A stretch of 64,000 bases of DNA. Source: a virus (taxonomy: Duplodnaviria > Caudoviricetes). Shown here piece after piece: positions 1-64,000 of this stretch (positions are counted from its first letter, which is position 1; the number at the start of each line of letters is the position of its first letter). The notes below the pieces were generated by a model. That model was not told the origin of the DNA. It saw only the letters and a program-made list of their open reading frames with translations, and did not search any database. Both the position numbers and the translations under genes were made by a program. The stretch lies in IMG/VR virus record IMGVR_UViG_2695420965_000002, positions 444 to 64,443 of that record, one strand, 5' to 3'.

Positions 1-148
1 TCTGCTTGACCCGCATCGCGTCACAGAAAACCGAGAGGAGAAGAAGCTCCCCTCGGCCGCTGATCGCGAGCTTGTCGAACGGCTGCGCCGGGATTCCGAT
101 TTCCTTTCCGACGAACTCGATGTCGCCGAACAGCCTTTCGCTACTCAT
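1..148 (-). CDS. hypothetical protein, 5' part (runs off the window)
   Basis: ATG at 148 opens MSSERLFGDIEFVGKEIG... with no stop before base 1; overlaps the stop of the upstream ORF. Confidence 0.55.
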   Translation of the reverse strand, partial: MSSERLFGDIEFVGKEIGIPAQPFDKLAISGRGELLLLSVFCDAMRVKQ

Positions 149-335
149 TGATCCCTCTTGTGTTCAGTTGAAATTTCCGGTGAAGCGCGACAGCCAGAAG
201 CTCGCCAAATAGTTCTGCCGGCAGTTTCCCTTTCTCTTCGGCCATCAAAATGAACTCGGTGCGGCCGAGGCTGTGAGCGAAGTAGTACCCCTCGATAAAC
301 GCAGCCAGTAACTCCAGGGTCGGCTGCGCTTTCAC
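141..335 (-). CDS. hypothetical protein
   Basis: GTG start overlapping the resolvase stop (GTGA); 3' part of ORF 141..410. Confidence 0.5.
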   Translation of the reverse strand: MKAQPTLELLAAFIEGYYFAHSLGRTEFILMAEEKGKLPAELFGELLAVALHRKFQLNTRGINE

Positions 336-1084
336 CTGTTCCCGCGTTGTTCCTGAAGCTGGAGCATCAACTCCGCTTTGCACGCTCGCCTGATCCGTTC
401 CAGATTCCATGGTCCCCCATCTTTCGTCTTGATCTTAAGGTTGTACATGAGATGGTTTCTGATCTCATCCCAACTCAGCGGTTGATCCTGCATTCGCCAG
501 GACACGATCGAACGCATAACGTTACGCTCGTCGTCGTCGCGCTCGCGGACCTTGGTCCACTTGCCGTCGATCTGCACTTTCTTCCAGCGGAATCCGTAGC
601 CGGGGTGCCGGGTGTGGATAATATTTCGGGCCTTACGCTTAGCCAGCCCATCCTTCGTCCTCTCAGAGATGAAGGCCCGCTCCAGTTCGGCGAACGCAGC
701 GAGGATATGGATCAAGAACCGACCCATCGATGAAGATAGGTCAATCGCCCCGCCCATCAGGTTAACGATGTGCAGCCGGATGCCCATTCGCTCGAACTTC
801 TCCAGGACAAGCACGCAGTCGGAGAGCTTACGGAATGCCCGGTCGAGCTTAGGCAAGATGACGTGGTCGCCGGCCCTAAGTTGCTTGAAAAGCTCCCTCC
901 CGGCGTCTCGCTGATCCCAGCAAATCTTACCCGAGGTCGCGGCGTCCACGAAGAATGTGACATCGCCGAGATTCAGGAGATTCGCATACTTTCGCAAGTT
1001 CTCCTTCTGGGTGTCCGGCGAGTCGATCTGCTTCTTCGTGGAGGCCCTCGCGTACCCGAAACACCGAGGCGCTCGCTCGCTCAT
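332..1084 (-). CDS. serine recombinase, resolvase/invertase family
   Basis: N-terminal YARAST..Q catalytic motif, KLDRAFR, ILAAFAELERAFISERT; start at ATG 1084 after a GGAGAG RBS. Confidence 0.9.
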   Translation of the reverse strand: MSERAPRCFGYARASTKKQIDSPDTQKENLRKYANLLNLGDVTFFVDAATSGKICWDQRDAGRELFKQLRAGDHVILPKLDRAFRKLSDCVLVLEKFERMGIRLHIVNLMGGAIDLSSSMGRFLIHILAAFAELERAFISERTKDGLAKRKARNIIHTRHPGYGFRWKKVQIDGKWTKVRERDDDERNVMRSIVSWRMQDQPLSWDEIRNHLMYNLKIKTKDGGPWNLERIRRACKAELMLQLQEQRGNR

Positions 1085-1319
1085 AATTCTCTCTCCTTGT
1101 TGTTTGATAACCGACGTCAAGAAATGCCACCTGCTTACGAAGCGACTCAGACTCCTCGGCGTCATCGCTCCTGGCGACATGCCCGCCGAACGTCCAAGAC
1201 CACGCTTTGCCGTCAACGATGTAGTAGCGCACATCTGCGATCCAGCCGATGAATTTAGCATGCTTCGATTGAAGCATGCCAATCGCGTTGTCTACACACT
1301 CGGGTTTGATCGTGATCAT
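927..1319 (-). CDS. hypothetical protein
   Basis: ATGA coupling to the upstream ORF; 3' end overlaps the resolvase, so the extent is uncertain. Confidence 0.4.
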   Translation of the reverse strand: MITIKPECVDNAIGMLQSKHAKFIGWIADVRYYIVDGKAWSWTFGGHVARSDDAEESESLRKQVAFLDVGYQTTRRENYERASASVFRVREGLHEEADRLAGHPEGELAKVCESPESRRCHILRGRRDLG

Positions 1320-1543
1320 AGCATTCTCGTGATATCGATCTTGAGTTCGGGGGTCTTCAGGGAGCGGACGGAAGCACAGAATTCCTCCATCCCGTCAATC
1401 ACCTCGGCCACCTTCTCGTTAAGGCTGTGTTGGTCAATATAAACCTGGAGTGTGTACTTCCTCCCGTTCTTTTCGACGGTTTGCCAAACCACGGGGCCTT
1501 GGCGGTGGTGTCTCGAAAGCGGCGTACTAAGCTTCGCGCTCAT
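1316..1543 (-). CDS. hypothetical protein
   Basis: ORF with 4-bp overlaps to both neighbours. Confidence 0.6.
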   Translation of the reverse strand: MSAKLSTPLSRHHRQGPVVWQTVEKNGRKYTLQVYIDQHSLNEKVAEVIDGMEEFCASVRSLKTPELKIDITRML

Positions 1544-1812
1544 GAATCCTCCTCTTCGTTCTCGTAATTCTCTTCTTCGGGGAGTTCCTCAATCACCAGA
1601 ACTCCTTCGTTGTCCCCAATCATGAAGGCGTCCTCGCCTGTCTCAAGCTCCCACTTTCGCCCCTTCTCAAGCACAGCGACGGGATACTCCATAACGTTTC
1701 TGTGCCGTCGGATTTTGCGCGATGCCCTCGCCCGGCACACTTCCATCGTGCCCTCGCCGATCAGGTCGTCGCGCCCGCCTGAGTATGGGTAAAGTCGCAA
1801 CCTGTAACTCAC
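1540..1812 (-). CDS. hypothetical protein with acidic tail
   Basis: coupled ORF in the operon. Confidence 0.65.
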   Translation of the reverse strand: MSYRLRLYPYSGGRDDLIGEGTMEVCRARASRKIRRHRNVMEYPVAVLEKGRKWELETGEDAFMIGDNEGVLVIEELPEEENYENEEEDS

Positions 1813-3011
1813 TCGTCCACCTCCTCTGTGCCGTCCGCGACCTTGTCCTGCGGCTCGTTACTGAACGTCTGGATGACTCCGTTCTGTTCGACCACGCGGA
1901 TGACCGTGATCATCCGCTCGCTGTAGACATCCTTCGTGGTAACAGCCCCAGTGTCGGGGTTCGACTCGCTTTTCGACTGTTCCTTGTTGTGGTACTCAAC
2001 CTTGTGCGACGATCCGCGAACGACGTGGACGCCATACGGCCCCTCAACCGGGCCGTCCAGCATTCCGGAGGCGAGAATCAGACCTAGGTGTCCCTTGTCG
2101 AGCGGCAGCGGCGGGGAGTTCGGAGGCGGTATCTTAACCTCTTTCAATTGCTTGTTGAGCGGGCTGTCAGCAACCGCCTCGCGAAGCTCGTCATCAGTGA
2201 ACATCGTCTTCCTGAAGACGTTCGGCTTCCACGAGAGCGGGATCTCCCAGGTCCGGATATCCTCTTCGCGGTCATAGCTCGGATGGCTACCGTTCCATCC
2301 TTTCGGCTGCACCATGCCGAGCGCCGGCAATGACTCGATCGAGAGGTAGCCACGCCATCTCATCTCCATCTGGTGGAGCTTGCCGTGGTTCTGGGCCGCT
2401 TCACTCGGAAGCACATCTTTGCGCTTCCGGCCAATGACGACGATCTCGCGGTACGGCCGGATCAGGTTGCCGGCCTCGTCTTCGCCATCAGGGAACTTGT
2501 AGACCGCCACGTCCTCGTAGTGGGCGTCGATGTACTCAACGAAGTTGCCGTTGCCACACAAGGCGGTGAACGGGCAGACGAGAACGAGAATGCCCTTTTG
2601 CCCAAGGAGCCGAGTCGCCTTCTCTGTGAAGCCCTGCTCTTCGCGTTTCCCGCCCCCGAGTTCACTGTCAAACGGCGGGTTGACGTAGGCGAGGCCGAAC
2701 GAGAAACCAGTGATCTGAACCCCGGTGAAGCTCGCCGGCCCGATGTGATTCGACATCGGCATCAGCTTCAGGATGTCCTTCGACCGCTCCGAGTCCAGCT
2801 CGATCGAGTAGACGTGTTCCTCGGGGACGGCCAGGGCATCAGCCAACTGCTTGATCGCTAGGCCCTTGCCGGCGCAAGGGTCGATAATATTGATGGTGTC
2901 GTACTTCTTCGCGGGGTCCAGCGATCGGCAATACAGGTGCTTAGAAAGCTCGGCGATCGCCATCGTATGGGCTGGGTAGAAACCAGCCTTCGCTTGAGCA
3001 GCAAGCCTCAT
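1809..3011 (-). CDS. DUF6094-type SAM-dependent (N6-adenine-like) methyltransferase
   Basis: MRLAAQAKAGFYP N-terminus, motif I DPCAGKG, IELD, motif IV NPPF. Confidence 0.8.
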   Translation of the reverse strand: MRLAAQAKAGFYPAHTMAIAELSKHLYCRSLDPAKKYDTINIIDPCAGKGLAIKQLADALAVPEEHVYSIELDSERSKDILKLMPMSNHIGPASFTGVQITGFSFGLAYVNPPFDSELGGGKREEQGFTEKATRLLGQKGILVLVCPFTALCGNGNFVEYIDAHYEDVAVYKFPDGEDEAGNLIRPYREIVVIGRKRKDVLPSEAAQNHGKLHQMEMRWRGYLSIESLPALGMVQPKGWNGSHPSYDREEDIRTWEIPLSWKPNVFRKTMFTDDELREAVADSPLNKQLKEVKIPPPNSPPLPLDKGHLGLILASGMLDGPVEGPYGVHVVRGSSHKVEYHNKEQSKSESNPDTGAVTTKDVYSERMITVIRVVEQNGVIQTFSNEPQDKVADGTEEVDE

Positions 3012-3112
3012 GGTTTCCTCCTACAGACGAAGCAGAGAGACGCCACGAACCACGTCATGAATGAGCCCGTGGCGAGATTGTCCAGCAGTTGAATCCATTC
3101 AGCCGGTATCAT
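3008..3112 (-). CDS. 34-aa small membrane protein (not in the ORF track)
   Basis: MIPAEWIQLLDNLATGSFMTWFVASLCFVCRRKP*; TAATG overlap upstream, ATGA overlap downstream; hydrophobic stretch with basic tail. Confidence 0.6.
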   Translation of the reverse strand: MIPAEWIQLLDNLATGSFMTWFVASLCFVCRRKP

Positions 3113-3420
3113 TAGTCGCTATCCTCTTGGAGATCGCTGGCCCGCAGGATGCGGTCCTTCTTGGGGCTGCATTTGCTGCTGTCAGTGATCCGAAGGCCGG
3201 TCGGCTGAACGCTGTCCTCATCGGAAGAGGTCTGCTGCGTTTTGTCTTCCATGTCCTCCCAGCGGCAGTATGCGTCAATCGCGTCGCCCTCGTGGCTGAG
3301 CTTCTCGACAGCATCCTCTGCTGCCTCGATAGTTTCAGCCTCCACCCAGATCCTTGACTCCTGGGTGACACTGAAAGTGCGGTCAATGTCTCGCTCGACT
3401 GTCACGAAGAATAGAGGCAT
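3112..3420 (-). CDS. hypothetical acidic protein
   Basis: ORF with RBS (GGAG) in the operon. Confidence 0.65.
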   Translation of the reverse strand: MPLFFVTVERDIDRTFSVTQESRIWVEAETIEAAEDAVEKLSHEGDAIDAYCRWEDMEDKTQQTSSDEDSVQPTGLRITDSSKCSPKKDRILRASDLQEDSD

Positions 3421-3422
3421 GC

Positions 3423-3746
3423 CTACTCCTGGGGATGAGTGCAGAGCGTGAGTGACTGGTGGGTTTCATGGTCGTCGCCCCACTCGACGTGCTCGACGTA
3501 GATGAGGCGTTCGCAGCCGTTGCAAACGATGGCGTCGTCGGATTTGATAGCGATCATGTCGACGTGCCATTTGAAGATGCGAAACTCGTAGTAGCAGTGA
3601 GGACATCGGAGGCTCGGCCAATCACTGATGCCCCGGTCGGGACGATTGAGCGAGAGGGCCTTGGCTGTCGCGAAGCCGATGTGGTTGGTCGTGATCTCGA
3701 ACTTGCGGCAGATTTCTTCGTCGCTCAAAGGTGGATTCTTAAACAT
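3423..3746 (-). CDS. zinc-ribbon protein
   Basis: CPHC...CNGC pairs; GGAGG RBS before ATG 3746. Confidence 0.65.
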   Translation of the reverse strand: MFKNPPLSDEEICRKFEITTNHIGFATAKALSLNRPDRGISDWPSLRCPHCYYEFRIFKWHVDMIAIKSDDAIVCNGCERLIYVEHVEWGDDHETHQSLTLCTHPQE

Positions 3747-4152
3747 AAGCCCTCCGTTTCCTTGATGGCTGCGACAGGGTTTTCTCAACGCTCCACCCAA
3801 GAATATGGAGCCTATTCCAGATGGTCTTGAAGCTGACCCCGGAGTGGGCTGCCCACTCGGTGTAAGTCTTCGACTGCCCATTGAATTCGATGCGATGCGA
3901 CTGTTGGTCACGAGGTTTTGGGGTAGGAGGTACGCGGCGTTCCAGCTTCTCGATCAGCTCGACGGTTCCTGAGATGACGTCCGGATGCTGCATCAGCCTG
4001 AGCATGTACTGCTCTGCCTTCCAGTCGACGTAGATCGGGCGTGATGTGACTTGCCGCCTCTCGCCTTGCCGGCCGCGAGCATGGTCCCACGGCTCAATCA
4101 CGTACCGAACGTAATACGCCATCTTAGTCTTGGAGTTCGTTGCTGTTGCCAT
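3739..4152 (-). CDS. putative DNA-binding protein (HTH of the type found C-terminal in phage HNH endonucleases)
   Basis: IEFNGQSKTYTEWA...TIWNRL..GWSVEKTL motif; no HNH core visible. Confidence 0.6.
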   Translation of the reverse strand: MATATNSKTKMAYYVRYVIEPWDHARGRQGERRQVTSRPIYVDWKAEQYMLRLMQHPDVISGTVELIEKLERRVPPTPKPRDQQSHRIEFNGQSKTYTEWAAHSGVSFKTIWNRLHILGWSVEKTLSQPSRKRRAYV

Positions 4153-4654
4153 CTTTGAGTTTCTCCAACTCCGCAGGAGGAATACATTGGCCTAACAATA
4201 GGAACACCTTTGAGTCTTCACGAGGATCGTCGAACTCACCGCGTGCGTAGCCCATCAGTAAGGAACGCACGGACTCCATGAACGCAACCGGATCAGCAAC
4301 GCCGGCCAGCGCGTTCACGCAGTCCACAATCCTCTTGGAGATTTGCTCTTGGTTGGGAGAGCCTTCAGGAAGTCCAAGAGCGCGGTTGATGGTGATGATC
4401 CGCTGGTCTGTCCAAACCCTGGTCTCGCCATTCCGGCAACGCTTAATCACCAGGGGCTCGTCAGCCATCCTTGAGCCCCAGATCACCCAATCGGCTCCCT
4501 GGTCAAGCCTCTGCCAGCTATCCACGATGGACTCAGCAACGCCCTCGGGATAATTCGTAGGCATGCCATCAGGGAAAGGATGGGGTCCGAGAAACGGATC
4601 CTTTTTTGCAGTCCAAGGCTCGAAGTAGAAGCGGGGTTTAACACGCTTAGCCAT
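4124..4654 (-). CDS. hypothetical protein
   Basis: ORF with RBS. Confidence 0.65.
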   Translation of the reverse strand: MAKRVKPRFYFEPWTAKKDPFLGPHPFPDGMPTNYPEGVAESIVDSWQRLDQGADWVIWGSRMADEPLVIKRCRNGETRVWTDQRIITINRALGLPEGSPNQEQISKRIVDCVNALAGVADPVAFMESVRSLLMGYARGEFDDPREDSKVFLLLGQCIPPAELEKLKDGNSNELQD

Positions 4655-4711
4655 GAGGGCTCTCCTATGCCTAAAAGGCGTTCAGGAGAGCATACCCAAG
4701 CTTAATGTTTG

Positions 4712-5227
4712 TCACCCCGATCCGGTTGCCTCTAGTTTCCCTCTGAGAGCCTTGAGGGCCGCGTCATGGATCTTGCGGCCGTGCCTGGCACCATGCCCGA
4801 GCGCCACACCCGCCTCGCTCGGCGACATGTTCATCTTGTAGACCAACGAGCAAATCTCTCGCTGCTTCTTTGGGAGAACTTTCAAGAGACTCGCGAAGTG
4901 ATCGTCGGACTCGCGATCGAGCGTCTCGTTGCTCGTGTCCACGATCTCAGATAACTCCTCGGGCGTTGCCAGCTCGCAGCGTTCCGGGCCGAGCTTTCTA
5001 AGGTAATCCTTAATCTCTCCGCGAATCTGCAGCCCTGCCCATCGCTTCCAGACTCCGTTCTTATTAGGCTCGAAACTCGCAGCGGCACGCACGACACCTA
5101 AGGTTGCCCGACTCTTGAGTTCGTCCTCATGAAGCGGGTAGATACGTGCGTACCGCCTGGCGATGTGTTCCGCCCGGCTGACTGACTTTTCTGCGAGAGC
5201 TTTCTTTTCTTCAGTCAGACGATCCAT
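4712..5227 (-). CDS. sigma-70 family RNA polymerase sigma factor (regions 2 and 4)
   Basis: DELKSRATLGVVRAAASFEP...WAGLQIRGEIKDYLR (region 2); LPKKQREICSL...SPSEAGVALG (region 4 HTH). Confidence 0.8.
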   Translation of the reverse strand: MDRLTEEKKALAEKSVSRAEHIARRYARIYPLHEDELKSRATLGVVRAAASFEPNKNGVWKRWAGLQIRGEIKDYLRKLGPERCELATPEELSEIVDTSNETLDRESDDHFASLLKVLPKKQREICSLVYKMNMSPSEAGVALGHGARHGRKIHDAALKALRGKLEATGSG

Positions 5228-5239
5228 CAGAACTCCCTA

Positions 5240-5605
5240 TCAGATGTCTTCGTCGTCGTCGTCCAGGGGCTCCAGGTCGTCATCTTCGTCGACTCCGAAC
5301 TCTTCCGCAGAGGCGGGGCCGCGAGTGTAGTCGAGAGGTGTTTCGTCGAGGCTGTCCATTTCGTCCTCGTCGACACCAAACTCCTCATTGCTCGGCCCCC
5401 GGCTGTAGTCGATGGGCGTCGTGTCGTTACACTCGTAGGATCGCTCGTCTCGGGTGTCCGGACGGCTCAGAAGCTCGTCGATATCCCGATGATCGCGCTC
5501 CTCCTGCTCTTCCTCGCTGAAGTGCCGAGAGGATTTCGCTGACTCGACGAAGCGATCCTCGTTGTAGATGATCGGGATTTCCCAGGGTTTACGATCGCGG
5601 CTCAT
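5240..5605 (-). CDS. highly acidic hypothetical protein with internal repeat (TPxDYxRGP..EEFGVDED x2)
   Basis: ORF with GAGGAG RBS; D/E-rich. Confidence 0.6.
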   Translation of the reverse strand: MSRDRKPWEIPIIYNEDRFVESAKSSRHFSEEEQEERDHRDIDELLSRPDTRDERSYECNDTTPIDYSRGPSNEEFGVDEDEMDSLDETPLDYTRGPASAEEFGVDEDDDLEPLDDDDEDI

Positions 5606-5777
5606 GCTGCTCTCCTCGCTCGGTTGCTGGATCGGAACTGCTGGAGGACACGGTTCAAGTGCAGCATGACGCTCACTGGAGCAATACTGCACTCGATGAT
5701 ATAAGCATTGCCACGATAGGCGAATGCGCGTCGACGACGCTCTTCTTTTGTTCTCAAAGTCAGTTCTCCGGGTTTGG

Positions 5778-5796
5778 ATTTGTCAGTCTGAAGAAT
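5778..5796. promoter_or_regulatory. 19-bp palindromic site, copy 1 (ATTTGTCAGTCTGAAGAAT)
   Basis: one of 8 near-identical copies in the window; intergenic. Confidence 0.75.
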
Positions 5797-5800
5797 TGAG

Positions 5801-5983
5801 CTACTTCGCTACTCGGCTTGATTGGTTGAGCGATTTCGCGATGAATTTTGCGTCGGATTCGCTTGCGGTCCACGCAACCGCACGAACGAATCCTTTTCCG
5901 TCTTGCTTCTCGAAGACGCTCCAGCTAAGCGTGGGCGGTGTGGCCTCCTTGGACCGCTTCATCCTGCGAGCCACGAAAGACAT
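5801..5983 (-). CDS. hypothetical protein
   Basis: TGATG-coupled small ORF. Confidence 0.55.
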   Translation of the reverse strand: MSFVARRMKRSKEATPPTLSWSVFEKQDGKGFVRAVAWTASESDAKFIAKSLNQSSRVAK

Positions 5984-6498
5984 CAGTACCCCGCTTGGTC
6001 TGGGTCGTCACCAGGATCGCTTCCGCTGCCTGGCTCGTAGTGAGGCTGGTAATCCGCGTGAGGTTTGTAATCCGCAGTCATCGCCGCTATATGCTGCCCG
6101 TGTCCCGAGTTACGATCCACAAGCAGAGCCTCCAGCGACTTCACCTTGTGACTGAGTTGCTGATTAACCATTCGGGCTACGCCGTCCCCGTTCCTCAGGC
6201 GTCCCTCAAGCTCCTTGATCTTCACCTTGAGATCGTAGTTTTCGTCCTTGAGCTTCTTGACCCGTGACGGCTCCTCGTTGCAGAGCGATTCGGGCCAGCC
6301 GAGTGCCACCTTGACACGGTTGCCGCCCTGCGCGGCCTGGTCGCAGTCTTCTACCGATTCTCCATATGTGACGACATGGGTCTTCTTGCCGTCCCACGCC
6401 AGGACGATAACTTGACTACATCCATGAGCCTTAGCGATGTCGCTCGCCGCCAGGATCGGGATTCGGTTTGGCATGCTACTGACCTTCCTCTCGTCCAC
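5983..6498 (-). CDS. hypothetical protein with coiled coil
   Basis: ORF; start may be ATG 6474. Confidence 0.65.
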   Translation of the reverse strand: MDERKVSSMPNRIPILAASDIAKAHGCSQVIVLAWDGKKTHVVTYGESVEDCDQAAQGGNRVKVALGWPESLCNEEPSRVKKLKDENYDLKVKIKELEGRLRNGDGVARMVNQQLSHKVKSLEALLVDRNSGHGQHIAAMTADYKPHADYQPHYEPGSGSDPGDDPDQAGY

Positions 6499-6781
6499 GA
6501 TAAGCGGCTCCAGGAATCACCTGGAACCCGTTGTCGTACAGGAACTTACGGACTACGGTGGCCGTCGCGACTGCGCGTTCGTACTCGTCAATAAAATGCT
6601 TCAGCCCGGTGTCTGCGAGCATGTTTGGGATTTTGCGAGGGTCACGCGGAATGTGGAGTTCGTGGGAAACGCTGCCGTGGCAGAAAATGTACCCCTCGAT
6701 TCCCTGCTGTCCGAGTTCTATGATCGCGTTACACGCCGTCATGTTGACGTGAACGTGGCCTACCTTGACCCAAGTTTTCAT
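6476..6781 (-). CDS. hypothetical protein
   Basis: ATGA-coupled start at 6781 (MKTWVKV...). Confidence 0.55.
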   Translation of the reverse strand: MKTWVKVGHVHVNMTACNAIIELGQQGIEGYIFCHGSVSHELHIPRDPRKIPNMLADTGLKHFIDEYERAVATATVVRKFLYDNGFQVIPGAAYRGREEGQ

Positions 6782-6987
6782 TGGCTTTGTCTGGCTCCCT
6801 TGATCTTGAAGTTGATACACACGTTGATAACGGGATTGTCCTGTGTGTCCCATTCGCTGATCGCGGCGTTGATCGCCTCGCGAATTGACACGAACTTAGC
6901 GAACCGCTTCGGGAGGTGAATGTTGCCCACCTGGCGATGCAGGCAGATCGCCAGCTCGCCAGGTGTCGAAGGGACGACTCGCTTCAT
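6778..6987 (-). CDS. hypothetical protein
   Basis: ORF with GAGG RBS. Confidence 0.55.
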   Translation of the reverse strand: MKRVVPSTPGELAICLHRQVGNIHLPKRFAKFVSIREAINAAISEWDTQDNPVINVCINFKIKGARQSQ

Positions 6988-7002
6988 AAAGTGGTTTTAA
7001 CC

Positions 7003-7341
7003 TCAGTTTCCGGCGACCGTCTCCGCCGACTCTGGCTGCAACTGCTCAGGAAGATTGCCGGGAGCCTCGCGGACCTCATCGTCTTCAGGTTCCACCCCAA
7101 AGCACTCCTCAGCCTCATCTGCGTAGGCGGCGAGCCGCGTCGCAAGCTCCCTCAGGCCCTTCGGGCTCGACGTGAATCGCAGATCGCAAATCTCGGCAGC
7201 TTTTGAAAGCTTGTCTTCCCTTCCGATTCCGTAGAAAGGCTTACTGCAGATCAAGACAACCTCAACGCAGGGGACCGGCTCGGCGATGCCGTCAAGGATC
7301 AATCCGGACAGGTTGCGTGCAGAACCGATAAACGAAAGCAT
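7003..7341 (-). CDS. hypothetical protein directly downstream of hammerhead HH1
   Basis: GGAG RBS 7 nt before ATG. Confidence 0.65.
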   Translation of the reverse strand: MLSFIGSARNLSGLILDGIAEPVPCVEVVLICSKPFYGIGREDKLSKAAEICDLRFTSSPKGLRELATRLAAYADEAEECFGVEPEDDEVREAPGNLPEQLQPESAETVAGN

Positions 7342-7357
7342 TCGTCAACTCCAAGGT

Positions 7358-7413
7358 GGCCTCATCAGGTGGAAGAATACTCCACGACCGCTCGTCCTTG
7401 AGCGGTTTCGGCC
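7358..7413 (-). ncRNA. type II hammerhead ribozyme HH1
   Basis: minus strand GGCC-GAAA-CCGCUC(aaggac)GAGCGG-UC^-GUGGA(guauucu)UCCAC-CUGAUGA-GGCC; complete core, all three stems pair. Confidence 0.92.
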
Positions 7414-8225
7414 TACGCGGCTCCAGCGACCTGCTTCGTCGCCTTCTTTTCCGAGGCGAGCTTCGGCTTCGCCGCCGGCTTCTTCTTTGGTTTGGCCGGC
7501 GGGAAGACGATAGCGTCACGAGCCGTTACGAGATCGAGGTACATCCGGTACTCAGTGACCTCTTTTGCTGTGTATCCGTTAGAACGGCCGATCGCGCGAA
7601 TGTGTTCCTTCCAGTGTGCGATACTGTGGAACTGGCATCCGATCGACATCATTCCAGCCGAATAATGGCAGACGGCATGTCGTGAGCCCTGGATAAAAAG
7701 GGGAGATTTCTCGAAAACAGCCCCTTCACCGACGCTGGCCCGATCACCGACGCTGGCCCGATCACCGACGCGGGCCCCTTCACCGACGCGGGCCCATGCA
7801 CCGACGCTGGCCCCTTCACCGACGCGGGCCCCTTCGCCGACGCGGGCCCCTTCACCGACGCGGGCCCATGCACCGACGCTGGCCCGATCACCGACGCGGG
7901 CCCCTTCACCGACGCGGGCCCATGCACCGACGCTGGCCCCTTCACCGACGCGGGCCCCTTCGCCGACGCGGGCCCCTTCACCGACGCGGGCCCGATCACC
8001 GACGCGGGCCCCTTCACCGACGCGGGCCCATGCACCGACGCGGGCCCCTTCACCGACGCTGGCCCGATCACCGACGCGGGCCCCTTCACCGACGCTGGCC
8101 TCAATATGAACCCATCCTCCGGTTGAAAGTCGGCTCCAGTCAGAGGATTTCGTGCCAGGGTGGCGGTTAAGAACCCACGACGGCACTTCGGGTTTAACTT
8201 CCTGCTGCTCGATATTCGTTTCCAC
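7413..8225 (-). CDS. hexapeptide-repeat (left-handed beta-helix) protein
   Basis: 21 x A[RS]VG(EG/DR/AW) units followed by a phage-typical IGCQFHSIAHW tail; GTG start after GGAGAG. Confidence 0.8.
   Translation of the reverse strand: METNIEQQEVKPEVPSWVLNRHPGTKSSDWSRLSTGGWVHIEASVGEGARVGDRASVGEGARVGAWARVGEGARVGDRARVGEGARVGEGARVGEGASVGAWARVGEGARVGDRASVGAWARVGEGARVGEGARVGEGASVGAWARVGEGARVGDRASVGDRASVGEGAVFEKSPLFIQGSRHAVCHYSAGMMSIGCQFHSIAHWKEHIRAIGRSNGYTAKEVTEYRMYLDLVTARDAIVFPPAKPKKKPAAKPKLASEKKATKQVAGAA
7722..8099. repeat. 18-bp coding tandem repeat, 21 copies
   Basis: unit approx ccgacgcgggccccttca with a few recurring variants. Confidence 0.95.
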
Positions 8226-8362
8226 TTTTGCACTCTCCGAGTTAAGAAAACATTGGGTCAGATAGATCAGTTCGCATTGCTTCGTTCTGCGGGAAGGCTG
8301 CCCTTGCATTTAGAACGCTAAGAACGCTCCCTAGCTATCGCCGGGAGCGTTTCCGAGACGTA

Positions 8363-8731
8363 CTACGCGGCGTCGAAAGCGGCCAGTTCGTCATCCGAGG
8401 GAAGCGTGCCGGTGGCCGGTTCGGGCGCAGGTTCCGGGGCCGGGGCTGGGGTGGGCTCGGACTTCGCGGACGACTTCTTGGTGGATGTGTCTTCGGTTTG
8501 GGTCGGAGCGGTGGGCTTCAGGGCCAACGCGCCCTTGAAGAGTTGTTTCCCGCCCTTGTCGGGGTCGCCCTCATAGACGCGGATCGTCAGCGCGTCCTCG
8601 TAGAACTCGATCACGATTGGGGCCGGCTCGACACCTGCCGCGCCAATCTCCAGGATATTGCCGTTCTTGCTCACGTTGATCTCAGCCTGCCCGCTCTTAC
8701 GCGGGGCACCGTCTTTCAGGGTGACTTTCAT
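8363..8731 (-). CDS. hypothetical protein with Pro/Ala-rich tail
   Basis: GGAG RBS then ATG 8731 (MKVTLKDG...). Confidence 0.7.
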   Translation of the reverse strand: MKVTLKDGAPRKSGQAEINVSKNGNILEIGAAGVEPAPIVIEFYEDALTIRVYEGDPDKGGKQLFKGALALKPTAPTQTEDTSTKKSSAKSEPTPAPAPEPAPEPATGTLPSDDELAAFDAA

Positions 8732-8752
8732 CGAACTAACTCCAAGCGTCGT

Positions 8753-8803
8753 GGCCTCATCAGTACCGGCACGCACCGGCAGACGCCCGAAGGCGTTTCG
8801 GCC
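8753..8803 (-). ncRNA. type II hammerhead ribozyme HH2
   Basis: GGCC-GAAAC-GCC(uucg)GGC-GUC^-UGCCGG(ugcgug)CCGGUA-CUGAUGA-GGCC. Confidence 0.92.
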
Positions 8804-9184
8804 TCAAAGATCGAGACCTTCGGAGTCGTCTCGGTCAGGCGTGAGAACGTCGACCGCTTCTTCGTCCTCCAGTTCGTCGACCAGATCCTCGTCGTCCTCT
8901 TCTTCGTCTTCATCCTCGTCGAAGTCGTCCTCATCCTCTTCGTCCTCATCTTCGTCGCGAGCGGCCTCCTTGAGCTTGTTGAGCACCTCCTGGACTACGC
9001 CGTCCGGCTCCTCGTTTTCGTGGTAGCGACCCTTGATCTCATCAATCAACTCGTCCGCCAAGTACGGGTCTTGATTGGCGTCGGCCCAATTCACCAAGAT
9101 CGTAATGATCTGGGTGTCGCCGACAATCATGGTGTTAGGCTCGTCGTGGTCTTCGATTTGGATCAGCACGAATGGACGGGGCAT
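8804..9184 (-). CDS. highly acidic hypothetical protein
   Basis: GAGGTG RBS; long D/E tract. Confidence 0.7.
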   Translation of the reverse strand: MPRPFVLIQIEDHDEPNTMIVGDTQIITILVNWADANQDPYLADELIDEIKGRYHENEEPDGVVQEVLNKLKEAARDEDEDEEDEDDFDEDEDEEEDDEDLVDELEDEEAVDVLTPDRDDSEGLDL

Positions 9185-9207
9185 CTCGCACCTCATTAAA
9201 GAATGTT

Positions 9208-9257
9208 AGCCTCATTAGGTGACGCATCACGCCACAAGCCCCGTAGGGCTTTCGGCC
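9208..9257 (-). ncRNA. type II hammerhead ribozyme HH3, core variant CUAAUGA (G5A)
   Basis: GGCC-GAAA-GCCC(uacg)GGGC-UU^-GUGGCG(ugaug)CGUCAC-CUAAUGA-GGCU. Confidence 0.8.
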
Positions 9258-9258
9258 T

Positions 9259-9732
9259 TCAGATCGAGCAGACGACGCTTCGTGTGGTTGTGGTGTGGTG
9301 CTCGGTCACAACCTTGCATTTGTCGGTAGGATTGATCTTGCGTCGATAAGATATGGTGATCGACGGGTACTCTTTCGATCGGAGAGACACGAGTATTACC
9401 GAGTCATCTCCATTAACTGTGTCCTTTCCGCAGTTCTCAAAAGCACCCAAAACTCGGACGTAATCCGGGATCTCGTTCGCGTCCAGTCTCGCGTCCGCTG
9501 AGTCTGTGTAAAGCCAGGTCATCTTCAACCCAGCCTTTTCGAGTTTCTCGCACGCCTCATAATGTTTTGCGATGTTCGCTGCATCGCGAATCTTTCTTGA
9601 CTCATGAGAATCGTTGGATTCTTGAATTGCTTCGGCCAGCGTTCGGGAACGCACCCGGAATGCGTCCTCGGTGGGCATCTGCTCGATCACGCCGACAGTC
9701 ACATCGCCGGCACTTAAGGTTGCAGTGCTCAT
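9259..9732 (-). CDS. hypothetical protein
   Basis: GAGGTG RBS; flanked by HH4 and HH3. Confidence 0.7.
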   Translation of the reverse strand: MSTATLSAGDVTVGVIEQMPTEDAFRVRSRTLAEAIQESNDSHESRKIRDAANIAKHYEACEKLEKAGLKMTWLYTDSADARLDANEIPDYVRVLGAFENCGKDTVNGDDSVILVSLRSKEYPSITISYRRKINPTDKCKVVTEHHTTTTRSVVCSI

Positions 9733-9756
9733 GTTCACCTCGTCATGCCAAAGAAG

Positions 9757-9813
9757 AGCCTCATCAGTGCGGGAACCAACCCGCAGACCGCTCGTCCTTG
9801 AGCGGTTTCGGCC
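9757..9813 (-). ncRNA. type II hammerhead ribozyme HH4
   Basis: GGCC-GAAA-CCGCUC(aaggac)GAGCGG-UC^-UGCGGG(uugguu)CCCGCA-CUGAUGA-GGCU; stem III identical to HH1. Confidence 0.92.
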
Positions 9814-10053
9814 TCAGTAGCGAAGCGATGGCTGCGCGATTGCCACCTGATCGAACGCCCTGAGAGACGTCAAAGACTCATTGGGGATGTAGTCGGTTTG
9901 CTGCGAACGTGCCGCCTCAGCCGGAACGAGCTTTCGATAAACTTGAGCCACCGCCGAAGACGCGTTTGACGCCACTACGTAATACCGATTTCCACGGTAG
10001 TCGACGCGGAACCGCTGAACCTTGCCGCGATACAGATTAGTCATAACACTCAT
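9814..10053 (-). CDS. small basic hypothetical protein
   Basis: GAGGA RBS before ATG 10053; flanked by HH5 and HH4. Confidence 0.65.
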   Translation of the reverse strand: MSVMTNLYRGKVQRFRVDYRGNRYYVVASNASSAVAQVYRKLVPAEAARSQQTDYIPNESLTSLRAFDQVAIAQPSLRY

Positions 10054-10078
10054 GTGATTCCTCGGTGCGTAAATGGTT

Positions 10079-10129
10079 GGCCTCATCAGAACGGGCTTTA
10101 CCCGTTAACGCCCAGCGGGCGTTTCGGCC
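10079..10129 (-). ncRNA. type II hammerhead ribozyme HH5
   Basis: GGCC-GAAAC-GCCC(gcu)GGGC-GUU^-AACGGG(uaaag)CCCGUU-CUGAUGA-GGCC. Confidence 0.9.
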
Positions 10130-10171
10130 TCAGTAAAGCTCGTTTCTCCGAACAGGCTCTTGCTCGGCGTC

Positions 10172-10522
10172 CTAGGTGGCCTTCTCGGTAGGAATCAGCA
10201 CGATCAACGTACCCTCAGCGTTGTAGAAACCGAGATTGCGGCCAGCCTTCTCGATCGCTTCCTTGGATTCTCTGAGCCCAAGCCCGGTTCGGTTACGGTG
10301 CGCCTTGATGGCGTCGATCTTTCCGCCATTGCGAGCCGTCAAAAGCTCGCTCAGATTCGGCTCAGCCGACGCGACCACCTCTCTGATGGTCGCCTGCGGT
10401 GGGGCTGGTTCGGGTCCAACCACCGTGCGAATCAAATTGATGATGCCGGCTTGTAATTCCTGGAACTCCGAGCCGAGGCCGGAAAGCTGCTGGATCGCAC
10501 ACATCTTCTCGTAGGCGTTCAT
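10172..10522 (-). CDS. ribosomal protein L7/L12 C-terminal-domain-like protein
   Basis: KIDAIKAHRNRTGLGLRESKEAIE matches the bL12 CTD consensus KI.AIK..R..TGLGLKEAK..VE. Confidence 0.75.
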   Translation of the reverse strand: MNAYEKMCAIQQLSGLGSEFQELQAGIINLIRTVVGPEPAPPQATIREVVASAEPNLSELLTARNGGKIDAIKAHRNRTGLGLRESKEAIEKAGRNLGFYNAEGTLIVLIPTEKAT

Positions 10523-10542
10523 TCGTCGCATCTCCATTAGAT

Positions 10543-10594
10543 GGCCTCATCAGGCACCGCCTTACGGTGCAAGCCGCCGATGCGGCTTTCGGCC
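10543..10594 (-). ncRNA. type II hammerhead ribozyme HH6
   Basis: GGCC-GAAA-GCCGC(aucg)GCGGC-UU^-GCACCG(uaagg)CGGUGC-CUGAUGA-GGCC. Confidence 0.9.
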
Positions 10595-10595
10595 T

Positions 10596-10904
10596 TCAGA
10601 TACCGACGCAACCGTCACCGTCGCTGCTCCTCTTTGCCGTTGTGAAGTAATTCGTGATACTCACGGCAAGCGTAGACATGATTCGGGAGCAGACATCGCG
10701 GACGTCTTCGGGAGAGGATTCACCTGGGACAAGCTCACGAACCAGGAAGATTTGCTCCTGCTCAACCGCACCAAGCTCGATCCTCACGTCGTTGCCAACC
10801 AGGCGGTAGAGCGCGGTAAGGTCGGCCCCTAGGCACCATTTCCGGAAGTTGTTCCTGGCCTCAGAAACGATGTCAAGTTGCGGCTTCGTCACGAATTCGA
10901 TCAT
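10596..10904 (-). CDS. hypothetical protein
   Basis: ORF whose stop abuts HH6. Confidence 0.65.
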   Translation of the reverse strand: MIEFVTKPQLDIVSEARNNFRKWCLGADLTALYRLVGNDVRIELGAVEQEQIFLVRELVPGESSPEDVRDVCSRIMSTLAVSITNYFTTAKRSSDGDGCVGI

Positions 10905-10924
10905 GAATCTTGTCCCCGATGTTG

Positions 10925-11215
10925 TTAAGGTTTGTCTAATCCGTGATGTCTACGTACTCTCTGATCGAAGTATTCCCAAGCTCGGGCTAAAGCTCCCGGA
11001 TTGTCGTTAGGAACGTAGTGGCCATCAGTGAAACCCGCGTTGAGAACCTGGGTGTGGACGACATACTCCTTGCCACTCCATTCGCGGAGCACAACGCGGT
11101 GAGGTAGTGAGCATTCTCCTTTGCGCCAAGGCCCTGCTGCGATGATGTCGGCGAACCTGTAGCGAGCGAGAAGCGCAGCCTCCTCGTCGCTCAACGTGTA
11201 GAGCGTGTCACTCAT
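10925..11215 (-). CDS. hypothetical protein
   Basis: GAGG RBS before ATG 11215. Confidence 0.6.
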   Translation of the reverse strand: MSDTLYTLSDEEAALLARYRFADIIAAGPWRKGECSLPHRVVLREWSGKEYVVHTQVLNAGFTDGHYVPNDNPGALARAWEYFDQRVRRHHGLDKP

Positions 11216-11223
11216 TGGTGCCC

Positions 11224-11337
11224 TCAGTTGGTTAGCCACTGGTCGATGACCAGCAACCCATAGATCACAATTACCGAAAGAGCAGCGTAAAATTCAGAAC
11301 GACGCATCCGTGGGAGCGTAAAGCACCCGAACCGCAT
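11224..11337 (-). CDS. small membrane protein
   Basis: GGAG RBS; MRFGCF...ALSVIVIYGLLVI hydrophobic helix. Confidence 0.5.
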   Translation of the reverse strand: MRFGCFTLPRMRRSEFYAALSVIVIYGLLVIDQWLTN

Positions 11338-11432
11338 GGATTCTCCACGTAAAGAGTGTTCATAGGGTAATTGGGCGTGGAAATCGCGAGCGGCTCCGAG
11401 TTGTGATACGGAGTCCGCCCGTTGGCCTGTCA

Positions 11433-11648
11433 TTACACAGGCTGGGGGGTGAGGAAGAACTCCTCAGTGACTTGTTCAGCGATGGCATACGCGAGGGCCG
11501 ATTCGGGAGAGATTCCGAGCCGGTCTGCGATGATTTGAAGATCAGAGGGATGGCCGTTGGCGTAGAGAATGTGGTCGTGGGCGATCCGCGTTACACGCTC
11601 AATATGTGGCCGATCCTCGCAAAGAGGTGACTGCGATTTTCCTGCCAT
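11433..11648 (-). CDS. hypothetical protein
   Basis: ORF in the operon. Confidence 0.5.
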   Translation of the reverse strand: MAGKSQSPLCEDRPHIERVTRIAHDHILYANGHPSDLQIIADRLGISPESALAYAIAEQVTEEFFLTPQPV

Positions 11649-11651
11649 AGA

Positions 11652-12227
11652 TTATATCCGTTGTCCTTGGATTAGTTTCGTCTCGGCCTTCGGCGGCATG
11701 CAACGGCGCTTCGGTTCCGAGTCGTCATTCTGCGTCCTTGCTTTGGGCTGCGAGTCAACGGCGACCCGACAAAGGCCCGTCTCGCGTCTGATTTGGGTCA
11801 GGCGCTCGTTATTCTGCATACTTAGGGTAGGGAGCCAGCGTACCTTGCCGACTCCGAGGATGTGGAAGTAGATTTCGATGGTATTGGGGCGCGAGCCAGG
11901 CAAGATTGCGAGTTCGATCCCCATCTCATTGCCGTCCGCCTGCATTGTCGTGAGCGTCTTGAGGAACGACCGACAGCAAGCCGACTCGGCCTTGTTCTTG
12001 CATCCGACGCGAGTCACGAGGTACTCACGCAAGAGCATGGTCGCGGCCTTGTGTGGCGGTAGCCTGCGGATCCAACCCAATCGTTTAGGCGGGTCCAGGT
12101 GTCGCACCGATCCGGACATGTCAGAGAGGCGAAGGTTAGGGCCGTCTTCAGGCACGAAGACTGGCGTTCCGGTGTCGTCATGTCTCAGGTACAAGCGTCC
12201 TCCCTTGTCGTTAGCGTGTCGAAACAT
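11652..12227 (-). CDS. hypothetical protein (start uncertain)
   Basis: ORF track; no recognisable motif. Confidence 0.4.
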   Translation of the reverse strand: MFRHANDKGGRLYLRHDDTGTPVFVPEDGPNLRLSDMSGSVRHLDPPKRLGWIRRLPPHKAATMLLREYLVTRVGCKNKAESACCRSFLKTLTTMQADGNEMGIELAILPGSRPNTIEIYFHILGVGKVRWLPTLSMQNNERLTQIRRETGLCRVAVDSQPKARTQNDDSEPKRRCMPPKAETKLIQGQRI

Positions 12228-12238
12228 TCAGAATGTTT
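12222..12238. promoter_or_regulatory. 17-bp palindrome AAACATTCAGAATGTTT, copy 1
   Basis: exact duplicate at 14114-14130. Confidence 0.6.
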
Positions 12239-12404
12239 GGCGGGTTCAAGGCGGGGATTAATCCCCCTCGGCAGCGTTCCCACTACCAAGCCTAACGAAC
12301 CCACTATCCGCCCCAGTGGGCAGATAGACGCCTATCGATGGCTACGATGCGGACGTGACAGACGTGGAACATCCCGGACCGCGAACGGAGGGGTTCGACC
12401 ACGG

Positions 12405-12460
12405 AGCCTCATCAGCGTGGGCCTAACCCACGGACGGAGCACCCCTGCCCCGTTTCGGCT
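12405..12460 (-). ncRNA. type II hammerhead ribozyme HH7
   Basis: AGCC-GAAAC-GGGGCA(gggg)UGCUCC-GUC^-CGUGGG(uuagg)CCCACG-CUGAUGA-GGCU; compensatory A-U pair in stem II. Confidence 0.92.
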
Positions 12461-12468
12461 TGGACGGA

Positions 12469-12678
12469 TTACGAGCCGACTAACGGATCGCTCAGTTGGC
12501 ATAATCCGGGACTGTGCATGTTGATTTTCCGAGCGCAGACTCCGCAATATAACGCCTCAGTGCTGCAATTCCAGTAGCGGGCCGGCACGGCTCTACACGC
12601 CTTTCGGTTACAAGGCTCGTTCTTGGCCGGTTGACGGGTTTGCGGTCTTCCACCAGGAGGAATCCCAGCGTCTTCCAT
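12469..12678 (-). CDS. small Cys-rich (zinc-binding) phage protein
   Basis: CNRKAC...YCGVCARKIN; GGAGG RBS; stop 8 nt before HH7. Confidence 0.65.
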   Translation of the reverse strand: MEDAGIPPGGRPQTRQPAKNEPCNRKACRAVPARYWNCSTEALYCGVCARKINMHSPGLCQLSDPLVGS

Positions 12679-12718
12679 GCAATTGCCTCCAAAAAGGGCT
12701 TCGGATCAGACATAGAAA

Positions 12719-12764
12719 GGTCGGGGCGGGAATCGAACCCGCCCGGCAAGGCATCCCTTCGACC
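12719..12764 (-). ncRNA. minimal tRNA-like element B (acceptor-like stem + T-arm)
   Basis: GGUCG-aagggaugccuugccg-GGCGGG-UUCGAUU-CCCGCC-c-CGACC; no D or anticodon arm. Confidence 0.6.
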
Positions 12765-12783
12765 GTGAGCTATAGCTCACAAT

Positions 12784-13722
12784 TCAAGCGGCAACCGCGA
12801 CTTTGGCGGGTTCAGAAGCACGACCAGCGGCACGGGCCTTGTCAATGGCCGAGACCATCTTGTCCAGCTTGTCACGCAAGGCGACCATTTCGGTGTACTT
12901 GCCCGAAGAGAACATGGCGAGCGCCAGCAACTCGCAATCCTTGAGGGTGCAAGAGGCCGGATCGAACCCGACAGCGTTCGCGGGCAACGGCTTACCGTGG
13001 GCCTTGGCGACGTTCTCCAAGATCGACAGAGCGGCTTCCGGGGTAACGGCACCCTTAGCGAGACCGTCACTCAGAGAAGTCGTGATATCCTCCGTCGCCT
13101 TGGCGGCATCGCGAGCCTGCTTCTTGACGGCGGTAGCTGCCGCTTCAAGAGCCGCTTTCGCCGGATTCAGAGCCGCCTTGGCATCCGCGATCCTCTTCAC
13201 TGTCGCCTGAATACGATTCGTGAAGTCCTCGCGAGTAACCCTGGTGCCTTGCGATCGTTCCGCCGCGACACCCCGGATCATGTCCAACCAACCTTCGTTG
13301 ATCGAGCCTTCCAAGTCCTTCGACGTGAAGTGCAGAGCCTTCCCGACGATGGCCAGGTACTCGAACATCGAGAGCGAGTCAGCGGCGTCGGCAATCTCAG
13401 CCCGGACGAGTTCGCGGAGCACGTGGCACCGCGTCCAATCCGAAACCCTGATCGACTCAGCCTTGATCGAGACGTAGATGCGAACCTCATCGCGAATCCG
13501 GCTCATCAGCTTGTCGAAATCACCGCTTCCGTAGTCGTTGATGGAACCCTTCTGCCATTGGGCGTGCTCGAAAGCACGCTTGCCGATGGCGAAATTCCGG
13601 GCACCCTCTTCGGTGTACTTGGCGGTAATCATCTCGACGATTTCCGCAACCGCCGTCTCATGAACGGAGGCCCGATTGTCGCTGACGATGCCGTTCGTGC
13701 TGGTGTTGGTGTCGGCGGACAT
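12784..13722 (-). CDS. hypothetical protein, first gene of the leftward early operon
   Basis: strong host-like codon bias from ATG 13722 (MSADTNTS...); the upstream extension in the ORF track covers structured RNA. Confidence 0.75.
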   Translation of the reverse strand: MSADTNTSTNGIVSDNRASVHETAVAEIVEMITAKYTEEGARNFAIGKRAFEHAQWQKGSINDYGSGDFDKLMSRIRDEVRIYVSIKAESIRVSDWTRCHVLRELVRAEIADAADSLSMFEYLAIVGKALHFTSKDLEGSINEGWLDMIRGVAAERSQGTRVTREDFTNRIQATVKRIADAKAALNPAKAALEAAATAVKKQARDAAKATEDITTSLSDGLAKGAVTPEAALSILENVAKAHGKPLPANAVGFDPASCTLKDCELLALAMFSSGKYTEMVALRDKLDKMVSAIDKARAAGRASEPAKVAVAA

Positions 13723-13788
13723 GGTGCAGCCCTTTCGGGTTGGCCCTTTCCCGTCCCGACCGAAATGGCCGAGTACGTTCGAGGGAGG

Positions 13789-13890
13789 ATCTGGACACAG
13801 GGAATCGAACCCCGCGACCATTGACCCGGCACCGTACCGCTGAACAGACGTCGAGTTTAGGCTGGCGTTCCGTTGACGCGACCCGCAGAT
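13789..13890 (-). ncRNA. atypical tRNA-like RNA C
   Basis: AUCUG/CAGAU closing stem, D-arm-like GCGU-caacGGa-ACGC, T-arm GCGGGG-UUCGAUU-CCCUGU; oversized non-canonical anticodon region. Confidence 0.45.
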
Positions 13891-13999
13891 TTGGCTATGG
13901 TAGCCACAGGGCAGTCTCCTAGTAACGTAGGGGCACTGTCTAGGGCCGGGGGATGTTTCCAGCATCCTTCCGGCCCGTTTGCGTTCACATAACGCAAGT

Positions 14000-14043
14000 C
14001 GAGGGAGTGGGAATCGAACCCACTCGGCAGACACCATTCCTCG
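14000..14043 (-). ncRNA. minimal tRNA-like element A
   Basis: CGAGG-aauggugucugccg-AGUGGG-UUCGAUU-CCCACU-c-CCUCG; same architecture as element B with covarying stems. Confidence 0.6.
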
Positions 14044-14113
14044 CTTCTTGTCACTCTTATACGCTCACCTCAGTCGCTTGTGACAGCCGCTTTCGCGTTT
14101 TCTTGTCGGCCCG

Positions 14114-14130
14114 AAACATTCAGAATGTTT
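14114..14130. promoter_or_regulatory. 17-bp palindrome AAACATTCAGAATGTTT, copy 2
   Basis: upstream of the early operon leader. Confidence 0.6.
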
Positions 14131-14499
14131 AGCCGTCTCACTTCACACCGCGATCCTCACCGCATCGTCGCGGCCTTCTCGGTGGTGTGAGTCCGGCGGT
14201 CTCGTCCCGCCGCAATCTTTACGTTGGTCGCGTCGACGTGTGACGCAAGTTTTCAGATTTTCATGCTTCCAGGATCACACTCCGTGGTTCGTAGGGTGGT
14301 TGTCGGGATCACTCGTCCCGACACTCTCAAGACGGGACGTGACGGGGGTCGTGACACGTGTGGAGAAAAAACATCATCTCACGTGAAGCCATATAGGAAC
14401 GCGCGCGATTCAATCTAGGCCCTGCTGAAAGACGTCCGGACATGCTCGCCAGAAGACCAGGGAATGCGTGGATGCAGCCATCGCATCATCGCATCGAAA

Positions 14500-14780
14500 G
14501 AGCGGGAGTGAGTGCATCCAACCAACCGTAGGTTCATAAAGGGAGTGATGAGAGAGGGGATGAAAGCAAGGGTGAGTGAGTGCATGGGGAGGGTAGTGAA
14601 TGAGCGTGTGTACCTATGCGCCCATAGCTAGTAGGGAGTGTGGAGTGGTGCTGGAACAGGTGAGTGGATGCGTGCGTGGATTGAGGTGTGAGCGTGAGCG
14701 TGAGTGAGTAGCAGGAGTGAGTGAGGATTGTGTGCGTGAGTGCGGGGATTCATGCGAGCAATCATGCAAGATTGGGGTGC
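14500..14780 (+). repeat. low-complexity G/T/A-skewed non-coding tract (GTGA/GAGT repeats)
   Basis: gtgagtgagtg and gtgagcgtgagcgtgagtgag runs; C-poor; no ORF. Confidence 0.7.
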
Positions 14781-14964
14781 CTGTCAGTCAGATGTTCGTC
14801 TATGACAGCCCTAACCCGTTGCCCGCCAACACCTTATGGCATGTGTCCGCCGGCCCCCCACGCGATCGTCTTTATAGATAACCTTCCCACCCCGGAATTT
14901 TTCAACCCTGGGGTAATTTACCATTTCTAACACCCTCTCATGAATTGCCTGGATGTGAAGAGTC

Positions 14965-14983
14965 ATTTGTCAGTCTGACAAAT
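14965..14983. promoter_or_regulatory. 19-bp palindromic site, copy 2 (ATTTGTCAGTCTGACAAAT, perfect)
   Basis: perfect 9-1-9 inverted repeat. Confidence 0.75.
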
Positions 14984-15002
14984 TGGGTGCTCGCTGGACG
15001 CC

Positions 15003-15021
15003 ATTCTTCAGACTGACAAAT
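15003..15021. promoter_or_regulatory. 19-bp palindromic site, copy 3 (ATTCTTCAGACTGACAAAT)
   Basis: exact reverse complement of copy 1; 38 bp from copy 2. Confidence 0.75.
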
Positions 15022-15088
15022 CGGGCTGATCGCACCCGTAACGGATGACCGGATTGATACGTCCGGACGTGATAAGGATTAGATCGGC

Positions 15089-15481
15089 TTACGTGGTGCG
15101 GTAGCACTTTCTAGATGAGCAGTCGCCGGTGAATTTCTCGTTCAGCGATCGCAATTCCCGGAGCATCTCAGAGAGCAGGTTGATCGCCGCATCCTGACGG
15201 TATTCGATCTGCGTCAGCCTCGTCTTCACGTCCGCCCCAGCTTCTGCTCTCGACCGCGATTTCCGGGAGCGGATCTCGCGTGCAACTCCCTCCTCGAACC
15301 ACGGAGCCTGTGTCACCGCAATCAGCTTCCGACGACGCTCCGCAGGGATCGCCGTCATCGCGGCGCGTAACAAGGGAAGCCCCGCCAGGTCCGGTCGATC
15401 AGACTGGATATCGACCGCACGGCTGACGATTTTCTCTTTCTCCCGGCTCGTCCAGAACACCTTCGCTCTCTGCGGTGCCAC
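15089..15481 (-). CDS. hypothetical basic protein (possible regulator)
   Basis: stand-alone ORF with GAGG RBS, divergent from the capsid operon. Confidence 0.55.
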   Translation of the reverse strand: MAPQRAKVFWTSREKEKIVSRAVDIQSDRPDLAGLPLLRAAMTAIPAERRRKLIAVTQAPWFEEGVAREIRSRKSRSRAEAGADVKTRLTQIEYRQDAAINLLSEMLRELRSLNEKFTGDCSSRKCYRTT

Positions 15482-15631
15482 GGCTCAACCCCTCATTATT
15501 TCACGTCCGCCATGCGTCTCAAGGGGAGCCCGAAATCACAGGCGGGCAACTGCCATTATCCAGCCTATCCCGCAAGGTCTACCAAGTGCAACCCTTTTGA
15601 TAGTCGTCCGATTTGCATAAAAGCAATAGCA

Positions 15632-15653
15632 TTTATCACCTGTCAGTGATAAA
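15632..15653. promoter_or_regulatory. inverted repeat TTTATCAC-N6-GTGATAAA in the divergent promoter region
   Basis: perfect 8-bp arms in an AT-rich intergenic region. Confidence 0.45.
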
Positions 15654-15781
15654 CGGGGGCCTGGGGGTGCTTGCTTATGTTTTGGGTGAAAACCTGAGTG
15701 TATGCCATCAAATATTGGGTATCTATTAGGTGTATGCAGAATTGTAGGGATACGCTCCGAGAAACCTAAGCAGAGGGTCCG

Positions 15782-16999
15782 ATGCGAAAACGTAAGCGTT
15801 CCTTGTTCGGTGAGTCGAATCTGCTCCGCTGGCGGTTCCGCGACAACGGCCTCGATGGTCTCGGCGGCGGAACCTTAACCCCCGATGGTCCGGCGGTCGA
15901 ACCCGATGTCCCCCCGGTTAATGGTGGACCCGATCGGTCTTACGATTCGCTCGCCAACGCCACGATCGACGTCCCTAATGACACGCCGGCTACTCCTGCC
16001 AGCACGGTCGCACCACTCACTCCAGCCGATCCGAACAACGCCGCTGGTGCTACCCAGGCTACGTCTGCAAGCCAGTGGCGTGGTATCCGGGACGTTGCCC
16101 AGGATCGCGGATTCCGGTTCGATCACACCGTCACTGACGACCAGTCGGCCCTGGAATATCTGCTTCGCCGCGCCGACCAGAACCGCCAGGCGGACTTCTA
16201 CGCGCAGTTGGGCCGGCAGCTTGCTCCCCAGGCTCCGCAGATCCAGAACTACCTCCAACACCAACAGCAGCAGGCACAACCGGCTCAGCCTCAGCGCAAT
16301 CCGTGGGAGGCCCCTGAGTTCGACGAGCGTTGGGTTAGCCTCGTCGAACAGGACCAGGCGACTGGACTCTTTGTCGCCAAGCAGGGCGTTCAGCACGAGA
16401 TCGCCCAGAAGGTCAACGAATTCGTCGCCTGGAAGAAGAATTACGACCGCAATCCCGCCGCCGTGATCAACGGAATGGTGGAGGCGAAGGCGAAAGAGAT
16501 CGCGAAGTCTGAGTTCCAAGAGCAATTCGCGTCGCAGCAGCGAGAACAAACCGTCCAGTCGATCATGGCCGACAACAGCAGGTGGCTGTTCCAGGCTGAC
16601 GCTTCGGGCCAGCGAGCATTCGACTACAACGGCCAACCGATCCTTTCACCGCTCGGGGCCGCTTACCTCGAGCAACTCAAGGTCGTCCGCCAAATGGGTG
16701 TCACTGATCCGCGACACCAGGACAAGCTCGCCAAGGATCTCGTGCGCGGGCAACTCGCCGCCGCCCAATACCAGCAGCAGGGACAACAGCAAGCGCAGGC
16801 GGCAAACCAAGCAACGCAGCAGGCGGTTGCGCAGCCGAACCGGAATCCGCTTCAGGCTCTCCCTTCAGCCCAACGACGAGTCAACCCTGCCGCGACTGAT
16901 CCTAATGAGGCTGGACTCAGCCTGTCGGAGCGGATCATGCGCGACCTTAAGGCAAACGGCGTCACTGACGAAGACATCCGACAATCTGCTGAGGGTTAA
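15782..16999 (+). CDS. probable capsid scaffolding protein
   Basis: Gln/Ala-rich, low-complexity N-terminus, upstream of the capsid gene. Confidence 0.6.
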   Translation: MRKRKRSLFGESNLLRWRFRDNGLDGLGGGTLTPDGPAVEPDVPPVNGGPDRSYDSLANATIDVPNDTPATPASTVAPLTPADPNNAAGATQATSASQWRGIRDVAQDRGFRFDHTVTDDQSALEYLLRRADQNRQADFYAQLGRQLAPQAPQIQNYLQHQQQQAQPAQPQRNPWEAPEFDERWVSLVEQDQATGLFVAKQGVQHEIAQKVNEFVAWKKNYDRNPAAVINGMVEAKAKEIAKSEFQEQFASQQREQTVQSIMADNSRWLFQADASGQRAFDYNGQPILSPLGAAYLEQLKVVRQMGVTDPRHQDKLAKDLVRGQLAAAQYQQQGQQQAQAANQATQQAVAQPNRNPLQALPSAQRRVNPAATDPNEAGLSLSERIMRDLKANGVTDEDIRQSAEG

Positions 17000-17005
17000 T
17001 CAGCT

Positions 17006-17446
17006 ATGTCTGCCAACCAAGACCAATGGAAGAGTCCGTGGGCACTGACCGGCTACGTGTCTCCGCGATACCGCGCCGGCCATCTCTCGAACGCAGCCAG
17101 CACCAGCCGGGCCATGGAACTCTACCGAGAGACCGTAGCCAAAATGCCGTTTCTGGAGCGAATCAAGTTCAAGCTTGAGGCTCGGTTCTATCATCCTGTG
17201 CGCGGACGATTCATGGAGAGGGCCACTGACTCTCTCCATCGGTGGTGGCTCTGGAACGTCGCCGATTCCGAGTGCGAAGGGCTTATGGCTCGCGCCTATC
17301 GGATTCTGGTAAAGCCGGAGACCCGGACTCTATGCAGGGCCACGCGACGAATTCAGGACAGCCTGAAGCTTCGCGGCGAAATTATGGCCAATCTCACCGC
17401 CGAGGGCGTTGAGATTTTCTCTGAGAACGGGCATCCGACTTACTAG
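17006..17446 (+). CDS. hypothetical protein
   Basis: ORF in the operon. Confidence 0.55.
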   Translation: MSANQDQWKSPWALTGYVSPRYRAGHLSNAASTSRAMELYRETVAKMPFLERIKFKLEARFYHPVRGRFMERATDSLHRWWLWNVADSECEGLMARAYRILVKPETRTLCRATRRIQDSLKLRGEIMANLTAEGVEIFSENGHPTY

Positions 17447-17474
17447 GAACACAAATCCTTTATTGTCGATCCTT

Positions 17475-17510
17475 GGGGCGTCCATGAGAAATCTTGGTCG
17501 CCCTTTTTTT
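17475..17510 (+). terminator. possible Rho-independent terminator
   Basis: ggggcg...cgccct hairpin followed by a T run. Confidence 0.45.
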
Positions 17511-17623
17511 ATTGATAAAGGACCACGTTTTGTTGGGTACATATCAGTGGAAGGGGGCCGAGTAGCCCCGATGCTGAAACAGGTTGGGCCATAACTAGGC
17601 CCCACACCTCGGAGGTTACTACA

Positions 17624-18721
17624 GTGGGCGCACCCTGGAGCCGGGTGGTCAATTCGACCATCAAAAAGTTTGTGCGCGAGCGTGAGATTAACATTCTCCG
17701 CAACCGCAAGCTGACCGCGCTGCTGAAGAAGAAGGGAAGGATTTCCTTCAATCACAGCGGTACGAAGATGGACTGGAAAATCAAGTACAAGCGGGTACGG
17801 ATGACCCCGTTTGCCGATGGAGATACCCAAGAGTTCAGCCGGAAGGATCGCAACAAAACGGCCGAACTCGATTGGCGTGGGTATGCGGCCACTGACTCGA
17901 TGACCAAGGGCGAGTTCTTGATGAACCGCAATACCGAGGCCATCGTCAAGCTCTACTCCGAGATCGCGAGCGACCTCACGGACGACATGGAAGACGCCTT
18001 CGGCGAAGAGCTGTACGTAAACGGCTACGCTCCCGGCAACTCGAAGCGCATCCACGGCATCGAGAGCTTCCTGCAGGCGACCGCGAACGCCGGTAACGGA
18101 GCCGCAACCCCGACCGGGCAATTCGCCGGTCTTCAGTGCGCGCCCGGCTACTACGGCGGCTCGTGGGACTCGGGCAACCTGCCCGGCTGGCCCAACGGGC
18201 GCGGTGACGCGCAGTACGACTTCTGGTCGCCGCTGATCGTTGACGTGGGAGACAGTCTGTTCGACACCACGATCCACACGTGGAAGAACAACTGCATCGA
18301 GTCGCTCGCCTTCGGGATCATCAAGACCAAGAAGTCCAAGTCCATCAAGGGACAACTGGACGTGATCATGGTCGATGACGAGATGTACCGGACCTTCATC
18401 AACCAGATCCGGGGCAAGGAGCGCATCAACGTTACCAACGAGAAGAGTCAGCTCATCGCCCTTGGCTTCAATGATGTCACAAACCTGGACGGTACGGACA
18501 TCACGTGGGAGTACGGGATTCCTGGTGGGGCCGGCTACGGTTTCAACTGCGACATGATGGAAATCAAGTCGCAGCAGGCCCAGCTCTTCGTGCCGGAAGG
18601 TCCGGACCAGGACATCGTCAGCAAGTCGTGGCGGTTCTCGGTCGACTTCTTCGGCAACTGCGTCTGGAACCCCAAGTTCTTCTGCAAGTTCATCAACATC
18701 ACTAACCCCGACGAAGTCTAA
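17624..18721 (+). CDS. major capsid protein
   Basis: 365 aa, GGAGG RBS, very strong codon bias, capsid-like motifs (RIHGIESFL, GFNDVTNLDGTDITWE, GNCVWNPK); position after scaffold-like gene. Confidence 0.75.
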   Translation: MGAPWSRVVNSTIKKFVREREINILRNRKLTALLKKKGRISFNHSGTKMDWKIKYKRVRMTPFADGDTQEFSRKDRNKTAELDWRGYAATDSMTKGEFLMNRNTEAIVKLYSEIASDLTDDMEDAFGEELYVNGYAPGNSKRIHGIESFLQATANAGNGAATPTGQFAGLQCAPGYYGGSWDSGNLPGWPNGRGDAQYDFWSPLIVDVGDSLFDTTIHTWKNNCIESLAFGIIKTKKSKSIKGQLDVIMVDDEMYRTFINQIRGKERINVTNEKSQLIALGFNDVTNLDGTDITWEYGIPGGAGYGFNCDMMEIKSQQAQLFVPEGPDQDIVSKSWRFSVDFFGNCVWNPKFFCKFINITNPDEV

Positions 18722-18824
18722 TTCGATCTGGGGCGGACGTGAACCACGTGGGCGAGACGAACGCCCGCTCACTTATACAGCCTAACGTTTTAATCCAGAG
18801 ACGACCCGCATCGGAGATTGACAG

Positions 18825-19439
18825 ATGGTTACTACTGGCGACGCACCTCCGTTTCAGCGCGGCGAGACCTTCTATAATGGCGGGCCCATCGACACGACCG
18901 ACCTCGGTGGCGTCAACTACGAAGGCATGGAGTGGACCTTCACCGACAATGACCCAAGGTCGACCTCGCAGTCAGTTGGTTCAGGCCGTTCGGTTACGGC
19001 GCGTATCACCCGCAACGTGAGCGGCGGCAACCTTAAGGGGGGCCGTCTAGCCCGTTTCAAGGCGGAAGACCCGTATGAGTCTCGCGTTGACGGGTACACA
19101 TTCGCGGTTGGCGACCGGCCCGCCGGTATCATTGACGAGTACCTTCCTTCGGCCGGCGTGCCCAATAACGACCTGTTCTGGCTTGTCATCGACGGCCCGA
19201 CGCAGTTCACTCAGCTTTCTGCGTCGGCCGCAAACCTGGTGATCGGGGACCGACTCGTGCCAGGGGCCGGGACTAGCGCGACGAACGACGACGCTGGCCG
19301 GGTAGCCAAACAGGATGTCACCGGAGCTGCCGCCACGCTGGCGAATAACATTCAGAACTCTGTGGGTTACTCTGGAGCCGTCCAGGCTTCGACCGTGAAC
19401 GCCAAGTTTTCGGGAGTGATCCACCGCTTCGGAAAGTAA
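18825..19439 (+). CDS. probable capsid decoration/cement protein
   Basis: Gly/Ala/Thr-rich, directly after the capsid gene; AGIIDEYLPSAGVPNNDLFWLVIDGP. Confidence 0.6.
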   Translation: MVTTGDAPPFQRGETFYNGGPIDTTDLGGVNYEGMEWTFTDNDPRSTSQSVGSGRSVTARITRNVSGGNLKGGRLARFKAEDPYESRVDGYTFAVGDRPAGIIDEYLPSAGVPNNDLFWLVIDGPTQFTQLSASAANLVIGDRLVPGAGTSATNDDAGRVAKQDVTGAAATLANNIQNSVGYSGAVQASTVNAKFSGVIHRFGK

Positions 19440-19464
19440 GTGTTTTTCGCCGCGAGATCGATCT

Positions 19465-19511
19465 AAGCAGGGGAGAGATGCATTAGCTTCTCTCCCCTGC
19501 TTTCGTTTTTT
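19465..19511 (+). terminator. Rho-independent terminator
   Basis: aagcaggggagag...ctctcccctgctt hairpin plus T run. Confidence 0.75.
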
Positions 19512-19653
19512 GGAAGTTGACTTCAAACCGAAATAAGCCGGAGTGTAAACCGCTTATTAATTCGGTCGTCTAATTGCATGCGAACTATGGTGATCGTGTG
19601 TGGTTATAACGCCACATGTCGACACTCATACTTCTTAAGCTAGGGCAATCACG

Positions 19654-19917
19654 ATGCCAGTGATGGACTCAGCGCGGGCGAGCCGCGCCGCAGCGGCACG
19701 CGCCGGAAAGAACCGAGCTAAAGGCAAGGGGCACCCGACGACGGGGGTCATCGAGTATTCTGGGGATGAGTGGGAGTTCATGCGTGCGATCGAAGATTTT
19801 AAGCGTGTGACGGGCCGCAAGTTCCCAACGTGGGCTGAAGTGTTCCGGGTTCTTTTGAGTCTCGGATACAAGAAGTCAGCAGAAGAGCCCGCACTAAAGG
19901 TTCATAGGGTCGCATAA
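19654..19917 (+). CDS. conserved hypothetical protein of a Planctomycete-typical family
   Basis: [40 protein letters not shown] motif, recalled from Planctomycete proteins. Confidence 0.7.
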
Positions 19918-19995
19918 GAGGCCACGGAAACGCCGCGAGCCGGGACACACGACGAAGTGCGACCCGGCTCGCCAATGGCCCCTTCAGGACTTGTA

Positions 19996-20928
19996 TCACG
20001 CAGCTTGGTCCTTCTCTTGGAGTTGAGGGTCGATTGGTTTCGTCTTTCGCCGCTTCGGCATCGGGAAGATGACGTCGCTCATGAAGTCCTGGCGGATCAC
20101 AAGCTCTCCGGTGTCAGGGTCGGAGTCGGGACGGAGGCAAAGGAACACACCGCCGATCGGCTTGGGCGGATGGGCTGAACGGGCCGCATACGACTGGTCC
20201 AGGACTTCGTCGTCCTTTAGTTGCCGGTAGTTGCGGTAGTAGCTCGCGGTCTGCAAGTTGAGTTGCCGCCGTTCCACGTACCTACCTTTATCCGACACGT
20301 CCGCAATCTGGTCCGCCGCGCAGACCATGTTGTGTTTGTGGCCGAACGTTAAGCAGTCGTAGACCCAATTGCGGCCCTTCCGGTTGAAATCGATCGTGCC
20401 TTTCGTGACCGGCGAGTCGCCTCCGGTGCCGTGAAGGTACAAGAGTTTATGCTTCGGCCGCTTGCGGTGGCCCGGCACGACGAAGCTCGTCTTAATGTAA
20501 CCCCAGAACGACCCATGCTTGGCCTTGCCGCCCTCTCGGGCAAGCTCTTCCAGCACGCGCCGCACGGGGTCGTTGTACCCGTAGTTGATCCACGTCTCTT
20601 CGTGATTGCCGATCCCGATGATGTCGATGATGTCCTTGAAGGGCATCAGAATCTCCATCGCCATGTCGACGATCGCCTTCGCGAGATCCTTCTTGCGTGC
20701 GACCAGTGGGTGGAGCACGGACAGGTCGAACCGGCGGTCTTTCGGCCCGATCGCGTCGAACATGTCGCCGTTAATGAGCACTCTCGCCCCGACATCCTTG
20801 GCTCGCTGTAACTGCCGCACGATCGCGTCATGATCGGAGCAGGCCGACCCAAGGTGGAAGTCAGAGCAGAGCAGCCTCCAGAACGGCTGACCCAGTTCGG
20901 CGTGCTCTGTGTGGTTAGTGATAATCAC
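19996..20928 (-). CDS. calcineurin-like metallophosphoesterase
   Basis: SDFHLG, NGDMFD, GNHE, LHG, GHKH motifs in order. Confidence 0.88.
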   Translation of the reverse strand: MIITNHTEHAELGQPFWRLLCSDFHLGSACSDHDAIVRQLQRAKDVGARVLINGDMFDAIGPKDRRFDLSVLHPLVARKKDLAKAIVDMAMEILMPFKDIIDIIGIGNHEETWINYGYNDPVRRVLEELAREGGKAKHGSFWGYIKTSFVVPGHRKRPKHKLLYLHGTGGDSPVTKGTIDFNRKGRNWVYDCLTFGHKHNMVCAADQIADVSDKGRYVERRQLNLQTASYYRNYRQLKDDEVLDQSYAARSAHPPKPIGGVFLCLRPDSDPDTGELVIRQDFMSDVIFPMPKRRKTKPIDPQLQEKDQAA

Positions 20929-20974
20929 TTGAGGCGCTCTCCATAGAAGAAATGCGGGGCGATGCACAGCCGGG

Positions 20975-21400
20975 TCACAGGCTGTACTCGAGCACAAGTT
21001 GGACGAAGTAGGGATCGAGGCTCGGCTTGACGCCAGGGACCGATGCCGCGAACTTGCCGTCTTCGTCGGCGGCATTGACGTGGACTGAGCCGCTCGGGGC
21101 CTTCGACTTGAAAAACCATTGGTGCGTACGTTCGCTCTCGGCGGGCACGCTATCGGCCGGCTGAACATAGAAGGCGTAGACGTTAGTCGGGGGCACATCG
21201 CCGGGATTAATCGGCGACAAGAGAACGAGGTTGACGGTTCCCCCTGGCTCAGTAGCAGGGGAACCGAAAACGACCTGTCGCCGGCCGGGAGTAGCCGGCA
21301 CGTCGGGGATTGCGACAGGAAAGGGCTCGAAGACGTTCGTCAGGTAGGGTCCGAGAACGAAGACAGACTTGGGCATTTCGATCTCCTCTGCAGCAGACAT
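20975..21400 (-). CDS. hypothetical protein
   Basis: ORF with GAGG RBS. Confidence 0.65.
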   Translation of the reverse strand: MSAAEEIEMPKSVFVLGPYLTNVFEPFPVAIPDVPATPGRRQVVFGSPATEPGGTVNLVLLSPINPGDVPPTNVYAFYVQPADSVPAESERTHQWFFKSKAPSGSVHVNAADEDGKFAASVPGVKPSLDPYFVQLVLEYSL

Positions 21401-21455
21401 CCTTGCACCTCATTACCACAAGGCTCGAAATGGATCGTAGAAGGTCCGACTCCCC

Positions 21456-21866
21456 TTACGACAGGGGGCCTGCTACGTTTGGGTCGCTCGGCCCGGCAGG
21501 TGCGGGCTGAGGCGAGAAAGGGGCCGAAAAGGTAGCTTCCAGCGAGTCGCCGGCCTGAGATGCGAACTTATGCGCGAGGTTCGCCTCGGTTTCTCGCCGT
21601 TTAGCGAGTGCGAAGTAGACCCCCAGAGTATGGCTGTCCAGCCTCTCTAAAATGAACGCTTCCGAAGCCGAGCAATTGCCGTAGACGGTTCTGGAGACGC
21701 CATTAGCGGCGGCGGGGGCCGAGGCGACGGTGGAGCTTTGGACGGGATACGGGGGCGAGTACCTTTGATTGGGGCCGCTGAGATTCAGGTTCGCGGGAAC
21801 CTTCAGGTATCCCTTCAGGTACAGCACGCAAACGGCGATACCGGCGAGAACAAGGTACGGCATCAT
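21456..21866 (-). CDS. membrane-anchored hypothetical protein
   Basis: N-terminal TM segment YLVLAGIAVCVLYL. Confidence 0.7.
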   Translation of the reverse strand: MMPYLVLAGIAVCVLYLKGYLKVPANLNLSGPNQRYSPPYPVQSSTVASAPAAANGVSRTVYGNCSASEAFILERLDSHTLGVYFALAKRRETEANLAHKFASQAGDSLEATFSAPFSPQPAPAGPSDPNVAGPLS

Positions 21867-21869
21867 GGA

Positions 21870-22802
21870 TCAACCCTCCTTTCGAGGGAGTTTGAGAAGG
21901 AGAATCAAGCCAACCGCTGTCACGCCAATGATTGGCCGATGCTCCTTGGTGAATCCCAGAGGGCAAAGTCCTGCGAGTCCAGTCGCCGGTCCGGGGTCGT
22001 TGGCCGGTTTGTAGCTCGAATCGGCCTTTCGGATCGCTTCCGCGAGGGCTTCCGGTCCCATCGAGTAGTCCAACGCCCTGTAGACTACTCGTCCGCCTTT
22101 TGGGTCGTTCGGCCCTTTTGGGGTCTGGACGAGGATGGTCGGCTTGCCGTTGACGACGTAGCCGAGCTTTGGGTCAACCTGCCATTCGTCAGGAGCGTAA
22201 TCCTGGATCATCAGGTCGCCCTTGATCGAGGCAAACGCCGGATGATTGTTTATGTCATTCACAACCGGAGCGCGATCGTCGTCGGAGCCGATCACTGTCA
22301 CGTGTAGCTTGCCGACGCTCTTCTCGTCGGCAACCGCTTCCGCGACAAATCGCTTAGCTTCCTCGGTTGGTGTGGTGTACTTGGTTTGCCGGTGAAGCTT
22401 CTCGGCGACAACTCCACCAGGGAACGGGTCCGTGATGGCACCGCTCAACCTTGGGTCCACGGCTGGCGTTCTCGGGCGGACGACAACAGGATTGGTTTTG
22501 GCTGCTTTTGAGGCGGCGACTGCTGCTGCGTAGGATCGGCGGTTAAACTCGTCCTTCGTATCCCACGTGACCGTGCCGCGTTCATTCCAGTAACCACGCA
22601 CGTCAAACTTGAGCCCGTTGTCCGTGACGTTGATCGTCCTGATGACGCGGTGAGGCCGGGCCAGGTCGTTAGACGGAATCACCTGCGGCATCGGCATGCT
22701 CGGCAGCGGCGAGAAGATCGGCCCATACCCAGAAGAAGGAATCGGGCAACCTTGTGGTCCGCACTGGCCCAAGGTCGAGAGAAACAGAATCACAGCGTAC
22801 AT
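21870..22802 (-). CDS. secreted/membrane protein
   Basis: start MYAVILFLSTLGQCGPQGCP (signal peptide plus C..GCP), C-terminal TM helix. Confidence 0.7.
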   Translation of the reverse strand: MYAVILFLSTLGQCGPQGCPIPSSGYGPIFSPLPSMPMPQVIPSNDLARPHRVIRTINVTDNGLKFDVRGYWNERGTVTWDTKDEFNRRSYAAAVAASKAAKTNPVVVRPRTPAVDPRLSGAITDPFPGGVVAEKLHRQTKYTTPTEEAKRFVAEAVADEKSVGKLHVTVIGSDDDRAPVVNDINNHPAFASIKGDLMIQDYAPDEWQVDPKLGYVVNGKPTILVQTPKGPNDPKGGRVVYRALDYSMGPEALAEAIRKADSSYKPANDPGPATGLAGLCPLGFTKEHRPIIGVTAVGLILLLKLPRKEG

Positions 22803-22819
22803 CGGTCTGGCCTCCCGTT

Positions 22820-23509
22820 TCAGTTGTGGGGGATCGGCGGCGGACCAGGCACGAGCATGACGTATGCCCATCCCTTTCCGCTCGGGTGAATCCATCGCTT
22901 AAGGAACTCTTTCCGCGACATCCACTCGTAGGTGCCGGGGAAGTTGTTGTCGAGAACTGCGGCCCAATTGGCGTCCAGATGCACAAGGTCGACCATATGG
23001 TGAATGGTCTGCATCTGGTATCGTTCGCCGTACCCTAACGTCACGCCCGGCATGCGGCCTTCAGAGAGGGCTTTGTCGAGAATCGACGGGTCGGTTCCCT
23101 CATACTGGACATAATCCAGCTTGGGGGCGAACTGCTTGAAGACCCGGTCGACCTTCTCCGGGTAGCCACCGCCCTCTTGGATTTTGTGGATGACATTCTG
23201 AAGTTCGCGGACATGGTGCCAGCGAGCAGCCATCGACATCGAGGCGAAGACGCACAGCCCAAGGCCATCGGCCGGCGCACCAAAGTTCTTGATGTGCTGA
23301 GGAACCGGCAGGTCGATCTGGATCTCAACCCCGTTGTGGATCGGGCCGTCAACAACGGCACCATCAGCCCCATAAACAAAGTCACCATAGATGATCCGGC
23401 CGTCGATGATTCGCTTGGGGGCCGGCTTGAGAATCTGGCCGAACGCTGGACTGCCCATCGTGATCGCGGCGATGCTTCTCAGGAAAGTCCGTTTACTGAG
23501 GTGTGGCAT
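22820..23509 (-). CDS. exported papain-fold (C39-like) cysteine peptidase
   Basis: Tat-like SKRTFL signal; GLCVFAS (Cys), HMVDL (His), LDNN (Asp/Asn) triad spacing. Confidence 0.6.
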   Translation of the reverse strand: MPHLSKRTFLRSIAAITMGSPAFGQILKPAPKRIIDGRIIYGDFVYGADGAVVDGPIHNGVEIQIDLPVPQHIKNFGAPADGLGLCVFASMSMAARWHHVRELQNVIHKIQEGGGYPEKVDRVFKQFAPKLDYVQYEGTDPSILDKALSEGRMPGVTLGYGERYQMQTIHHMVDLVHLDANWAAVLDNNFPGTYEWMSRKEFLKRWIHPSGKGWAYVMLVPGPPPIPHN

Positions 23510-23732
23510 CAGACTCTCCTTTAATCACAACCACGCGGGCCTTAGGGGACGGCATAAGCAGGACGGTCACGATGAACCCCATGATGAACCCGTCGAGCAG
23601 TCCACGGCGGTATGCGAGACTGATGGCCGCGTTAACCAGAGAGGCTAGCCTGCCAAACTCGGCCGCAAAGCCCTCGGTCTGCATCAGTTGTGGGAGCGAG
23701 CCCCACATTGCGTTCATTAGGTCTTGGCTCAT
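23493..23732 (-). CDS. small membrane protein
   Basis: GFIMGFIVTVLLM TM segment. Confidence 0.55.
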   Translation of the reverse strand: MSQDLMNAMWGSLPQLMQTEGFAAEFGRLASLVNAAISLAYRRGLLDGFIMGFIVTVLLMPSPKARVVVIKGESDATPQ

Positions 23733-23808
23733 CGTTGTCTCCCGCCTAGATTTACCCAATAAAGCAGCCCCCTACTCCATCAGGGGGATCAAGTTATGTG
23801 CAAATCAT

Positions 23809-24114
23809 CTAACCCATCAACCACTTCATCAGGGCCGGGTTGTCGCGGATCGCCGCAAACAGAACTGAAGCCAATGCGGTGACATCCTTCTCTGAAAGCC
23901 CGGTCCCGACCAGCGTGTCCAGGTCATGGAGGATCTCGTGGACTGCGGTCGCTTTCTGTTGGTCGGGAGCGAGAGCCGAGTCGAGAGTGATCGTGCCGTT
24001 CCAGGGTGAGTGCAGCCCCATCGTGTCCCGGTTCAGCACGGCCGACTTCTCAACGACAAGCCTCACTCTGCGGCCAGAAAGACGCACAGTCTTGGGAATC
24101 GGAAAGCGCTGCAT
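23809..24114 (-). CDS. small HExxH metallopeptidase-like phage protein
   Basis: MGLH...ITLD...TAVHEILH. Confidence 0.7.
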   Translation of the reverse strand: MQRFPIPKTVRLSGRRVRLVVEKSAVLNRDTMGLHSPWNGTITLDSALAPDQQKATAVHEILHDLDTLVGTGLSEKDVTALASVLFAAIRDNPALMKWLMG

Positions 24115-24941
24115 AGCCGCTCCTTAAGTGAGGCCCATCGGCTCGGCTTCTTGATGCCGAGAGGGTTGAGTTCGTAGAAGAGCTTGAGGAATTCACGCTT
24201 CGCCTTACGCGGCGACCAGGGCTTGATCCGCTCGGGGAGATGCTTGTAGCGGAAGTGCCAACCGTCAACCACGGGGTCCATCAGGTCGCGAGCCTCAGTG
24301 CCCAATAGCACCTCGTCCGCATTCTTGATCGCCGGGTGGAACGGGTAGCCATCGGGGAACCCGAAAGCATTTGCGATGTGAACCATCAGCTTGTGCTCGA
24401 TCTCGCGGTAGAAAGCGAACTCGGGTAGCTGTTTGAACGGCCGGGCCAGATCGCAGATGAACGCCTCGGTCGTGTCGTGCATCAGCGCGTGGTATTGAAG
24501 CTCCTCGCTCCAAAATTCGCCGTAAAGCACCCTCTTTAAGCCAAACCAATGTTCCGATCGATCCTGAGCCGGGTGGGTCTCAGCCACTCGCCGAGCCACC
24601 CTGACTGAGTGCTCAGCAACCGAGTAGAACTCAGAGACGTGCCCATTGAAGCGGCACATGTGCGCGAGAGCGTGGGCGATGTCCTCGATCCTGAAGTCTT
24701 CCGGCCTCGGATCGAGCAGGTGGAACTTGACGCCGGTTCGCGTCTGAATCCAGTCGCCGATCCGCTTCTGGCCCCAAGGATCGACGTTGACGGCACCGTA
24801 GACTGCGGGCTTCCCAGAGTCTTCAATGAACTCGGTGTGGGCGGCTTCCGCCTTCTCGGCATCGGACGCAGCTATCTCGGAGAGCGCTTTCCTGCGATTG
24901 AAATCGTTGATCTGGCGTTCGGTGCGATTAATAAAAAACAT
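24063..24941 (-). CDS. HD-domain 5'-deoxynucleotidase (YfbR-like)
   Basis: IEDIAHALA..CRFNGH...YSVAEHS...ALMHD..EAFICD...IKNAD. Confidence 0.88.
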   Translation of the reverse strand: MFFINRTERQINDFNRRKALSEIAASDAEKAEAAHTEFIEDSGKPAVYGAVNVDPWGQKRIGDWIQTRTGVKFHLLDPRPEDFRIEDIAHALAHMCRFNGHVSEFYSVAEHSVRVARRVAETHPAQDRSEHWFGLKRVLYGEFWSEELQYHALMHDTTEAFICDLARPFKQLPEFAFYREIEHKLMVHIANAFGFPDGYPFHPAIKNADEVLLGTEARDLMDPVVDGWHFRYKHLPERIKPWSPRKAKREFLKLFYELNPLGIKKPSRWASLKERLCSAFRFPRLCVFLAAE

Positions 24942-25001
24942 CAGTGGATTCCTTGGTGAAGTTGCGACGGCCCGGTCACAAGACCGGGTCGTCGTTCGTG
25001 G

Positions 25002-26066
25002 TTAGTTGACGGGGGATTTGTTGCCGTAGGGGTCGACGGGGATGTGGCTCTCGGTACGCGGCCCGCGATTCCTCTTGAAGTAGACTCGCTCGCCGTCGTT
25101 GAACACGGTCCAGATTTCGTCTTTGGCTGGCGTGGGTTTGCCTGCGTCCGGCTCGACTCGGGTCGGAACTCCGTAGACATTCGCGTTCGTCGATCCGGGT
25201 CGCCAATCAACCGGCAGGTGGTCGTACTGCGTTCGGTGCTGATGATCGAGGGGATGACTTCCAGTCGGGTCGACGTAGTGAGCCGGGCCGGTCTCCTGCG
25301 AAATGACGATAAACCCCTCACTGTCGACTTCGACCTCGCCCCGGCCCTTGATCTTGAACGTGCCCCAGGCGGTAGCGAGCGACTCAGCAGGATCGGCAAG
25401 CCTACATTTGGACCCGCAAGCGGCCCCGAGCGACGTAATACTGCACGTTTCGCAGCGACCTTCCACGATGTTAAACTGGCAATCAGTGGCGATCATGTCT
25501 GGCTTTGATTCGATGATCGCCTTCCTTAAGGACTCGCGGGCCTCATCCGTCATATCCTTGACGACCACGAACTTGGGATGTTCGCGGTTATTGAGGATCG
25601 CCTGAACCTCCGGCATGTCCGCCAGCGTCCAGTTGAACAGTTGTTCAAACTCGCCAGCCTGGCGTTTGGCGTCCCGCTCCGGTTTGCCACGCTCCAGTTC
25701 GGCGATCACGGCTGGAGTCATCGTGGCTCCCGGCCCAAGCATGTGCGGCTCACAAAGTTCCGGCTTGAGCACAGCGTTCTGTGCGGCAACGAGCGCACCC
25801 CAGGCGACCTTCTCAAGATGAGGTTCAGTCCGGTCGCCGAGGATATAACGCATCAAGTGGAACGCGACATGATTAAGCGTTTCGTGTTGCGGCATTCCGA
25901 GCATGTAATTGAGCCGGCCGTACTTCGTTCCGCCGCCCCCGGCCACTCGGAGCATTCCCATAAGCCCCATGAGCGGCGCGGAGCAGAAATCCAAGTGAGC
26001 CACGTCGGCGCTGCGAACGGCCCCGGTGTCGAAATTCGAGTCGGCGATCTTCTTTGAATCTGACAT
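25002..26066 (-). CDS. dATP/dGTP diphosphohydrolase (DUF5664-like) domain protein
   Basis: FDTGAVRS...G.TKYG..NY.LGMP....NH...H.......D.TEPHL...AW. Confidence 0.7.
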   Translation of the reverse strand: MSDSKKIADSNFDTGAVRSADVAHLDFCSAPLMGLMGMLRVAGGGGTKYGRLNYMLGMPQHETLNHVAFHLMRYILGDRTEPHLEKVAWGALVAAQNAVLKPELCEPHMLGPGATMTPAVIAELERGKPERDAKRQAGEFEQLFNWTLADMPEVQAILNNREHPKFVVVKDMTDEARESLRKAIIESKPDMIATDCQFNIVEGRCETCSITSLGAACGSKCRLADPAESLATAWGTFKIKGRGEVEVDSEGFIVISQETGPAHYVDPTGSHPLDHQHRTQYDHLPVDWRPGSTNANVYGVPTRVEPDAGKPTPAKDEIWTVFNDGERVYFKRNRGPRTESHIPVDPYGNKSPVN

Positions 26067-26095
26067 CTGTCGTACCTCAAGGTGTGGAAAAGCAA

Positions 26096-26114
26096 AATTG
26101 TCAGTCTGAAGAAT
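26096..26114. promoter_or_regulatory. 19-bp palindromic site, copy 4 (AATTGTCAGTCTGAAGAAT)
   Basis: between the sigma-like gene and the DUF5664 gene. Confidence 0.72.
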
Positions 26115-26118
26115 CGGG

Positions 26119-26900
26119 TTATGCACACTCGGCTACGGGGTGGCGGATCGCCGTGAGATGCTGGCGGATCTTCTGAGTGGCGTTAGAGCGGATCGACCGA
26201 ACCTCGGATTCGTCCATCGAGTTCATCCAGGCAAATTTCCAGACGCTTTGCTTGGGTCGTCCGCCAAGGCCGTTCAGGCGACTCATCACGAGGCACTCGA
26301 TCGCGGACAGGCTTCGGAAGGCCGAGCGGATCGCCTCTCTGTATGATGCGGAAGACTCTTCGCCGATCAGGACTTGAGCCGGATCAACCCACCGCTCTTC
26401 GCAGACCGGGGCATCGCCCTGGCTTCCGGGGCCGATTTGCGTCGTGCCGTCACCAGTCCGCATGATGTCGCCCATCGTCTTCAGTCGACGGGCCGAAATC
26501 GCCCCATTTTCGGCCTCAGCCTGGTATTCTTTGATCCGGCACGAGCTATTCCGTGGCGACTGGACAGTGCGGGCTCGGTCGCGGATCGAACACAGTTCGC
26601 GATCGACGATCACGGCGGCAAAAGTGATGTACTTGCCTCGCTCTGGGGTCCACTTATGATCACGCTTCGCGACCGCAGCCCAGAGTTCCGACAAGATGTC
26701 CTCGTGGTCGAAGTTGACTAGCTCACGAGGCTTCAGGGTCTTGGCGAATTCGTTGACCTTGCGGACGAGGAAAGGCCAGATCGACCGGATCCGCTCCTCG
26801 GGGGTCGCCGAAGCCGCCTTTTCGGTGCTCAGAAACTCATGTTCGGCCCCGTAGGCGTAGAAGAGGGGCCGTCGATCGCGAAGCCGCTCACTCTTGCTCA
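26119..26900 (-). CDS. second sigma-70-like factor
   Basis: EDILSELWAAVAKRDHKWTPERGKYITFA (region 2); LSAIECLVMSRLNGL...VRSIRSNATQKIR (region 4). Confidence 0.72.
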
Positions 26901-27250
26901 TAAAAGCCCTCGGTTGCGTCAATTTCCGTGTCCGACTTGACCAGTTCGGCGTTGATAGTGGCGAGGTCGTCGACATGAAGGCACAAAAGGAAGCCCTTTT
27001 TGCCCTTTTCGGCGATGCAGACCAAGGGAATCTTCCCTTCGGCCTTGGCGAGCTTCACTGTTGCGTCGTACAGGGTGAAAATCGCGTGTTTTTCGCGGTA
27101 TTTGATCTCGATGAACAGCTTCGGATGTTTCGTGTCCGAAGCTGTCTCGTCGGCCCGCCCTGAAGACCCGGAAAGCCGCTGCCGGAGGCTTCCGAATCGG
27201 GCCGCAACCCTCCGCTCAATGGCTTTCCAGGTCTTCGTGGGCTTTGCCAT
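26888..27250 (-). CDS. PD-(D/E)xK nuclease, probable Holliday junction resolvase
   Basis: WKAIERRVA...SGS...SD......IEIKYR. Confidence 0.65.
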   Translation of the reverse strand: MAKPTKTWKAIERRVAARFGSLRQRLSGSSGRADETASDTKHPKLFIEIKYREKHAIFTLYDATVKLAKAEGKIPLVCIAEKGKKGFLLCLHVDDLATINAELVKSDTEIDATEGFYEQE

Positions 27251-27256
27251 CGCGGC

Positions 27257-27478
27257 TCACCTTGTTTTGTTGTCATCAAGAATCAGAACGCGCACGTTAG
27301 ATGCGACGATTGCATTGGTTAGAGCCTCAGCAAGATCCTCTGCCTCATAAAGAGTTGCGATCTTGTGCTTACTGATGAACTCCTCGTACTCGACTCCAGA
27401 CCAATCTTTGGACGATTTTGCTTCCTTGATTTTGTCTTCCTGTCCAGGCTTGGGCAGTTCCGCGACAACGCTAAACAT
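27257..27478 (-). CDS. hypothetical protein
   Basis: ORF with GGAG RBS. Confidence 0.55.
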   Translation of the reverse strand: MFSVVAELPKPGQEDKIKEAKSSKDWSGVEYEEFISKHKIATLYEAEDLAEALTNAIVASNVRVLILDDNKTR

Positions 27479-27482
27479 TGCA

Positions 27483-27896
27483 TTACTCCGATGCAAGCCA
27501 GTCGAAGAGATCCTTAAGCTCACTCAAGTCGACTTCGTAGGGGCCGCTTAAGAGGTTGACCCTAATGACGCCTTCAACCATCGTCTGGCCGTCGTCAAAC
27601 AGCTTGACATAAGTGAGGACGCCTTCAGCCTGGAAGGTGATAACAAGTTCCCGGTTGGAATCCGGGTCTTTGTAAAGCACCTCGATGGTTCCGTTAGGGT
27701 TCAGCGACACGACCGGCATCGGCAGGTGCTCGGCCAGGTCTTCGAGAAGCAAGTCGACCCCGCCCTCATAAACGTCAGACACGTTGTCGGCGACGTCGCC
27801 CCGGAGCGGGAGTCCTTGGACGCCGTCCCAATCGAACTCCATCAACCGAAGTTGCTGGAGTGATTCAAGAACGGCTGTCCGACTGTTCGTTTCCAC
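27483..27896 (-). CDS. hypothetical protein
   Basis: ORF, DWDG motif. Confidence 0.65.
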   Translation of the reverse strand: METNSRTAVLESLQQLRLMEFDWDGVQGLPLRGDVADNVSDVYEGGVDLLLEDLAEHLPMPVVSLNPNGTIEVLYKDPDSNRELVITFQAEGVLTYVKLFDDGQTMVEGVIRVNLLSGPYEVDLSELKDLFDWLASE

Positions 27897-27899
27897 GGC

Positions 27900-28112
27900 T
27901 CAAGCTCCTGAAGACTCAGTGGTGATATTTCCGGTAACGAACCGAGTCCACGACCCAACGCTAAACGCCGCCATGACGTGACCGCTTTCAATATCACGCG
28001 GCTTGGTGAGAAACAGAAGGTCGCCGTTCTGATTCACAGAGGCGAACACATCCCCGTTAACCGTGACCGTATCGCCTTCGTTTTCTCCGGCAAGAAACAC
28101 AACATATATCAC
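27900..28112 (-). CDS. hypothetical protein
   Basis: ORF with GGAG RBS. Confidence 0.55.
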   Translation of the reverse strand: MIYVVFLAGENEGDTVTVNGDVFASVNQNGDLLFLTKPRDIESGHVMAAFSVGSWTRFVTGNITTESSGA

Positions 28113-28115
28113 GAA

Positions 28116-29309
28116 TCAGGCTCCTTCGCCGGTTCGGATTCCCCCGCCCTGCCCTGGCTGATAGCCGTTGGGATAGCGGGCGTCCAGCTTCCGCATGTTG
28201 GTCTTGATGGCCTCCTCCACGCTGGAGTTGGCGACGATGAGGATCTTGTTCACCGCGAAGAGCACGCTGATGATCCGCTCAACCTGCTTCTCGACGGGCT
28301 GCTCGCGGCGCTGATACCGAAGCTTCTTGTAGGCGTTTGCCAGAAGGCCGGCATTGGTCTGAGCAGAGAGCAGAGTGTTGAAGATCAGCCCGCCGAGATA
28401 GGACGTGATCCGGGGGTTGCCAAGCACGACCTGAGGGTCGTTGCTCGCGAGGATGTTCGCCAGCGCGGCAAGCTCGTCACCATCAGTGACGCGGATCAAC
28501 TCCAGGTCTTCAGTGATCTCGGACAGCGGGTTCAGTCCCCAGGCGTCGAGCGCCCAGGCACCGCAGAACAGGATGTCGCCGCACTCGTCGATCAGCTTGG
28601 TGCGGGCATCGCCGAAGAAGGTGGTAGGGCCGTGCTGGATGAAGAGTTCGCCGAGTTCCGCCACTTCCCCGATGAATTCGGTGATCGCCTGGTCGATCTC
28701 CTCTTGGCCGCGCATCCGGCCACCGTGCTGCTTCTGGTACCGCTCGTCCTCGGTTAGATTCTCGTTATCGACGACGGTGGCCAACCTCGGGCCTCTTTCG
28801 TAGTCGAAGGGCCGACACTTCGTCTTCCGCCAGGCCAGGTAGTCTGGCCAAGCCAAAGCGTTCAGGGTCTCGCCGGCCGTGTTGATCAGTTCGACGGGCT
28901 CTGGAGCCGCCGAGATGGGCTGACCGCTGGCTCCAACCAACATCGAGGGGCCTGACACCGGGCCATGTCCACCGCCGATACGGACCGATCGAGCCGGACC
29001 ATTGTCGTCCGCCGGAATCTGGACGCGATCCTGCCGCTCGTGCCTCAGTCTCGCCGGACGCACATCCTTCAGGACAATGCCGCCTGGAGTCCTTCCTCCG
29101 GAATGCTCAGCCTCAACCTCATCCTCGGCCAGGCCGACCAGCTTGAGCGTGCTCGCGGCCCTCGGATCGATGGCCGGCTTACCGTCATAAGCGACGGTGA
29201 ACTTGGGAGCAGGGTCCGGCTGCGTGTTCGGAGCGATCCCAATCCGAACCGTTGGGACCGGCGCGCCGTCGTCTTCAAAGCGGTGAATCTCGTGATCATC
29301 GACGTGCAT
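28116..29309 (-). CDS. MazG-like NTP pyrophosphohydrolase with duplicated domain and long N-terminal extension
   Basis: GEVAELGE...DECGDILF; C-terminal NMRKLDARYPNGY. Confidence 0.75.
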   Translation of the reverse strand: MHVDDHEIHRFEDDGAPVPTVRIGIAPNTQPDPAPKFTVAYDGKPAIDPRAASTLKLVGLAEDEVEAEHSGGRTPGGIVLKDVRPARLRHERQDRVQIPADDNGPARSVRIGGGHGPVSGPSMLVGASGQPISAAPEPVELINTAGETLNALAWPDYLAWRKTKCRPFDYERGPRLATVVDNENLTEDERYQKQHGGRMRGQEEIDQAITEFIGEVAELGELFIQHGPTTFFGDARTKLIDECGDILFCGAWALDAWGLNPLSEITEDLELIRVTDGDELAALANILASNDPQVVLGNPRITSYLGGLIFNTLLSAQTNAGLLANAYKKLRYQRREQPVEKQVERIISVLFAVNKILIVANSSVEEAIKTNMRKLDARYPNGYQPGQGGGIRTGEGA

Positions 29310-29548
29310 CAGGAAGCTCTCCGGATGGAATACTTGGTGGCTTTTCCGCTCTTGGACCGGACCTTTTCGTTGCTGACCTGCCGTCCCAGGTCACACAAAA
29401 GGCTGTTGATGGTTCGTTGGCTCCAGGGATCGTCGGTTGTTGCCGTGAGATCCTGGATTTCCTCGATACTCATGCCCTCGGTTGGGGCGTCAGACAGGAT
29501 GCGGAGCATTCGGGCGAGGTCGTCTTGGTGGGTCGGCTTCGCGATCAT
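29309..29548 (-). CDS. small winged-helix protein
   Basis: GMSIEEIQD...SQRTINSLL..L, KYSI wing. Confidence 0.55.
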   Translation of the reverse strand: MIAKPTHQDDLARMLRILSDAPTEGMSIEEIQDLTATTDDPWSQRTINSLLCDLGRQVSNEKVRSKSGKATKYSIRRAS

Positions 29549-29793
29549 TTCGGCTCCGGGGTCACGATCTTGGCGAGGATGTGGGTGTACTGCGGGTTCG
29601 CAGACACGTACTTCACGATCTCGGCGTGGAGAACACGGCGCTCTTTCGAGCCAGGGATGGTGAAACCGGATAGGTCGCCCCGGTCGATCATCTTGCAGGC
29701 GGTGCGGTGGCTGACACCGAAGAGGATGGCCACGTCACCGGCCGTGTACTGTTCTTTCTTGGTGATGGTCGCTGGGTACTGATCGAGGTTCAT
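29545..29793 (-). CDS. excisionase-like (MerR-type HTH) DNA-binding protein
   Basis: YTAGDVAILFGVSHRTACKMIDRGDLSGFTIPGSKERRV. Confidence 0.75.
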   Translation of the reverse strand: MNLDQYPATITKKEQYTAGDVAILFGVSHRTACKMIDRGDLSGFTIPGSKERRVLHAEIVKYVSANPQYTHILAKIVTPEPK

Positions 29794-29896
29794 GGCTGGC
29801 TCGCATGCTAAAGTAAAGTTGCAGTTATCTCGAACCGCTGTTACCTGATATGTACCCAACCTTTTTGCCATCGACCGATAATCAGTTCCGTATTTC

Positions 29897-30739
29897 TCAG
29901 GAATATTGTTTAGTTCTCTTTTTCTTGTAGGACTGGAACAACTCGTTGTTCAGCTTGTCTTGCTCGAGTCTCCAACCGTGAATTACGCCGAACGAGTACG
30001 TGTTGATTGTCCTCCCGTCGTCCTCGCGTTTCCTGACAGGAACATTAATATGTCGAGAGAACGCTGAAACACTCCTCGCAATAGCCGGAATCATGAATTC
30101 CTGGAAAGGCCGTCCAGCCATATCTCTGAAGGGGTACTCGTCGTGGTACTCCTTAATTGTCATGTATTCGCTGGATTTGTCTGATGGAAAGAGCGTGGAC
30201 GTCAGACGCTTCTCGATCGAGTCGTTTCTGAGCCCAACAGCTTTAACCTCGTGCCCGAGAAGCCTGACTTGAGCTTGAAGCTCCTCGACGGATTCCTGCA
30301 TGCGACCAAGGCGTTCCTCGGCATGCTTGTCTGTCGAAACAATTTCAAACAGAGGCTTTGTGTTGCCCGTGAACCAAGCCGCAAGGACCGCCTTGGCTTC
30401 CTTCTTGAAAACTTTCAGCTTCTCGCGGGCATCGATAGCGACCTTTGACGGCTTGATCGTCACGAGCCACATCGGCAGTGACTCAAGGTCGATCATCGCA
30501 AGTTCTTGCTGGCGACCACTTGCGTCGTGCGCTATGATCATCATTGCGCGAGCCCAGTCGTAGTCCGAGCTGCGAAGTTTAGTAATCTGGTTCTGTGTCG
30601 CGATTCCGAGGGCCTCGCACACACTCCGTAGGCTGACCCAAATCCGTCCATCTGAAGTCTGTACGGCTGTGATGTCACAACCGAAAAACTGGCGAGTCAC
30701 GACCTGAATCACGGCATCAGAGCACTTGTGGATTTTCAT
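29897..30739 (-). CDS. phage antirepressor (P22 Ant N-terminal domain)
   Basis: IWVSLRSVCEALGIATQNQITKL...DASGRQQELAMIDLESLPMWLVTIKPSKV. Confidence 0.82.
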   Translation of the reverse strand: MKIHKCSDAVIQVVTRQFFGCDITAVQTSDGRIWVSLRSVCEALGIATQNQITKLRSSDYDWARAMMIIAHDASGRQQELAMIDLESLPMWLVTIKPSKVAIDAREKLKVFKKEAKAVLAAWFTGNTKPLFEIVSTDKHAEERLGRMQESVEELQAQVRLLGHEVKAVGLRNDSIEKRLTSTLFPSDKSSEYMTIKEYHDEYPFRDMAGRPFQEFMIPAIARSVSAFSRHINVPVRKREDDGRTINTYSFGVIHGWRLEQDKLNNELFQSYKKKRTKQYS

Positions 30740-32373
30740 ACGAAAAGCTTCCCTTGGGATTTAGGCTTGATCGAATCGAGGTCGGTAATCGCAGCCTTCG
30801 CTTGGTCTCGCGACATAGCACGAGCGAGGTCGATATCAACTCCAGCGGACGCCAGAGCTTTGATTTGATTGTGCGTTGAGGCCCCAGCCTCCTCACGCTT
30901 CATGATCTTGCTGATCAGCTTCGATGCGCCCCACTTGCTCAACCCCTCCGGAACCGTGACTCCTTTGCTACGAAGCAGGCCGAGTTGGGCGGACGATGCT
31001 GGATTGGTGCCTCGCTTGTCGAGGTCGTACTTCCGGTTCAGCTTGACGTCGAGAAGCTTCGAGACGCCGACCGGGTCATACTCGATCGCGGCGTACTGCG
31101 CCTCTTTCCCGGTGAGGTGGACCCGGTAAATCTTCCGTGTCCGCACGATCTTCTCAGCCTCTTCAAGCACTTCCATCGGGTCGGTGTCGTCCTCAATGGA
31201 TCGCTCCGACATGAGCTTGCGGGCTTCAACAAAGACTTCCTCGTCGACCGAGCCATCATTAAACAAGTCAACAGTGCTACAGAGATCCTTGCATTCCTTG
31301 TCCGTCTGCCAGTCGAAGTCGATAATGAGGAGGTCGGTCTTGCCGGTGTCTGGTGATGGCCTTGTGCCGCGTCCGGCCATTTGGGCGTAACGGTATTGCT
31401 GGAGGGTGGGGCGAAGGATTCCCACCGCTTCAACTCTCGGACAATCCCAACCCTCGATCAGAAGTTCGCAGCAGACGATGATTTGGAATTCGCCGGCATT
31501 GAACACTTCGAGGTTCGCGTTCTTCTCGGTTTTCCCCATACCAAAGTTGCCGCTAGTCCCGGCGACGTAGCGTGCCGGGACACCTAGTTCGCTGCACACT
31601 TGGGCGAAAGCCATCGCGGAGCCGACATCCGGCGTAAAGACGACAGAGGGGCGGCGACCTGCTTCTTTGATAAACCCTCGGGCAAGCTGCTCGATCTTCG
31701 GCCCAATCCGTTCCTCAAGCTCGCCGATCGAGAAGTCGGAGCCGGCGAACGTAATCCCCTTTAGGTCGATCGCAACCGGGCATTCGCGGGTACGGATAGG
31801 GACCAGCCATTGTTCCCTGATCGCACGCCTTAGCGTGTACTCGTATGCCTTGGTCTCGAATCTCGCCCCCAGATTCCGCTCGTCGCCGCGCCGAGGGGTC
31901 GCCGTGATCCCGAGTAGGTCGTATCCATCGAACCAGTTGAAGATCCGAGTGTATGAGTCAGTCAACGCGCGGTGGCATTCGTCGACAATAATGAGGTTAA
32001 AGGAACTAGGACTCCACCGCATGAGGCGATCAGCTTGGAGACTTTGAATCGACCCCACGACGACATCGGGTTGGCCGAAGTGGGCGGTGTGCTCGTGGGC
32101 GTCGTTCGCGGCCATCTCGATCGCGACATCGAAGCCGAATCGGTCGAAGGTCTTGTAAGCCTGCGTGATCAAGACCTCGCGGTGAGCCAAGAACAGGCAC
32201 TTACGGCTATGTTCGATTGCCTGCTCAAAGCACATTCCAGCCAAAACGGTCTTGCCGCTGCCAGTCGGCATCACGATCAGAGTGGACTTGCGTCCGGCGT
32301 CGAATTCGCCGAACGCTGCGTCCCTGGCCTCTCGCTGGTAGTCGCGGTAGCTAATTCCATGTCCGCTACTCAT
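30736..32373 (-). CDS. superfamily 2 DEAD/DEAH-box helicase
   Basis: MPTGSGKT, DECH, TATP, EGWD, QMAGRGTR. Confidence 0.92.
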   Translation of the reverse strand: MSSGHGISYRDYQREARDAAFGEFDAGRKSTLIVMPTGSGKTVLAGMCFEQAIEHSRKCLFLAHREVLITQAYKTFDRFGFDVAIEMAANDAHEHTAHFGQPDVVVGSIQSLQADRLMRWSPSSFNLIIVDECHRALTDSYTRIFNWFDGYDLLGITATPRRGDERNLGARFETKAYEYTLRRAIREQWLVPIRTRECPVAIDLKGITFAGSDFSIGELEERIGPKIEQLARGFIKEAGRRPSVVFTPDVGSAMAFAQVCSELGVPARYVAGTSGNFGMGKTEKNANLEVFNAGEFQIIVCCELLIEGWDCPRVEAVGILRPTLQQYRYAQMAGRGTRPSPDTGKTDLLIIDFDWQTDKECKDLCSTVDLFNDGSVDEEVFVEARKLMSERSIEDDTDPMEVLEEAEKIVRTRKIYRVHLTGKEAQYAAIEYDPVGVSKLLDVKLNRKYDLDKRGTNPASSAQLGLLRSKGVTVPEGLSKWGASKLISKIMKREEAGASTHNQIKALASAGVDIDLARAMSRDQAKAAITDLDSIKPKSQGKLFV

Positions 32374-32551
32374 CGTTACTGGAACTCCCCGTGTAACCTC
32401 TCATCGGCTCGCCATTCCATCGCCGGTCGCACCGCTCTTGAGATGGCCCTCGCCATTCTCGGACAGTTCTTCGGGGCGGCTTCCGCTTATTCGACCCCTT
32501 GCCCCCGACGCCAGGATTGGCGTCGGGGGTCTTGTTATCCTGGGGTTTCAT
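32366..32551 (-). CDS. small basic hypothetical protein
   Basis: ATGA-coupled to the ParB gene and overlapping the helicase start. Confidence 0.45.
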   Translation of the reverse strand: MKPQDNKTPDANPGVGGKGSNKRKPPRRTVREWRGPSQERCDRRWNGEPMRGYTGSSSNDE

Positions 32552-33750
32552 AGGTACTCCTCCGTCTTGAGGAGGTAGCCCCCGCCGAAGCACTTGGGGC
32601 ACTTCACGGCGGCACTCGGCGGAACGCTCGGGTGGTCTCCCTGCCCTTTGCACTCGGGGCAGATTAGCCAGTCCTTAGGGTGGGAAACCGAGACGAAGCG
32701 GTTGACGAGGTTCCAGAATGCCCCGGTGACGCTGCCCTTCTTGGTGGTCGCGATCGACTTCTTGGACTTACAGCGGAAGGCGTGACGGGCATCGCAGACC
32801 ACACGGAAGAGGAGTGCGTCGGCGTAGTATTTGGCGGGACTCTTGAGCATCGCGGCCTTCTCGCCGCAATACTTCGCGAGCCACTCGCCATCCGTCATCT
32901 CGGGTTCCTTCTCGACCTTAGCCGCTTCCTTGGCTTCCTTCTCGGCCTTCGAGGTGCCGTTATCACGGGCCGGGGCCTTGTCTTTGACGACCTCTTTGAT
33001 CGCCTCATCCACGGTCATTCCGGTGGCGATCAGGTTCACAACCTCGCCGCGATGGGCCTCGTCCTTGATCTTGGCGACCCGAAGCATGTCGGTCTGGTTC
33101 ACCTCCATTTGGGTGAACACTTGAAGCTGATCCTCAGTGAAAGCGTTGGCGATCCGCTTCGCACGCTGGACCCCGGAAACCGACTGGCCGGTAGCCGCCG
33201 CGACCGTCTCGTCGAACTTGGTTTCGCTGTCCGCCGAATCCGCAGACCGGACAACCTTCTCCGTCTCGTCCGCCACGGTGGTCGGATCGATAGAGGATTT
33301 GTCAGACTGAAGAATCGGGTCAGCCGACTCTTTTTCGGTCGCCGCGACGATCGGCTGAGCCGTCTTCTCGGCCGGGGTCATCTTGATGACCCAATGGTCG
33401 TGCCATTTCTTGATCGCGAGAGCGTGCTGCGCCTTGGAGAGCGGATTCCGCCAGAGGTTCTCGGTGATCGAGGCCATGTCAGCCTCGGTCTCGTCCATGT
33501 CCGCGATGATGGTCGCGTTGATGAACTGCTCTTTAAGAGCGTTTTTCTTCGCATATAAGCGGTGCCGACCCGCGATCAGGATGTAACGTCCTGGGGAATT
33601 CGGGTTCGGTCGGACGACGATCGGCTGAAGCTGACCATCGATCTTGATGGAGTCGGCGAGCTTGATCGCGAACTCTTTCGAGAACGTGCGATCCTCGGGC
33701 TTGGCCTTAGGGACGTCGATCAGTCGGCATTCGATAATCTGCGCATCCAT
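32548..33750 (-). CDS. ParB/Srx N-terminal domain protein with HTH and C-terminal CxxCxGxG zinc finger
   Basis: LADSIKIDGQLQPIVVRP...IAGRHRL...ITENLWRNPL; CPECKGQG/CPKCFGGG. Confidence 0.85.
   Translation of the reverse strand: MDAQIIECRLIDVPKAKPEDRTFSKEFAIKLADSIKIDGQLQPIVVRPNPNSPGRYILIAGRHRLYAKKNALKEQFINATIIADMDETEADMASITENLWRNPLSKAQHALAIKKWHDHWVIKMTPAEKTAQPIVAATEKESADPILQSDKSSIDPTTVADETEKVVRSADSADSETKFDETVAAATGQSVSGVQRAKRIANAFTEDQLQVFTQMEVNQTDMLRVAKIKDEAHRGEVVNLIATGMTVDEAIKEVVKDKAPARDNGTSKAEKEAKEAAKVEKEPEMTDGEWLAKYCGEKAAMLKSPAKYYADALLFRVVCDARHAFRCKSKKSIATTKKGSVTGAFWNLVNRFVSVSHPKDWLICPECKGQGDHPSVPPSAAVKCPKCFGGGYLLKTEEYL
33297..33315. promoter_or_regulatory. 19-bp palindromic site, copy 5 (ATTTGTCAGACTGAAGAAT), inside the ParB gene
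   Basis: same motif embedded in the coding linker (ILQSDK). Confidence 0.7.
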
Positions 33751-33806
33751 CGTTGAAGTCTCTCATGGGTATTGAAGGCTCGTGCGAGCCTAGATCACAG
33801 AAAAAA

Positions 33807-34844
33807 TCAGTACGCGAACTTGTACTTTGGTTCCGCGACACGCTTACCGATAAAGCGGTCTCCAAGTGAGTCGCGAGCCTCTTGCCAGGTCGCGAACACT
33901 CCAAGCACGACCGCTAGGTCGAACATCGAGATCGCCGTTTTGTCCTTGAGATCCTGAAAGGTTCCGTCGCGGAAATGAAAGGAACCGGACGGTTTGGCAT
34001 ATCTTGCGTCTTCCCGGCCAGGCACAAAACAAGAGCACCAGCCAGCGGGATTAGGTCCAGAGCACGCCGAAACCAGTCCCCATTCCCGGCACGCGATGTC
34101 GAACTTCTGGTCTGCGACTGCATCTAAAACTTCCTCTCTTGTGTAGTAGCGGTCAGACTGCCGCGTGTAGGCGACGGGTTTGCGCGGAGCCGGCGGTTCA
34201 GTGAATCTCGGCGTCGAAAGCCTCGGCATACTCAGCAGCCAGTCGGGAGCAATAGCAGGCAGGCGGTTGATTTTCGGCGTATGCGGCATCATGAATTCAT
34301 ACCGCTTCCCCGTCTCGACGTGCTTCGATGGCGGGGCAACGACGAGTGCGCGATCGCCGAGAATCCGAATCTCTTTATGCTTGACCCACTGGCCTTTGCC
34401 GGTCTTTCCCCAGGTGTCGTACAGGCCCCAGACAATGCCGCTCGGGCACTCCGTCAAACCATCCGGAAGTAAGAAGTAGATGTGATGCCCACCGCTTCCG
34501 GTGACTGAGTGCCAGGTGGGGTCATCCTTGTGGTTTTTCTGCCAGGTGATCTTCTGCCATGCTTCGAGAGCCTCGGGTCCGTCGAGGTCGACGACGAGGA
34601 TCTTCGTGGGGGAAGGGCTTTGTGTTCCCGTGATAATCTGGACATTCGTGGTTGCCCAATCGCTGTAAATCTCCTCCGGTACCGGCTTTGCGTCGTAGTG
34701 TTCGGCGTAGGTTTCGAGCATCGGGCCTTTGATATCCATACGTGATGGGAGTGGGCAAAGCCCCACTTTCCGGTAGTGGTTCACGCAGGCTTTCGTGTGA
34801 GCAAAGTCGGCGTTCACCACAATTTCTTCTCCACGTAAACGCAC
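33807..34844 (-). CDS. bifunctional DNA primase/polymerase (Prim-Pol)
   Basis: VVDLDG, TGSGGHHIYF, VVAPPSKH..G.RY. Confidence 0.85.
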   Translation of the reverse strand: MRLRGEEIVVNADFAHTKACVNHYRKVGLCPLPSRMDIKGPMLETYAEHYDAKPVPEEIYSDWATTNVQIITGTQSPSPTKILVVDLDGPEALEAWQKITWQKNHKDDPTWHSVTGSGGHHIYFLLPDGLTECPSGIVWGLYDTWGKTGKGQWVKHKEIRILGDRALVVAPPSKHVETGKRYEFMMPHTPKINRLPAIAPDWLLSMPRLSTPRFTEPPAPRKPVAYTRQSDRYYTREEVLDAVADQKFDIACREWGLVSACSGPNPAGWCSCFVPGREDARYAKPSGSFHFRDGTFQDLKDKTAISMFDLAVVLGVFATWQEARDSLGDRFIGKRVAEPKYKFAY

Positions 34845-34935
34845 TTCAGACCAGGGAAAAGAAGCTCAAGCTCTGCGATGTCCGGGCGATCGACGGGCTG
34901 CGGACGCCAAGACGCCGCAGCCGGCCCCCGGAGCA

Positions 34936-36129
34936 TCAGAAAGGGATGTCTTCCTCATCGATGGTCTCGACCGGGGCCGAGGCGCTGGCCGGAGCGGCGA
35001 GATGCTGATCGACAAGCTTGATCATGTTCGTGAGCCACGTCACGTCGGTCAGCTTGGACAAGCTCTCGGGGATCTCGCCCGTGTGGCCATCCGCGTTCGC
35101 GGCCGTGGACGCAATCGCCTCAAAGACCTTTTTGAGCCCCACGTTGTCGGCGGGCTGCCCGGTCTGTTTGAGGTAGAGCTGCTGCATCTTGGTCAGCAGG
35201 CCCTTCCGCATGTCGGCGAGATTGACGCCGGATGCCGCTGGGGCAACAGCGGGTTTCGCTGGCTCCGTATTGGCGAGAAGCTGATCGAACTGGCCCTTGT
35301 AGGTCGGGAGCGTAGTGATGAATCGGATCGCGCCCATCGCGATCTCTGTCACCTGCTGCTCGCTCCAGGTGGCCATCTGCGAACCCCATCCGCGTTCTTC
35401 GCCCTCGCGGATCATGCCGCTGGTGACGCTGGTCTCGAAGGTTTTTTCCATCTCCTTCGACCACGCAAAAACCGACTTGCCGGGACGCGGGATCCTGAAG
35501 TTGTCGAACTGCCGTTGCGGAGGCGTCTGCGTCTGCGGAGGTGCGGCTGCCGAAGTGCGGCCATGCTCAGACATCGTTTCGTGTGCCCGGCCGTGAGCGT
35601 CAGAATCGGCGTTGCGGGCTTTGTCTGCGGCTAGAGCGGCGGCTGCGGCGCTAGGAGCGACGAGCGGCTGGAGAGATTTGGCTTTGGGATCGAGGAAGCT
35701 TGGGATTCCCTTGCCGTATAAGTAGCGGCCGATGCCCCAGGCGTCTTGGGCGGCGCGACGCAAGGCGTTGGTGTAGCCGGACTTTTCGTCGTTGTCGACG
35801 TCGTACTCGAACTCGCCGGTCTGCTTGTTCGTGGAACCCATCTCCTCAAAACCGGCGCCATCTTCCTTGTGCATGAAGACCGAGGTTCCCGGTGTCGCCA
35901 TTGGCACCGAGATGTAGAGACGGCACTTGTAGCCGCGAGCCGTCGCTTCGTACTCGGGATACCAACCGTGAGGGCCGACCACGGAGTCGAGTCGATTCGT
36001 GATCGCACGCTTGTCGACGTAGGTAAGCTTCTTGCCGCCACGACTGGTGAAGCTGAGCTGGCTTTCGTCAAATGGAGCGAGCAGTTCCCGCCAGAAAGCA
36101 AGCTGATGTGGTGCTAGTTCGACTGGCAT
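34936..36129 (-). CDS. Rad52/Rad22-family ssDNA annealing protein
   Basis: LLAPF...LTYVDKRAITNRLDSVVGPHGW...KSGYTNALRRAA..WGIGRYLY; SSB-like EEDIPF tail. Confidence 0.85.
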   Translation of the reverse strand: MPVELAPHQLAFWRELLAPFDESQLSFTSRGGKKLTYVDKRAITNRLDSVVGPHGWYPEYEATARGYKCRLYISVPMATPGTSVFMHKEDGAGFEEMGSTNKQTGEFEYDVDNDEKSGYTNALRRAAQDAWGIGRYLYGKGIPSFLDPKAKSLQPLVAPSAAAAALAADKARNADSDAHGRAHETMSEHGRTSAAAPPQTQTPPQRQFDNFRIPRPGKSVFAWSKEMEKTFETSVTSGMIREGEERGWGSQMATWSEQQVTEIAMGAIRFITTLPTYKGQFDQLLANTEPAKPAVAPAASGVNLADMRKGLLTKMQQLYLKQTGQPADNVGLKKVFEAIASTAANADGHTGEIPESLSKLTDVTWLTNMIKLVDQHLAAPASASAPVETIDEEDIPF

Positions 36130-36292
36130 TCGTGTTCGCCTTAAGGTTGAAATAAGTTGGGCATGTTCACTCTCAGAGTTACCCAACCTTTCTCTCGTCG
36201 CACATCTATGGGTAATCGAGTTGAAGCGGAAAAAGCGGCCCATGAGTTTTGGGAAATTCGTGAAACGTTGCGCCAACGCAACGCGACGGGCC

Positions 36293-36311
36293 ATTTGTCA
36301 GTCTGACAAAT
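36293..36311. promoter_or_regulatory. 19-bp palindromic site, copy 6 (perfect)
   Basis: in the divergent region between the replication and packaging operons, next to an AT-rich promoter-like tract. Confidence 0.75.
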
Positions 36312-36978
36312 AGGAATTTTCCGAATTTAAGAGAAAGTGCATTGCGATAAATTAAAGCTTTTGTATATCTATAACAGTGTAAGCCGCGTCCCGCATAAGG
36401 TGGGGGGACACGGCTCCTGGTGTCCGAGAGCCTTAACCGGCAGCGCCCACCCAAGCCCCTCTAAAACGCAACGGTCTCCGGTGCAGAGCGGCTCGCAAAT
36501 CAACCGGCCTCGGTGGCAACGTGCTTCGGCCAACGCCACACGGTCCCCGTATAAATCAGTAGTGGCTGATGCGACGGGAAGGGGACTATATAGGGGGGGA
36601 TGGGACCACTACGCCATCACCTTCCGAACTGCCCGACCGGATGGGAGGGAGCGAAGCGGACCCGAGCGAAGCGATGGTGTGTGAGACGGGAAACCGGAAA
36701 AGACCGGACGATTTAAGACATGACCGGACGAGAAAGGACGTATCATGATGCGAAGCAAAGAGTTGCGTCAATTGATTCGCGAACAGAAGCAAGAAATCGA
36801 CCGCGGTCAGACGCAATCTAACCAATGGACAGCAAAGGGATTCCGGATCAAGCAGGAGAGAATCGCTCGGGAACGCGAGCATCATCGCGACATGAACTCG
36901 CGACATGACGCATCCCAACCCTGACACGTCCGCCGGTATGCGAATTGTCTTGGCTATGATCATAGCAGGAGGTGAGTC

Positions 36979-37368
36979 ATGGCCAAGAAACCTACGTCCA
37001 AACAGAGAGCTGAGATGCCGAAGGGTCTTGCGAGGGCGCTCGGGGAGCGTAAAGCCTCGGCGGACTCGGAAGCTCTGTTGACGGATCTCATTGAGGTTTG
37101 GGGTGGAACCCGACAGCTTGCCCTGGACTTGCACAACGAGTTCCAGAAGGCGCAGGTCGGCGGCATGACTCGCCAGCGTATCCTCGAAATGATCCAGCGG
37201 CTCGTGTTAACCAACACGACGCACGAGATCGGCAAGAACATTAAGCCTTCCGACATGGACGATGCCGAACTCGATTCGCTGGCTATGACATACGTCGACC
37301 GACTCTCGGCCGGCAGCAATGGCCAACTATCGGGAGGCAGCAATGGCACCGCTCCCCCCGCCGCCTGA
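36979..37368 (+). CDS. probable terminase small subunit
   Basis: position directly upstream of TerL, strong RBS AGGAGGTG, C-terminal SDMDDAELD. Confidence 0.55.
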   Translation: MAKKPTSKQRAEMPKGLARALGERKASADSEALLTDLIEVWGGTRQLALDLHNEFQKAQVGGMTRQRILEMIQRLVLTNTTHEIGKNIKPSDMDDAELDSLAMTYVDRLSAGSNGQLSGGSNGTAPPAA

Positions 37369-39202
37369 CAGCCCAAAGCGAGGAAGGGGCCGCAGGACAA
37401 CGGTCGGCTCCGTGCCGCCACTTCCATCGCCGTTGACCCCTGAAGACATCCTCCGTCTCACGGACCCAGAAGCCTACGAGCGTACTCTCCCGCCGATCGC
37501 TGAGGCACCCAAGGCTGAGATCGATCCGACTCGGCTTAGCGTCCTGGAGAACGAAGAATTCAAGGGCGTCCTCTATGAGATCGCGGCACGCTCCAGAGAG
37601 GCGCTCAAGCTGTTCAATCCGCTCCCTGAGCAGGAACGGTTCTTCGCGTCGGACTGCGACGAGCGGCTGGCGATCGGCGGCAACCGTGGCGGTAAAACGA
37701 CAACGACGATGGTCGAGATCGCCAGGGCTGTGACCGGGCAAGACCCTTATGATAAGTATCCGAAGCGAGACGGCGTTTTCATATTAGTGGCAATCGATCT
37801 GTCGAAATGCGCTAAAGTCTTTTACCGGAAGCTTTTCCTTCCAGGTGCGTTCAAGGTTATCAAGGATCTTGCAACCGGGAAGTGGCGAACGTTCAACCCC
37901 GAGACCGACTCGGATCGGATCGAGGATGCGCGGAAGGCTCCCCCTCTGATTCCTCCCAGGTTCGTGGAGGCAACCAGTTGGGAGAACAAAAAAGACCTTA
38001 TTCCTAAGACGGTCAGGCTCAAGAATGGCTGGGAGCTTTGGTTTTACTCGTCCGGTTCTGAGTGGCCGCAGGGTGTCGATGTCGACGGCGTTGCGTTCGA
38101 CGAGGAGTTGGAGCGGGATGGCTGGTACGCCGAAATGTCCGCCCGTCTCGCAGACCGCCGCGAAAAGAACTCGACCACTGGCAAGGTGAAATCGGGCAAA
38201 TTCATTTGGTCAGCTACCCCGCAATCAGGCACCGCTCAACTCTTTGAGCTTTACTCTCGCGCGATTGAGGAGCGGGAGGGGCGTGAAGCGTCACTGGAGC
38301 GGGGCGAGACACCGGAACCTCTCACAATCGACGTGTTTCTGTTCGGGATTGACACTAACCCGTTTATCGCCGAGCACGCGAAGGATGCCCTAAAGAAGAA
38401 GTACGCAAACAACGAGGCTGAATACAAGGTGCGTATCGAGGGTGATTTCGCCTTGTACGGAACCCGCGTCTATGGCGACTTCACTCCAAAGGGCGTCCAC
38501 GGAATCGACTCGTTCCCGGTCCCCGAAGATTGGACGAGCTATGCGATCGTCGACCCTGGACGCCAGGTCTGTGCCGTGCTGTTCTTCGCAATCCCGCCGC
38601 GAAACTCCCAATTCGCCGGGCAAAAAATCGTTTATGACATGCTGTATATCCAGAAGTGCAATGCAAAAATTTTCGCCAAGGAGTTCGTGAAACGCGTCAA
38701 CGGCAGGCCAATCGAAATCGGGATCATCGACCATCGCGGCGGACGGATCACAGACATCGGCTCGGGCGAATCCGCCGAGAATCAGTACACTAAAGCTTTA
38801 AAGGAAGAGGGCTTCAAGTTCGAGCGCGGTGGCACATCGTTCCAGTGGGCCTCAGATGATGTTAAAGGCGGGATTCAGGCCGTCCAGAACGCGCTCCACA
38901 TTATCGATGGCAAGTCTGAACTGCTGGTCTTCCGCGACAAGTGCCACAAGCTTCTCTGGGAGATGGAGCGGTACTCCTACAAGAAGCTCCCGAGCGGCGT
39001 CGTCACTGACGAGCCGATCAAGCTGAACGACCACGCCTGCGACTGCCTGAGATACGCCTTCATGGCGAACCTCAAGTACGTCAAACCCCGGCAACGTAAA
39101 GCGACCAAGGGGTACACGACACTCTACTTGGAGCAAAAAAAGCTCAGGGCGAAACACCGGGACCAAAAGCTCTACGGCGGCGGCTCCTACAAAGTTGGGT
39201 AG
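37343..39202 (+). CDS. terminase large subunit
   Basis: Walker A GGNRGGKT, Walker B AFDEE, SATP, nuclease motifs VDPG and DHACDCLRY. Confidence 0.9.
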   Translation: MAPLPPPPDSPKRGRGRRTTVGSVPPLPSPLTPEDILRLTDPEAYERTLPPIAEAPKAEIDPTRLSVLENEEFKGVLYEIAARSREALKLFNPLPEQERFFASDCDERLAIGGNRGGKTTTTMVEIARAVTGQDPYDKYPKRDGVFILVAIDLSKCAKVFYRKLFLPGAFKVIKDLATGKWRTFNPETDSDRIEDARKAPPLIPPRFVEATSWENKKDLIPKTVRLKNGWELWFYSSGSEWPQGVDVDGVAFDEELERDGWYAEMSARLADRREKNSTTGKVKSGKFIWSATPQSGTAQLFELYSRAIEEREGREASLERGETPEPLTIDVFLFGIDTNPFIAEHAKDALKKKYANNEAEYKVRIEGDFALYGTRVYGDFTPKGVHGIDSFPVPEDWTSYAIVDPGRQVCAVLFFAIPPRNSQFAGQKIVYDMLYIQKCNAKIFAKEFVKRVNGRPIEIGIIDHRGGRITDIGSGESAENQYTKALKEEGFKFERGGTSFQWASDDVKGGIQAVQNALHIIDGKSELLVFRDKCHKLLWEMERYSYKKLPSGVVTDEPIKLNDHACDCLRYAFMANLKYVKPRQRKATKGYTTLYLEQKKLRAKHRDQKLYGGGSYKVG

Positions 39203-39253
39203 ATATACGAGACGCCTAACGTCTCTATATCCTAGCCCAGCGGAGTCTCAGCC

Positions 39254-39541
39254 GTGGAACCCAAGCAAATTGACCGCGTGCTTCTCGTGGTTTTCGGCCT
39301 ACTGGCCTTAGTTGCGGTTTTGGCTCTGTATCCGAAGCAGACACATCCTCCGGTCCAGCCGCCCGCTCCCCCGTTCACGCCGGCCCCCTCCCCTGCCTCG
39401 TCGTGCCCCGGAAACTCGTGCCCGCGTCGCGTCCCGGCTCGACCGTTCACGGTGGCTTGTCCCTATTGTCGCGGCGTGATCTCGGTCACGCCGCCCACGG
39501 ACAGCCTTGGCGCGGTGGTGGCAGAGAAGTCGAAGTCCTGA
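39254..39541 (+). CDS. membrane-anchored Pro/Cys-rich protein
   Basis: N-terminal TM, CPGNSCP, CPYC. Confidence 0.6.
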   Translation: MEPKQIDRVLLVVFGLLALVAVLALYPKQTHPPVQPPAPPFTPAPSPASSCPGNSCPRRVPARPFTVACPYCRGVISVTPPTDSLGAVVAEKSKS

Positions 39542-39673
39542 CCTCGCTTTTCCATAAAAAGGCTTACAGGCGGGTGCCGTGAAAATCGGCTAATAACTTG
39601 AAATTGACCCGGCCTGAACAGGGCGTGGCTACGCCAAGCTTTGCCTTCTGTCTGAATCCAAAGGACCATTCAC

Positions 39674-40066
39674 ATGCCTTCCGAGAAGACTGCCAAGCCG
39701 GCACCTGGAGTCGCAGCCGAGCCTCCGAAGTACGTCTCGCCCCGGCCTCCCGCCGTCGTGTTGTGGCGGAACGCACCCGGTGGCGATGCGTATCCGGCCA
39801 TCGTCACCCAGGTTGGGCGACACGCAATCAGCGTGATGCTCTTCCCGCCCGAGTCGCGTGTCGGCGTCCCTAAAGACGGCGTCCGTCACGTTGGCGACCC
39901 CTGGAATAAACAGCACGGCATCAACGCTGATTCCGGAGTCTGGGATTACACCGACGAAACCAAGCTGATCCGCGCGCTCGCCGCGAGCAAGATCCCTGGA
40001 CTGGACGGCAACGTTCAGCCGCTTGCCCAGGAAGCTTCCGTGATCCTCGCCTCTTACCTCCGCTGA
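39674..40066 (+). CDS. hypothetical phage protein
   Basis: YPAIVTQV motif, between TerL and portal. Confidence 0.65.
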   Translation: MPSEKTAKPAPGVAAEPPKYVSPRPPAVVLWRNAPGGDAYPAIVTQVGRHAISVMLFPPESRVGVPKDGVRHVGDPWNKQHGINADSGVWDYTDETKLIRALAASKIPGLDGNVQPLAQEASVILASYLR

Positions 40067-40081
40067 TCGAGGGCACCTCCG

Positions 40082-42010
40082 ATGGATGGCCGTTACCAAG
40101 AGGACGAGATCGACCCCGTCCTGCGAACGATCGTGAACCACTGGATGACGAAAATCATCCACGCCAGGGATCACAAGCGCAAGGTGTTCCAGGACGCGGC
40201 CAACGAGTGTATGTCTTTTTTTAACGGCCCTCGATCGTGGGAGGACGTGATGGGGGGTGTGTCGGGGCTGAATCGCCGCGACGACATGATCGACACAACC
40301 TTTCAAGTCTCCGTGAACAAGACTTTCGAGTTCGTCACAATCTTCGGCCCCGCCCTCTACTACGAGAACCCTGTCAGGACCGTCAAGCCGCGCATGCCGG
40401 TTATCGTACCGCCGCAGTTCTTTGGCGGGAATGTGTTGCTCTACCAGTCAATCTTGCAGGAGGAGAACCTTCGCGTCCAAACCGAGGGGCTCACCTCCGT
40501 CTTGATCGAGTCCTACCTCAACTGGACTCCGGCCGAGTTTCAGCTTGAACAAGAGTCGCGACAAGCTATCGACGAGGCTCTGATTAAGGGGCGAGGCTGT
40601 CTCTGGACCGAGCTTTACTCGCCGCCAGGCACCGACATGAAGGTGCCGAAGTCCAGCTTCGATAGCGTCGATCACCTGTTTTGCGACCCCGATGCCCAAG
40701 GATTCAAGGATGCGACGTGGATCGCTCGCAAGTGTATCCACCCGGTCTGGCAGGTTGAGCGAGACTGCGGACTTCGTCCCGGCTCAATCAAAGGCAACAT
40801 GGAGAGCCAAGCCAAACAGGCGGACATCGCGACTGACGAAGACCAGGAGTACGACCGCAAACGCGGGTTCACAAACGACCTTCTCGTCTACTACAAAATC
40901 TACTCCAAGATGGGCATCGGCGGACGACTTCAAGGTCTTACGAAGTCTCTCCGTGAGCCCCTGGAGATGTTCGGCGATTACGTCTATCTGGTGGTCGCCG
41001 ATGGTATCCCGTATCCGCTTAACCTCAGCCCTGATTCTACCAACGATCCAGCGTTCGCCTCGGACCCCAACGCCGTCTTCGCTAAGGTCGCCTGGCCTAC
41101 CCCGTTCTGGGGGGCCGACGAGTGGCCAGTCACCGAGCTGGACTTCCACAAGATTCCCAACAGCACTTGGCCGATGCCGCATCTCAAGGCCGGCATGGGT
41201 GAACTTAAGTTCCTCAACTGGTGCATGTCGTTCTTAATGGGCAAGGTCCGTAACACGACGCGTGATTTCATCGCGATCATGAAGTCGGCCGGCGAGGAGA
41301 TCAAGACGAACATTCTCGAAGGCAAGGATCTTACGTTCCTGGAGCTTGATTCGGGCCACGGATCAATCGCCGAACTCGTTCAGTTCCTCCAGCATCCCGA
41401 GGTCAACGGCGATATCTGGAAGATGATCGAGGCTGTCGAGTCGAACTTCGACAAGAGGGTCGGCCTCACCGAACTTATGTACGGCCAACAGGGTGCTACG
41501 CAGATCCGTAGTGCCCAAGAAGCCCAGCTTCGCAACGCCAACATGAATGTGCGCCCTGATGACATGCGTAAGTGTGTCGTCGCGTGGATGGCTCGGGTGG
41601 CTCTCAAGGAGGCGATGTGCGCCCGCTACCACCTGATCCCCCAGGACGTCCAGCCGGTTCTCGGCGGCATGGCGGCATGGGCTTGGGGCCAGTTCGTGTC
41701 GACCCGCGACATCAACAAGGCATCACGCCAGCTTGAATATCGCATCGAGGCCGGCAGCACGCAACGGCCGAACAAGGAGCTTGAAATCCAGACGATGAAC
41801 ACCGCGTTCACCAGTCTGGCTCCGCTTCTCCAGACATACAGCCAGCAAACGATGGACATGTCCCCGCTCAACAACCTCTTGAGCGATTTCGCCAAGAGCC
41901 TCGACCTCGATCCCGCTCGTTACCAACTCTCCCAGCCGTTGCCGCCGCCGGCTCCTCACGCGGCTCCCGGCGAAGAGGGTGGGTCTGGCGATCAACAACA
42001 GGCCGTGTGA
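40082..42010 (+). CDS. portal protein
   Basis: 642 aa after TerL; DEALIKGRGCLW, FDKRVGLTELMYG..RSAQEA, YRIEAGS (P22/T7-like portal pattern). Confidence 0.8.
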   Translation: MDGRYQEDEIDPVLRTIVNHWMTKIIHARDHKRKVFQDAANECMSFFNGPRSWEDVMGGVSGLNRRDDMIDTTFQVSVNKTFEFVTIFGPALYYENPVRTVKPRMPVIVPPQFFGGNVLLYQSILQEENLRVQTEGLTSVLIESYLNWTPAEFQLEQESRQAIDEALIKGRGCLWTELYSPPGTDMKVPKSSFDSVDHLFCDPDAQGFKDATWIARKCIHPVWQVERDCGLRPGSIKGNMESQAKQADIATDEDQEYDRKRGFTNDLLVYYKIYSKMGIGGRLQGLTKSLREPLEMFGDYVYLVVADGIPYPLNLSPDSTNDPAFASDPNAVFAKVAWPTPFWGADEWPVTELDFHKIPNSTWPMPHLKAGMGELKFLNWCMSFLMGKVRNTTRDFIAIMKSAGEEIKTNILEGKDLTFLELDSGHGSIAELVQFLQHPEVNGDIWKMIEAVESNFDKRVGLTELMYGQQGATQIRSAQEAQLRNANMNVRPDDMRKCVVAWMARVALKEAMCARYHLIPQDVQPVLGGMAAWAWGQFVSTRDINKASRQLEYRIEAGSTQRPNKELEIQTMNTAFTSLAPLLQTYSQQTMDMSPLNNLLSDFAKSLDLDPARYQLSQPLPPPAPHAAPGEEGGSGDQQQAV

Positions 42011-42016
42011 TTTCCA

Positions 42017-42035
42017 ATTTGTCAGTCTGAACAAT
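42017..42035. promoter_or_regulatory. 19-bp palindromic site, copy 7 (ATTTGTCAGTCTGAACAAT)
   Basis: in the gap directly after the portal gene. Confidence 0.7.
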
Positions 42036-42051
42036 CCATAGGACACCACTG

Positions 42052-42849
42052 ATGACTCCGCAAATCGCCGTGATCCTGCCCGATGGACGCCTTGATCGAG
42101 ACGGTGCCCGCTTCGTCAACGACGACGTGCCGCTTGAGCTAATCGAATTCCCGGTCATCACGGAAAACGCTCGCGGCCAAAGCCACTACGCAGGCGCTCG
42201 GCTTGCAGGAAAGACGCACGACGAGGCGTTCTCACACGCCGCATATAAAGTCGCGAGCTTCCCGATCAAACCGTTCCAAGACTGGGAAAGGATCGTATTC
42301 GTCTCTTTAGATTCCCACAGGAACAAGATCAGCGACAACTTCGACCAGCAGGTAGCCTACTGGCGAATGCGGAAGGCTGGCGAGTCGCACAACATGGCCG
42401 AGATGCTCGCGCTCCGCTCGTTCCCAGGGATAAAGACCGATGCCATCTTCAACGAGGGCAAGTTCAGCGGGCAATCCACCGGCGAATGCGATCCACGCGG
42501 GGCCTGGCTACGACAGCAGGCTGAGGCAGCCGGAGTCTCCACCTCCGGCAAATGGTACTGCTCCGGGTTGGCCTCTTTCCCTGGCGACCCGACCGCGTGG
42601 GTGGGCGACCGGGGCGACGTTCTCCGGATCGCACGCGAAAAGAACCTGACCGTTGATGGGTATGTTACCCATAAAGCACACGAGGTAGACCCCGGCAGTG
42701 ACATGCCGATCGCCGACGACATCATCGCGGACGAGGTCAATGACATCCTCGAATCGAACCCGTTCGCCGATGCAGAAGCGGTTCGCGACGAGGTATACAA
42801 GCTCCGAACCGGGGCCGTTGACGACCATCCTCTTCTTGTTCAGGACTGA
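42052..42849 (+). CDS. hypothetical phage protein
   Basis: ORF in the structural operon. Confidence 0.7.
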   Translation: MTPQIAVILPDGRLDRDGARFVNDDVPLELIEFPVITENARGQSHYAGARLAGKTHDEAFSHAAYKVASFPIKPFQDWERIVFVSLDSHRNKISDNFDQQVAYWRMRKAGESHNMAEMLALRSFPGIKTDAIFNEGKFSGQSTGECDPRGAWLRQQAEAAGVSTSGKWYCSGLASFPGDPTAWVGDRGDVLRIAREKNLTVDGYVTHKAHEVDPGSDMPIADDIIADEVNDILESNPFADAEAVRDEVYKLRTGAVDDHPLLVQD

Positions 42850-42986
42850 ACCATGCTTGGCCCATACGTGCAGACGGCTCTCTGGCAGGCGTTGACTGCC
42901 GCATGGGCCATCTACTTTCTAACAATGCTCTCGCCGCTGGTCCTAGGGACCATTGAGCAACTCCTCGGAATGCACCGGAGCCGTCG

Positions 42987-44171
42987 ATGACCATCTCTTA
43001 CACAACGTTTCAAGACATCATTGACCACGGCATCGACTACCTCGGTGGCAACCCGAGTGATCAGGTTAAGCGGGACTGCATCCGTGCGGCCCTGGAGCAG
43101 TACCGCGATTTGGTAAACGTGCACAACTGGACCTACCTGTACACGCAGGGCCGGATCGTGACCTCTGCTGCGTTCACTGGCGACACGGACGAAGCAACCA
43201 TCACGTACACGCATTCCGGCGGGACTTACGACCGGATGGTAACGCTCTCTGGGGCTATCTGGCCCGATTGGGCGTCGAACGGATTCCTTCGGATCGGCGA
43301 GGCCGCATACCGCGTCGAAGAGCGGAAGAGTGCGACCGTGGTTACGCTCACTGACACTCTGAATCCAGGCGACGATCTCCCGGCTGGCACGCGGTTCATG
43401 ATCTACCGGGACACGTACCTGCTGCCCGACGACTACGTCGCTCAAGACCAGGCGCTTTATGAGCGGAACTTCGCGAGCATGTGCTATCGGCACCCGCGAG
43501 AGTGGCTGTTCGACACCCGCTACGTGATCTCACAGGGGGAACCGAGCTTCTTCACGATCACCGGAGATCGAGCCTATCCTGGTCGTCTGGTCATGCGGGT
43601 CTTCCCTTGGCCTTCCGAGGCGAAGTCGATTGATTTCATATACAAGCGTCGTCCTCGGCCCCTGCTGACGATGCGGGAGGCGACAGGCAAGATTACCGTC
43701 ACCCAAGGCAGAAACGTCGTGACGGGGATAGGGACGGTGTTCTCGCCCAAGCACGTGGGATCAGTCATCAGAATCTCGGCGACCGCCAAGCCGCCGCTCT
43801 CGCTGATCATGGCCGGACCTGCCGATCCGCAATCTGCCTTCGAGTCGATCGTCGCATCGTATGTGTCTCCGACTTCGGTCGCGCTTCAAGATCCGCTCGA
43901 CGCGAGCTATACGGCGGTGGGGTATGTGATCAGCGATTCGATCGACGTCGAGCCGGGTGCGATGCTAAACGCCTACCACCGGGGCGTCGAGATGCACCTT
44001 GGCATGAATCGAACTCTTAAGGACAAGCCATCGGCGGCGAAGCAGTATCTCGTCGCCCTCAACGAAGCGAAAGCCGCCGACAGCCGCTCCTTCATGGGTC
44101 GGTCGGTAGGCGACACGGGGACGATTCGTCGTCGCCTCCGTGACATGCCAATAGGTCCAGATGAACCATGA
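42987..44171 (+). CDS. probable head-tail adaptor (tail tubular protein A-like) with inserted beta domains
   Basis: N-terminal helical HNWTYL, YLLPDDY, VFPWP motifs; position. Confidence 0.55.
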   Translation: MTISYTTFQDIIDHGIDYLGGNPSDQVKRDCIRAALEQYRDLVNVHNWTYLYTQGRIVTSAAFTGDTDEATITYTHSGGTYDRMVTLSGAIWPDWASNGFLRIGEAAYRVEERKSATVVTLTDTLNPGDDLPAGTRFMIYRDTYLLPDDYVAQDQALYERNFASMCYRHPREWLFDTRYVISQGEPSFFTITGDRAYPGRLVMRVFPWPSEAKSIDFIYKRRPRPLLTMREATGKITVTQGRNVVTGIGTVFSPKHVGSVIRISATAKPPLSLIMAGPADPQSAFESIVASYVSPTSVALQDPLDASYTAVGYVISDSIDVEPGAMLNAYHRGVEMHLGMNRTLKDKPSAAKQYLVALNEAKAADSRSFMGRSVGDTGTIRRRLRDMPIGPDEP

Positions 44172-44407
44172 GGTGTACCGTGCCTAAGTTTCCACAAGGA
44201 TCTATCGAGGAACTCGAAAACCGATTCCTTCACCACGCTCCGAAGAAAGATCAGGCGCAACGGTACGAACGGAATCGCGCCCACGCTCTTACCTTGGCAG
44301 CGAGGCTCGTCGACCATTGTCCGCCATCCCGAGAGCTTTCTCTCGCCCTGACGAAGCTCGAAGAGGTCGTGTTTTGGGCGAACGCCGCAATCGCGAGGAA
44401 CGAATGA
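44168..44407 (+). CDS. Acb2/Tad1-like helical hairpin (putative anti-defence nucleotide sponge)
   Basis: RF.HH.P...Q..RYE..R......A......CP.SRE.SLALTKLEE..FWANAAIAR consensus. Confidence 0.65.
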   Translation: MRCTVPKFPQGSIEELENRFLHHAPKKDQAQRYERNRAHALTLAARLVDHCPPSRELSLALTKLEEVVFWANAAIARNE

Positions 44408-44685
44408 GAGTCCCAAAGATCGACTGGAAGCGTTGGAGGTGTGACCTGTTTGGTTGCACCTCCAACGAACACGGTTACTGCGAGAGATGCGGGGTAGATA
44501 TCTACGAGGGATTCTTCGATCGCGGCCAGCTCGACTGGTTTTTTGCGTGGCCCTGGAAGATCCGACACCTATTGACAGTCATCCCGAAGTGCGCCCATTG
44601 CGGCAAGCGATACAGGTCGTGGCGAAAGGGCGCAGATTCCTGGGTCTGCTCGCAAAAATGCGGCGACGAGTGGATTCCCTTCTGA
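44404..44685 (+). CDS. Cys-rich zinc-finger protein
   Basis: CERC, CAHC, CSQKC. Confidence 0.55.
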   Translation: MRVPKIDWKRWRCDLFGCTSNEHGYCERCGVDIYEGFFDRGQLDWFFAWPWKIRHLLTVIPKCAHCGKRYRSWRKGADSWVCSQKCGDEWIPF

Positions 44686-44693
44686 GGTGATTT

Positions 44694-44951
44694 ATGTGGA
44701 TTTCCGTGAAAGACAGGCTTCCGATTGACCCTCCCAGAAAGGTTGATGTCTGGCGCAAAGGAATCGGTCGCTACACAGATTGTATCTGTAATCCCAAATC
44801 GCACGCCTGTCATCCGAACGGCGTTCCGCTGGCGACATGGAGCTACATGTACGCGGACGTGCATCTCGGAGGCCCTTCCGTGACGCACTGGATGGAGATG
44901 CCCGAACCTCCCGAGGAAACCAGCGATGGCACGGCAATCGGACCCTCATAG
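44694..44951 (+). CDS. DUF551-like protein
   Basis: WISVKDRLP...VTHWMEMPEPP. Confidence 0.75.
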   Translation: MWISVKDRLPIDPPRKVDVWRKGIGRYTDCICNPKSHACHPNGVPLATWSYMYADVHLGGPSVTHWMEMPEPPEETSDGTAIGPS

Positions 44952-45120
44952 TCAGTCGGGCCGGGTCGTCATCAAGGACTTCCCTGGCTACTCGCCAAAC
45001 CTTGACCCCCACGACATTCCGCCGGGTGTCGCGGTCACTCAGATCAACGCAATGAGTCAAAGGCCCGGCGAACTGCGGGTCCGGCTCGGCTACGCGGTTG
45101 TCCACTTCGACACCAACTGA
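44926..45120 (+). CDS. small virion protein resembling the N-terminus of tail nozzle/stabilisation proteins
   Basis: IKDFPG....DPHDIPPG.A..QIN......GEL..RLG. Confidence 0.5.
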   Translation: MARQSDPHSQSGRVVIKDFPGYSPNLDPHDIPPGVAVTQINAMSQRPGELRVRLGYAVVHFDTN

Positions 45121-45132
45121 GAGGCGGTCCAC

Positions 45133-45541
45133 GATGAACCTCGGTCGATATCAGCAAGGTCAGACAGTGACGATCGGCCTGGCCGTCGTGGACGCCAACG
45201 GCGACCCCGCTTCCCCGATCACAGCACCGACCGCTGTGATCACCGATGCGGACGACAGTGTAGTGGCTTCCCTCAAGCTTGCCATGAACGGCAATTCCAC
45301 TGCTTTCGCGTTGGGTGTGTTCCTTGGGATCAACTATTCCTTGGGTACATATACCGTGACGTACTCGTATCAGTCGGGAGCGTTTTCTGGGAGCGCAAGC
45401 GACACCTTCACGGTTATCCCTGGTGGAGATCCGGGAGGCAGAGTCATCAGCTTGTACGCCTACGATCGGCCCGAAGCTCGATACGTGGTGGCCCAACTGA
45501 CAAGCGGATTGATTTTGCAGGGGAGGAATCCCCGGCTGTGA
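45133..45541 (+). CDS. virion structural protein (Ig-like beta domain)
   Basis: beta-rich, GTYTVTYSY. Confidence 0.6.
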
Positions 45542-45551
45542 GGGTAATCCA

Positions 45552-46181
45552 ATGGATATCGTTGGCTCTGGAATGAGTGTCGGTATCGCCGCCGACGCCT
45601 ACGTGGATCGCGGGTTCGGCGAAGAGGTTCCTCAAGGAATCCATCTCGATTTCTCCAACTTAGCTCCCGCCAGCTTCTCGGTCGGCGGGTTCTTCGTCGT
45701 CGAGTGTATCGGCCCGGATGGCGAGCGGAAATGGATCGACGACCTAAAAAACGGCGTAACCGACTCGGGTATTGCCAGCGTACTCGGCGTTTACCTGCAA
45801 GCTCAGACCCAGATTACCGACTGGTATCTGCTTCTGATTGATAACGCTGGATGGACGGGATACAGCGCATCAGACACGATGGCGTCCCACGCCGGATGGT
45901 CTGAAGCTGGCGGTGCCAACTACAGCCAGTCTACTCGGCCGGCTTGGACTCCCGGAGCTCCTTCTGGTGGAGCTGTTGTCAACGCCAGCACCGTTGACTT
46001 CAGTATGACAAACTCGACGGCGTTGACGATCAAAGGCGTGGCTCTTTGCTCGAACAACACAAAGGGCGGTACCACTGGAACCCTCTTCGCTACCGCCTCG
46101 TTCTCAGGAGGAACGAAGTCGGTTAGCAGCGGCGACACGCTTAAAGTAACCTACACAGTTGGGGCCACATCGTCCTCGTGA
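45552..46181 (+). CDS. virion structural (tail) protein
   Basis: DTMASHAGWSE...GTLFATASF...GDTLKVTYT pattern common in phage tail proteins. Confidence 0.65.
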   Translation: MDIVGSGMSVGIAADAYVDRGFGEEVPQGIHLDFSNLAPASFSVGGFFVVECIGPDGERKWIDDLKNGVTDSGIASVLGVYLQAQTQITDWYLLLIDNAGWTGYSASDTMASHAGWSEAGGANYSQSTRPAWTPGAPSGGAVVNASTVDFSMTNSTALTIKGVALCSNNTKGGTTGTLFATASFSGGTKSVSSGDTLKVTYTVGATSSS

Positions 46182-46202
46182 CTCGTCCCAGGAACACCAG
46201 CA

Positions 46203-46236
46203 AGACGGAGATCCGATCGGGTTCTCCGTCTTTTTT
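46203..46236 (+). terminator. Rho-independent terminator
   Basis: aagacggag...ctccgtctt hairpin plus T run. Confidence 0.7.
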
Positions 46237-46250
46237 ATAGGACAACTGAG

Positions 46251-47228
46251 ATGGCTCAAGAGAACTACTCGAACCAACAGACTACTGTTCTTGTTGGAAA
46301 CATAAACGGTTCGACAACCTCGTTGACTGTGGCTTCATCTATAGGCTTCCCGACTTCCGGACAGTTTCGTGCGCTTATCGACGACGAACTTCTGCTTGTC
46401 ACGACTGTAAGCGGAGCGGTTTGGACAGTCGTGAGAGGCGTCGAAGGGACTACGGCCGCGAGCCATACGGATGGAGCCACAGTGAGTAACCCGCTCACTC
46501 GGGATGCCCTGCTTGGTTTGTCTCGCCAGTCGCTTAACGGGACTAACGTGTCGGCACGCCGTGAGCTGAATTTCGTTGACGGCGGCGGTGTTACCTGGAA
46601 TCTTAACGACGATCCCACAAATAAGAAGGTTGACGTGTCGGCCTTGATCGCCGGCCCCCCGATCTCAGCCCCGTTCGTCCGCCCTCGTGTCGCCGATTTT
46701 ACCTGGATTAATCAGGGTGCCGGGACCGCCGTAGACAATCCTAATGGAGTTTATCTGCGGACGCCGTTTGTTGGTCCAGGTGCCGTAGATATGCGCATCC
46801 TTGTCGTATCGGTTCCATCGCCGCCTTGGAAGGCGACCTTTCGACTTGCTACCTACGTCTTTGGTGGTAGTAGTTCAGCGGGTCCATGCTTCTGCAAATC
46901 TTCAAACGGTGCAGTTAGCGGGATCGCTACTCACTTCGATAACCCAGGCCAGTGGCGTGGCTACTATTGGGACACTTCCACAAGCTACTCGGGAACAAAC
47001 GATTATTTTCTCACTTATAACCCTGGGACTGTCGTAAACTGGTATCGGCTTGAGGACGACGGAACCAATCGTAATTATTATATTTCATTAGATGGATACA
47101 ATTTTCATCGAATCTTTTCGGTATCGCGCACGACGCATTTTACGGCCGACGCGGTTGGATTTTGGGCAGCTTGTGGGTCCAGCGGAGGAGATTGCGGCAT
47201 ACTTTGTTCCAGCTTTGAACTCACCTGA
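46251..47228 (+). CDS. tail fibre / receptor-binding protein
   Basis: IDDELLLVT...VRGVEGTTAASH N-terminal module; lower-GC lectin-like C-terminal domain. Confidence 0.65.
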   Translation: MAQENYSNQQTTVLVGNINGSTTSLTVASSIGFPTSGQFRALIDDELLLVTTVSGAVWTVVRGVEGTTAASHTDGATVSNPLTRDALLGLSRQSLNGTNVSARRELNFVDGGGVTWNLNDDPTNKKVDVSALIAGPPISAPFVRPRVADFTWINQGAGTAVDNPNGVYLRTPFVGPGAVDMRILVVSVPSPPWKATFRLATYVFGGSSSAGPCFCKSSNGAVSGIATHFDNPGQWRGYYWDTSTSYSGTNDYFLTYNPGTVVNWYRLEDDGTNRNYYISLDGYNFHRIFSVSRTTHFTADAVGFWAACGSSGGDCGILCSSFELT

Positions 47229-47244
47229 TGGAAGCGAGGATTAA

Positions 47245-48429
47245 ATGCCTTCCATTGGATCACTCGGCAAGCTGGGATCCTCGCTCGGAAAACTCCTATT
47301 AGGTGGCCACCCTGAAATCTTAGGCCCATCGTATATTTACGTATCCGCCTCAAGCTATTTTATTCTCGACGCCATCTCCTCGGAGCCTTCCGGGGTGTTT
47401 GCGAGTGCAGAGAACTCCATCGATCTCTTTGTTGGATCATCGGCTCGATGTGCATATAGGATCGCCTCGTCGAATTCTATGGCTCTCTCGTCCTCCCTGT
47501 CATACAACACAGAATTCAAATCGGTCGCAGGGAGTATCTTTAGCCTATATTCTCGCGCTCTCGCCCCAACAGTCTACCTTGTTGACGCAGCGTCATCTTT
47601 TGTTCTCGATATCCTTGGCGAGCAAGGCGTCTATCGCGTTTCCGCCGCCAATTTCTTAATGATTAGCCCGTCGATTATGGGGTCAGCCGACAGGTTTGCG
47701 TCGGCTTCAAACAGGGTCAACCTCAAGGCTCAGATTGCATTAGGCGGCGGATTCACTTATGCGGTTTCCGCGTTCAATAACGTTTCATTCAAGTCGACTG
47801 CGAGATCCCCGATGGAATACTTTGTCGCGGCTCGCAACTCGATCATTCTTGTGGGAACAACCGGCAGCTATACGAGTCCGATCCGGGTTTCGGCTTCCAA
47901 CAGCTTCGCCCTCTCAACGAACACATCGACGAAGGGGCCGATCTACGTTTCGGCGTCCAACTCATTCAAGCTCTTTGACACTCTGGCACTGAAACACCTA
48001 CACGTCTACCGAGTCTCCGCGGCGAACAGTTTCCGGATGTCGCCAGCCGCGTCGTGCCTCAATTACGCGATCCACAACGTATCAGCAGCGAGCAACTTCG
48101 CCTTGGGGTCGGCCGCCTCAAGTGTGCTGGAAATGAACGCTTCGGCGTCGAGCGGCTTCGTGATGGCGGCTACCTCTAGTCAAACAAGAGACGTTTACGC
48201 GGGAGCGGCTACGGCTTTCTCGCTCCAGTCGCTACCTGGATCGAACAACTTCTATCAGCTTGACGCTTCAAGTACCGCCGAGTTTTTCGCTTCGACCACG
48301 GCCATCACGACCGGAGAACTCGCAGAAAACCGTTTGGCCCTAGCAAGCTTCGCCTTCGCGAGCGTCGAATTCCCTTGGCGACGAACCACTTTGACCCTGC
48401 CTCCTGGTGGCGGTCTACCACACTCTTAA
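47245..48429 (+). CDS. Ser/Ala-rich repetitive tail protein
   Basis: recurring (Y/I)xVSAxNSFxL units about every 20 aa. Confidence 0.6.
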   Translation: MPSIGSLGKLGSSLGKLLLGGHPEILGPSYIYVSASSYFILDAISSEPSGVFASAENSIDLFVGSSARCAYRIASSNSMALSSSLSYNTEFKSVAGSIFSLYSRALAPTVYLVDAASSFVLDILGEQGVYRVSAANFLMISPSIMGSADRFASASNRVNLKAQIALGGGFTYAVSAFNNVSFKSTARSPMEYFVAARNSIILVGTTGSYTSPIRVSASNSFALSTNTSTKGPIYVSASNSFKLFDTLALKHLHVYRVSAANSFRMSPAASCLNYAIHNVSAASNFALGSAASSVLEMNASASSGFVMAATSSQTRDVYAGAATAFSLQSLPGSNNFYQLDASSTAEFFASTTAITTGELAENRLALASFAFASVEFPWRRTTLTLPPGGGLPHS

Positions 48430-48442
48430 GATGCGAGGCGAT

Positions 48443-50738
48443 CATGGCTGGTGAACGAGGACTCGGCGTTCAAACGGTGTTGGCGAACCGGATTTCGGGT
48501 AAATACCCGTTCTCCTACGCGGAGACCCCTGGTGGCCTCCTGTTGTTGGCAAACGGGATCGACCCGATGTTGGCCTGGAACGGCCTCTCGGTGCGTGCGG
48601 ATCCCGCTGGCGTTTCTTCTCCGGCGACCGCACTGGAACTAGGTGGAACCGGCTACGGGCTGATTACCGGCCGACTTATCGCCTACCAGCGGTTCATCGA
48701 CGCTCTCGGTAATGTCTCAGATCTCTCTCCTGTGTCGAACGCGATGGACGCAGGGGTAGACGGCTTGATTGAGGACGTTGACTACGACAGGTCTACTGGC
48801 GTCGTCACGATCAAGTCAAGCAACCACGGGCTCACCGGAACGGAGACCTTGCTGATCGCCGACGTCGAGGGGTTGTCGCTCGTCAACGGCTTAAGGACGG
48901 TTGTCGTTGCCGACAAAGACACTTTGACAGTCCAGTCTCTTACTGTTACGGACGGTATGTACGAACAGGGTGGGCATTGGACTCTTGGGGTCGCCACTGT
49001 GTTCTACGGAGCGGTGCCGATCCCAACCGAAGGCAAGGTTGTGCGGCGGCAGATCCTTCGTAACCTCGCCGGGAACGCCGACACTCTCTATGTGGACATC
49101 GACACGACCGACTTAGCATCTACCGTGTTCTCCTCGGCAACCCAGGACGAGGTTCTCTCTTCAGGCGAAGGCGTTCCGTTAAACTACGGCGAGAGCGATC
49201 TGCCATTCGCGAACAGTAACGGGTTGCCTCCAAGCCACAAGGCTGTGATCTGCTCGCACAAGGGCCGAATTTTTGCCGCGTCTGACGTAGATTATACGGA
49301 CGGGCACGTTGAGACTTCGTTCAACAACACCCATGTCGTTGGGGTCGGGACAAACTGGAGGTCTTGCTTCGCGGGTCGGCTGATCTACATCGGCGGGTCG
49401 ACCGTGTCCTATCAGATTGAATCGGTTGACGAGGAAACGCAGACGCTCGAATTGACCACGTTGTTCCAAGATGCTCCTCGGCCTTACGCGCTCTACTCGA
49501 TCAAGCCCGAACCCGGAGAGCGGCGACTCGTTTACTATTCCGAACCGGGCACTCCGGAGTCTTGGCCCGCCTATAACGCTTTCGCCATCCCCGAATGTAA
49601 CGATCAAATCACTGGCCTAGTCTCGCTCGGACAGTATCTCTACGTGATCGAGCGCCGGCACATCCACCGCTTCACCTTCCAGGCCGATCCCGCCGATGGT
49701 GTCGTGTTCCTGTCTGCGCAACGCGGCAGCCTCAATAATCGGACCTACGTCGCCACGGAAGTTGGCATGTTCTTTCTTGACGAGATCGGCATTCATAAGT
49801 TTGACGGGCAGGAAAGCGAGCCCATCTCGATGTCGATTCAGAACCTTTTCCAGAGCGACGGCACAACTACCGTCCAGGTGGATTGGGATTCGGATCAGTC
49901 CCTCTGGCATGCCGCCCACGACCCGGTTCGGGATACGATTCGCTGGTTCGTGACGATGTCCGGATTCGACTTGCCGTACCACGCGATCAGCTATAACTAC
50001 CGAACTGACCGATGGTGGATCGAGCAGTACCCAACGGCGATGACCGCCTCGACGAGCGCGACAATCGGGGCGCGGCGAAGCCTGGCTGGAACTGACGCTC
50101 GGCGGATCGTTTGCTTGTCGGAAGGCTCCTATGACGGGGTCTCCGGGACCGGCACTCTCCGGGGCAATCCGACATCAGCCACCGAGACGACCATTGTGGA
50201 CTCGTCCGCCGAATTCGAGGCCCTAGAAGGTGGACCGATCTCGATCGTGGAAGGTCTTGGCCGAGGCCAGCATCGAATCGTTGCTGCCAACACGGCCACC
50301 GAGATCGAGATTTCTCAGCCTTGGGACGTGGTTCCCGACGAGACTAGCGTCTATCAGATCGGCGGCGTGTCTTGGCAGTGGAGGTCTGGGTGGTTCCGCT
50401 ACATCGAGGACGAGGACGAAAAAAACCGAGACGTTGAAGTGGTATTCAGGCCCTTGATTGAACCTTCCACGCTGGACATCCAGCTTTACTTTGACCACTC
50501 TCTGATGCCGAATACCTGGGGCCGCACGATCAAGCAAGACGGTGTTCGGACGATCGAGGGCGAACCTTTTATTACCGTGGAGCTCAATGCGACCTATGGA
50601 TGGGCAAGACAGCGTCTCGCCGGGCACGGCGACGTCTATTCCTTCGGGTATCATTTTGTTGCGGTTGAGCTTTCAGGAGTCCAGAGCGGCGAGCCTGTTC
50701 GCGTGTCCCAAGTAGTGCTACTTGGGGTGGAGGTTTAA
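48443..50738 (+). CDS. probable tail nozzle / tubular protein B-like
   Basis: HKGRIF, VYYSEPGTPESWP, ITGLVSLG, FFLDEIGIHKFDG..SEPIS, WRSGW beta-propeller pattern. Confidence 0.65.
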
Positions 50739-50741
50739 TCG

Positions 50742-51599
50742 ATGTTCGAGCTTAATAATCCGCAAAGCCTTCTTCGCCCCTGGAAGAACCTCACGCAGTT
50801 CTCAGAAGAACTGTACGCGATGTTCACACGAAAAGGGCCAGATACCCAGCCGTCCGTTACGCCTGCGACGAAGTCGGAGCCGAACCAAGACTCGCTGAAG
50901 CCGGCGAACCGCACCGATAATCCTATTCCGGCCACGAGAACCACGCTCAGGGCAAGGCCAACGCCATTGCCGTCGGTACTGCCTACTGAGGCCACGAAAC
51001 CCGATCGGTCTTCCGGGCCAATTCGCCCAATGACACCGCCCCAAGAAAACGACTTAAACGGTCGAGTTGTCCCTCCCGTAACACTTTCTCATTCGACGCT
51101 TCCGGTTCAAGCGCCGCTTCCTCCACAGCCACCGCTCCCCAAGATGACGGACGTGGCGCAGCCATTGCCGCCGCAAGTAATCCCGGCACCTTACCAGTTC
51201 CTATCGCCGGTTCAGTTCCCTTCTCTAGCCGAGATTACTGGACCGGAGCCGCCGAAATTTCAACAGCCACCTCAGACTTATGATCCGATCAAACAGGAGA
51301 TTTACAAGCCTCCCGGATTCGAGATTCCGGATGCGCCTGACGCTCGGCCGATCGGCGGTGGCGGAACAACTGTTTTTATTGGAAAGGTTAAGTCCGGAAC
51401 AGGAAAAACTTATCAAGTAAACCTGTATCCAAATGGACCAAACGGCGATCCGCAGTCACCCTCTGTCTCTGTAGAAATACCAACGATTGATCCTGACGAG
51501 CAGATCGACCCAAATACGTGGTTGTTCGGGATCTTTCAGTTTTCTGACAGCGACGGCAACGATATTTATTTCGCTCAACCTACTGTTTGGATGGATTGA
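50742..51599 (+). CDS. Pro-rich hypothetical virion protein
   Basis: ORF in the operon. Confidence 0.6.
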   Translation: MFELNNPQSLLRPWKNLTQFSEELYAMFTRKGPDTQPSVTPATKSEPNQDSLKPANRTDNPIPATRTTLRARPTPLPSVLPTEATKPDRSSGPIRPMTPPQENDLNGRVVPPVTLSHSTLPVQAPLPPQPPLPKMTDVAQPLPPQVIPAPYQFLSPVQFPSLAEITGPEPPKFQQPPQTYDPIKQEIYKPPGFEIPDAPDARPIGGGGTTVFIGKVKSGTGKTYQVNLYPNGPNGDPQSPSVSVEIPTIDPDEQIDPNTWLFGIFQFSDSDGNDIYFAQPTVWMD

Positions 51600-51601
51600 A
51601 C

Positions 51602-52903
51602 ATGAGTGCAAATCGGAAGAATATGCTCCCCCGGATTGCGGGGGGTGACCCGCCTTGGGACGGTAACACGGCGACCGGGTTCCCGTTACGGCGGTCAGAC
51701 TTTCTCGAATCGCGCGTACGGACCTACTGGGGGCCCGGTCAAGATCCGAACGCCGCCCCTGGCTACGGGCTGCGGATGGGCGACGACGTCGAATGGCCAG
51801 GGCAACCAGGAACTATCCCAACCGAAGATATTGTCAGGCGTTATACGCCGCCGCGCGAATGGCCATTGGCTGGTACATTGCTGCGAGTTCCCCAGGTGGT
51901 TTGGCTGGGATACAGTCTTCCATACTGGAACAACGCCTATAACTTCACATTCCTGGAACGACGCTACGGTTTAGGGATTCACCGTTACGACAACGCTGGT
52001 TGCGGCTACGTCGTGACCGGCGAGGGCTACGGGCCGCACGGGGCCGCCCATCCCGAGGCGGCAGAGCGAGAACGACTGAAGGAGGCATTTGCGGCTGCGA
52101 AGAGTCACATCGAGTCGATCCGGGCGGGCCGAACGTGGGTTAAAGTCGTGGATTGGCTCGACACGGACAACACGGGGACCGGAGGGTACGTGATGTCCAG
52201 TAATTTCCCGCATCTCTCGGCGCCTACGCTCGGCTCGGGTCCGTTCGGAACGAACGCAGGATACCTCGGCAGCGATTTTTTACACATCTTTGCGGGGTCG
52301 ATTATCGAGGACACGGCCGGGTTCATCAGGTTGGTTAAATTTGCGTTCGGAGACCTCACATCCGACACGGCGCATCGCAATTCGGTGGAACGGGTCAAGG
52401 ACGCGATCCCGAAGTTTCGCGGCTACCGAGCGATGCTTTACTCGACAAATCTGGACGCGGTCAAGGAGATCGTTCCGGCCTACGAATTCACGTTCTCGGG
52501 CATCGTGATCCATAATCCGGGTGATCAGTATTGGGACGTCACTGAAGCGCCGTACCCCGACGACTTCAATTATTGCATCGTGAACATCGATGCCGTGCTT
52601 GACACATCCGCCAGTGGATCGGGTCCGCCAACGGTTCGCCAGTTGGCGGAGGCGCAGGCGGCAGGTCTCACAACCACTCGCAACAACGATATTAATGGGT
52701 ACATGGTCACGGATACGACAGTCCATTTCGCGGCCACATTGAGTTCGATGGAGCACTCGGTCTCCGCGTTTAATTGGTCGGGTTCCGATCCTAATCCGGT
52801 GAGTATAGAAGGGACGACTAGCGACCTTACTGCGGAGTCGCTGATTGCCTTGATCGCTGCTCATTATGGTTTCGATCCTGGTACTGGCCGCGATATTGGG
52901 TAG
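51602..52903 (+). CDS. hypothetical protein
   Basis: long ORF in the operon. Confidence 0.65.
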   Translation: MSANRKNMLPRIAGGDPPWDGNTATGFPLRRSDFLESRVRTYWGPGQDPNAAPGYGLRMGDDVEWPGQPGTIPTEDIVRRYTPPREWPLAGTLLRVPQVVWLGYSLPYWNNAYNFTFLERRYGLGIHRYDNAGCGYVVTGEGYGPHGAAHPEAAERERLKEAFAAAKSHIESIRAGRTWVKVVDWLDTDNTGTGGYVMSSNFPHLSAPTLGSGPFGTNAGYLGSDFLHIFAGSIIEDTAGFIRLVKFAFGDLTSDTAHRNSVERVKDAIPKFRGYRAMLYSTNLDAVKEIVPAYEFTFSGIVIHNPGDQYWDVTEAPYPDDFNYCIVNIDAVLDTSASGSGPPTVRQLAEAQAAGLTTTRNNDINGYMVTDTTVHFAATLSSMEHSVSAFNWSGSDPNPVSIEGTTSDLTAESLIALIAAHYGFDPGTGRDIG

Positions 52904-52937
52904 GCTCTTTTAAGGAACCCTTTTTGGAGGCGTACAA

Positions 52938-53780
52938 ATGGCGTCAGACGAACTGGCCGCAGCAATTTCAATAGCCCAAATCGAAGCTGCTTCTCGGTAT
53001 GCTGCGGCTTCTCAGGCGTCGACTACCGCCGCAAATGCGCAGGTCCAATCCTCTACTATACAAGCAACAGCACATACGACGGCGACGACAACCCAGGCGA
53101 ACGCCCAGATCGAGTCGGCGACAACGCAGGCCCAAGCTCAAACTGATTCGGCTAAGTCGGTTGCTGACGCACAGAGGGATGTCGCAACCACGCACGCTCA
53201 AGCCCAAACCGAGGTTGCCAACACACAGGCGAACGCCCAAACCGAGGTTGCCAACACACAGGCGAGTGCCCAGACTGAGTCAGCTAATACTCAAGCTCAA
53301 GCAACCGTGGAAGCGGCCAACAGCCACGCTCAGGCGACTGTTAACGCGGCGACTGTTCAAGCGGCCTCAAATACTGCTGCCGCTGCGGAACAAGCGGCAG
53401 CCCATGTTGCTGCCGCGCAAGCGCAAGCTAATGCGACAACTGCTGCCGCGTCGACTCAAGCAGCGGCCCAAACCTCGGTCGCGTCCACTCAGGCTTCCGC
53501 TGCGACCACGTCGGCTCAGATCGATGCGGGCGCCCGAACATCGGTCGCGTCCACTTCGGCGAATGCGACGATTTCTGCGGCCAGCATCGACTCGACGGCT
53601 CGCGTATCGGTGTCCGCGAACGACCTGGCTGGTGTCAAGTATAAGGCAGACAGGGATCTTGAGGGCCTCAAGTTTCATGAGTCTGCTGAGTCCGCCCGGC
53701 TCGCGACCAGGTTAGCGTTCGCCGAGTCGAAGTTTCAGGCGGTTCTCCCATTGATCCAGAGCATTATTAACAGCGTCTAA
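52938..53780 (+). CDS. Ala/Gln/Thr-rich 11-residue repeat protein (probable ejection/pilot protein)
   Basis: AQTEVANTQAN-type hendecad repeats. Confidence 0.65.
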   Translation: MASDELAAAISIAQIEAASRYAAASQASTTAANAQVQSSTIQATAHTTATTTQANAQIESATTQAQAQTDSAKSVADAQRDVATTHAQAQTEVANTQANAQTEVANTQASAQTESANTQAQATVEAANSHAQATVNAATVQAASNTAAAAEQAAAHVAAAQAQANATTAAASTQAAAQTSVASTQASAATTSAQIDAGARTSVASTSANATISAASIDSTARVSVSANDLAGVKYKADRDLEGLKFHESAESARLATRLAFAESKFQAVLPLIQSIINSV

Positions 53781-53794
53781 CGGAGGCGAGAGTC

Positions 53795-54274
53795 ATGGCT
53801 GCCGGAGACGTTAAGTCGCAAGGGATCGGGTTCGCCGCAACCGTTGGTCCGGTTGCGAATACAGTGGCGGCGACACGCCTTCCTTTTATCTCGACAGGAG
53901 GCGTCCTTAGTCCCGCTCAAATCCAGGAGCAGGTCAACGCGGCGGCTGCCAAGGGTGATGCCCGTGTGGCCTCTGAGATTCGCAAGTTGACTGGCGACAT
54001 GGCTGGCCGTGGGTTCTCGTCCAGTTCGCCGATTCTCGCGGCCCTTCGAGTAGGGCTTGCCGGCCAGAACTTGCGGGCCACGCTGACAGCCTCAAGCCAG
54101 ATCAAGATCGAGGCTGCAAAGGTGAATGCCGAAGCCGTGTATCAGGGTCAAAAGGCGGTTTCGGAACAGTTTATTCAGCAGGAGCAGGTCTTAAACGACG
54201 TCGAGCGGAATAACGTGACCCGCCAGGTTGGTGTTCTTAATGCGGTCTTCTCGATGGTCGGATCAGCCCTGTAA
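53795..54274 (+). CDS. probable ejection protein
   Basis: helical, MAGRGFSSSS motif; position. Confidence 0.55.
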   Translation: MAAGDVKSQGIGFAATVGPVANTVAATRLPFISTGGVLSPAQIQEQVNAAAAKGDARVASEIRKLTGDMAGRGFSSSSPILAALRVGLAGQNLRATLTASSQIKIEAAKVNAEAVYQGQKAVSEQFIQQEQVLNDVERNNVTRQVGVLNAVFSMVGSAL

Positions 54275-54286
54275 CGGAGCGCTTCG

Positions 54287-55765
54287 ATGGACCCCTTCAA
54301 GCCTAAGGCTCAGTCAAACGTTGACCTGATTGCAAACGACGTGAAGTCGGTTATGCCTAATATCCCTTCGGTTCCTTCGAGGAACGGCGGCATGAATGCC
54401 GCGATCGGCGGGTTCTTCGGAGGAGGTCCGACTGCTTCCGCTCCCAAGGTTGGAATCCAGACTCCAGTTGCTTCGACTGCGCCCGGAAGCGCTCCCAACC
54501 TGTTCCGCTCTGGCCCGGCCGGACAGCCAGGAATCGGAAGCATGTTCTCTGCGGCAGGCTCCGCGATTGGGTCCGCAGTGACGGCTGGAGCAAACGCGGT
54601 CAAGAGTCTCACTATGCCTGGCTCTGTATCGGCCTCTCCACAGGCAAAGACGGAATCAAGCCCTAGTGGATCCCAACTCCCGGATTGGGCGAGAGCAGAT
54701 GTGTCGCGGGGCGGCGGCGACCCAAGCAAGTTTGTCGTCGAAGGCGGTCAGCTTATGGGTGCTCGAACCCCGGCGCAACTCCGAGAGATCCAGAACACGC
54801 CCCCATTGCCTCCGGTTGGCGTTCGGCCTACGCAACCCGGCGACGGAACGCACGAAGGGGCACAACCGATTCGCGTCGAAGTCCCTGGATTTATGGGGGC
54901 TGGACAGCCGCAATCCGGGCAAAGCTCGATCGCCCCAAGCCCAACTTCAGCAACGTCCGCCCCGATCGGAGTCAACCCTTCGACAGCTACGTATCGCGGG
55001 GTCGGCAGTCCATCAATCAATACGCGACCAGGAGTTCAGCTTGATGGCCAGAGTCAACCTGGTGGCAACCGAGACTTGGCCAGGGAGACGCTTGTCGAAG
55101 GACTTCAGCATTATCGCAGATTAGCCAGGGACGCTAGAAATATGAACGGGAGAACCCTCATTGACGGGGTTCCCGCGAGCCAACTGGTTGGCAGTGACGC
55201 GGATTGGGCGAAAGCTCTTCAAGCTCATGACGAGAGTGTCGCTAAAGTCAATGCGACCGACCAAATCGGACAGCTTGATGCCCTTAACGCTGATCCGGAC
55301 CGACTGAGGGCCTTGGCGGTTTTGAAAAAAATCGACCCTTCGGTGGTCGACGCGATGAACGGAGGCAATCAGGAAGCCAATCTTGAGCCTGGGGTACAGG
55401 ACAACCTGTTTGATCGGGTAAATAGACTTGCGGCCACACCTGGAGTCCAAGACCCTAATCATCCTGCACGTGCCGATCTGCAAAACTGGATCAACGCCCA
55501 CTACAGCAACAAGAACAACAACTGGAATGAGGATACTTATATCCCGCCCGATCCCAATTCTTTTGTGGCTCCTTCGTTCTTAACTCGGCCTGCTGGCTTG
55601 GTTGCGGCGATGACTCAGGGGTTGTTTGATGCGGCGGGAACCGGACATTCCGCTGGCACCGGATTCGGATGGCCGCAGCACTTCAACGACCGGACGGCCC
55701 AACAGGGGTTGCTGGAGCAGTTCGGAATCAAGCCACCGCCTGGTTTTGAGTACAGCGGATACTGA
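54287..55765 (+). CDS. Gly/Pro/Ser-rich probable internal virion protein
   Basis: long ORF, position. Confidence 0.55.
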   Translation: MDPFKPKAQSNVDLIANDVKSVMPNIPSVPSRNGGMNAAIGGFFGGGPTASAPKVGIQTPVASTAPGSAPNLFRSGPAGQPGIGSMFSAAGSAIGSAVTAGANAVKSLTMPGSVSASPQAKTESSPSGSQLPDWARADVSRGGGDPSKFVVEGGQLMGARTPAQLREIQNTPPLPPVGVRPTQPGDGTHEGAQPIRVEVPGFMGAGQPQSGQSSIAPSPTSATSAPIGVNPSTATYRGVGSPSINTRPGVQLDGQSQPGGNRDLARETLVEGLQHYRRLARDARNMNGRTLIDGVPASQLVGSDADWAKALQAHDESVAKVNATDQIGQLDALNADPDRLRALAVLKKIDPSVVDAMNGGNQEANLEPGVQDNLFDRVNRLAATPGVQDPNHPARADLQNWINAHYSNKNNNWNEDTYIPPDPNSFVAPSFLTRPAGLVAAMTQGLFDAAGTGHSAGTGFGWPQHFNDRTAQQGLLEQFGIKPPPGFEYSGY

Positions 55766-55802
55766 TCCCTTTTTTTTGGTAGATAAGTGAGGAGTTGCAG
55801 TC

Positions 55803-56390
55803 ATGTTCCCACCTCAGAAATCATCCGGACCTCCGAAGCCGAAAGGCCCCAGCGGGCCTCCTGACCCGTTCAGAGGCGGCGGCACCCCTCCTCCTGGCCC
55901 TCCCGGCATGGGCGGACCTCCAGGAATGGACCCCTTTGGGGGGATGGGAGGCCCACCTCCAACGGGAATGATGTCTCCGGGTGGCCCCAAGCCAGGGCAA
56001 GGCATGGACCCGCAAGCCGCCATGATGACCGGGCTCGGGCCTGATCCGTTCGCCCAGCCACCGCCTCAGGGGCCGCCGGTTGGACCTGAGGGTCTTCCGG
56101 TCGGCGGTTCGATGCCATCGATGGACGGCGATCCCTCGATGGGTGACAGCGGCCTCCTTCAAGCCCTGCACTCTGCTCTGTCTGGCGGTGGCGACCCCTA
56201 CGGCGTGGCTCCCGGTGAGCCCGATCAAGGCTTCCAGGGCATGGGCACCGGCGACCCGAACATGGGTCTTCAGCAACTCCTCCAAATCCTCGCGCTCGGC
56301 CAGAACGGCGTGGGCGGTGGTCCTGGCGTCGGAAGTTCCGGGGTCGATCCCGACCCCTTCGGCGGCACGGGCATGATGGCTGGCCTTTAA
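55803..56390 (+). CDS. Gly/Pro/Met-rich disordered protein
   Basis: GAGGAG RBS; DPF/DPY/DPQ repeats. Confidence 0.6.
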   Translation: MFPPQKSSGPPKPKGPSGPPDPFRGGGTPPPGPPGMGGPPGMDPFGGMGGPPPTGMMSPGGPKPGQGMDPQAAMMTGLGPDPFAQPPPQGPPVGPEGLPVGGSMPSMDGDPSMGDSGLLQALHSALSGGGDPYGVAPGEPDQGFQGMGTGDPNMGLQQLLQILALGQNGVGGGPGVGSSGVDPDPFGGTGMMAGL

Positions 56391-56401
56391 GGACTCTCAC
56401 G

Positions 56402-56704
56402 ATGGCTCTCTCGTCACGACTCAGAAACCTGCTTGGCATCGCACTCGCGGATAAGGCTGGCGCGGTCGAACTGGTCACCGCGGTCGACGCAGCGGCGAAT
56501 GGAACACCGACCGCGCCCTCCGCAGCGGTCGCCGCTATCACTGTGACCGCAACCACGGGGGTTCTGCCCACGGCGAATGGAACAGTAACGGTCGCCGACG
56601 CGGCTACTCCAACGGTGGTCGAGCTACTCGATTACTGCACTGAACTGAAGGCGAAGGTCGCCGCGATCAACGCCGTTCTGTTGGCTCAGGGTCTGACGCA
56701 GTGA
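56402..56704 (+). CDS. small Ala/Thr-rich virion (head fibre-like) protein
   Basis: C-terminal ELKAKVAAINAVLLAQGL. Confidence 0.6.
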   Translation: MALSSRLRNLLGIALADKAGAVELVTAVDAAANGTPTAPSAAVAAITVTATTGVLPTANGTVTVADAATPTVVELLDYCTELKAKVAAINAVLLAQGLTQ

Positions 56705-56722
56705 TTTGTCAGACTGACAAAT
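56704..56722. promoter_or_regulatory. 19-bp palindromic site, copy 8 (ATTTGTCAGACTGACAAAT, perfect)
   Basis: intergenic, overlapping a stop codon. Confidence 0.75.
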
Positions 56723-56761
56723 GACAGGTTTCACACTGGAACATGATCGCGGGGCTATCCG

Positions 56762-58594
56762 ATGAGCGACCTACTCAGCACGACACTCGGAGCCGTCGGA
56801 GCGGCTGGCGAGGCTCTAGATAAAGTGACAGGTGGCCGTGCCCTTCGTGGTGCGCTCGCCGGGAAGCCCCGCGAACTCATGTCGTTCGTGCCTTTTTCTG
56901 ACTCAATGGGTCTGACAAACGAAAAAGATAAGACTACAGGTCGCGACCTCACGGACGCTTACGGGCTCACCCGTAAGGGAGACGATTCGTTAGGGTCGCA
57001 CGCGGCCGGGTTTTTGGCTGACACGATCGCATCGCCGCTCAGCCTGGCGTCGGGTGTCGGGGCGTTCCGGGCTGCTCCTACGCTCGCCAAAGGGATAACC
57101 CAGGGAGCGAAAGCGGTTACAGGGCTCGACCTCTTAGATCACGTTGGAGCTGGCGCTAAAAAGCTCGGCTCATTCGTCGGAGACGAGGCTGGTTCCCTTC
57201 ATGTTAACGACTCGCTATTGAAACACCTACCTTGGGCGGATCGAACCGACATTTCTGACGAGGTTCGCAACGCAGCGGCGTGGGCTGGGCCGCAGTATCC
57301 TGGAGGCAGGGATAAGCTTGCTGATGCGATCTCGGGACACAAAGACAATTGGCGGTGGATAGCGAGGAGCCTCGAAGATCATCCTGGGTTAGAGAAGATT
57401 GCCAACGAGATTCCTGAGGGTACGAAGTTTCTTGGAAACGGGGCCGAGGCGATTGCCTTAAAGTCGCCACAGGGTCACGTTATACGGGTTTCACCAAACG
57501 TCTCGGACTTCGGAAGCGCCGGCCGGGCGGACATCCAAGAGATCCTTCAGCCTTTCCGGTCTATCGAAATTCCCGGAGATTCCTCCAGGAACATACAGCC
57601 GTGGATCGTTGAGCATCTTCCTAGGGTGAATCCCGTAATGGAGGACGAGGATAAGGTTCGCGACCTACTCTATCGCCTCAATCAGTCCGGCAATCCCGCA
57701 GGATCGCTGAGTTTACGGAACCCAACCAGTCGTGCTCTTTATAGTCTAGAGAAGTCTGCTCTCGGGCTCGGGGATGATCTTGCCGCCTCGATCCGTAGGC
57801 AGCACTCGAACCTGAATCCGTGGGATTTTCACCGATACAACGTCGCGACCACCGCCGAGGGTAACGCTCTTGGGCACGACGGCGGCATGGTGAATTCGTT
57901 CGGACAGGGTGTGCCTCCTATTCGTCGCTATTCTCCATCGCCGGCAACGCCAGAAGCCTTGTCTGAGGCGGCAAGAATGGGTGGCACCGACGCTGTTCGC
58001 GAAGCGTTAGAGCGTGGGATCGCCACTGGATCGAAAGGCCAGGGTGTCGCGGCAGTCGGCAGCACGGATCTCGCTTCGATCTTCGCCGACCAGAAGATCC
58101 TTCGCGACTTTCTATCGACCTACGGGCACCTTCCCGATCAAGGTCCAACCCGATTGCCGGGCGTCAGCGGCTTCGTGAACGGCGGCAAGTTATCGTCGCA
58201 AGAGGTTCCTACTGCGTTCAGTATGATCGATGCCTTGAATCAATCGCACACCCCTGTAGGCGGCGGTTGGCCTTCGGTTTCCGATTTAGAACGCAGGTTG
58301 TCTGGTGGCATTGGCGCTAGCCATACGCCGATAGCTCATTCGCTGACCGGGCCTACCGCCAAACTGACGCCACCGCTCTCGTACGACCAGGCGAACGTCG
58401 ACGATATTTTGGCCGCATTTAATGATGTAGGCCCGGCGCAATACGACCAGTTCGGGGCGAAGCTGCCGTTAGATTCTGGAAAACAAATCAATAACGATGA
58501 CAGCTCTGGATCATCGCACTTGAACTCAAAGTTGTATGGTACAATTCTAGCAGCACTTATGGGGCGAAACATGCTCCCCGCCGAGGAGAGGTGA
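56762..58594 (+). CDS. internal virion protein with a central protein-kinase-like domain
   Basis: FLGNGAEAIALK (G-loop), WDFHRYNV (catalytic loop), HDGG (DFG-like); N-terminus paralogous to the next gene. Confidence 0.6.
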   Translation: MSDLLSTTLGAVGAAGEALDKVTGGRALRGALAGKPRELMSFVPFSDSMGLTNEKDKTTGRDLTDAYGLTRKGDDSLGSHAAGFLADTIASPLSLASGVGAFRAAPTLAKGITQGAKAVTGLDLLDHVGAGAKKLGSFVGDEAGSLHVNDSLLKHLPWADRTDISDEVRNAAAWAGPQYPGGRDKLADAISGHKDNWRWIARSLEDHPGLEKIANEIPEGTKFLGNGAEAIALKSPQGHVIRVSPNVSDFGSAGRADIQEILQPFRSIEIPGDSSRNIQPWIVEHLPRVNPVMEDEDKVRDLLYRLNQSGNPAGSLSLRNPTSRALYSLEKSALGLGDDLAASIRRQHSNLNPWDFHRYNVATTAEGNALGHDGGMVNSFGQGVPPIRRYSPSPATPEALSEAARMGGTDAVREALERGIATGSKGQGVAAVGSTDLASIFADQKILRDFLSTYGHLPDQGPTRLPGVSGFVNGGKLSSQEVPTAFSMIDALNQSHTPVGGGWPSVSDLERRLSGGIGASHTPIAHSLTGPTAKLTPPLSYDQANVDDILAAFNDVGPAQYDQFGAKLPLDSGKQINNDDSSGSSHLNSKLYGTILAALMGRNMLPAEER

Positions 58595-58595
58595 G

Positions 58596-61500
58596 ATGGC
58601 TGGACTGGATCTCGACATCAACCCGTTCAGCGGCAGCGACCCATTTGGGCCGAATGAATTCGGCCTGAGTGGCAGGCGTGGCTCATCCTCTCAGGCGGCA
58701 GCCTATAGGCAGCCGCTTAAACCCGAGGAGTTCAAGTCGGTCGGCCAGAAAGCCCTGGACACCGGAGCCAGCGGGCTCTCGTATGTACTTGGCACGCTCG
58801 ACAAGCCAGGGCAGGCGGTTCGTGGTGCTCTGGCTGGCAAGGGGGTTTCGGCGCTCAAGAACCTGATCCCGTTCTCGGACTCGCTCGGCATCACCGGCGA
58901 ATCGGACAAGACGACGGGCCGCGACCTCACAAACTTGGCAGGGCTCACCAGCAAGAATGACAAGGGCTGGGGCGCGTGGGGGGCCGGATTGGCGGCGGAC
59001 ATCGCAACCGACCCGCTCACGTACATGACGTTTGGTGCGAAGAGTGCGATGACAGGGGCCGGAAAGGCGGTCCAGAAAACCGGAGCACTGAGGGGCTGGA
59101 CGGGCCGGCAGATGCTCGAAGGTTTTCACGGCGTTGAGCCTACTTTAAAGGCGGCAGGCAGCACTGCATCTGACTTGCAGCACATGGGCGATCTCGGCCG
59201 GCGGCTCGCCAGCCAGGAGTCGGCTGACGCGGTGACGAAAGCGGGTCTTGGGTCACTCCAAGCGAATCAACCCCTCTCAGGACTCGTCCGCATCGGCGTT
59301 CCGTTTGGTCCCAGCACTGCGTTCGGGACTGGCAAGACCGCCCAAAATATCGCTGGTGCCCTCGATACGGCTGGCGATTACCTGAAGTTCGGGAACCCGG
59401 TCGGCCGTGCGGTTGGCTCGCTGTTCGATAGCACCCGTCATGGGGCGGTCGACAAGATCACCCAGAAGGGCGCGGCGAAGTACCTTGATCCTGCCCTGCA
59501 AACGCTGAAACAGCGTGGGCGTGACGAACGTTTCGGCCTGATCCGTGAGCTTGATCCGCTCGTGTCAGCAGGCGGTCACACGGAGCGGGCTATTAATGAT
59601 GCCGCCAGGGCGGTCGCTGAAGAGGTTCCGCATAGCTTCGATCCGGCTTTAACTGCAGCCACCAAGACGGCTGCGGCGCATGTCCGCAGCGTCCACGGAA
59701 CGCAACTCGCTGAGGCTCGTGCGGCTGGTGCCGGCCTCAAGGATGTTTCGGATGACTACGCGAAATACGTTCACCGTTCCGCGTTTCCCGAGAACCCGGC
59801 CAACCTCCAAGTCGGTGGCAACCCGAGCAATATGTTGCCCCTGACGAGCGGAGCAAATATCGGCCGCGACGAGATTTTTCGCGACATCCCTGGCGGAACT
59901 AACCGACTGAACGACTGGTTTGATCGCTTCGCGGGAGTCCCGAAACGGAAGGCGGCGACTGCCAACGCGATCAAAGTCGACATGATCGACGACCTGACCC
60001 GAGGCGGCGGACAGCTCACTCCTAATATCGAACAGCAGTTCGGAGACAAGGCCGCTGCGCTCGCCGAACGGCTTGCTGTCGCTAATCCCGCCTACCGATC
60101 ACAATCTGCAACCGCGACCACTGACGCCATTCAGGGAAAGCCATTCTTCTCGCCTGACCTCACTTCCGACTTTACGCAGCGCGGCATGCAGCACGCGAAC
60201 ACGATCGCGAACGCGAAGGCTGCGACCGGCATATTGGCCGAGAACGCGAGACGGAAAACGGCCGGCGACTCCCTGGTTTCGCTCGACGTTCTGGCGCGAA
60301 AGCTTGGGCTCCGGACCACGCCAGCCGACAAGGTTGCGGGCACCCCGATAGAGGGGGCGCTTGTCAACCTGTTCCGGGGTTTGGCTCCGCATGGTGTCGG
60401 CAAGGTCGACCCGTACCTGATGGGCGGAACCCGAAAACTTCGTAAGCAGGTGGCCCAATTCGGGGTCACTCCGGAGCACGCCGAGCAGATCACAAAAGCC
60501 TACGGTAAGTGGACGGCCCCCGAGCAAATCAAGTCGTCGCTCGGCGCGTTTGATTCAGCAACGAACGCTTTCAAGGCCCTCGCCTACCCGATCTGGATCC
60601 CGGCTCACGTGCGGAACGCGATGACCGCCGCGACAAATAATGCACGCGAAGGCGTCGGAATCCCGCAGTACCTCCGTCAATTAAAAGTGATGACGGGACG
60701 AGGAAAAGCGGACCTGTCTGGCGTCCACCCGTCTCTCGCCGGCCTCGCTCCCGACCAGCAGATCGAGGCGATTCGCCGCATGCAGTACGGAAGCGGAAAC
60801 ATTTTTGGCGGGCACGGCATGAACGAGGAGATCGCCGGGAACGCCAAACAGGCGATCGATAGCGGCAAGCGATTCACTCCTAGCGTGCCCGGTTCTGATC
60901 GTGTCGGGGCGCACGGAAACCTTGCCGCCGATACCGCTGATCTCGTGATCAACCAAGGCTTGCTCGGCTCCTTGGGTGCCACGGGCCGAGCGATCGGCGG
61001 CTCCGTGAAGGGCTTACTTGACCCTAGCCGCAAGTGGGGCCAGTCATTCGCTGAGAACCTCGGAATCAAGGGGGTTGGCGGCGCGGCGGCGGACACACTC
61101 CCGGCAGTGAAGGCGGGCCGAATGGCAGGCACGAATATCGAGGACTTCTTCCGGGGTTCTCAGTGGCTCAAACAGGTCGAGGGCGGTGCCTCTCCTGAGT
61201 TCGCGGCTGACGCTGTCAACAAGCTTCACTTCGACTACGACGCCCTCACCGGCTTCGAGAAAAATGTGATGCGTCGAGCGATGCCGTTCTACACGTTTGC
61301 GCGACGAAATCTGCCCCTGCAGCTCGACACGGCAGTCCACACGCCCGGCGTCATCAACGCGCAGTACAAGCCATTCCGCCAGCCGACTCCGGGTGAAGAG
61401 CGGCCCTACGTCCCCGCGTACCTCGATAGCGGAGTCTCGATTCCGACCGGCCCTGAGGTGGATGGCAAGCGTCAATTTGTGAGCAAGTTGGGCCTGCCTG

Positions 61501-62078
61501 CTGAGGAGGCGTTCGAGAAGATCCACTTCAAGAACGGCCTACCAGACGTGAAGAGGACGGCTCTCGATTACATGGGCCAGTTGAACCCGCTGATCAAGGC
61601 TCCCTTGGAGCAGCTCTTCAATACGCAGTTCCACACCCAGCGTAAGTTGAGCGATTTGCAGGCTCCGCAGACGGCCAGCGCGATCGGCCGTTTGTTCGGC
61701 GACGACAACCCGCAGTTGCTCGGGCAGATCATGAGTAACTCGCCGTTAACCCGGTTCTTCACGTCCGCCGACAAGCTGACTGACCCCCGGAAGACCTGGG
61801 GCCAGAAGCTCATCAACCTAGGAACCGGCGTGCGAGTGACCGACGTTGACGTGGACAAACAGCGGGCGATTGACACCAGAAACGCCCTCAATGAGATCCT
61901 TGGCGAGCAGCCAAACCTGAGCCAGTATTCGAGCTTCTACGTCAAGCCTGAGGATCTCGACAAGCTCTCGCCCGAGGAGGTCGAACTAATGCGGGCCTAT
62001 GCGACCCAGCAGGCTCAAGCCAAAGAATACGCGAAGCGGCAACGGGTCGGCATCCGACAAATTCGGTCTGGCGAATAA
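58596..62078 (+). CDS. large internal virion/ejection protein
   Basis: 1160 aa, Ala/Gly-rich; C-terminal FDYDALTGFEKNVMRRAMPFYTFARRNLP motif typical of large phage ejection/polyvalent proteins. Confidence 0.7.
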   Translation: MAGLDLDINPFSGSDPFGPNEFGLSGRRGSSSQAAAYRQPLKPEEFKSVGQKALDTGASGLSYVLGTLDKPGQAVRGALAGKGVSALKNLIPFSDSLGITGESDKTTGRDLTNLAGLTSKNDKGWGAWGAGLAADIATDPLTYMTFGAKSAMTGAGKAVQKTGALRGWTGRQMLEGFHGVEPTLKAAGSTASDLQHMGDLGRRLASQESADAVTKAGLGSLQANQPLSGLVRIGVPFGPSTAFGTGKTAQNIAGALDTAGDYLKFGNPVGRAVGSLFDSTRHGAVDKITQKGAAKYLDPALQTLKQRGRDERFGLIRELDPLVSAGGHTERAINDAARAVAEEVPHSFDPALTAATKTAAAHVRSVHGTQLAEARAAGAGLKDVSDDYAKYVHRSAFPENPANLQVGGNPSNMLPLTSGANIGRDEIFRDIPGGTNRLNDWFDRFAGVPKRKAATANAIKVDMIDDLTRGGGQLTPNIEQQFGDKAAALAERLAVANPAYRSQSATATTDAIQGKPFFSPDLTSDFTQRGMQHANTIANAKAATGILAENARRKTAGDSLVSLDVLARKLGLRTTPADKVAGTPIEGALVNLFRGLAPHGVGKVDPYLMGGTRKLRKQVAQFGVTPEHAEQITKAYGKWTAPEQIKSSLGAFDSATNAFKALAYPIWIPAHVRNAMTAATNNAREGVGIPQYLRQLKVMTGRGKADLSGVHPSLAGLAPDQQIEAIRRMQYGSGNIFGGHGMNEEIAGNAKQAIDSGKRFTPSVPGSDRVGAHGNLAADTADLVINQGLLGSLGATGRAIGGSVKGLLDPSRKWGQSFAENLGIKGVGGAAADTLPAVKAGRMAGTNIEDFFRGSQWLKQVEGGASPEFAADAVNKLHFDYDALTGFEKNVMRRAMPFYTFARRNLPLQLDTAVHTPGVINAQYKPFRQPTPGEERPYVPAYLDSGVSIPTGPEVDGKRQFVSKLGLPAEEAFEKIHFKNGLPDVKRTALDYMGQLNPLIKAPLEQLFNTQFHTQRKLSDLQAPQTASAIGRLFGDDNPQLLGQIMSNSPLTRFFTSADKLTDPRKTWGQKLINLGTGVRVTDVDVDKQRAIDTRNALNEILGEQPNLSQYSSFYVKPEDLDKLSPEEVELMRAYATQQAQAKEYAKRQRVGIRQIRSGE

Positions 62079-62157
62079 TTGGTTTGCATTTCTGATTCTG
62101 TGACCTCGGCTCGTCTTGAAATTGCTACGGCTGAATTACCACATCAGAGGGGGCTAT

Positions 62158-62364
62158 ATGGCTAGGAAATCGTTACAATTGTGCGACGATCCAAAGGAAT
62201 CAGTCGAGATCGTTTATACTCACGGCCCAGCCAACGCGACCAGACTTGCCTATTGGGAGGAGTTCTGGACGTTTTTTATGGCCGAAATACTCAGGGAAAT
62301 GGAACGCCGCGATGCCAATCGGAAAAGCCACGTTCAAGCTAAAAGAAGCGATAGTGCCAACTAG
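62158..62364 (+). CDS. small hypothetical protein upstream of the integrase
   Basis: GAGG RBS, overlaps the integrase start. Confidence 0.5.
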   Translation: MARKSLQLCDDPKESVEIVYTHGPANATRLAYWEEFWTFFMAEILREMERRDANRKSHVQAKRSDSAN

Positions 62365-64000
62365 GCGCGCAGTGATCTACACGCGGGTAAGCGACACAAA
62401 CGAGGGAAATAATGGTGTTTCCCACGAGTTTCAAGAGACAGCATGCAGGTCAAGGGCAGCCGAACTAGGATACGAAGTTATCGAGGTGTTTCGGGATAAC
62501 TTCAGCGGCAAATACCTGCACGAGAGGCCAGAGCTTTCCAGGCTCCGCGAACTCGTCCGACAGGGACATATCCAGGCAGTGTTCGTTTGGAAACTGGACC
62601 GGTTTAGTAGACGGCTCGCACAGCGAGTGATCTGCGTCCAAGAGCTAAGGGACCACGGATGCCAGTACATCAGTGCCACCGAGGAGATTAGCGATTCGCC
62701 CGAAGGGAGACTGCTTGAGTCGATCCTCGGCGCTATCGCTGAGTTCGAGGTCGAGAGGACGCTTGAGCGGTCTCAGGCCGGGATCGCTGTGCTCAAGGGT
62801 CGCTGTCTTCCGATCTGCCAGGGCAAAGCGCGATACGGATACCGGTACATTAAGGAGTCTCGGACCAGGGAAATAGTCGAAGATGAGGCGAAATGGGTTC
62901 GGAAAATCTTCGAGTGGTGTGTCGGCGGTGACAGCAGTATGGTGATCGCCGCCAGGCTTAATCGCTTCGGAGTCTTATGCCCAGCGGTTGGCCGTGGAGT
63001 CAAAACCAGAGGGGCATCTCCCCAGTGGCATTCGTCAACCATCCGGTCGATCTTAAAGGATGCCTCTTACGCCGGCGCGCCGATGGTCTCAGGCAAGAAG
63101 AGGTCAACGGCCGAGGTGTCCCGAAAGGGCCATAAGCGAACCGAAAAGACTAATCCAGCCGAATGGTGGAAAGCCAAAGATCCAACGCCGCCACTCGTCG
63201 ACAAAGAGACGTTCGACCACGTACAAGAGGCCCTGCGGTCCCGCCGAAAAACTCGCGACGGCCGTACCGCCGAGTATCCGCACCTGCTACGAGGGATGGT
63301 GAAGTGCAAAATCTGCGGCCGTAGCATGTCACCCTGGAAGACTAAAAATCCGGCCGGAAAGACCTACTTCTATTTCTGTTGTGTCTCGCGGCAGATGGGA
63401 TGCAATTGTGGAAACGCCGTCACGCCTATTGCGTGGCTCGACGAGCAAGTTTGGTCATCCGTCGTCAATCTCATGCGCGACAAAGACGCTATCGAGGCGA
63501 GATGCCGGGAGTTCATGAAAGAGAATAAGTGCGATGACCTAGAGAGAGACCAAGCCGCGCATCAGTCGAAGATTTCCGAGGCCCGCGAATCTATTCAGCG
63601 GCTAATCAGGATGCTCGGTTCCAGCGACGACCCGGAGATCCTGACACCTCTCCAGGGTAGGCTGGCAGAACTCCGCAGCAACATTGAAGCACACCAATCA
63701 GAAGTTCGGCATATCGAGTCAAAATTGTTCACCGTTAAGAATCAAGCTTATGCCCTGCAGCATTGGGCTGAGGCTTGTCAAGTCGGTGGCGAGATTATCG
63801 ACGAGGAAAATGTGACATTTGATTATAAGAGGAAGCTTCTTAAAGCCCTTGACCTGCAAGTGTTTGCGGCAAAGAAGTCGATCCAGATGAGCCTAGGACT
63901 GCCGTTAGTTATACCGGATTCCTCTCCTGGGTTGGCAGCTTCACCAACATCGCCAGCGGCAAGACCGGACGTGAGGGGGGCCATAACTACGAGGCGATGA
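62354..64000 (+). CDS. large serine recombinase (integrase)
   Basis: YTRVS, KLDRFSR, YGY, recombinase domain, zinc ribbon (LRGMVKCKICG...YFCC...C), coiled coil. Confidence 0.92.
   Translation: MPTRRAVIYTRVSDTNEGNNGVSHEFQETACRSRAAELGYEVIEVFRDNFSGKYLHERPELSRLRELVRQGHIQAVFVWKLDRFSRRLAQRVICVQELRDHGCQYISATEEISDSPEGRLLESILGAIAEFEVERTLERSQAGIAVLKGRCLPICQGKARYGYRYIKESRTREIVEDEAKWVRKIFEWCVGGDSSMVIAARLNRFGVLCPAVGRGVKTRGASPQWHSSTIRSILKDASYAGAPMVSGKKRSTAEVSRKGHKRTEKTNPAEWWKAKDPTPPLVDKETFDHVQEALRSRRKTRDGRTAEYPHLLRGMVKCKICGRSMSPWKTKNPAGKTYFYFCCVSRQMGCNCGNAVTPIAWLDEQVWSSVVNLMRDKDAIEARCREFMKENKCDDLERDQAAHQSKISEARESIQRLIRMLGSSDDPEILTPLQGRLAELRSNIEAHQSEVRHIESKLFTVKNQAYALQHWAEACQVGGEIIDEENVTFDYKRKLLKALDLQVFAAKKSIQMSLGLPLVIPDSSPGLAASPTSPAARPDVRGAITTRR

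What the first reader, a model, noticed from the sequence alone, without database searches (positions are those of the whole stretch)
7358..12460. Array of seven type II hammerhead ribozymes punctuating a phage early operon
Seen: seven intergenic copies on the coding (minus) strand of RGCC-GAAA-[stem III]-NUH-[stem I]-CUGAUGA-GGCY at 7358-7413, 8753-8803, 9208-9257, 9757-9813, 10079-10129, 10543-10594 and 12405-12460. Stem sequences differ between copies but always pair. Six start at or within 8 nt of the upstream stop codon (TAGGCC, TGAGGCC, TGAAGGCC), and six end shortly before the next RBS. Established: CUGANGA, GAAA and NUH joined by three stems form the hammerhead core, an open stem II defines type II, and intergenic hammerheads are known near phage genes. 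Inference: the array cuts one long early transcript without protein into mostly single-gene mRNAs. Each would carry a 5'-OH and a 5' hairpin, which could stabilise it and uncouple expression of the genes. Predicted cuts fall at 12433/12432, 10571/10570, 10107/10106, 9786/9785, 9236/9235, 8782/8781 and 7386/7385, giving fragments of 1862, 464, 321, 550, 454 and 1396 nt. I saw no such motif in the other operons.
Basis: partly seen in the sequence, partly recalled or inferred. Interest (0 to 1): 0.95.

Follow-up and report, generated by a model that had tools for sequence, protein, structure and literature searches.

The report
Hammerhead ribozyme array in a prophage
Seven small self-cutting RNA motifs (six intact, one probably dead) sit between the small accessory genes of a prophage and probably chop one long message into single-gene pieces, a layout known in prophages since 2011.

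Summary
Seven type II hammerhead motifs lie on the minus strand at the stated coordinates, and all seven predicted cut sites and six fragment sizes check out. A generic type II descriptor finds exactly six hits in the whole 10.7 Mb genome, all in this array, with none in a reversed-genome control. The only one-mismatch hit is the seventh copy. That copy (9208-9257) reads CUAAUGA (G5A), not CUGAUGA as stated, and its lowest-energy fold is not the hammerhead, so it is probably dead. Stems pair in every copy with different sequences.

Rfam misses all seven at its gathering score. These copies have a 4-bp stem II and a short loop I and show no clear pseudoknot.

The interpretation (cutting a polycistronic message) is plausible but not new. 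Perreault et al. 2011 described and tested clustered prophage hammerheads and proposed this role. IMG/VR phage contigs sampled here hold arrays of 4-11 such motifs. This scan has already noted hammerhead arrays on other DNA (207 notes, at least 157 genomes).

"Early operon" and transcription remain untested.

Verdict: a genuine but ordinary new member of a known kind.

The parts
12405..12460 (-). HH1. Type II hammerhead with intact core, GUC site, predicted cut 12433/12432. Stem II is AGCC/GGCU and loop I is UUAGG. It starts 8 nt after the TAA of the 69-aa ORF and is followed by a 177-nt leader rather than an RBS.
   Evidence: Scores 69.7 bits with model R1 and 27.0 bits with Rfam. A counterpart in genome G053 scores 54.9 bits with R1, has the same loop I and two compensatory stem I pairs.
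10543..10594 (-). HH2. Type II hammerhead with intact core, CUU site, predicted cut 10571/10570. It starts 1 nt after a TGA, and an RBS GGAGA lies 8 nt downstream.
   Evidence: Scores 51.4 bits with R1. It is the only copy whose stem II stays probable with 40-nt flanks. It shares 18 identical nt with HH5.
10079..10129 (-). HH3. Type II hammerhead with intact core, GUU site, predicted cut 10107/10106. It is abutted by an in-frame TGA that lies 13 codons after the gene's TAG stop.
   Evidence: Scores 61.2 bits with R1 and 26.7 bits with Rfam.
9757..9813 (-). HH4. Type II hammerhead with intact core, GUC site, predicted cut 9786/9785. It abuts a TGA. Loop III is AAGGAC.
   Evidence: Scores 56.8 bits with R1 and 29.8 bits with Rfam. 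Its 29-nt 5' half is identical to that of HH7.
9208..9257 (-). HH5. Hammerhead-derived copy with the core CUAAUGA (G5A) and a CUU site. All three stems can pair, but the lowest-energy fold is a different structure. Probably inactive or very slow.
   Evidence: It is the only one-mismatch hit in the genome. MFE and centroid are not the hammerhead fold. Mean probability of the hammerhead pairs is 0.46, and 0.21 for stem II. CTAATGA occurs in 1 of 139 aligned hammerheads. Scores 43.8 bits with R1.
8753..8803 (-). HH6. Type II hammerhead with intact core, GUC site, predicted cut 8782/8781. It abuts a TGA.
   Evidence: Scores 50.3 bits with R1 and 28.8 bits with Rfam.
7358..7413 (-). HH7. Type II hammerhead with intact core, GUC site, predicted cut 7386/7385. 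Its first G is the last base of a TAG stop. Loop III is AAGGAC.
   Evidence: Scores 57.8 bits with R1.
10596..12227 (-). Block of five abutting or overlapping small ORFs (191, 71, 69, 104 and 102 aa) between HH1 and HH2. No family match.
10172..10537 (-). Single gene between HH2 and HH3, with a weak ribosomal L7/L12 C-terminal-domain match. The likely start is the ATG at 10522.
   Evidence: Pfam PF00542, 26.9 bits against a cut-off of 25.9. Translation.
9814..10053 (-). Single orphan gene between HH3 and HH4.
8804..9738 (-). Two orphan genes (9259-9738 and 8804-9196, the latter with a very acidic C-terminal tail) separated only by the crippled HH5.
7413..8776 (-). Two genes between HH6 and HH7: an orphan of 137 aa and a hexapeptide-repeat (left-handed beta-helix) protein of 298 aa. 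No hammerhead lies between them.
   Evidence: Pfam PF00132 at 1.4e-23. phrog_5353 at 1.6e-29.
15495..15522 (-). Best sigma-70-like promoter match upstream of the array (10 of 12 positions, with an extended -10 TG). A candidate start for the leftward transcript; consensus match only.
   Evidence: In all, 5 promoter-like sites were found against 2.7 expected.

Best explanation
These are genuine type II hammerhead self-cleaving ribozymes, six with a complete catalytic core and one decayed copy. They lie in the gaps of a leftward operon of small accessory genes in a prophage.

Proposed mechanism (inferred from established hammerhead chemistry):
- As the long transcript is made, each intact ribozyme folds into its three-way junction and cuts after H17.
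- The two products are held together only by the 4-bp stem II, so they separate.
- The upstream message keeps its stop codon plus about 25-30 nt, ending in the stem III hairpin with a 2',3'-cyclic phosphate.
- The downstream message starts with a 5'-OH at the foot of the stem I hairpin, followed within 5-15 nt by its RBS.
- The operon is thus cut into one five-gene piece, two single-gene pieces, one two-gene piece spanning the dead copy HH5, and one more two-gene piece. Each piece has a hairpin at both ends.

What is shown: motif, topology, covariation, restriction to this operon, and placement between stop codon and RBS.

What is inferred: transcription as one unit, cleavage in vivo, and any effect on stability or expression.
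For: Core and topology:
- All 13 conserved core positions and all three core-adjacent pairs are present in 6 of 7 copies.
- The genome-wide descriptor gives 6 hits, all in the array, against 0 in the reversed genome. The one-mismatch scan adds only the seventh copy.
- No type I or type III hammerhead is found.

Structure:
- Six of 7 copies have the hammerhead junction as both MFE and centroid fold.
- Stems differ between copies but always pair: 42/42 and 28/28 cells, against 48% when strands are swapped between copies.
- In an alignment of 139 hammerheads from the window and 99 viral loci, 95.6% of cells pair, against 63% in shuffles and at most 44% when partners are slid. The covariation score is 0.724 against 0.149.

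Conservation:
- HH1 has a counterpart in another genus, G053, scoring 54.9 bits with R1. It has the same loop I and two compensatory changes in stem I, and lies next to homologues of the neighbouring gene.

Placement rule in viral contigs:
- 110 of 132 viral hammerheads start -2 to +14 nt from the stop of an ORF of at least 40 codons, against 156 of 1320 random positions.
- 111 of 132 have an ORF start within 45 nt, against 636 of 1320.

Precedent:
- Clustered prophage hammerheads cleave in vitro, and in E. coli when cloned (PMC3088659).
- Three type II hammerheads near phage-like genes cleave in vivo in Desulfovibrio vulgaris (PMC8782182, abstract and passages).

Context:
- The surroundings are prophage: serine recombinase, sigma factor, antirepressor, helicase, ParB, primase, Erf and large terminase.
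Against: - No copy reaches Rfam's gathering score: 0 of 7. Only 4 of 7 appear at 26.7-29.8 bits.
- No clear tertiary contact was found. The best complementarity between loop I and the 3' tail is 3-4 bp. In the aligned set, short-loop hammerheads average 2.8 bp and long-loop, pseudoknot-type ones average 4.5 bp. Perreault et al. found such contacts critical for fast cleavage in the constructs they tested.
- With 40-nt flanks at thermodynamic equilibrium, stem II has a probability below 0.31 in 6 of 7 copies. The fold may therefore depend on co-transcriptional timing or on ribosomes clearing the upstream flank.
- Three of 7 copies have U at the cleavage position (CUU, GUU, CUU), which is rare in the aligned set: UU occurs in 7 of 139.
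- HH5 has G5A. From recall of the classic mutational studies, not from a call, this is strongly inactivating.
- There is no evidence here of transcription or of RNA ends.
Confidence: 0.82

Rival explanations
1. The hammerheads are also, or mainly, boundaries of gene cassettes at the DNA level. Their conserved halves would serve as short homologies at which phages swap or duplicate accessory-gene cassettes, and cleavage would be secondary.
For: - HH4 and HH7 share an identical 29-nt block, 9786-9814 and 7386-7414. It runs from the last base of the stop codon exactly to the cleavage position and is flanked by unrelated sequence on both sides.
- HH2 and HH5 share 18 identical nt spanning the stop codon, stem II and GAAA.
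- The flanked genes are orphans of varied kinds.
Against: - The blocks are short and there are only two such pairs.
- Duplication of a ribozyme half followed by selection on RNA structure explains them equally well.
- Intact cores with covarying stems point to selection at the RNA level.
- No comparison of related prophages with different cassette content was possible. The neighbouring gene was found in only 1 of 401 sampled genomes of the phylum, G000 itself.
Confidence: 0.1
2. Cleavage is followed by re-ligation. All copies share the same stem II, so the two ends of an excised unit (or of different units) can reassemble a complete hammerhead and be joined, giving circular or rearranged RNAs.
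For: - Stem II is GGCC paired with GGCC or GGCU in six copies and AGCC with GGCU in one. Stems I and III all differ.
- An excised unit carries the stem I, CUGAUGA and stem II strand at its 5' end, and the stem II strand, GAAA and stem III at its 3' end. This follows from the anatomy.
- Perreault et al. raise spliced or circular products as a possibility.
Against: - Perreault et al. looked for such products and did not detect them.
- Uniformity of stem II is general. Across 8 arrays, 87 of 155 within-array pairs are identical, and stem II is also the most uniform stem between loci (0.185). That set is biased by my search pattern, which fixed three of the four stem II pairs.
- A 4-bp helix is weak, and no RNA data are available.
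Confidence: 0.05
3. The motifs are non-catalytic structured intergenic repeats. Pairs of GC-rich hairpins would act as barriers to exonucleases, or as pause or termination signals, and only resemble hammerheads.
For: - Sub-threshold Rfam scores.
- No evident tertiary contact.
- Stem II is disfavoured when flanks are included in the fold.
Against: - A hairpin barrier would not need GAAA, UH and CUGAUGA to be kept letter for letter in six copies while every stem changes.
- The same core with covarying stems recurs in 132 viral hits.
- Close relatives of the motif cleave in vitro and in vivo.
Confidence: 0.05

Closest known systems
Clustered hammerhead ribozymes flanking single genes or short gene blocks in prophages (Perreault et al. 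2011, PMC3088659; passages read)
   Same: - Several hammerheads lie on one strand between small, non-conserved genes of a prophage.
- Type II topology.
- The proposed role is processing of a long phage transcript into single-gene or operon-length mRNAs.
   Different: - The arrangements named in the passages I read are triples, and I could not see the figures or supplements. Here there are seven copies, six of them intact.
- These copies have a 4-bp stem II and a short loop I and lack the clear loop I to 3'-tail pseudoknot that the paper describes for most type II examples.
- Cleavage was tested there and not here.
Rfam RF02276 Hammerhead_II
   Same: The core, the topology and the order of elements are the same. 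RF02276 is the best-scoring Rfam family for 4 of the 7 copies.
   Different: - All seven copies score below the 37-bit gathering cut-off.
- The model expects a 2-bp stem II followed by a tail that pairs with loop I. Here the alignment has to gap the longer stem II and force the tail.
- The same under-scoring holds for similar viral arrays. For L167, 0 of 9 copies reach the cut-off. For L150, 3 of the 11 copies that model R1 finds do (8 by my strict descriptor). The pseudoknot-type array L162 gives six hits at 40-58 bits.
Type II hammerheads of Desulfovibrio vulgaris shown active in vivo by cyPhyRNA-seq (PMC8782182; abstract and passages read)
   Same: Type II hammerheads near hypothetical and phage-like genes in a bacterial chromosome. 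The same end chemistry is expected (5'-OH and 2',3'-cyclic phosphate).
   Different: Those are three separate loci rather than an array in one operon. Activity was measured there and not here.
Arrays of the same short-loop type II hammerhead in uncultured phage contigs
   Same: - Stem II of 4-5 bp.
- Stem I of 6 bp closed by a 5-nt loop of the form U-N-A-N-G.
- An A just before stem II.
- A stop codon abutting the ribozyme, often as TGA-A-GGCC, and an RBS directly after it.
   Different: - No protein similarity to the window's array genes was found by tblastn of 20 window ORFs against all fetched loci.
- Those arrays are larger and denser: 11 copies within about 5 kb and 9 copies within about 3 kb.
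Synthetic ribozyme insulators such as RiboJ (recalled, not from any call)
   Same: Works alike: a self-cleaving hammerhead placed before an RBS gives the downstream message a defined 5' end with a hairpin, independent of what lies upstream.
   Different: An engineered single element derived from a type III satellite-RNA ribozyme, not a natural type II array. This is an analogy only.

Membership tests
Hammerhead ribozyme (clan CL00010) | Conserved core: C3 U4 G5 A6 N7 G8 A9, G12 A13 A14, the A15.1-U16.1 pair, and H17 (not G). | tested here: met
   Met in 6 of 7 copies. Not met in 9208-9257, which has A at position 5.
Hammerhead ribozyme (clan CL00010) | Three helices around the core, with intact pairs next to the core (10.1-11.1, 1.1-2.1, 15.1-16.1). 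| tested here: met
   7 of 7 copies. Stem I is at least 6 bp, stem II is 4 bp and stem III is at least 4 bp, with no mispair in the counted positions. The hammerhead junction is the MFE fold in 6 of 7.
Hammerhead ribozyme (clan CL00010) | Covariation that keeps the helices. | tested here: met
   Among the 7 copies there are 2-5 pair types per stem I position and 2-3 per stem III position. All cells pair, against 48% when strands are swapped. On 139 aligned sequences, 95.6% of cells pair and the covariation score is 0.724 against 0.149 in shuffles. That alignment was fitted to the model, which favours the structure.
Hammerhead ribozyme (clan CL00010) | Self-cleavage after H17 giving a 2',3'-cyclic phosphate and a 5'-OH. 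| not testable with these tools
   No RNA data were obtained, so no laying of reads was attempted.
Type II hammerhead (Rfam RF02276) | Permutation: stems I and III closed by loops, stem II open. | tested here: met
   7 of 7 copies.
Type II hammerhead (Rfam RF02276) | Score at or above Rfam's gathering cut-off of 37 bits. | tested here: not met
   0 of 7 copies. The best scores are 29.8, 28.8, 27.0 and 26.7 bits. The shortfall traces to the longer stem II and the unmatched pseudoknot tail, not to the core.
Type II hammerhead (Rfam RF02276) | Pseudoknot of four or more pairs between loop I and the 3' tail. Perreault et al. describe this for a majority of type II examples, so it is typical rather than obligatory. 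| tested here: inconclusive
   The best complementarity is 3-4 bp per copy, which is near the mean of 2.8 bp for short-loop hammerheads and below the 4.5 bp of long-loop ones.
Clustered prophage hammerheads (Perreault et al. 2011) | Several hammerheads on one strand flanking single genes or short gene blocks within a prophage. | tested here: met
   Seven copies within 5.1 kb, all on the minus strand, bounding units of 5, 1, 1, 1, 1 and 2 genes. Prophage genes lie on both sides.

The most novel reading that the evidence does not exclude
The array may be more than a set of independent scissors.

- All copies share one 4-bp stem II, and each excised unit carries complementary half-ribozymes at its two ends. 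Units could therefore re-close on themselves or on each other, giving circular or reshuffled mRNAs.
- The stop codon abuts stem II, so a terminating ribosome would melt the ribozyme. Cutting would then be gated by translation of the upstream gene.
- The 29-nt half shared by HH4 and HH7 ends exactly at the cleavage position. This would fit cassettes that move as the excised unit.
Probability: 0.06. Interest if true: 0.7.

Novelty: new member of a known kind. Interest (0 to 1): 0.3.

Why it matters
What bacterial and phage hammerheads are for is still an open question, as two reviews say (PMC6765202 and PMC6155905, passages read). This array adds no new principle, but it is useful in three ways.

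1. It is a clean seven-copy case in a near-complete 10.7 Mb genome. It also contains a natural inactive control copy (G5A), so a single RNA-end experiment after prophage induction could test processing at six sites and one null at once.
2. It shows that Rfam's gathering score misses a whole sub-type: 4-bp stem II, 5-nt U-N-A-N-G loop I, no evident pseudoknot. The misses are 0 of 7 copies here and 0 of 9 in a viral array. Hammerhead arrays are therefore probably under-annotated.
3. Across 132 viral hits the ribozyme begins at the upstream stop codon and ends just before the next RBS. The type II permutation leaves one hairpin on each product. Together these give a concrete, testable rationale for why this permutation is the one used between phage genes.

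Tried and rejected
- Rfam at gathering score over the whole window: nothing.
- ARAGORN: no tRNA.
- The genome search with RF02276 on the window's own genome: only 150 of 6503 candidates were scored and only one array copy was recovered, so I replaced it with my own descriptor on the laid genome.
At that database size the pattern mostly matches by chance, and I drew no conclusion from it.
- Pattern over the 121 genomes of the order: 7 genomes match including G000. Only G053's match is a hammerhead by model R1 (54.9 bits). The other five score 14.3-24.7 bits. The two other genomes of the genus have no match.
- Rfam E-value scan of the G053 locus: no hammerhead was listed, although R1 finds one.
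- tblastn of 20 window ORFs against all fetched loci: only the 417-aa ORF matched, twice, in G053. There were two other weak hits for the hexapeptide-repeat protein.
- That 417-aa protein (312-aa form) in 401 sampled genomes of the phylum: found only in G000, with this query at E <= 1e-10.
- Pfam and PHROGs on the array genes: almost all are orphans.
- Sequencing runs: no RNA holder was listed.
- Test of whether stem II is unusually uniform within arrays: inconclusive, because my search pattern fixed most of stem II.
- Literature on large phage arrays: apart from Perreault 2011 and the two reviews, no listed title or abstract concerned arrays of this size. I opened only PMC8782182 among the other listed papers. 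Supplements and figures were not seen, so array sizes in Perreault's Figure 3 and datasets may bear on this.
- Rejected reading: chance occurrence.
- Rejected reading: a further ribozyme class in the gaps that lack a hammerhead. The Rfam E-value scan of 6500-13500 lists only the four hammerhead hits and two noise hits.

Full report
**What is there.** I number the copies HH1 to HH7 in the direction of the minus strand. Read that way, the stretch 12460 to 7358 holds seven copies of one layout: a 4-nt strand (GGCC, once AGCC), GAAA, a hairpin, U plus a non-G base, a second hairpin, CUGAUGA, and a 4-nt strand (GGCC or GGCU) that pairs with the first.

One statement needs correcting. The copy at 9208-9257 (HH5) reads CUAAUGA, not CUGAUGA.

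**More than chance.**
- A pattern made of the two core strands with part of stem II hits six times in the window, all on the minus strand, against none in 100 shuffles.
- The same six are the only hits in the whole 10.69 Mb genome, with none for the backwards control.
- I laid the genome and wrote a generic type II descriptor that fixes only GAAA, UH and CUGANGA and asks for perfect stems of at least 4, 2 and 3 pairs. It finds six hits in the genome, all in the array, and none in the reversed genome.
- Relaxing one core letter adds a single hit in 10.7 Mb, HH5.
- Descriptors for types I and III find nothing.
- A covariance model built from 24 such copies (7 from the window, 17 viral) scores the seven at 43.8-69.7 bits with filters off. 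The next best hit in the window scores 15.3 bits. The seven were in the training set, so this shows only that there is no eighth copy.

**Structure.**
- Folded alone, six of the seven have the hammerhead three-way junction as both minimum-energy and centroid structure. HH5 folds otherwise.
- The hammerhead pairs of HH5 have a mean probability of 0.46, and its stem II 0.21.
- Counting outward from the core, every one of 42 stem I cells and 28 stem III cells is a standard pair, with 2-5 different pair types per stem I position. If the 5' strand of one copy is matched with the 3' strand of another, only 122 of 252 and 80 of 168 cells pair.
- Stem II is nearly invariant. Only its outer pair varies (A-U, G-C, G-U).
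- In an alignment of 139 model hits from the window and 99 of the 120 viral loci, 95.6% of cells pair, against 63% in shuffles and at most 44% when partners are slid. That alignment is fitted to the model, which favours the structure.

**Points against an easy reading.**
- Rfam gives no hit at its gathering score. At relaxed thresholds only four of seven appear, as Hammerhead_II at 26.7-29.8 bits against a cut-off of 37. The alignments show why: the model expects a 2-bp stem II followed by a tail that pairs with loop I.
- I found no convincing loop I to tail pairing (3-4 bp per copy).
- With 40-nt flanks at equilibrium, stem II is outcompeted in six of seven copies.
- Three copies have U at the cleavage position, which is rare in the aligned set (7 of 139).
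- G5A is, from my recall of the classic mutational work and not from any call, a strongly inactivating change. CTAATGA is unique among the 139 aligned cores. I therefore read HH5 as a decaying copy, so the genes 9259-9738 and 8804-9196 probably stay on one piece of 1004 nt.

**Context.** The window is a prophage.
- A serine recombinase lies at 332-1282, a methyltransferase at 1809-3011 and a sigma-factor-like gene at 4712-5227.
- An antirepressor, helicase, ParB, primase and Erf lie on the minus strand at 29.9-36.3 kb.
- The large terminase and structural genes lie on the plus strand from 37.3 kb.
- The genes between the ribozymes are small orphans. The exceptions are a weak L7/L12 C-terminal-domain match and a hexapeptide-repeat protein.
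- The best promoter-like site upstream is at 15522-15495 on the minus strand, and no strong terminator-like site lies on that strand across the array.
- "Early operon" is thus a reasonable guess from position, not a result.

**Placement.** Six copies start -1 to 8 nt from the upstream stop codon. HH3 is abutted by an in-frame TGA that lies 13 codons beyond the gene's TAG stop. Six are followed within 5-15 nt by a GGAG-type RBS. HH1 is instead followed by a 177-nt leader.

This placement is general. Of 132 model hits in viral contigs, 110 begin -2 to +14 nt from the stop of an ORF of at least 40 codons, against 156 of 1320 random positions. Of the same 132, 111 have an ORF start within 45 nt, against 636 of 1320.

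**Relatives.**
- In the 121 genomes of the order, only one other genome (G053, another genus) has a hammerhead of this kind (54.9 bits with R1). It has the same UUAGG loop I as HH1 and two compensatory changes in stem I. It sits between two homologues (62% and 54% identity) of the 417-aa gene that precedes HH1.
- The two other genomes of the genus have no match.
By my strict descriptor, 85 hold at least one type II hammerhead and 20 hold two or more, with single-strand arrays of 5, 6, 8 and 9 and none in the reversed control.
- By the model, arrays reach 11 copies (L150), 9 (L167), 6 (L162) and 5 (L168).

**Two sub-types in the aligned set**.
- One has a long loop I and about 4.5 bp of pairing to the 3' tail.
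- The other (61 of 139 hits) has a 5-nt loop I of the form U-N-A-N-G, a stem II mostly of 4 bp, and an A just before stem II in 57 of 61.
- The window's array belongs to the second, as do L150 and L167.
- Rfam's gathering score finds 0 of 9 in L167 and 3 of the 11 copies that the model finds in L150 (8 by my descriptor). It gives six hits in the pseudoknot-type array L162.

**Mechanism.** Shown: motif, topology, covariation, restriction to one operon, and placement between stop codon and RBS.

Inferred from established hammerhead chemistry:
- Each intact copy cuts after H17.
- The products, held only by the 4-bp stem II, separate.
- The upstream RNA keeps its stop codon plus 25-30 nt, ending in the stem III hairpin with a cyclic phosphate.
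- The downstream RNA begins with a 5'-OH at the base of the stem I hairpin, just ahead of its RBS.
- The type II permutation is the one that leaves a hairpin on both products, which may be why it is used between genes.
- Because the stop codon abuts stem II, a terminating ribosome would unfold the ribozyme. Whether this gates cutting is open.

**What is known.** Perreault et al. 2011 (PMC3088659; passages and section 8 read, figures and supplements not seen) state that multiple hammerheads often flank single genes or short gene blocks in prophages. They showed cleavage for three tandem arrangements in vitro and for one in E. coli. They proposed processing of long phage transcripts, and mentioned spliced or circular products, which they did not detect. 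Two reviews repeat this and call the function open. Type II hammerheads near phage-like genes cleave in vivo in Desulfovibrio vulgaris. Earlier notes of this scan list hammerhead arrays on other DNA (207 notes in at least 157 genomes, arrays up to about 30 copies). I did not check those notes.

**Verdict.** This is a real hammerhead array with six intact copies and one degenerate copy, and a new member of a known kind. The modest extras are the short-loop sub-type that Rfam under-scores, the natural null copy, and the stop-codon rule. Interest is 0.3.

Noticed in passing
window 9786-9814 and 7386-7414 (minus strand): HH4 and HH7 share an identical 29-nt block. It runs from the last base of the stop codon exactly to the cleavage position, with unrelated sequence on both sides. 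HH2 and HH5 share 18 identical nt (10584-10601 and 9247-9264).
   Followed up: partly
window 10130-10174 (minus strand): The L7/L12-CTD-like gene stops at a TAG. Thirteen sense codons later an in-frame TGA abuts HH3, as stop codons do at the other copies. This suggests either a recent nonsense change or readthrough.
   Followed up: partly
window 8245-8362 (minus strand): The one long gap in the array without a hammerhead holds GAAA followed by a 6-bp hairpin and UU, then a long imperfect hairpin, but no CUGANGA. It may be a decayed eighth copy. Neither my descriptors nor model R1 detect it.
   Followed up: partly
window 12718-12803 (minus strand): A tRNA-like piece with a textbook T-arm lies between the 417-aa ORF and the 69-aa ORF, just upstream of HH1. 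Rfam tRNA-Sec gives only 19 bits (E 5.3) and ARAGORN calls no tRNA. The fold has z = -2.1.
   Followed up: partly
window 12228-12404 (minus strand) and L133 10072-10273: The leader after HH1 resembles the stretch after the G053 hammerhead, including a hairpin of the form AAACAT...ATGTTT. This was seen by eye only and was not aligned.
   Followed up: no
L133 9965-10071 (G053): The G053 hammerhead is preceded by a half copy (stem II strand, GAAA, a hairpin with an AAGGAT loop). Its own stem III carries an inserted extra hairpin. The AAGGAY loop III also occurs in HH4 and HH7, but in none of the 132 viral hits.
   Followed up: partly
window 7413-8309 (minus strand): The hexapeptide-repeat gene is built of near-identical 18-nt DNA units. 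Repeats were seen at 7720-7755, and by eye through about 7740-8110.
   Followed up: no
window 8804-9196 (minus strand): A 130-aa orphan protein with an extremely acidic Asp/Glu-rich C-terminal half, with no family match. Acidic proteins next to hammerheads recall the ardA case in Perreault et al., but no similarity was tested.
   Followed up: no
L150 174-5156 (minus strand) and L167 2150-5077 (plus strand): Uncultured phage contigs carry 11 and 9 short-loop type II hammerheads within about 5 kb and 3 kb. Rfam's gathering score catches 3 and 0 of them.
   Followed up: partly

Follow-up and report, generated by a model that had tools for sequence, protein, structure and literature searches.

Hammerheads and genes of the region

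The window, that is, the whole 64,000-nt stretch of DNA analyzed here, includes a prophage-like region encoding a serine recombinase, a terminase-like protein, a helicase, and a Rad52-like protein, with a GC content of 58% versus 63% for the genome. Within this region, seven type II hammerhead motifs are found in 5.1 kb (7358-12460), all on the minus strand, which is the coding strand here. They had been noticed in a first-pass annotation of the sequence, and a descriptor scan and a covariance model both bear them out. The order of elements (5' to 3') is the same in all seven: a stem II strand, GAAA, the stem III hairpin, UH, the stem I hairpin, CUGAUGA (CUAAUGA in HH3), and the other stem II strand. 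Stem-loop I is 16-18 nt, and the open stem II is 4 bp, with a 5' strand of GGCC in six cases and AGCC in one and a 3' strand of GGCC in four and GGCU in three. The conserved core, CUGAUGA and GAAA with UC or UU at positions 16.1-17, is present in six, HH3 being the exception.

In 5' to 3' order on the minus strand, cleavage is predicted after position 12433 for HH7 (12405..12460, stem II AGCC/GGCU), after 10571 for HH6 (10543..10594, GGCC/GGCC), after 10107 for HH5 (10079..10129, GGCC/GGCC), after 9786 for HH4 (9757..9813, GGCC/GGCU), after 8782 for HH2 (8753..8803, GGCC/GGCC), and after 7386 for HH1 (7358..7413, GGCC/GGCC). In the hammerhead-like HH3 (9208..9257, GGCC/GGCU), the corresponding site, after 9236, is nominal. 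The limits given in the first-pass annotation (7386 and 12432) and its 464-nt unit (10570..10107) coincide with these sites. The 5' halves of HH1 and HH4 (28 nt, comprising stem II strand, GAAA, stem III, and UC) are identical, but their stem I sequences and flanks differ.

Cleavage at every site would excise six units, which from HH7 to HH1 contain five, one, one, one, one, and two genes, all on the minus strand. The first, of 1862 nt (HH7 to HH6), includes five small genes (191, 71, 69, 104, and 102 aa; 10596..12227); a family search with the 191-, 104-, and 102-aa ORFs gave no matches. The 464-nt unit (HH6 to HH5) contains an L12-like gene (10172..10537), matching the Pfam Ribosomal_L12 C-terminal domain at 26.9 bits (cut-off, 25.9). 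No family match was found for the genes of the next three units: a 79-aa gene (9814..10053) in 321 nt (HH5 to HH4), a gene of ~157 aa (9259..9738) in 550 nt (HH4 to HH3), and one for a protein of ~126-130 aa (8804..9196), very acidic in its C-terminal half, in 454 nt (HH3 to HH2). The last unit (HH2 to HH1, 1396 nt) contains two genes (7413..8731), one of 122 aa (8363-8731) and one for a 298-aa hexapeptide-repeat protein (7413-8309; Pfam Hexapep 1.4e-23, phrog_5353 1.6e-29). Beyond HH1, a 112-aa gene (7003..7341) starts 16 nt past the ribozyme and would come first in what is left of the transcript on the 3' side.

Genes and hammerheads are closely packed. At five of the seven (HH1, HH2, HH3, HH4, and HH6) an ORF of at least 50 codons ends no more than 3 nt from stem II or overlaps it, and at six the start codon of an ORF of at least 40 codons is at most 25 nt downstream. 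In general, the ribozyme begins at the stop codon of the preceding gene or no more than 1 nt from it, and the next likely start is about 16-25 nt from its end and is preceded by a Shine-Dalgarno sequence. A single nucleotide separates the UGA stop of the 102-aa gene from stem II of HH6, while at HH1 the first G of stem II lies within the UAG stop of the 298-aa gene. Stem II of HH5 is abutted by an in-frame UGA, 14 codons past the UAG stop of the L12-like ORF. HH7 has no upstream ORF; the 556-nt gap that contains it is non-coding, and the 191-aa gene follows 178 nt downstream. The same stop-ribozyme-start architecture extends through the family. On viral contigs, the stop of an ORF of at least 50 codons is found at 54 of 92 hammerheads, as compared to 32 of 1840 random positions, and the start of an ORF of at least 40 codons within 40 nt of 76 of 92 (805 of 1840 for random positions). 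In 31 of the 54 cases with a stop, stop codon and stem II share a base (the last of the one, the first of the other); in the others the two are within 3 nt. Between the genes of the window, both promoter-like sites (five sigma-70-type sites, the only type considered, vs. 3.5 ± 1.9 expected) and terminator-like sites (12 vs. 10.3 ± 3.3) are at chance level, which fits one long transcript.

Sequence models, folding, and relatives

Scanning the entire 10.7-Mb genome with the descriptor, on both strands, yielded 10 matches. The seven in the window are the only ones combining a 4-bp stem II with stems of at least 4 bp; in the remaining three, stem II is 2-3 bp and the stems are 3 bp. A covariance model was built from HH6 and three hammerheads from viral contigs and used to search the window with filters off. 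The six hammerheads outside its seed were recovered at E values from 4.6e-13 to 1.9e-06 (HH7, 8.7e-08; HH5, 4.6e-13; HH4, 1.9e-06; HH3, 4.8e-12; HH2, 1.1e-08; HH1, 4.5e-08), the next-best match in the window being at 0.086. The Rfam Hammerhead_II model (RF02276) had no matches in the window at its gathering score of 37 bits; four hammerheads scored below it, at 26.7-29.8 bits (HH5, 26.7; HH7, 27.0; HH2, 28.8; HH4, 29.8). In the Rfam consensus, stem II is 2 bp and the 3' tail is conserved for a pseudoknot; both features are missing from the seven, and the low scores are taken as a limit of the model and not as evidence against a hammerhead fold. A search by eye for pairing between loop I and the 3' tail found only 4-bp matches, in HH2, HH5, and HH1. 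This pseudoknot is present in the majority of type II members and hence is not strictly defining.

Folded in isolation, six of the seven have the three-way junction as their minimum-energy structure, and HH3 does not. With 60 nt of context on either side, the nearest-neighbor model puts the probability (P) of stem II forming in cis at 0.93 for HH6 and just 0.003-0.07 for the other six, so that folding must depend on two things that the model ignores, co-transcriptional order and tertiary contacts. HH3 is alone among 99 aligned hammerheads in having A at core position G5 (CUAAUGA), and on this account it is probably an impaired or crippled ribozyme.

In an alignment of 86 matches, 98.1% of cells pair (64.3% when shuffled), and changes on both sides are present in 14 of 16 pairs; covariation is seen in all three helices (84 distinct sequences). 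Stem II had been described in the first-pass annotation as nearly invariant (GGCC or AGCC with GGCY). This is accurate for the seven hammerheads here but not for the wider family, where, across 99 related hammerheads, it covaries in cis. The nucleotide immediately 5' of stem II is A in 50 of 51 members of this sub-form, and that opening loop I is U in 43 of 43; both are likely tertiary-contact nucleotides.

Comparison with known systems

The cluster belongs to the already known prophage hammerhead clusters. Those described by Perreault et al. (2011; PMC3088659) consist of several coding-strand hammerheads, type II included, flanking single genes or short blocks, and the same arrangement, in the orientation of the genes and within a prophage, is found here. 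Cleavage was shown in vitro for three of those clusters and in E. coli for one, and their proposed role, the cutting of long phage transcripts into gene-length mRNAs, is the one favored below. In vivo cleavage is also reported for type II hammerheads near phage-like genes in Desulfovibrio (PMC8782182). Compared with the clusters as presented by Perreault et al., the present one consists of a single sub-form with a 4-bp open stem II, a stem-loop I of 16-18 nt, and no evident loop I-tail pseudoknot, and its members, otherwise diverged, have a uniform stem II.

Three other systems are relevant to possible circular products. Retrozymes and viroid-like RNAs, as described (PMC7229834, PMC7761336), resemble the units here in their excision by two hammerheads and in having complementary halves at their ends, with a 5'-hydroxyl and a cyclic phosphate. 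The ribozymes of retrozymes, of type I or III, repeat one another, and retrozymes are non-coding and eukaryotic, with documented circles; the units here have type II ribozymes that differ except in stem II, are protein-coding, belong to a bacterial host, and are predicted from sequence. Zeta viruses are reported as natural coding circular RNA replicons of 324-789 nt, some with type II hammerheads in which the remainder of the coding genome necessarily closes the open stem II (bioRxiv 10.64898/2026.09.16.752053). If sealed, the predicted units, four of six of them 321-550 nt long, would have this topology. However, zeta viruses are described as replicons that have no DNA form, carry ribozymes in either polarity, and have endless ORFs, while the units here are DNA-encoded, with ribozymes on one strand and ORFs with stop codons. 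Lastly, in Tornado-type circular mRNAs, two flanking ribozymes leave ends that are sealed into translatable rings by native RtcB in E. coli (PMC12628768). These systems add a long ligation stem to hold the ends together, and the ribozymes leave the ring; here, 4 bp and the core would hold the ends, and a sealed ring would keep an active ribozyme.

Possible roles of the cluster

The reading that best accounts for the cluster, and one we consider probable, is intercistronic mRNA punctuation by type II hammerheads of a prophage. Six ribozymes with intact cores and a probably crippled HH3 would punctuate a multi-gene transcript running leftward on the minus strand. Self-cleavage after H17, probably during transcription, would yield mRNAs of one, two, or five genes, each starting with the stem I hairpin, its 5' end a hydroxyl, and finishing with the stem III hairpin, its 3' end a 2',3'-cyclic phosphate. 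We infer that such a polycistronic precursor is made and cleaved in vivo, and that the effect is a stabilizing one, with both ends of each piece protected and the stability and translation of each gene uncoupled from those of its neighbors. With mutually compatible stem II strands, the ends of a piece may also transiently rebuild a hybrid hammerhead, and a small share could close into rings by the reverse reaction or through host RtcB; rings would be at most a minor by-product, not the purpose. Points that count against punctuation are the low cis stem II probabilities in context, the core change and misfolding of HH3, the restriction of the promoter scan to sigma-70-type sites, and the compatible stem II of all six diverged neighbor pairs, taken up below.

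In the first-pass annotation these rings were central: hammerhead-excised units were proposed to circularize through their interchangeable stem II, with the gene as loop II. The structural basis of this holds up. All six excised units start with stem I-CUGAUGA-GGCY and finish with GGCC-GAAA-stem III-UH, and at all six junctions between neighbors a 4-bp hybrid stem II can form (three with one G-U), so the ends could rebuild a complete ribozyme. Hybrids would retain the likely tertiary-contact nucleotides, which are family-conserved. In the nearest-neighbor ensembles of the six linear units, P for the hybrid stem II is 0.0017, 0.050, 0.26, 0.013, 0.089, and 0.26. The host encodes RtcB (580.7 bits), and precedents are available in zeta viruses, in the engineered E. 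coli circular mRNAs with native RtcB, and in retrozymes, for which the ligation routes cited in the annotation, self-ligation and RtcB, are indeed reported (PMC7229834). In the window, stems I and III of neighbors are only 28-58% identical and stem II is nonetheless compatible in all six pairs, an outcome with a chance of ~4% (0.59^6) if the members were drawn independently from the family and one that pure punctuation leaves unexplained. It nevertheless seems unlikely that the uniform 4-bp stem II serves self-closure of units of 321-1862 nt into circular, ribosome-translatable mRNAs, sealed by the hybrid hammerhead or by RtcB, and equally so that such circles reach a biologically meaningful level. 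In other clusters, 7 of 35 neighbor junctions are incompatible, and compatibility tracks recent duplication: it is found for 24 of 26 look-alike neighbors but only 5 of 10 with both stems diverged, no better than the between-contig baseline of 0.56-0.59. In one cluster (L097), stem II is GGUC/GACC, AGCC/GGCU, or UGCC/GGCA, compensated in cis, leaving just 1 bp at two of eight junctions. In 12 of 30 and 19 of 30 trials, shuffled interiors matched or exceeded the native ones in end pairing. Selection keeping the ends compatible is not seen across the family. None of the four short units, linear or circular, has the hybrid stem II in its minimum-energy fold. A terminating ribosome would be expected to melt stem II, since the stop codon abuts it, and a sealed ring, holding a complete hammerhead, would presumably be recut. 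A search of the window for RNA ligase families found none. Self-ligation of retrozyme monomers is put at only 1-3%, as against 30-80% with RtcB in vitro (PMC7229834). The idea of circular products from prophage hammerhead clusters is not new, having been published in 2011; Perreault et al. (PMC3088659) state, with data not shown, that they looked for circular or spliced products and detected neither. If the prophage units did close in this way, they would be a DNA-encoded equivalent of the circular, coding RNA replicons with type II hammerheads, and no natural circular mRNA would have been found in a phage before them.

Two further readings concern why the hammerheads are where they are. They could be mainly selfish or modular boundary elements, spread between gene cassettes by duplication and recombination, with the uniform stem II and shared modules due to common descent and gene conversion and not to any need of the RNA. 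The shared 5' half of HH1 and HH4 beside differing stem I and flanks is in keeping with this, as are the near-copy members of clusters L102, L127, L039, and L062, where neighboring stems are 70-100% identical, and two viral homologs of the L12-like gene that have no hammerhead within 4 kb. The flanked genes are not constant partners, and their identities vary according to Perreault et al. (PMC3088659). Nor do relatives share the cluster: the covariance model matches just 2 of 100 other genomes and neither of two from the same genus, in searches whose filters recover only four of the seven in the window's own genome. On the other hand, the exact stop-ribozyme-start register (54 of 92), with intact cores and compensated stems, shows that a working ribozyme at a set position in the mRNA is under purifying selection, and spread of this kind would explain origin, not function, and is compatible with punctuation; as the main account it seems unlikely. 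The register would also fit translation-gated cleavage, in which a terminating or stalled ribosome at stem II would block folding, so that cutting, and with it what becomes of the downstream gene, would report translation of the upstream gene. The stops shared with or adjoining stem II in the viral cases and at HH1, HH2, HH3, HH4, and HH6, and the in-frame UGA at HH5, are as this predicts, but the register is equally explained by the close spacing of genes in phages, and HH7 has no upstream ORF to report on. Moreover, folding and cutting of hammerheads this small usually take place within seconds of their synthesis, ahead of any ribosome, and we regard gating as very unlikely.

Punctuation has a parallel in synthetic constructs. 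In RiboJ-type ribozyme insulators, cleavage upstream of the ribosome-binding site standardizes the 5' end of the mRNA. Read as punctuation, the prophage cluster would be a natural counterpart of such engineered insulators.

Seven type II hammerheads

Seven hammerhead motifs lie on the minus strand between 7358 and 12460, numbered HH7 to HH1 in transcript order. In the 5' half of each, a 4-nt strand of stem II is followed by GAAA, a closed 12–18-nt stem III hairpin and UC or UU; the 3' half consists of a closed stem-loop I (17–18 nt), CUGAUGA (only the HH3 core differs) and the other 4-nt stem II strand. The topology is type II. The 5' strand of stem II is GGCC in six motifs and AGCC in one, and the 3' strand is GGCC in four and GGCU in three. 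Cleavage sites derived from these structures reproduce the limits given in the first-pass annotation, including a 464-nt unit (10570..10107, the RNA between the HH6 and HH5 cleavage sites) that holds an L12-like gene. That gene call also stands, with a match to the Pfam Ribosomal_L12 C-terminal domain at 26.9 bits (cut-off 25.9).

A descriptor scan of both strands of the entire genome gave 10 matches, and only the seven window sites combined a 4-bp stem II with stems of at least 4 bp. The Rfam search had no matches at the gathering score and found no other ribozyme class at E ≤ 10; Hammerhead_II appeared below threshold at four of the seven sites (26.7–29.8 bits, against a gathering score of 37). 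Stem II is 2 bp long in the Rfam consensus, which also conserves a 3' tail that takes part in a pseudoknot; the window hammerheads have neither feature. A covariance model made from HH6 and three viral-contig hammerheads recovered the remaining six at E-values from 4.6e-13 to 1.9e-06, with no further window match below E 0.086; a MAFFT alignment of the seven motifs misaligned stem III and was kept out of model building. The three-way junction is the fold of the isolated motif in all except HH3. The earlier observation is confirmed.

HH3 (9208–9257, minus strand) reads CUAAUGA, with A at core position G5, the sole case among 99 aligned hammerheads, and its minimum-energy fold is not a hammerhead. 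Mutagenesis has established that G5 is essential in the hammerhead core, so HH3, with A there instead, is probably impaired. If it is dead, the unit from HH4 to HH2 would be a two-gene RNA of 1004 nt. HH1 and HH4 have 28-nt 5' halves (7386–7413 and 9786–9813, minus strand) that are identical through the stem II strand, GAAA, the 18-nt stem III hairpin and UC, but the two are unrelated in stem I hairpin and upstream flank, which suggests that ribozyme halves have been exchanged at the DNA level.

Placement between genes in a prophage

The window is carried on contig C5 of a 10.7-Mb genome, and has a GC content of 58% against 63% for the genome. Prophage markers within it include a serine recombinase (332–1282), a helicase, a Rad52-like protein and a terminase-like protein, and a sigma-70-like protein (4712–5227) is listed with them.

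At HH6, HH4, HH3 and HH2, the upstream ORF terminates with a stop codon 0–1 nt 5' of stem II, and at HH1 this codon overlaps the first G of stem II; HH7 is in a non-coding gap. HH1 to HH6 are all followed, 16–25 nt past stem II, by a Shine-Dalgarno sequence of GGAG or GAGG type and a start codon. Among the matches listed from viral contigs, 54 of 92 hammerheads have, overlapping stem II or no more than 3 nt from it, the stop codon of an ORF with 50 or more codons, compared to 32 of 1840 random positions (1.7%). In 31 of these 54, the stop and stem II share one base, the last of the codon and the first of the stem. Start codons (of ORFs of at least 40 codons) are found within 40 nt of 76 of the same 92, versus 805 of 1840 random positions. 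Promoter- and terminator-like sites between 5500 and 16000 are at chance level in a sigma-70 promoter and terminator scan. Intercistronic processing sites along a single long transcript are expected to be laid out in this way. The arrangement agrees with that of prophage hammerheads described by Perreault et al. (PMC3088659), where three clusters are reported to cleave in vitro and one in E. coli; in Desulfovibrio, type II hammerheads beside phage-like genes are reported to cleave in vivo (PMC8782182). It is likely that the cluster functions as ribozyme punctuation, dividing a prophage operon into hairpin-capped mRNAs. The register of stop codon, stem II and start codon is not spelled out in the literature searched.

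The genes in and around the cluster have several features of their own. The L12-like ORF ends at a UAG (10174–10172, minus strand), and an in-frame UGA 14 codons later (10132–10130) adjoins HH5 with the same register as at the other ribozymes; the UAG may have arisen by a recent nonsense change, or may be subject to stop-codon read-through. A 298-aa hexapeptide-repeat protein (7413–8309; Pfam Hexapep 1.4e-23, phrog_5353) has its left-handed beta-helix core encoded by twenty copies of an 18-nt tandem repeat (7648–8169). Between HH3 and HH2, a small protein (8804–9196, minus strand) has a C-terminal half made up almost entirely of Asp and Glu; it had no family match, and a DNA mimic or anti-restriction factor is only a guess. 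A perfect 16-bp palindrome (12765–12780) directly past the stop codon of a 417-aa gene (12784–14037) begins the 556-nt non-coding gap that contains HH7, and resembles an operator, or a hairpin that lacks a U tract. The suspicion that three ORFs, each exactly 400 aa long, are insertion-sequence copies was rejected, since no direct repeat of 60 nt or more joins them.

Related hammerheads in viral contigs and other genomes

A search pattern that fixed just the core and the two inner pairs of stem II found at least 119 viral-contig stretches. Model matches (86 + 13, less the seven from the window) give at least 92 viral-contig hammerheads. In the 86-row alignment of the matches listed, 98.1% of pairing cells are paired (64.3% after shuffling), and changes on both sides are seen in 14 of the 16 pairs. 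Also among the matches listed, the outer pair of stem II is GC in 33, AU in 14, UA in 5, GU in 4 and unpaired in 22, and the second pair GC in 66, AU in 10, UA in 4 and CG in 2; the composition of the inner two pairs is biased by the search pattern. Stem II covaries and is a genuine helix. Its near-invariance, noted in the first-pass annotation, holds within this cluster and some others, but is not a property of the family, across which the pairs vary.

Within the matches listed, a sub-form with a 4-bp stem II and a 16–19-nt stem-loop I has 51 non-window members on 23 contigs, scoring below the Rfam Hammerhead_II gathering score. An A is found directly 5' of stem II in 50 of these 51, and all 43 listed members with a 17-nt stem-loop I have U as the first loop base. 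Other type II hammerheads are described as making their tertiary contact through a pseudoknot (PMC3088659); the conserved A and U may be a candidate contact that replaces it. These positions, too, are not spelled out in the literature searched. Two IMG/VR contigs are very dense in hammerheads, L062 with 11 in 5 kb (172–5158, minus strand) and L097 with nine in 3 kb (2149–5078, plus strand), at spacings of 237–911 nt.

The model built here, with filters that recover four of the seven sites in the window's own genome, matched in two of 100 other genomes and in neither of the two from the same genus, and no orthologous cluster was found among the 100. Rfam RF02276 matched in 12 of 61 relatives at E ≤ 0.1, four of them above the cut-off; its filters let through just one of the seven window sites when run on the genome that carries them, which makes the search insensitive to the sub-form. 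No viral relative was found for the 417-aa upstream protein (queried with its C-terminal 312 aa), and the two viral relatives of the L12-like protein are both without hammerheads. Nor was a similar cluster found in the collection of cultured phages, where 55 records match, each over no more than 6% of the 5.2-kb query, in hexapeptide and acidic stretches.

Linear or circular products

The first-pass annotation proposed that excised units could close into circular protein-coding mRNAs, the two ends of each forming a hybrid of two hammerheads through an interchangeable stem II. Its account of the ends proved accurate: units begin with stem I, core and GGCY and end with GGCC, GAAA, stem III and UH, and a 4-bp hybrid stem II can form at all six window junctions, with one G-U pair in three. 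Since the A and U contact positions are conserved, such a hybrid would keep both. In the nearest-neighbour ensemble its probability is 0.0017 for the 1862-nt unit, 0.013 (550 nt), 0.050 (464 nt), 0.089 (454 nt) and 0.26 (both 321 and 1396 nt). These values are on par with or above those for stem II in cis with ±60 nt of context (0.003–0.07 for six motifs, 0.93 for HH6); hammerhead folding is clearly underestimated by the model. A single RtcB gene is present in the host. RtcB is reported to circularise 30–80% of retrozyme monomers in vitro, with self-ligation at 1–3% (PMC7229834), and native E. coli RtcB to close ribozyme-flanked coding mRNAs into circles (PMC12628768); type II hammerheads are described in some coding circular RNA replicons of 324–789 nt (bioRxiv 10.64898/2026.09.16.752053). 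All window neighbours have diverged (stems I and III are 28–58% identical), yet all six pairs are compatible, about a 4% event (0.59^6) if they were independent draws from the family. This is a weak signal, because cluster members are not independent and GGCC is both the commonest and the strongest 4-bp choice (the GGCC class makes up 9 of 30 contig-class counts among the matches listed).

Comparison with other clusters points away from circles. Of 35 neighbour junctions among the matches listed, 28 are compatible. Grouped by relatedness, compatibility is 24 of 26 where one stem or both reach 70% identity, i.e., recent copies, and only 5 of 10 where both stems have diverged; hammerheads from different contigs have a baseline of 0.56–0.59. 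The nine members in L097 have GGUC/GACC (five), AGCC/GGCU (three) and UGCC/GGCA (one), each compensated in cis, and two of the eight junctions are reduced to 1 bp and one to 3 bp; selection therefore acts on the cis helix. The other clusters show no selection for compatibility. The window's gene interiors likewise gave no sign of selection for end pairing in the two units compared with shuffled versions, which paired their ends equally well or better in 12 of 30 cases for the 321-nt unit and 19 of 30 for the 464-nt unit. None of four short units has the hybrid helix in its minimum-energy fold, and when these are folded as circles its probability falls to 0.002–0.04. A sealed ring would retain a complete hammerhead and would re-cleave, and a ribosome terminating at the adjoining stop codon would be expected to open stem II. 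For such clusters, Perreault et al. (2011) considered spliced or circular products and report detecting neither (data not shown; PMC3088659). Among sequencing runs searched for the window's sequence, one small DNA run matched, with a word share of 0.19, and no RNA run. The window has no RNA ligase gene, matches to the RtcB, RNA_ligase and 2'-5' ligase families all being outside it; an RNA_ligase gene (PF09414, 116.4 bits) is located about 45 kb before the window (G000:C5:5179767-5180342).

On this comparative evidence, circular phage mRNAs would be less likely, and functionally relevant rings from these units seem improbable: a coherent, unsupported possibility whose general form is already in print. 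No report of circular mRNAs from phage hammerhead clusters was found in the open-access literature searched. If the ring hypothesis is true, natural circular mRNAs would be known from a phage for the first time, and DNA phages would be linked to viroid-like coding RNAs; L062 and L097 would be good material for a metatranscriptome view of ring formation. As for punctuation by ribozymes in a phage operon, the cluster offers a clean, testable case, with seven sites and exact predicted ends in a host genome of cultivable size.

What the first reader, a model, noticed from the sequence alone, without database searches (positions are those of the whole stretch)
12719..14043. Two covarying 45-nt mini-tRNA elements (acceptor-like stem plus T-arm only) bracket the first early gene
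Seen on the minus strand: A (14000-14043) CGAGG-aauggugucUGCCG-AGUGGG-UUCGAUU-CCCACU-c-CCUCG and B (12719-12764) GGUCG-aagggaugccuUGCCG-GGCGGG-UUCGAUU-CCCGCC-c-CGACC. They share architecture, T-loop and the UGCCG linker, with compensatory stems. Neither has a D arm, an anticodon arm or an encoded CCA. A possible third, degenerate copy (UGCCG-AGGGG-GAUUAAU-CCCC-GCCU) lies near 12249-12293. Established: RNase P and RNase Z recognise the tRNA top half. Inference: these are host-nuclease processing signals complementing the hammerheads, tRNA decoys against anticodon-nuclease defences, or an undescribed RNA motif.
Basis: partly seen in the sequence, partly recalled or inferred. Interest (0 to 1): 0.78.

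Follow-up and report, generated by a model that had tools for sequence, protein, structure and literature searches.

The report
Phage mini-tRNA elements between genes
Three short RNA elements in a prophage operon copy only the top half of a transfer RNA, and similar elements sit in front of genes in many other phages, probably so that the host's tRNA-trimming enzymes cut long phage transcripts into gene-sized messages.

Summary
The two elements exist exactly as described. A is 14000-14043 and B is 12719-12764, both on the minus strand. Each has a 5-bp closing stem, a short linker, and a 7-bp stem capped by a canonical T-loop (UUCGAUU), giving a 12-bp stack.

ARAGORN and Rfam 15 call nothing here.

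A and C share AAUGG right after the closing stem. A scan of viral contigs with that motif plus the T-loop core found the same architecture: acceptor-like stem, D-loop-like AAYGGUU, T arm, no anticodon arm.
- 31 of 64 distinct non-tRNA matches close with a stem of at least 5 bp; permuted controls gave 4.7 on average.
- The stems covary strongly.
- The elements occur in co-oriented arrays, usually just upstream of an ORF.
- A model built only from 11 viral copies finds exactly A, C and B in the 64-kb window.

My best reading (about 55%) is that these are signals for host RNase P and RNase Z that punctuate phage transcripts, used here alongside three type II hammerheads. No RNA data exist to test this. 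The closest analogues are plant mitochondrial t-elements.

The parts
14000..14043 (-). Mini-tRNA A: CGAGG / AAUGGUGUCUGCC / GAGUGGG-UUCGAUU-CCCACUC / CCUCG, then A-C-U-U
   Evidence: Sequence, fold. The viral-built model R2 scores it 28.3 bits, E 2e-4, full length. Its 3' half is 3 mismatches in 24 from the family-wide tRNA-Ser(UGA) 3' end.
13787..13827 (-). A divergent member with a weak closing stem.
   Evidence: Exact core. R2 scores it 25.3 bits, E 1.2e-3. Weak mascRNA-like match, E 2. Closing stem not robust in a 101-nt fold. It has three G-U pairs, so the structure exists only on the minus-strand RNA.
12719..12764 (-). Mini-tRNA B: GGUCG / AAGGGAUGCCUUGCC / GGGCGGG-UUCGAUU-CCCGCCC / CGACC
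   Evidence: R2 scores it 21.7 bits, E 9e-3. Its 3' half is 3 mismatches in 24 from tRNA-Ser(GGA). It lies 40 nt upstream of an ATG preceded by GGAGG.
13979..13997 (-). Hairpin UUGCGUU-AUGUG-AACGCAA, starting 2 nt after A
   Evidence: Read. In a 141-nt fold part of it pairs elsewhere. Hairpins occupy the same position after the mini-tRNAs of L115, L122 and L139.
13943..13976 (-). Conserved two-part hairpin GGGCCGG..CCGGCCC followed by AGACA. A separate leader element.
   Evidence: fold. Counterparts with changed inner stems occur twice in L009 and twice in L075.
12784..13722 (-). 312-aa gene of unknown function lying between C and B
   Evidence: GC3 0.74 against GC2 0.47. Homologues at 59-62% identity. 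No Pfam, PHROG or PDB match. The upstream open frame 13723-14037 is not coding: GC by codon position is 0.59, 0.60, 0.62.
12765..12780 (-). Perfect palindromic hairpin GUGAGCUAUAGCUCAC, 3 nt after the stop codon and abutting the 5' end of B
12469..12678 (-). Candidate 69-aa Cys-rich ORF downstream of B
   Evidence: Composition is flat across codon positions, so coding is uncertain.
12399..12460 (-). Type II hammerhead, below Rfam's cut-off but with a complete core
   Evidence: 27.0 bits, E 0.037. Counterparts directly after the homologous gene in L009 and L075.
10075..10129 (-). Type II hammerhead at another cistron boundary
   Evidence: 26.7 bits, E 0.045.
9758..9812 (-). Type II hammerhead at another cistron boundary
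   Evidence: 29.8 bits, E 0.0066.
14114..14130 (.). Palindrome AAACATTCAGAATGTTT (operator-like), about 70 nt upstream of A. A second copy lies at 12222-12238.
   Evidence: Repeat family D3. AAACATCATGATGTTT occupies the same position in L075.
12249..12293 (-). Not a mini-tRNA: a GGGG-AUUAAU-CCCC hairpin in front of the second operator.
   Evidence: R2 does not match it.

Best explanation
A, B and C are structured RNA elements in the minus-strand transcript of a prophage operon. Each keeps only the top half of a tRNA: an acceptor-like closing stem, a short connector that starts AA-N-GG (a D-loop remnant whose GG would dock on the T-loop), and a T arm with a canonical T-loop. In A and B the stems stack to 12 bp, the length that RNase P measures.

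They are divergent members of a family of phage mini-tRNAs that is widespread and, as far as I could find, uncatalogued. Family members lie in intergenic arrays just upstream of genes.

Inferred mechanism: host RNase P cuts at the 5' edge, and RNase Z (or an equivalent enzyme) cuts after the discriminator. This chops a polycistronic transcript into gene-sized mRNAs, whose ends are in some lineages capped by an adjacent hairpin.

In this prophage the mini-tRNAs do the same job at three cistron boundaries that type II hammerheads do at three others.

Shown: the structures, the covariation, the family and the positions. Inferred: the cleavage and the enzymes.
For: Structure
- A and B each form 5 + 7 = 12 bp with a UUCGAUU loop closed by G-C.
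- 5 of the 12 pairs differ on both sides between A and B and none is broken.
- The G-U pairs in C place the fold on the transcribed minus strand.

Family
- In the first 80 loci there were 82 matches, 16 inside ARAGORN tRNAs and 66 outside.
- Of 64 distinct non-tRNA elements, 31 have a closing stem of at least 5 bp directly before AATGG. In 200 partner permutations the mean was 4.7 and the maximum 10. Among elements with a short linker the count is 30 of 46.
- Covariation in 11 chosen viral copies: 96.2% of cells paired against 62.3% in shuffles, score 0.938 against 0.218, 0 of 500 shuffles as high, slid controls at most 63%.
- Covariation in 50 distinct model-aligned copies: 92.4% against 57.2%, score 0.759 against 0.160, 0 of 500.
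- Model R2, built from those 11 viral copies only, gives exactly three matches at E up to 10 in the 64-kb window: A, C and B. T-arm-only local matches score 15.9-17.1 bits.
- R2 finds 53 matches in 80 viral loci and 16 in the other 31.

Position
- Co-oriented arrays: 6 listed copies in L115 and 6 in L122 (one cut off by the locus end), 3 in L139.
- In L115 six successive genes are each preceded by mini-tRNA, ACGAUU, a small hairpin, a Shine-Dalgarno sequence and AUG.
- An ORF of at least 40 aa starts within 100 nt downstream on the same strand for 43 of 50 elements, against 23 of 50 when the opposite strand is read.

Host
- Type A RNase P RNA is present at 280.7 bits.
- 64 of 75 host tRNA genes have no CCA string at their 3' end, so the missing CCA is normal here.

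Context
- Three type II hammerheads sit at other boundaries of the operon.
- A Pistol ribozyme and tRNA arrays lie near mini-tRNAs in other phages.

Precedent, from passages read
- RNase P cleaves acceptor + T-stem + T-loop hairpins at the canonical site and measures 12 bp (PMC11143913).
- Plant mitochondrial t-elements, found by GGTTCRANYCC, mark mRNA ends made by RNase P and RNase Z (PMC1920247).
- Hammerheads flank single genes in prophages (PMC3088659).
Against: - There are no RNA data. The only sequencing run found is a low-coverage DNA run, so no cleavage site or 45-nt RNA has been seen.
- The viral family was fished with a motif taken from A and C. Part of the R2 score is therefore circular, and the scores for A, C and B (22-28 bits) are well below those of typical viral members (40-63 bits).
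- The 11 training sequences were picked because they fitted one pairing register. The 50-sequence alignment is fitted to the model.
- A and B carry longer connectors (13 and 15 nt) than the family norm. B reads AAGGG, not AAYGG. C closes poorly.
- The two closest prophage relatives (59-62% protein identity) have no mini-tRNA at these positions, so conservation in orthologous loci cannot be shown.
- The hairpin abutting the 5' edge of B leaves no single-stranded leader, which may hinder RNase P.
- The downstream hairpin is not general in the family: mean MFE -4.27 against -3.83 kcal/mol, p = 0.28.
- The best RNase Z match in the host is below the curated cut-off, 134.6 against 292.95 bits.
Confidence: 0.55

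Rival explanations
1. The elements are cis-acting leader modules that are not excised. They would stay on the mRNA as a stable 5' structure, perhaps after a single RNase P cut. There they would protect it from 5'-end-dependent decay, enhance translation, or bind a phage or host protein that recognises the tRNA elbow.
For: Their position is typically 10-60 nt upstream of the start codon, co-oriented with the gene in 43 of 50 cases. In L115 the mini-tRNA, hairpin and Shine-Dalgarno sequence form one repeated unit.
Against: Nothing here distinguishes this from full excision. The preservation of an 11-12-bp stack fits the measuring rule of RNase P better than a generic stabiliser hairpin would. 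By my reading, most 3' tails lack CCA, which fits cutting by RNase Z (that CCA blocks RNase Z is recalled, not tested).
Confidence: 0.15
2. The elements are decoys or sponges. As excised mini-tRNAs that mimic the top half of tRNA-Ser, they would soak up a host factor that acts on the acceptor end or elbow. An example would be AbiEii/DUF1814-type nucleotidyltransferase toxins.
For: The 3' halves of A and B are each 3 mismatches in 24 from the tRNA-Ser(UGA) and tRNA-Ser(GGA) 3' ends conserved across the host family. Both keep a small hairpin where the variable arm would be. The host genome has three AbiEii-family matches. A DUF1814 toxin studied in another bacterium depends on acceptor stem, T stem and variable loop but little on the anticodon stem (passages of PMC11162799).
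Against: The hairpin at the variable-arm position is only 3-4 bp. The discriminators are A and U, not the G of the host tRNA-Ser genes. Typical viral family members have no such hairpin and sit in arrays in front of genes, which argues for a cis role. No link to any defence gene was found in the window.
Confidence: 0.1
3. The elements are inert relics: decayed fragments of phage tRNA genes or old tRNA-type attachment sites.
For: A and B resemble tRNA-Ser 3' halves. A related prophage region carries a tRNA-Leu 3' fragment about 1.5 kb from the homologous genes. tRNA fragments from integrations exist elsewhere in this genome, for example a duplicated tRNA-Val 3' end.
Against: None is identical to a tRNA 3' end of the host or its family; A and B are 3 mismatches away and C matches none of 120 other genomes. 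All lie inside the element, on the transcribed strand. Each has its own complementary 5' strand at the same place, next to a shared AA-N-GG. The changes in the acceptor strand are compensated on the 5' side. The same architecture recurs with covariation in unrelated viral contigs. A crossover in the T-loop would give chimeric, non-complementary stems, which is not what is seen.
Confidence: 0.07
4. The elements are DNA-level boundary repeats that promote recombination between gene modules, or a small mobile MITE- or REP-like repeat.
For: Compared with two relatives, A, C and B look like insertions into otherwise alignable leaders. In L115 the modules are near-identical repeats. The reading frame upstream of C looks like a displaced N-terminus of the gene.
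Against: There are no target-site duplications. No further copies exist in the 10.7-Mb genome. Stems covary within one genome in the window and in L139, which points to RNA pairing rather than sequence identity. The REP-like hits in genome G095 have a GTAG head and a palindromic loop and are a different thing.
Confidence: 0.05

Closest known systems
Plant mitochondrial t-elements (Forner et al. 2007, PMC1920247; passages read)
   Same: Both are tRNA-like structures found by the conserved T-arm motif GGTTCRANYCC. Both lie next to protein genes in long transcripts. The ends of t-elements coincide with mRNA ends made by RNase P and RNase Z, and excised t-elements receive non-encoded C and A.
   Different: t-elements are about 70-nt non-canonical cloverleaves in organelles. 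The elements here are 41-50 nt with no anticodon arm and no D stem, they are in phages, and their processing has not been shown.
RNase P model substrates (acceptor stem + T stem + T-loop hairpins such as AT1) and phage RNase P substrates (P1/P7 C4 RNA, phi80 M3 RNA), as reviewed in PMC11143913 (passages read)
   Same: A coaxial 12-bp acceptor/T stack capped by a T-loop is enough for correct cleavage. Phage RNAs are already known to be RNase P substrates.
   Different: The model substrates are synthetic. C4 and M3 are single regulatory or stable RNAs, not arrays in front of genes. No antisense targets were found for A, B or C.
mascRNA / MEN-beta tRNA-like RNAs (Rfam RF01684)
   Same: A tRNA-like element inside a long transcript whose excision by RNase P and RNase Z makes the ends of the flanking RNA (recalled).
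   Different: These are eukaryotic and cloverleaf-like. C matches the model at only 20.4 bits against a gathering score of 42.5, E 2. A and B do not match.
tRNA-like domain of tmRNA
   Same: Acceptor stem + T arm + D-loop without a D stem, and no anticodon arm (recalled).
   Different: In tmRNA the two halves are separated by a pseudoknotted mRNA-like domain. ARAGORN finds no tmRNA here, and there is no tag reading frame.
Hammerhead ribozymes flanking genes in prophages (Perreault et al. 2011, PMC3088659; passages read) and theta ribozymes next to phage tRNAs (PMC10879173; listing and abstract only)
   Same: Both are intergenic RNA devices proposed to cut long phage transcripts into gene-length mRNAs. 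Three hammerheads share this operon.
   Different: Those are self-cleaving. The mini-tRNAs would borrow host enzymes.
Mitochondrial tRNA punctuation
   Same: tRNA-shaped elements between cistrons direct RNase P and RNase Z cuts (recalled).
   Different: There the punctuating elements are functional tRNAs. Here they cannot decode.

Membership tests
Canonical tRNA gene | Cloverleaf with D arm and anticodon arm, detected by tRNA finders | tested here: not met
   ARAGORN finds 0 genes in the window. Rfam tRNA gives no match even at E up to 10; the only related hit is tRNA-Sec at E 6 for B with its flank. The elements are 41-46 nt.
Phage mini-tRNA family (defined here from viral contigs) | Closing stem of 5-7 bp immediately 5' of AAYGG, with its 3' strand directly after the T stem | tested here: met
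   A: CGAGG/CCUCG. B: GGUCG/CGACC (B reads AAGGG). C: GGGUC/GAUCC with a 4-nt bulge, which is weak. In the family, 31 of 64 elements meet this against 4.7 by permutation.
Phage mini-tRNA family (defined here from viral contigs) | T arm with a UUCGAUU loop closed by G-C, and a total stack of about 11-12 bp | tested here: met
   A and B each have 5 + 7 = 12 bp. In the family the commonest totals are 12 (11 of 34) and 11 (9 of 34).
Phage mini-tRNA family (defined here from viral contigs) | Significant full-length match to a covariance model built without the window's copies | tested here: met
   R2 scores A 28.3, C 25.3 and B 21.7 bits, and these are the only three matches at E up to 10 in 64 kb. 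The scores are low for the family, and the fishing motif came from A and C.
Phage mini-tRNA family (defined here from viral contigs) | Short connector (AAYGGUU plus 3-6 nt) | tested here: inconclusive
   A has 13 nt and B 15 nt, each with an extra 3-4-bp hairpin. C has 6 nt.
Phage mini-tRNA family (defined here from viral contigs) | Intergenic, co-oriented with the genes, just upstream of an ORF | tested here: met
   B lies 40 nt and C 64 nt before an ATG. A lies in the operon leader. In the family, 43 of 50 elements against 23 of 50 on the opposite strand.
Plant mitochondrial t-elements | GGTTCRANYCC motif within a tRNA-like fold next to a gene | tested here: met
   GGTTCGATTCC occurs exactly three times. 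The motif definition is from PMC1920247.
Plant mitochondrial t-elements | Element ends coincide with mapped mRNA ends, and the free element receives CCA-like additions | not testable with these tools
   No RNA run is listed for this sequence.
tRNA-type attachment site or tRNA gene fragment | Identity to the 3' part of a host tRNA gene | tested here: not met
   There is no identical host tRNA end. The best matches in 121 family genomes are 2-3 mismatches in 24 for A and B and none for C.
tRNA-type attachment site or tRNA gene fragment | Located at the boundary of the integrated element, next to an integrase | tested here: not met
   All three lie inside an operon. The only recombinase found is a resolvase-type gene at 332-1282, 11 kb away.
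tmRNA | tRNA-like domain plus a tag reading frame | tested here: not met
   ARAGORN finds no tmRNA in the window. The host tmRNA is elsewhere.
mascRNA-menRNA (RF01684) | Score at or above the Rfam gathering cut-off | tested here: not met
   C scores 20.4 against 42.5 bits, E 2.
REP / REPIN-type repeats | Many dispersed copies in the genome, a GTAG head and a palindromic core | tested here: not met
   The own genome holds only A and B. The G095 hits that resemble B carry GTAG and a palindromic TTTSAAA loop.

The most novel reading that the evidence does not exclude
Phages of many hosts carry an uncatalogued class of 41-50-nt 'elbow-only' mini-tRNAs: an acceptor stem, a D-loop GG and a T arm. 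These serve as portable cut-here signals. Placed in front of genes, singly or in arrays, they make host RNase P and RNase Z dice polycistronic phage transcripts into individual mRNAs. That would be a phage version of mitochondrial tRNA punctuation, interchangeable with self-cleaving ribozymes as in this prophage. The excised mini-RNAs may have a second life as decoys for enzymes that act on tRNA ends.
Probability: 0.45. Interest if true: 0.85.

Novelty: new variant of a known kind. Interest (0 to 1): 0.8.

Why it matters
If correct, host tRNA-processing enzymes are a general tool that phages use to shape their mRNAs. This would explain short conserved intergenic repeats in many uncultivated phage genomes.

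It would add a compact natural part of about 45 nt for building multi-gene constructs in bacteria, parallel to the tRNA-guide arrays already used in eukaryotes.

It would also give annotators a new RNA family. Current tRNA finders and Rfam 15 miss these elements.

The idea is directly testable by end-mapping RNA-seq and in vitro cleavage.

Tried and rejected
Searches for further copies
- Model R1 (built from A and B) on the own genome found only A and B. The next hit was the 3' part of tRNA-Ser(tga) at 21.6 bits.
- R1 on 121 family genomes: 30 had hits at E up to 0.1. Of the 20 loci I inspected, 6 lay in ARAGORN tRNAs and the rest were coding sequence or unrelated hairpins. The 11 hits in G095 are REP-like repeats. 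L055 follows a chromosomal glycosidase-like gene and is a chance hit.
- R2 on the 121 family genomes found nothing, not even in the own genome, because the E-values are at genome scale. This is uninformative.
- A structure-only descriptor on the own genome gave 15 hits against 6 in the reversed-sequence control. Only A and B have the G/C-closed T-loop.
- Pattern GGGAATCGAACCCNNNCGGCAN{3,8}CCNTTC: 0 hits in viral contigs. In metagenome contigs it gave 1 hit, an odd class II tRNA-like gene.
- Pattern TGCCGNNNGGGTTCGATTCCC in viral contigs: 19 loci, of which 8 were Leu, Ser or Gly tRNAs and the rest other tRNA-like sequences.

Searches for relatives and function
- Protein-based search for relatives: nothing with the single protein. 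With the alignment, 2 genome loci and 0 viral. The protein family has 28 members, all unnamed, and no PDB relative.
- Antisense targets for the linkers, as in the P4 CI and P1 C4 systems: only chance 9-11-mers.
- Named phages related to L115, L139 or L122: no match.

Expression data
- No RNA holder is listed. The single DNA run covers two short pieces at 100% identity and none of the elements.

Closed or limited tools
- Literature: ten searches found no description of mini-tRNA arrays in phages. Supplementary files were not opened. Motif lists or hammerhead alignments in supplements (for example Dataset S1 of PMC3088659) could hold these elements.
Full report
**Setting.** The window is part of a 10.7-Mb genome of 63% G+C. 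The window itself is 52-61% G+C. It carries phage genes:
- large terminase at 37319-39202 (+) and an Erf-like protein at 34936-36294 (-);
- primase-polymerase, ParB-like protein, helicase and a P22 antirepressor domain;
- a resolvase-type recombinase, a methyltransferase and a sigma-70-like factor on the minus strand.

Named relatives returned by the tools belong to Isosphaeraceae. The finding lies at the head of a minus-strand operon that runs from about 14130 towards the start of the window.

**The observation.**
- Each folds alone into a 5-bp closing stem, a 3-4-bp hairpin, and a 7-bp stem with the loop UUCGAUU closed by G-C. That makes 12 stacked pairs.
- In the pairwise alignment 5 of the 12 stem pairs differ on both sides and none is broken. 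The loop, the UGCCG and a GAA-N-GG stretch are conserved.
- Chance does not explain this. The 21-nt pattern gives 3 matches against 0.12 expected, and 0 of 100 shuffles reach 3.
- The three exact copies of GGTTCGATTCC within 1.3 kb are the only cluster among 40 non-tRNA occurrences of the slightly broader motif GGTTCGAWTCC in the whole genome.
- ARAGORN and Rfam at gathering score report nothing in the window.

**Two corrections.**
- There is a third element, C (13787-13827). It has the same 13-nt core and the same AAUGG directly after its closing stem, and it has three G-U pairs, so the fold exists only in the minus-strand RNA. Its closing stem is interrupted and does not survive in a longer fold.
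A related prophage has the same hairpin-then-palindrome arrangement. It is a different element.

**The gene and its relatives.**
- The ORF between C and B is 13722-12784, 312 aa. The longer open frame from 14037 is not coding: G+C by codon position is 0.59, 0.60, 0.62, against 0.59, 0.47, 0.74 in the gene.
- It has no Pfam, PHROG or PDB relative. Its family has 28 unnamed members.
- Two related prophage regions (59-62% protein identity) carry the gene as tandem paralogues. These are L009 and L076, the latter titled Singulisphaera acidiphila by the tool, and L075, titled an Isosphaeraceae MAG.
- Each has a conserved GGGCCGG..CCGGCCC leader hairpin and a type II hammerhead directly after the gene, but no mini-tRNA. 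The elements therefore cannot be tested by orthologous conservation.

**Not attachment-site debris.**
- No host tRNA ends like A, B or C.
- Across 121 genomes of the family, the 24-nt 3' half of A is 3 mismatches from the conserved tRNA-Ser(UGA) end (2 in three places). The 3' half of B is 3 mismatches from tRNA-Ser(GGA) (2 in three places from another conserved end that I did not identify). C matches nothing.
- The first nine bases of A (CGAGGAAUG) resemble those of tRNA-Ser(UGA) (GGAGGGGUG). The changes in the 3' strand are compensated in the 5' strand.
- In both A and B, positions 6-7 have become AA, and positions 66-67 now pair with the bases just 5' of the T stem. This keeps 12 pairs.
- A and B are therefore reshaped derivatives of class II tRNAs that maintain their own pairing. 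They are not fragments kept for recombination with a host gene.

**A family in other phages.**
- A and C share AAUGG after the closing stem, so I scanned viral contigs for AATGGN{5,18}GGGTTCGATTCCC.
- In the first 80 loci there were 82 matches, 16 inside ARAGORN tRNAs and 66 outside.
- Most of the short-linker matches outside tRNAs show the same architecture: a 5-7-bp stem ending right before AAUGG(UU), 3-6 further bases, a 5-7-bp T stem, UUCGAUU, and the 3' strands of both stems in direct succession.
- Without any selection, 31 of 64 distinct elements have a closing stem of at least 5 bp. When 5' strands are dealt to other elements the mean is 4.7 and the maximum 10. The count is 30 of 46 with short linkers and 1 of 18 with long linkers.
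- In the long-linker matches AAUGGUA sits inside an ordinary D arm, for example GCUCAAUGGUAGAGC in L126, L155 and L170. The connector is therefore a D-loop without its stem. In a tRNA its GG docks on the T-loop (established knowledge).
- Covariation:

| Alignment | Cells paired | In shuffles | Covariation score | Shuffled score | Shuffles as high | Caveat |
|---|---|---|---|---|---|---|
| 11 viral copies | 96.2% | 62.3% | 0.938 | 0.218 | 0 of 500 | Copies chosen for one pairing register |
| 50 distinct copies | 92.4% | 57.2% | 0.759 | 0.160 | 0 of 500 | Alignment fitted to the model |

- Rfam has no family for them.

**Membership of A, B and C.**
- Model R2 was built from the 11 viral copies only. 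Across the whole window, both strands, at E up to 10, it gives exactly three matches: A (28.3 bits, E 2e-4), C (25.3 bits, E 1.2e-3) and B (21.7 bits, E 9e-3).
- Matches to a T arm alone score 15.9-17.1 bits.
- The test is partly circular, because the fishing motif came from A and C. The window's copies are atypical, with longer connectors and lower scores.

**Where the family sits.**
- R2 finds 53 matches in the 80 loci and 16 in the other 31.
- Copies form co-oriented arrays: 6 listed in L115, 6 in L122 (one cut off by the locus end) and 3 in L139.
- In L115 six successive small genes are each preceded by stop codon, mini-tRNA, ACGAUU, a 4-5-bp hairpin, an A-rich spacer, GGGAGA and AUG. L139 shows mini-tRNA, ACAA, hairpin, gene.
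- An ORF of at least 40 aa starts within 100 nt downstream on the same strand for 43 of 50 distinct elements, against 23 of 50 read on the opposite strand.
- The downstream hairpin is lineage-specific, not general (p = 0.28).
- In the window, A is followed after 2 nt by UUGCGUU-AUGUG-AACGCAA. B is abutted on its 5' side by GUGAGCUAUAGCUCAC and lies 40 nt before an ATG with GGAGG. C lies 64 nt before the 312-aa gene.
- Real tRNA arrays, a ROOL RNA and a Pistol ribozyme occur near mini-tRNAs in other contigs.

**Mechanism (inferred).**
[quoted passage not shown] It measures the 12 bp from the T-loop and reads the elbow by stacking (passages of PMC11143913).
- The host has a type A RNase P RNA.
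- Its tRNA genes lack encoded CCA: 64 of 75 have no CCA string at the end, and in the other 11 the string lies, by my reading, in the acceptor end. A CCA-less 3' end is therefore the normal substrate here.
- The best RNase Z match is below the curated cut-off.
- Three type II hammerheads with complete cores sit at other boundaries of the same operon, below Rfam's cut-off at E 0.007-0.045. Hammerheads flanking single genes are known from prophages (PMC3088659).
- The simplest reading is that mini-tRNAs and hammerheads are alternative ways to cut the same long transcript. Plant mitochondrial t-elements, found by the same T-arm motif and shown to mark mRNA ends, are the closest precedent (PMC1920247).

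**What remains open.** No RNA data exist for this organism in the runs offered. Cleavage, the enzymes and the fate of the excised RNA are untested. The rivals are a non-excised leader module, a decoy for enzymes acting on tRNA ends, inert relics and recombination boundaries; the rival-explanations section weighs each. Ten literature searches found no description of such elements in phages. Supplementary files were not opened.

Noticed in passing
window 13943-13976 (-); L009 about 9735-9775 and 8375-8415 (-); L075 about 3830-3866 and 4935-4975 (+): A conserved two-part leader hairpin, GGGCCGG-(inner stem)-CCGGCCC, followed by AGACA and a Shine-Dalgarno sequence, precedes genes in this prophage and two relatives. 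The inner stem changes on both sides between copies (GGAUG/CAUCC, GAGUG/CACUC, GGUG/CACC). It may be an antitermination or RNase III-type signal.
   Followed up: partly
window 14114-14130 and 12222-12238: Two copies of the 17-bp palindrome AAACATTCAGAATGTTT. L075 has AAACATCATGATGTTT at the same place. It is probably a repressor operator. A further inverted repeat, CATTTGTCAGTCTGACAAAT, lies at 14964-15025.
   Followed up: partly
window 9758-9812, 10075-10129, 12399-12460 (-): Three type II hammerheads with complete cores score below Rfam's gathering cut-off (27-30 against 37 bits). The one at 12399-12460 has counterparts with covarying stems after the homologous gene in L009 and L075. One relative's core reads CAGAUGAG instead of CUGAUGAG.
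   Followed up: partly
window 13857-13907 (-): A 16-codon reading frame (GTG..TAA) sits behind the conserved GGAG, where the relatives start the 312-aa gene. Its peptide (VATIAKSAGRVN..) resembles their N-termini. The stretch holding C may therefore have been inserted into the original start of the gene.
   Followed up: no
G095 (L066-L074): REP/REPIN-like repeats GTAG-GGGCGGGTTTSAAACCCGCCC occur in inverted pairs about 80 bp apart, with at least 18 copies in nine fetched stretches.
   Followed up: partly
own genome C5:243747-243819 and C5:288472: The 3' end of tRNA-Val(cac) is repeated 45 kb downstream of the gene, which is the signature of an integrated element. Five tandem tRNA-Met(cat) genes lie at C4:500810-503052.
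   Followed up: no
L012, L013, L019, L023, L026, L028 (viral contigs): A conserved tRNA-like sequence of about 75 nt (GAGCG..UGCCGAUUGGGUUCGAUUCCCAACCGCUC) occurs in six viral contigs and is not called by ARAGORN. It is another non-canonical tRNA-like element.
   Followed up: no
L171 11373-11445 (+); L099 3619-4189 (+); L130 2107-7856 (+): A Pistol ribozyme lies about 700 nt downstream of a mini-tRNA. A ROOL RNA with four tRNAs, and an array of seven tRNAs, lie in the same regions as mini-tRNAs.
   Followed up: no
L077 1469-1559 (-): A soil metagenome contig carries a 91-nt class II tRNA-like gene with anticodon UAU and an imperfect T stem, next to a transposase-like ORF. Its variable arm and T arm resemble B.
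   Followed up: no
L009 about 5160-5202 (-): The 3' end of a tRNA-Leu(gag) (GCTCGTGCAGGTTCAAGTCCTGTCTCCGGCA), without the rest of the gene, lies 1.5 kb downstream of the paralogous genes in the related prophage. It is probably that element's attachment site.
   Followed up: no
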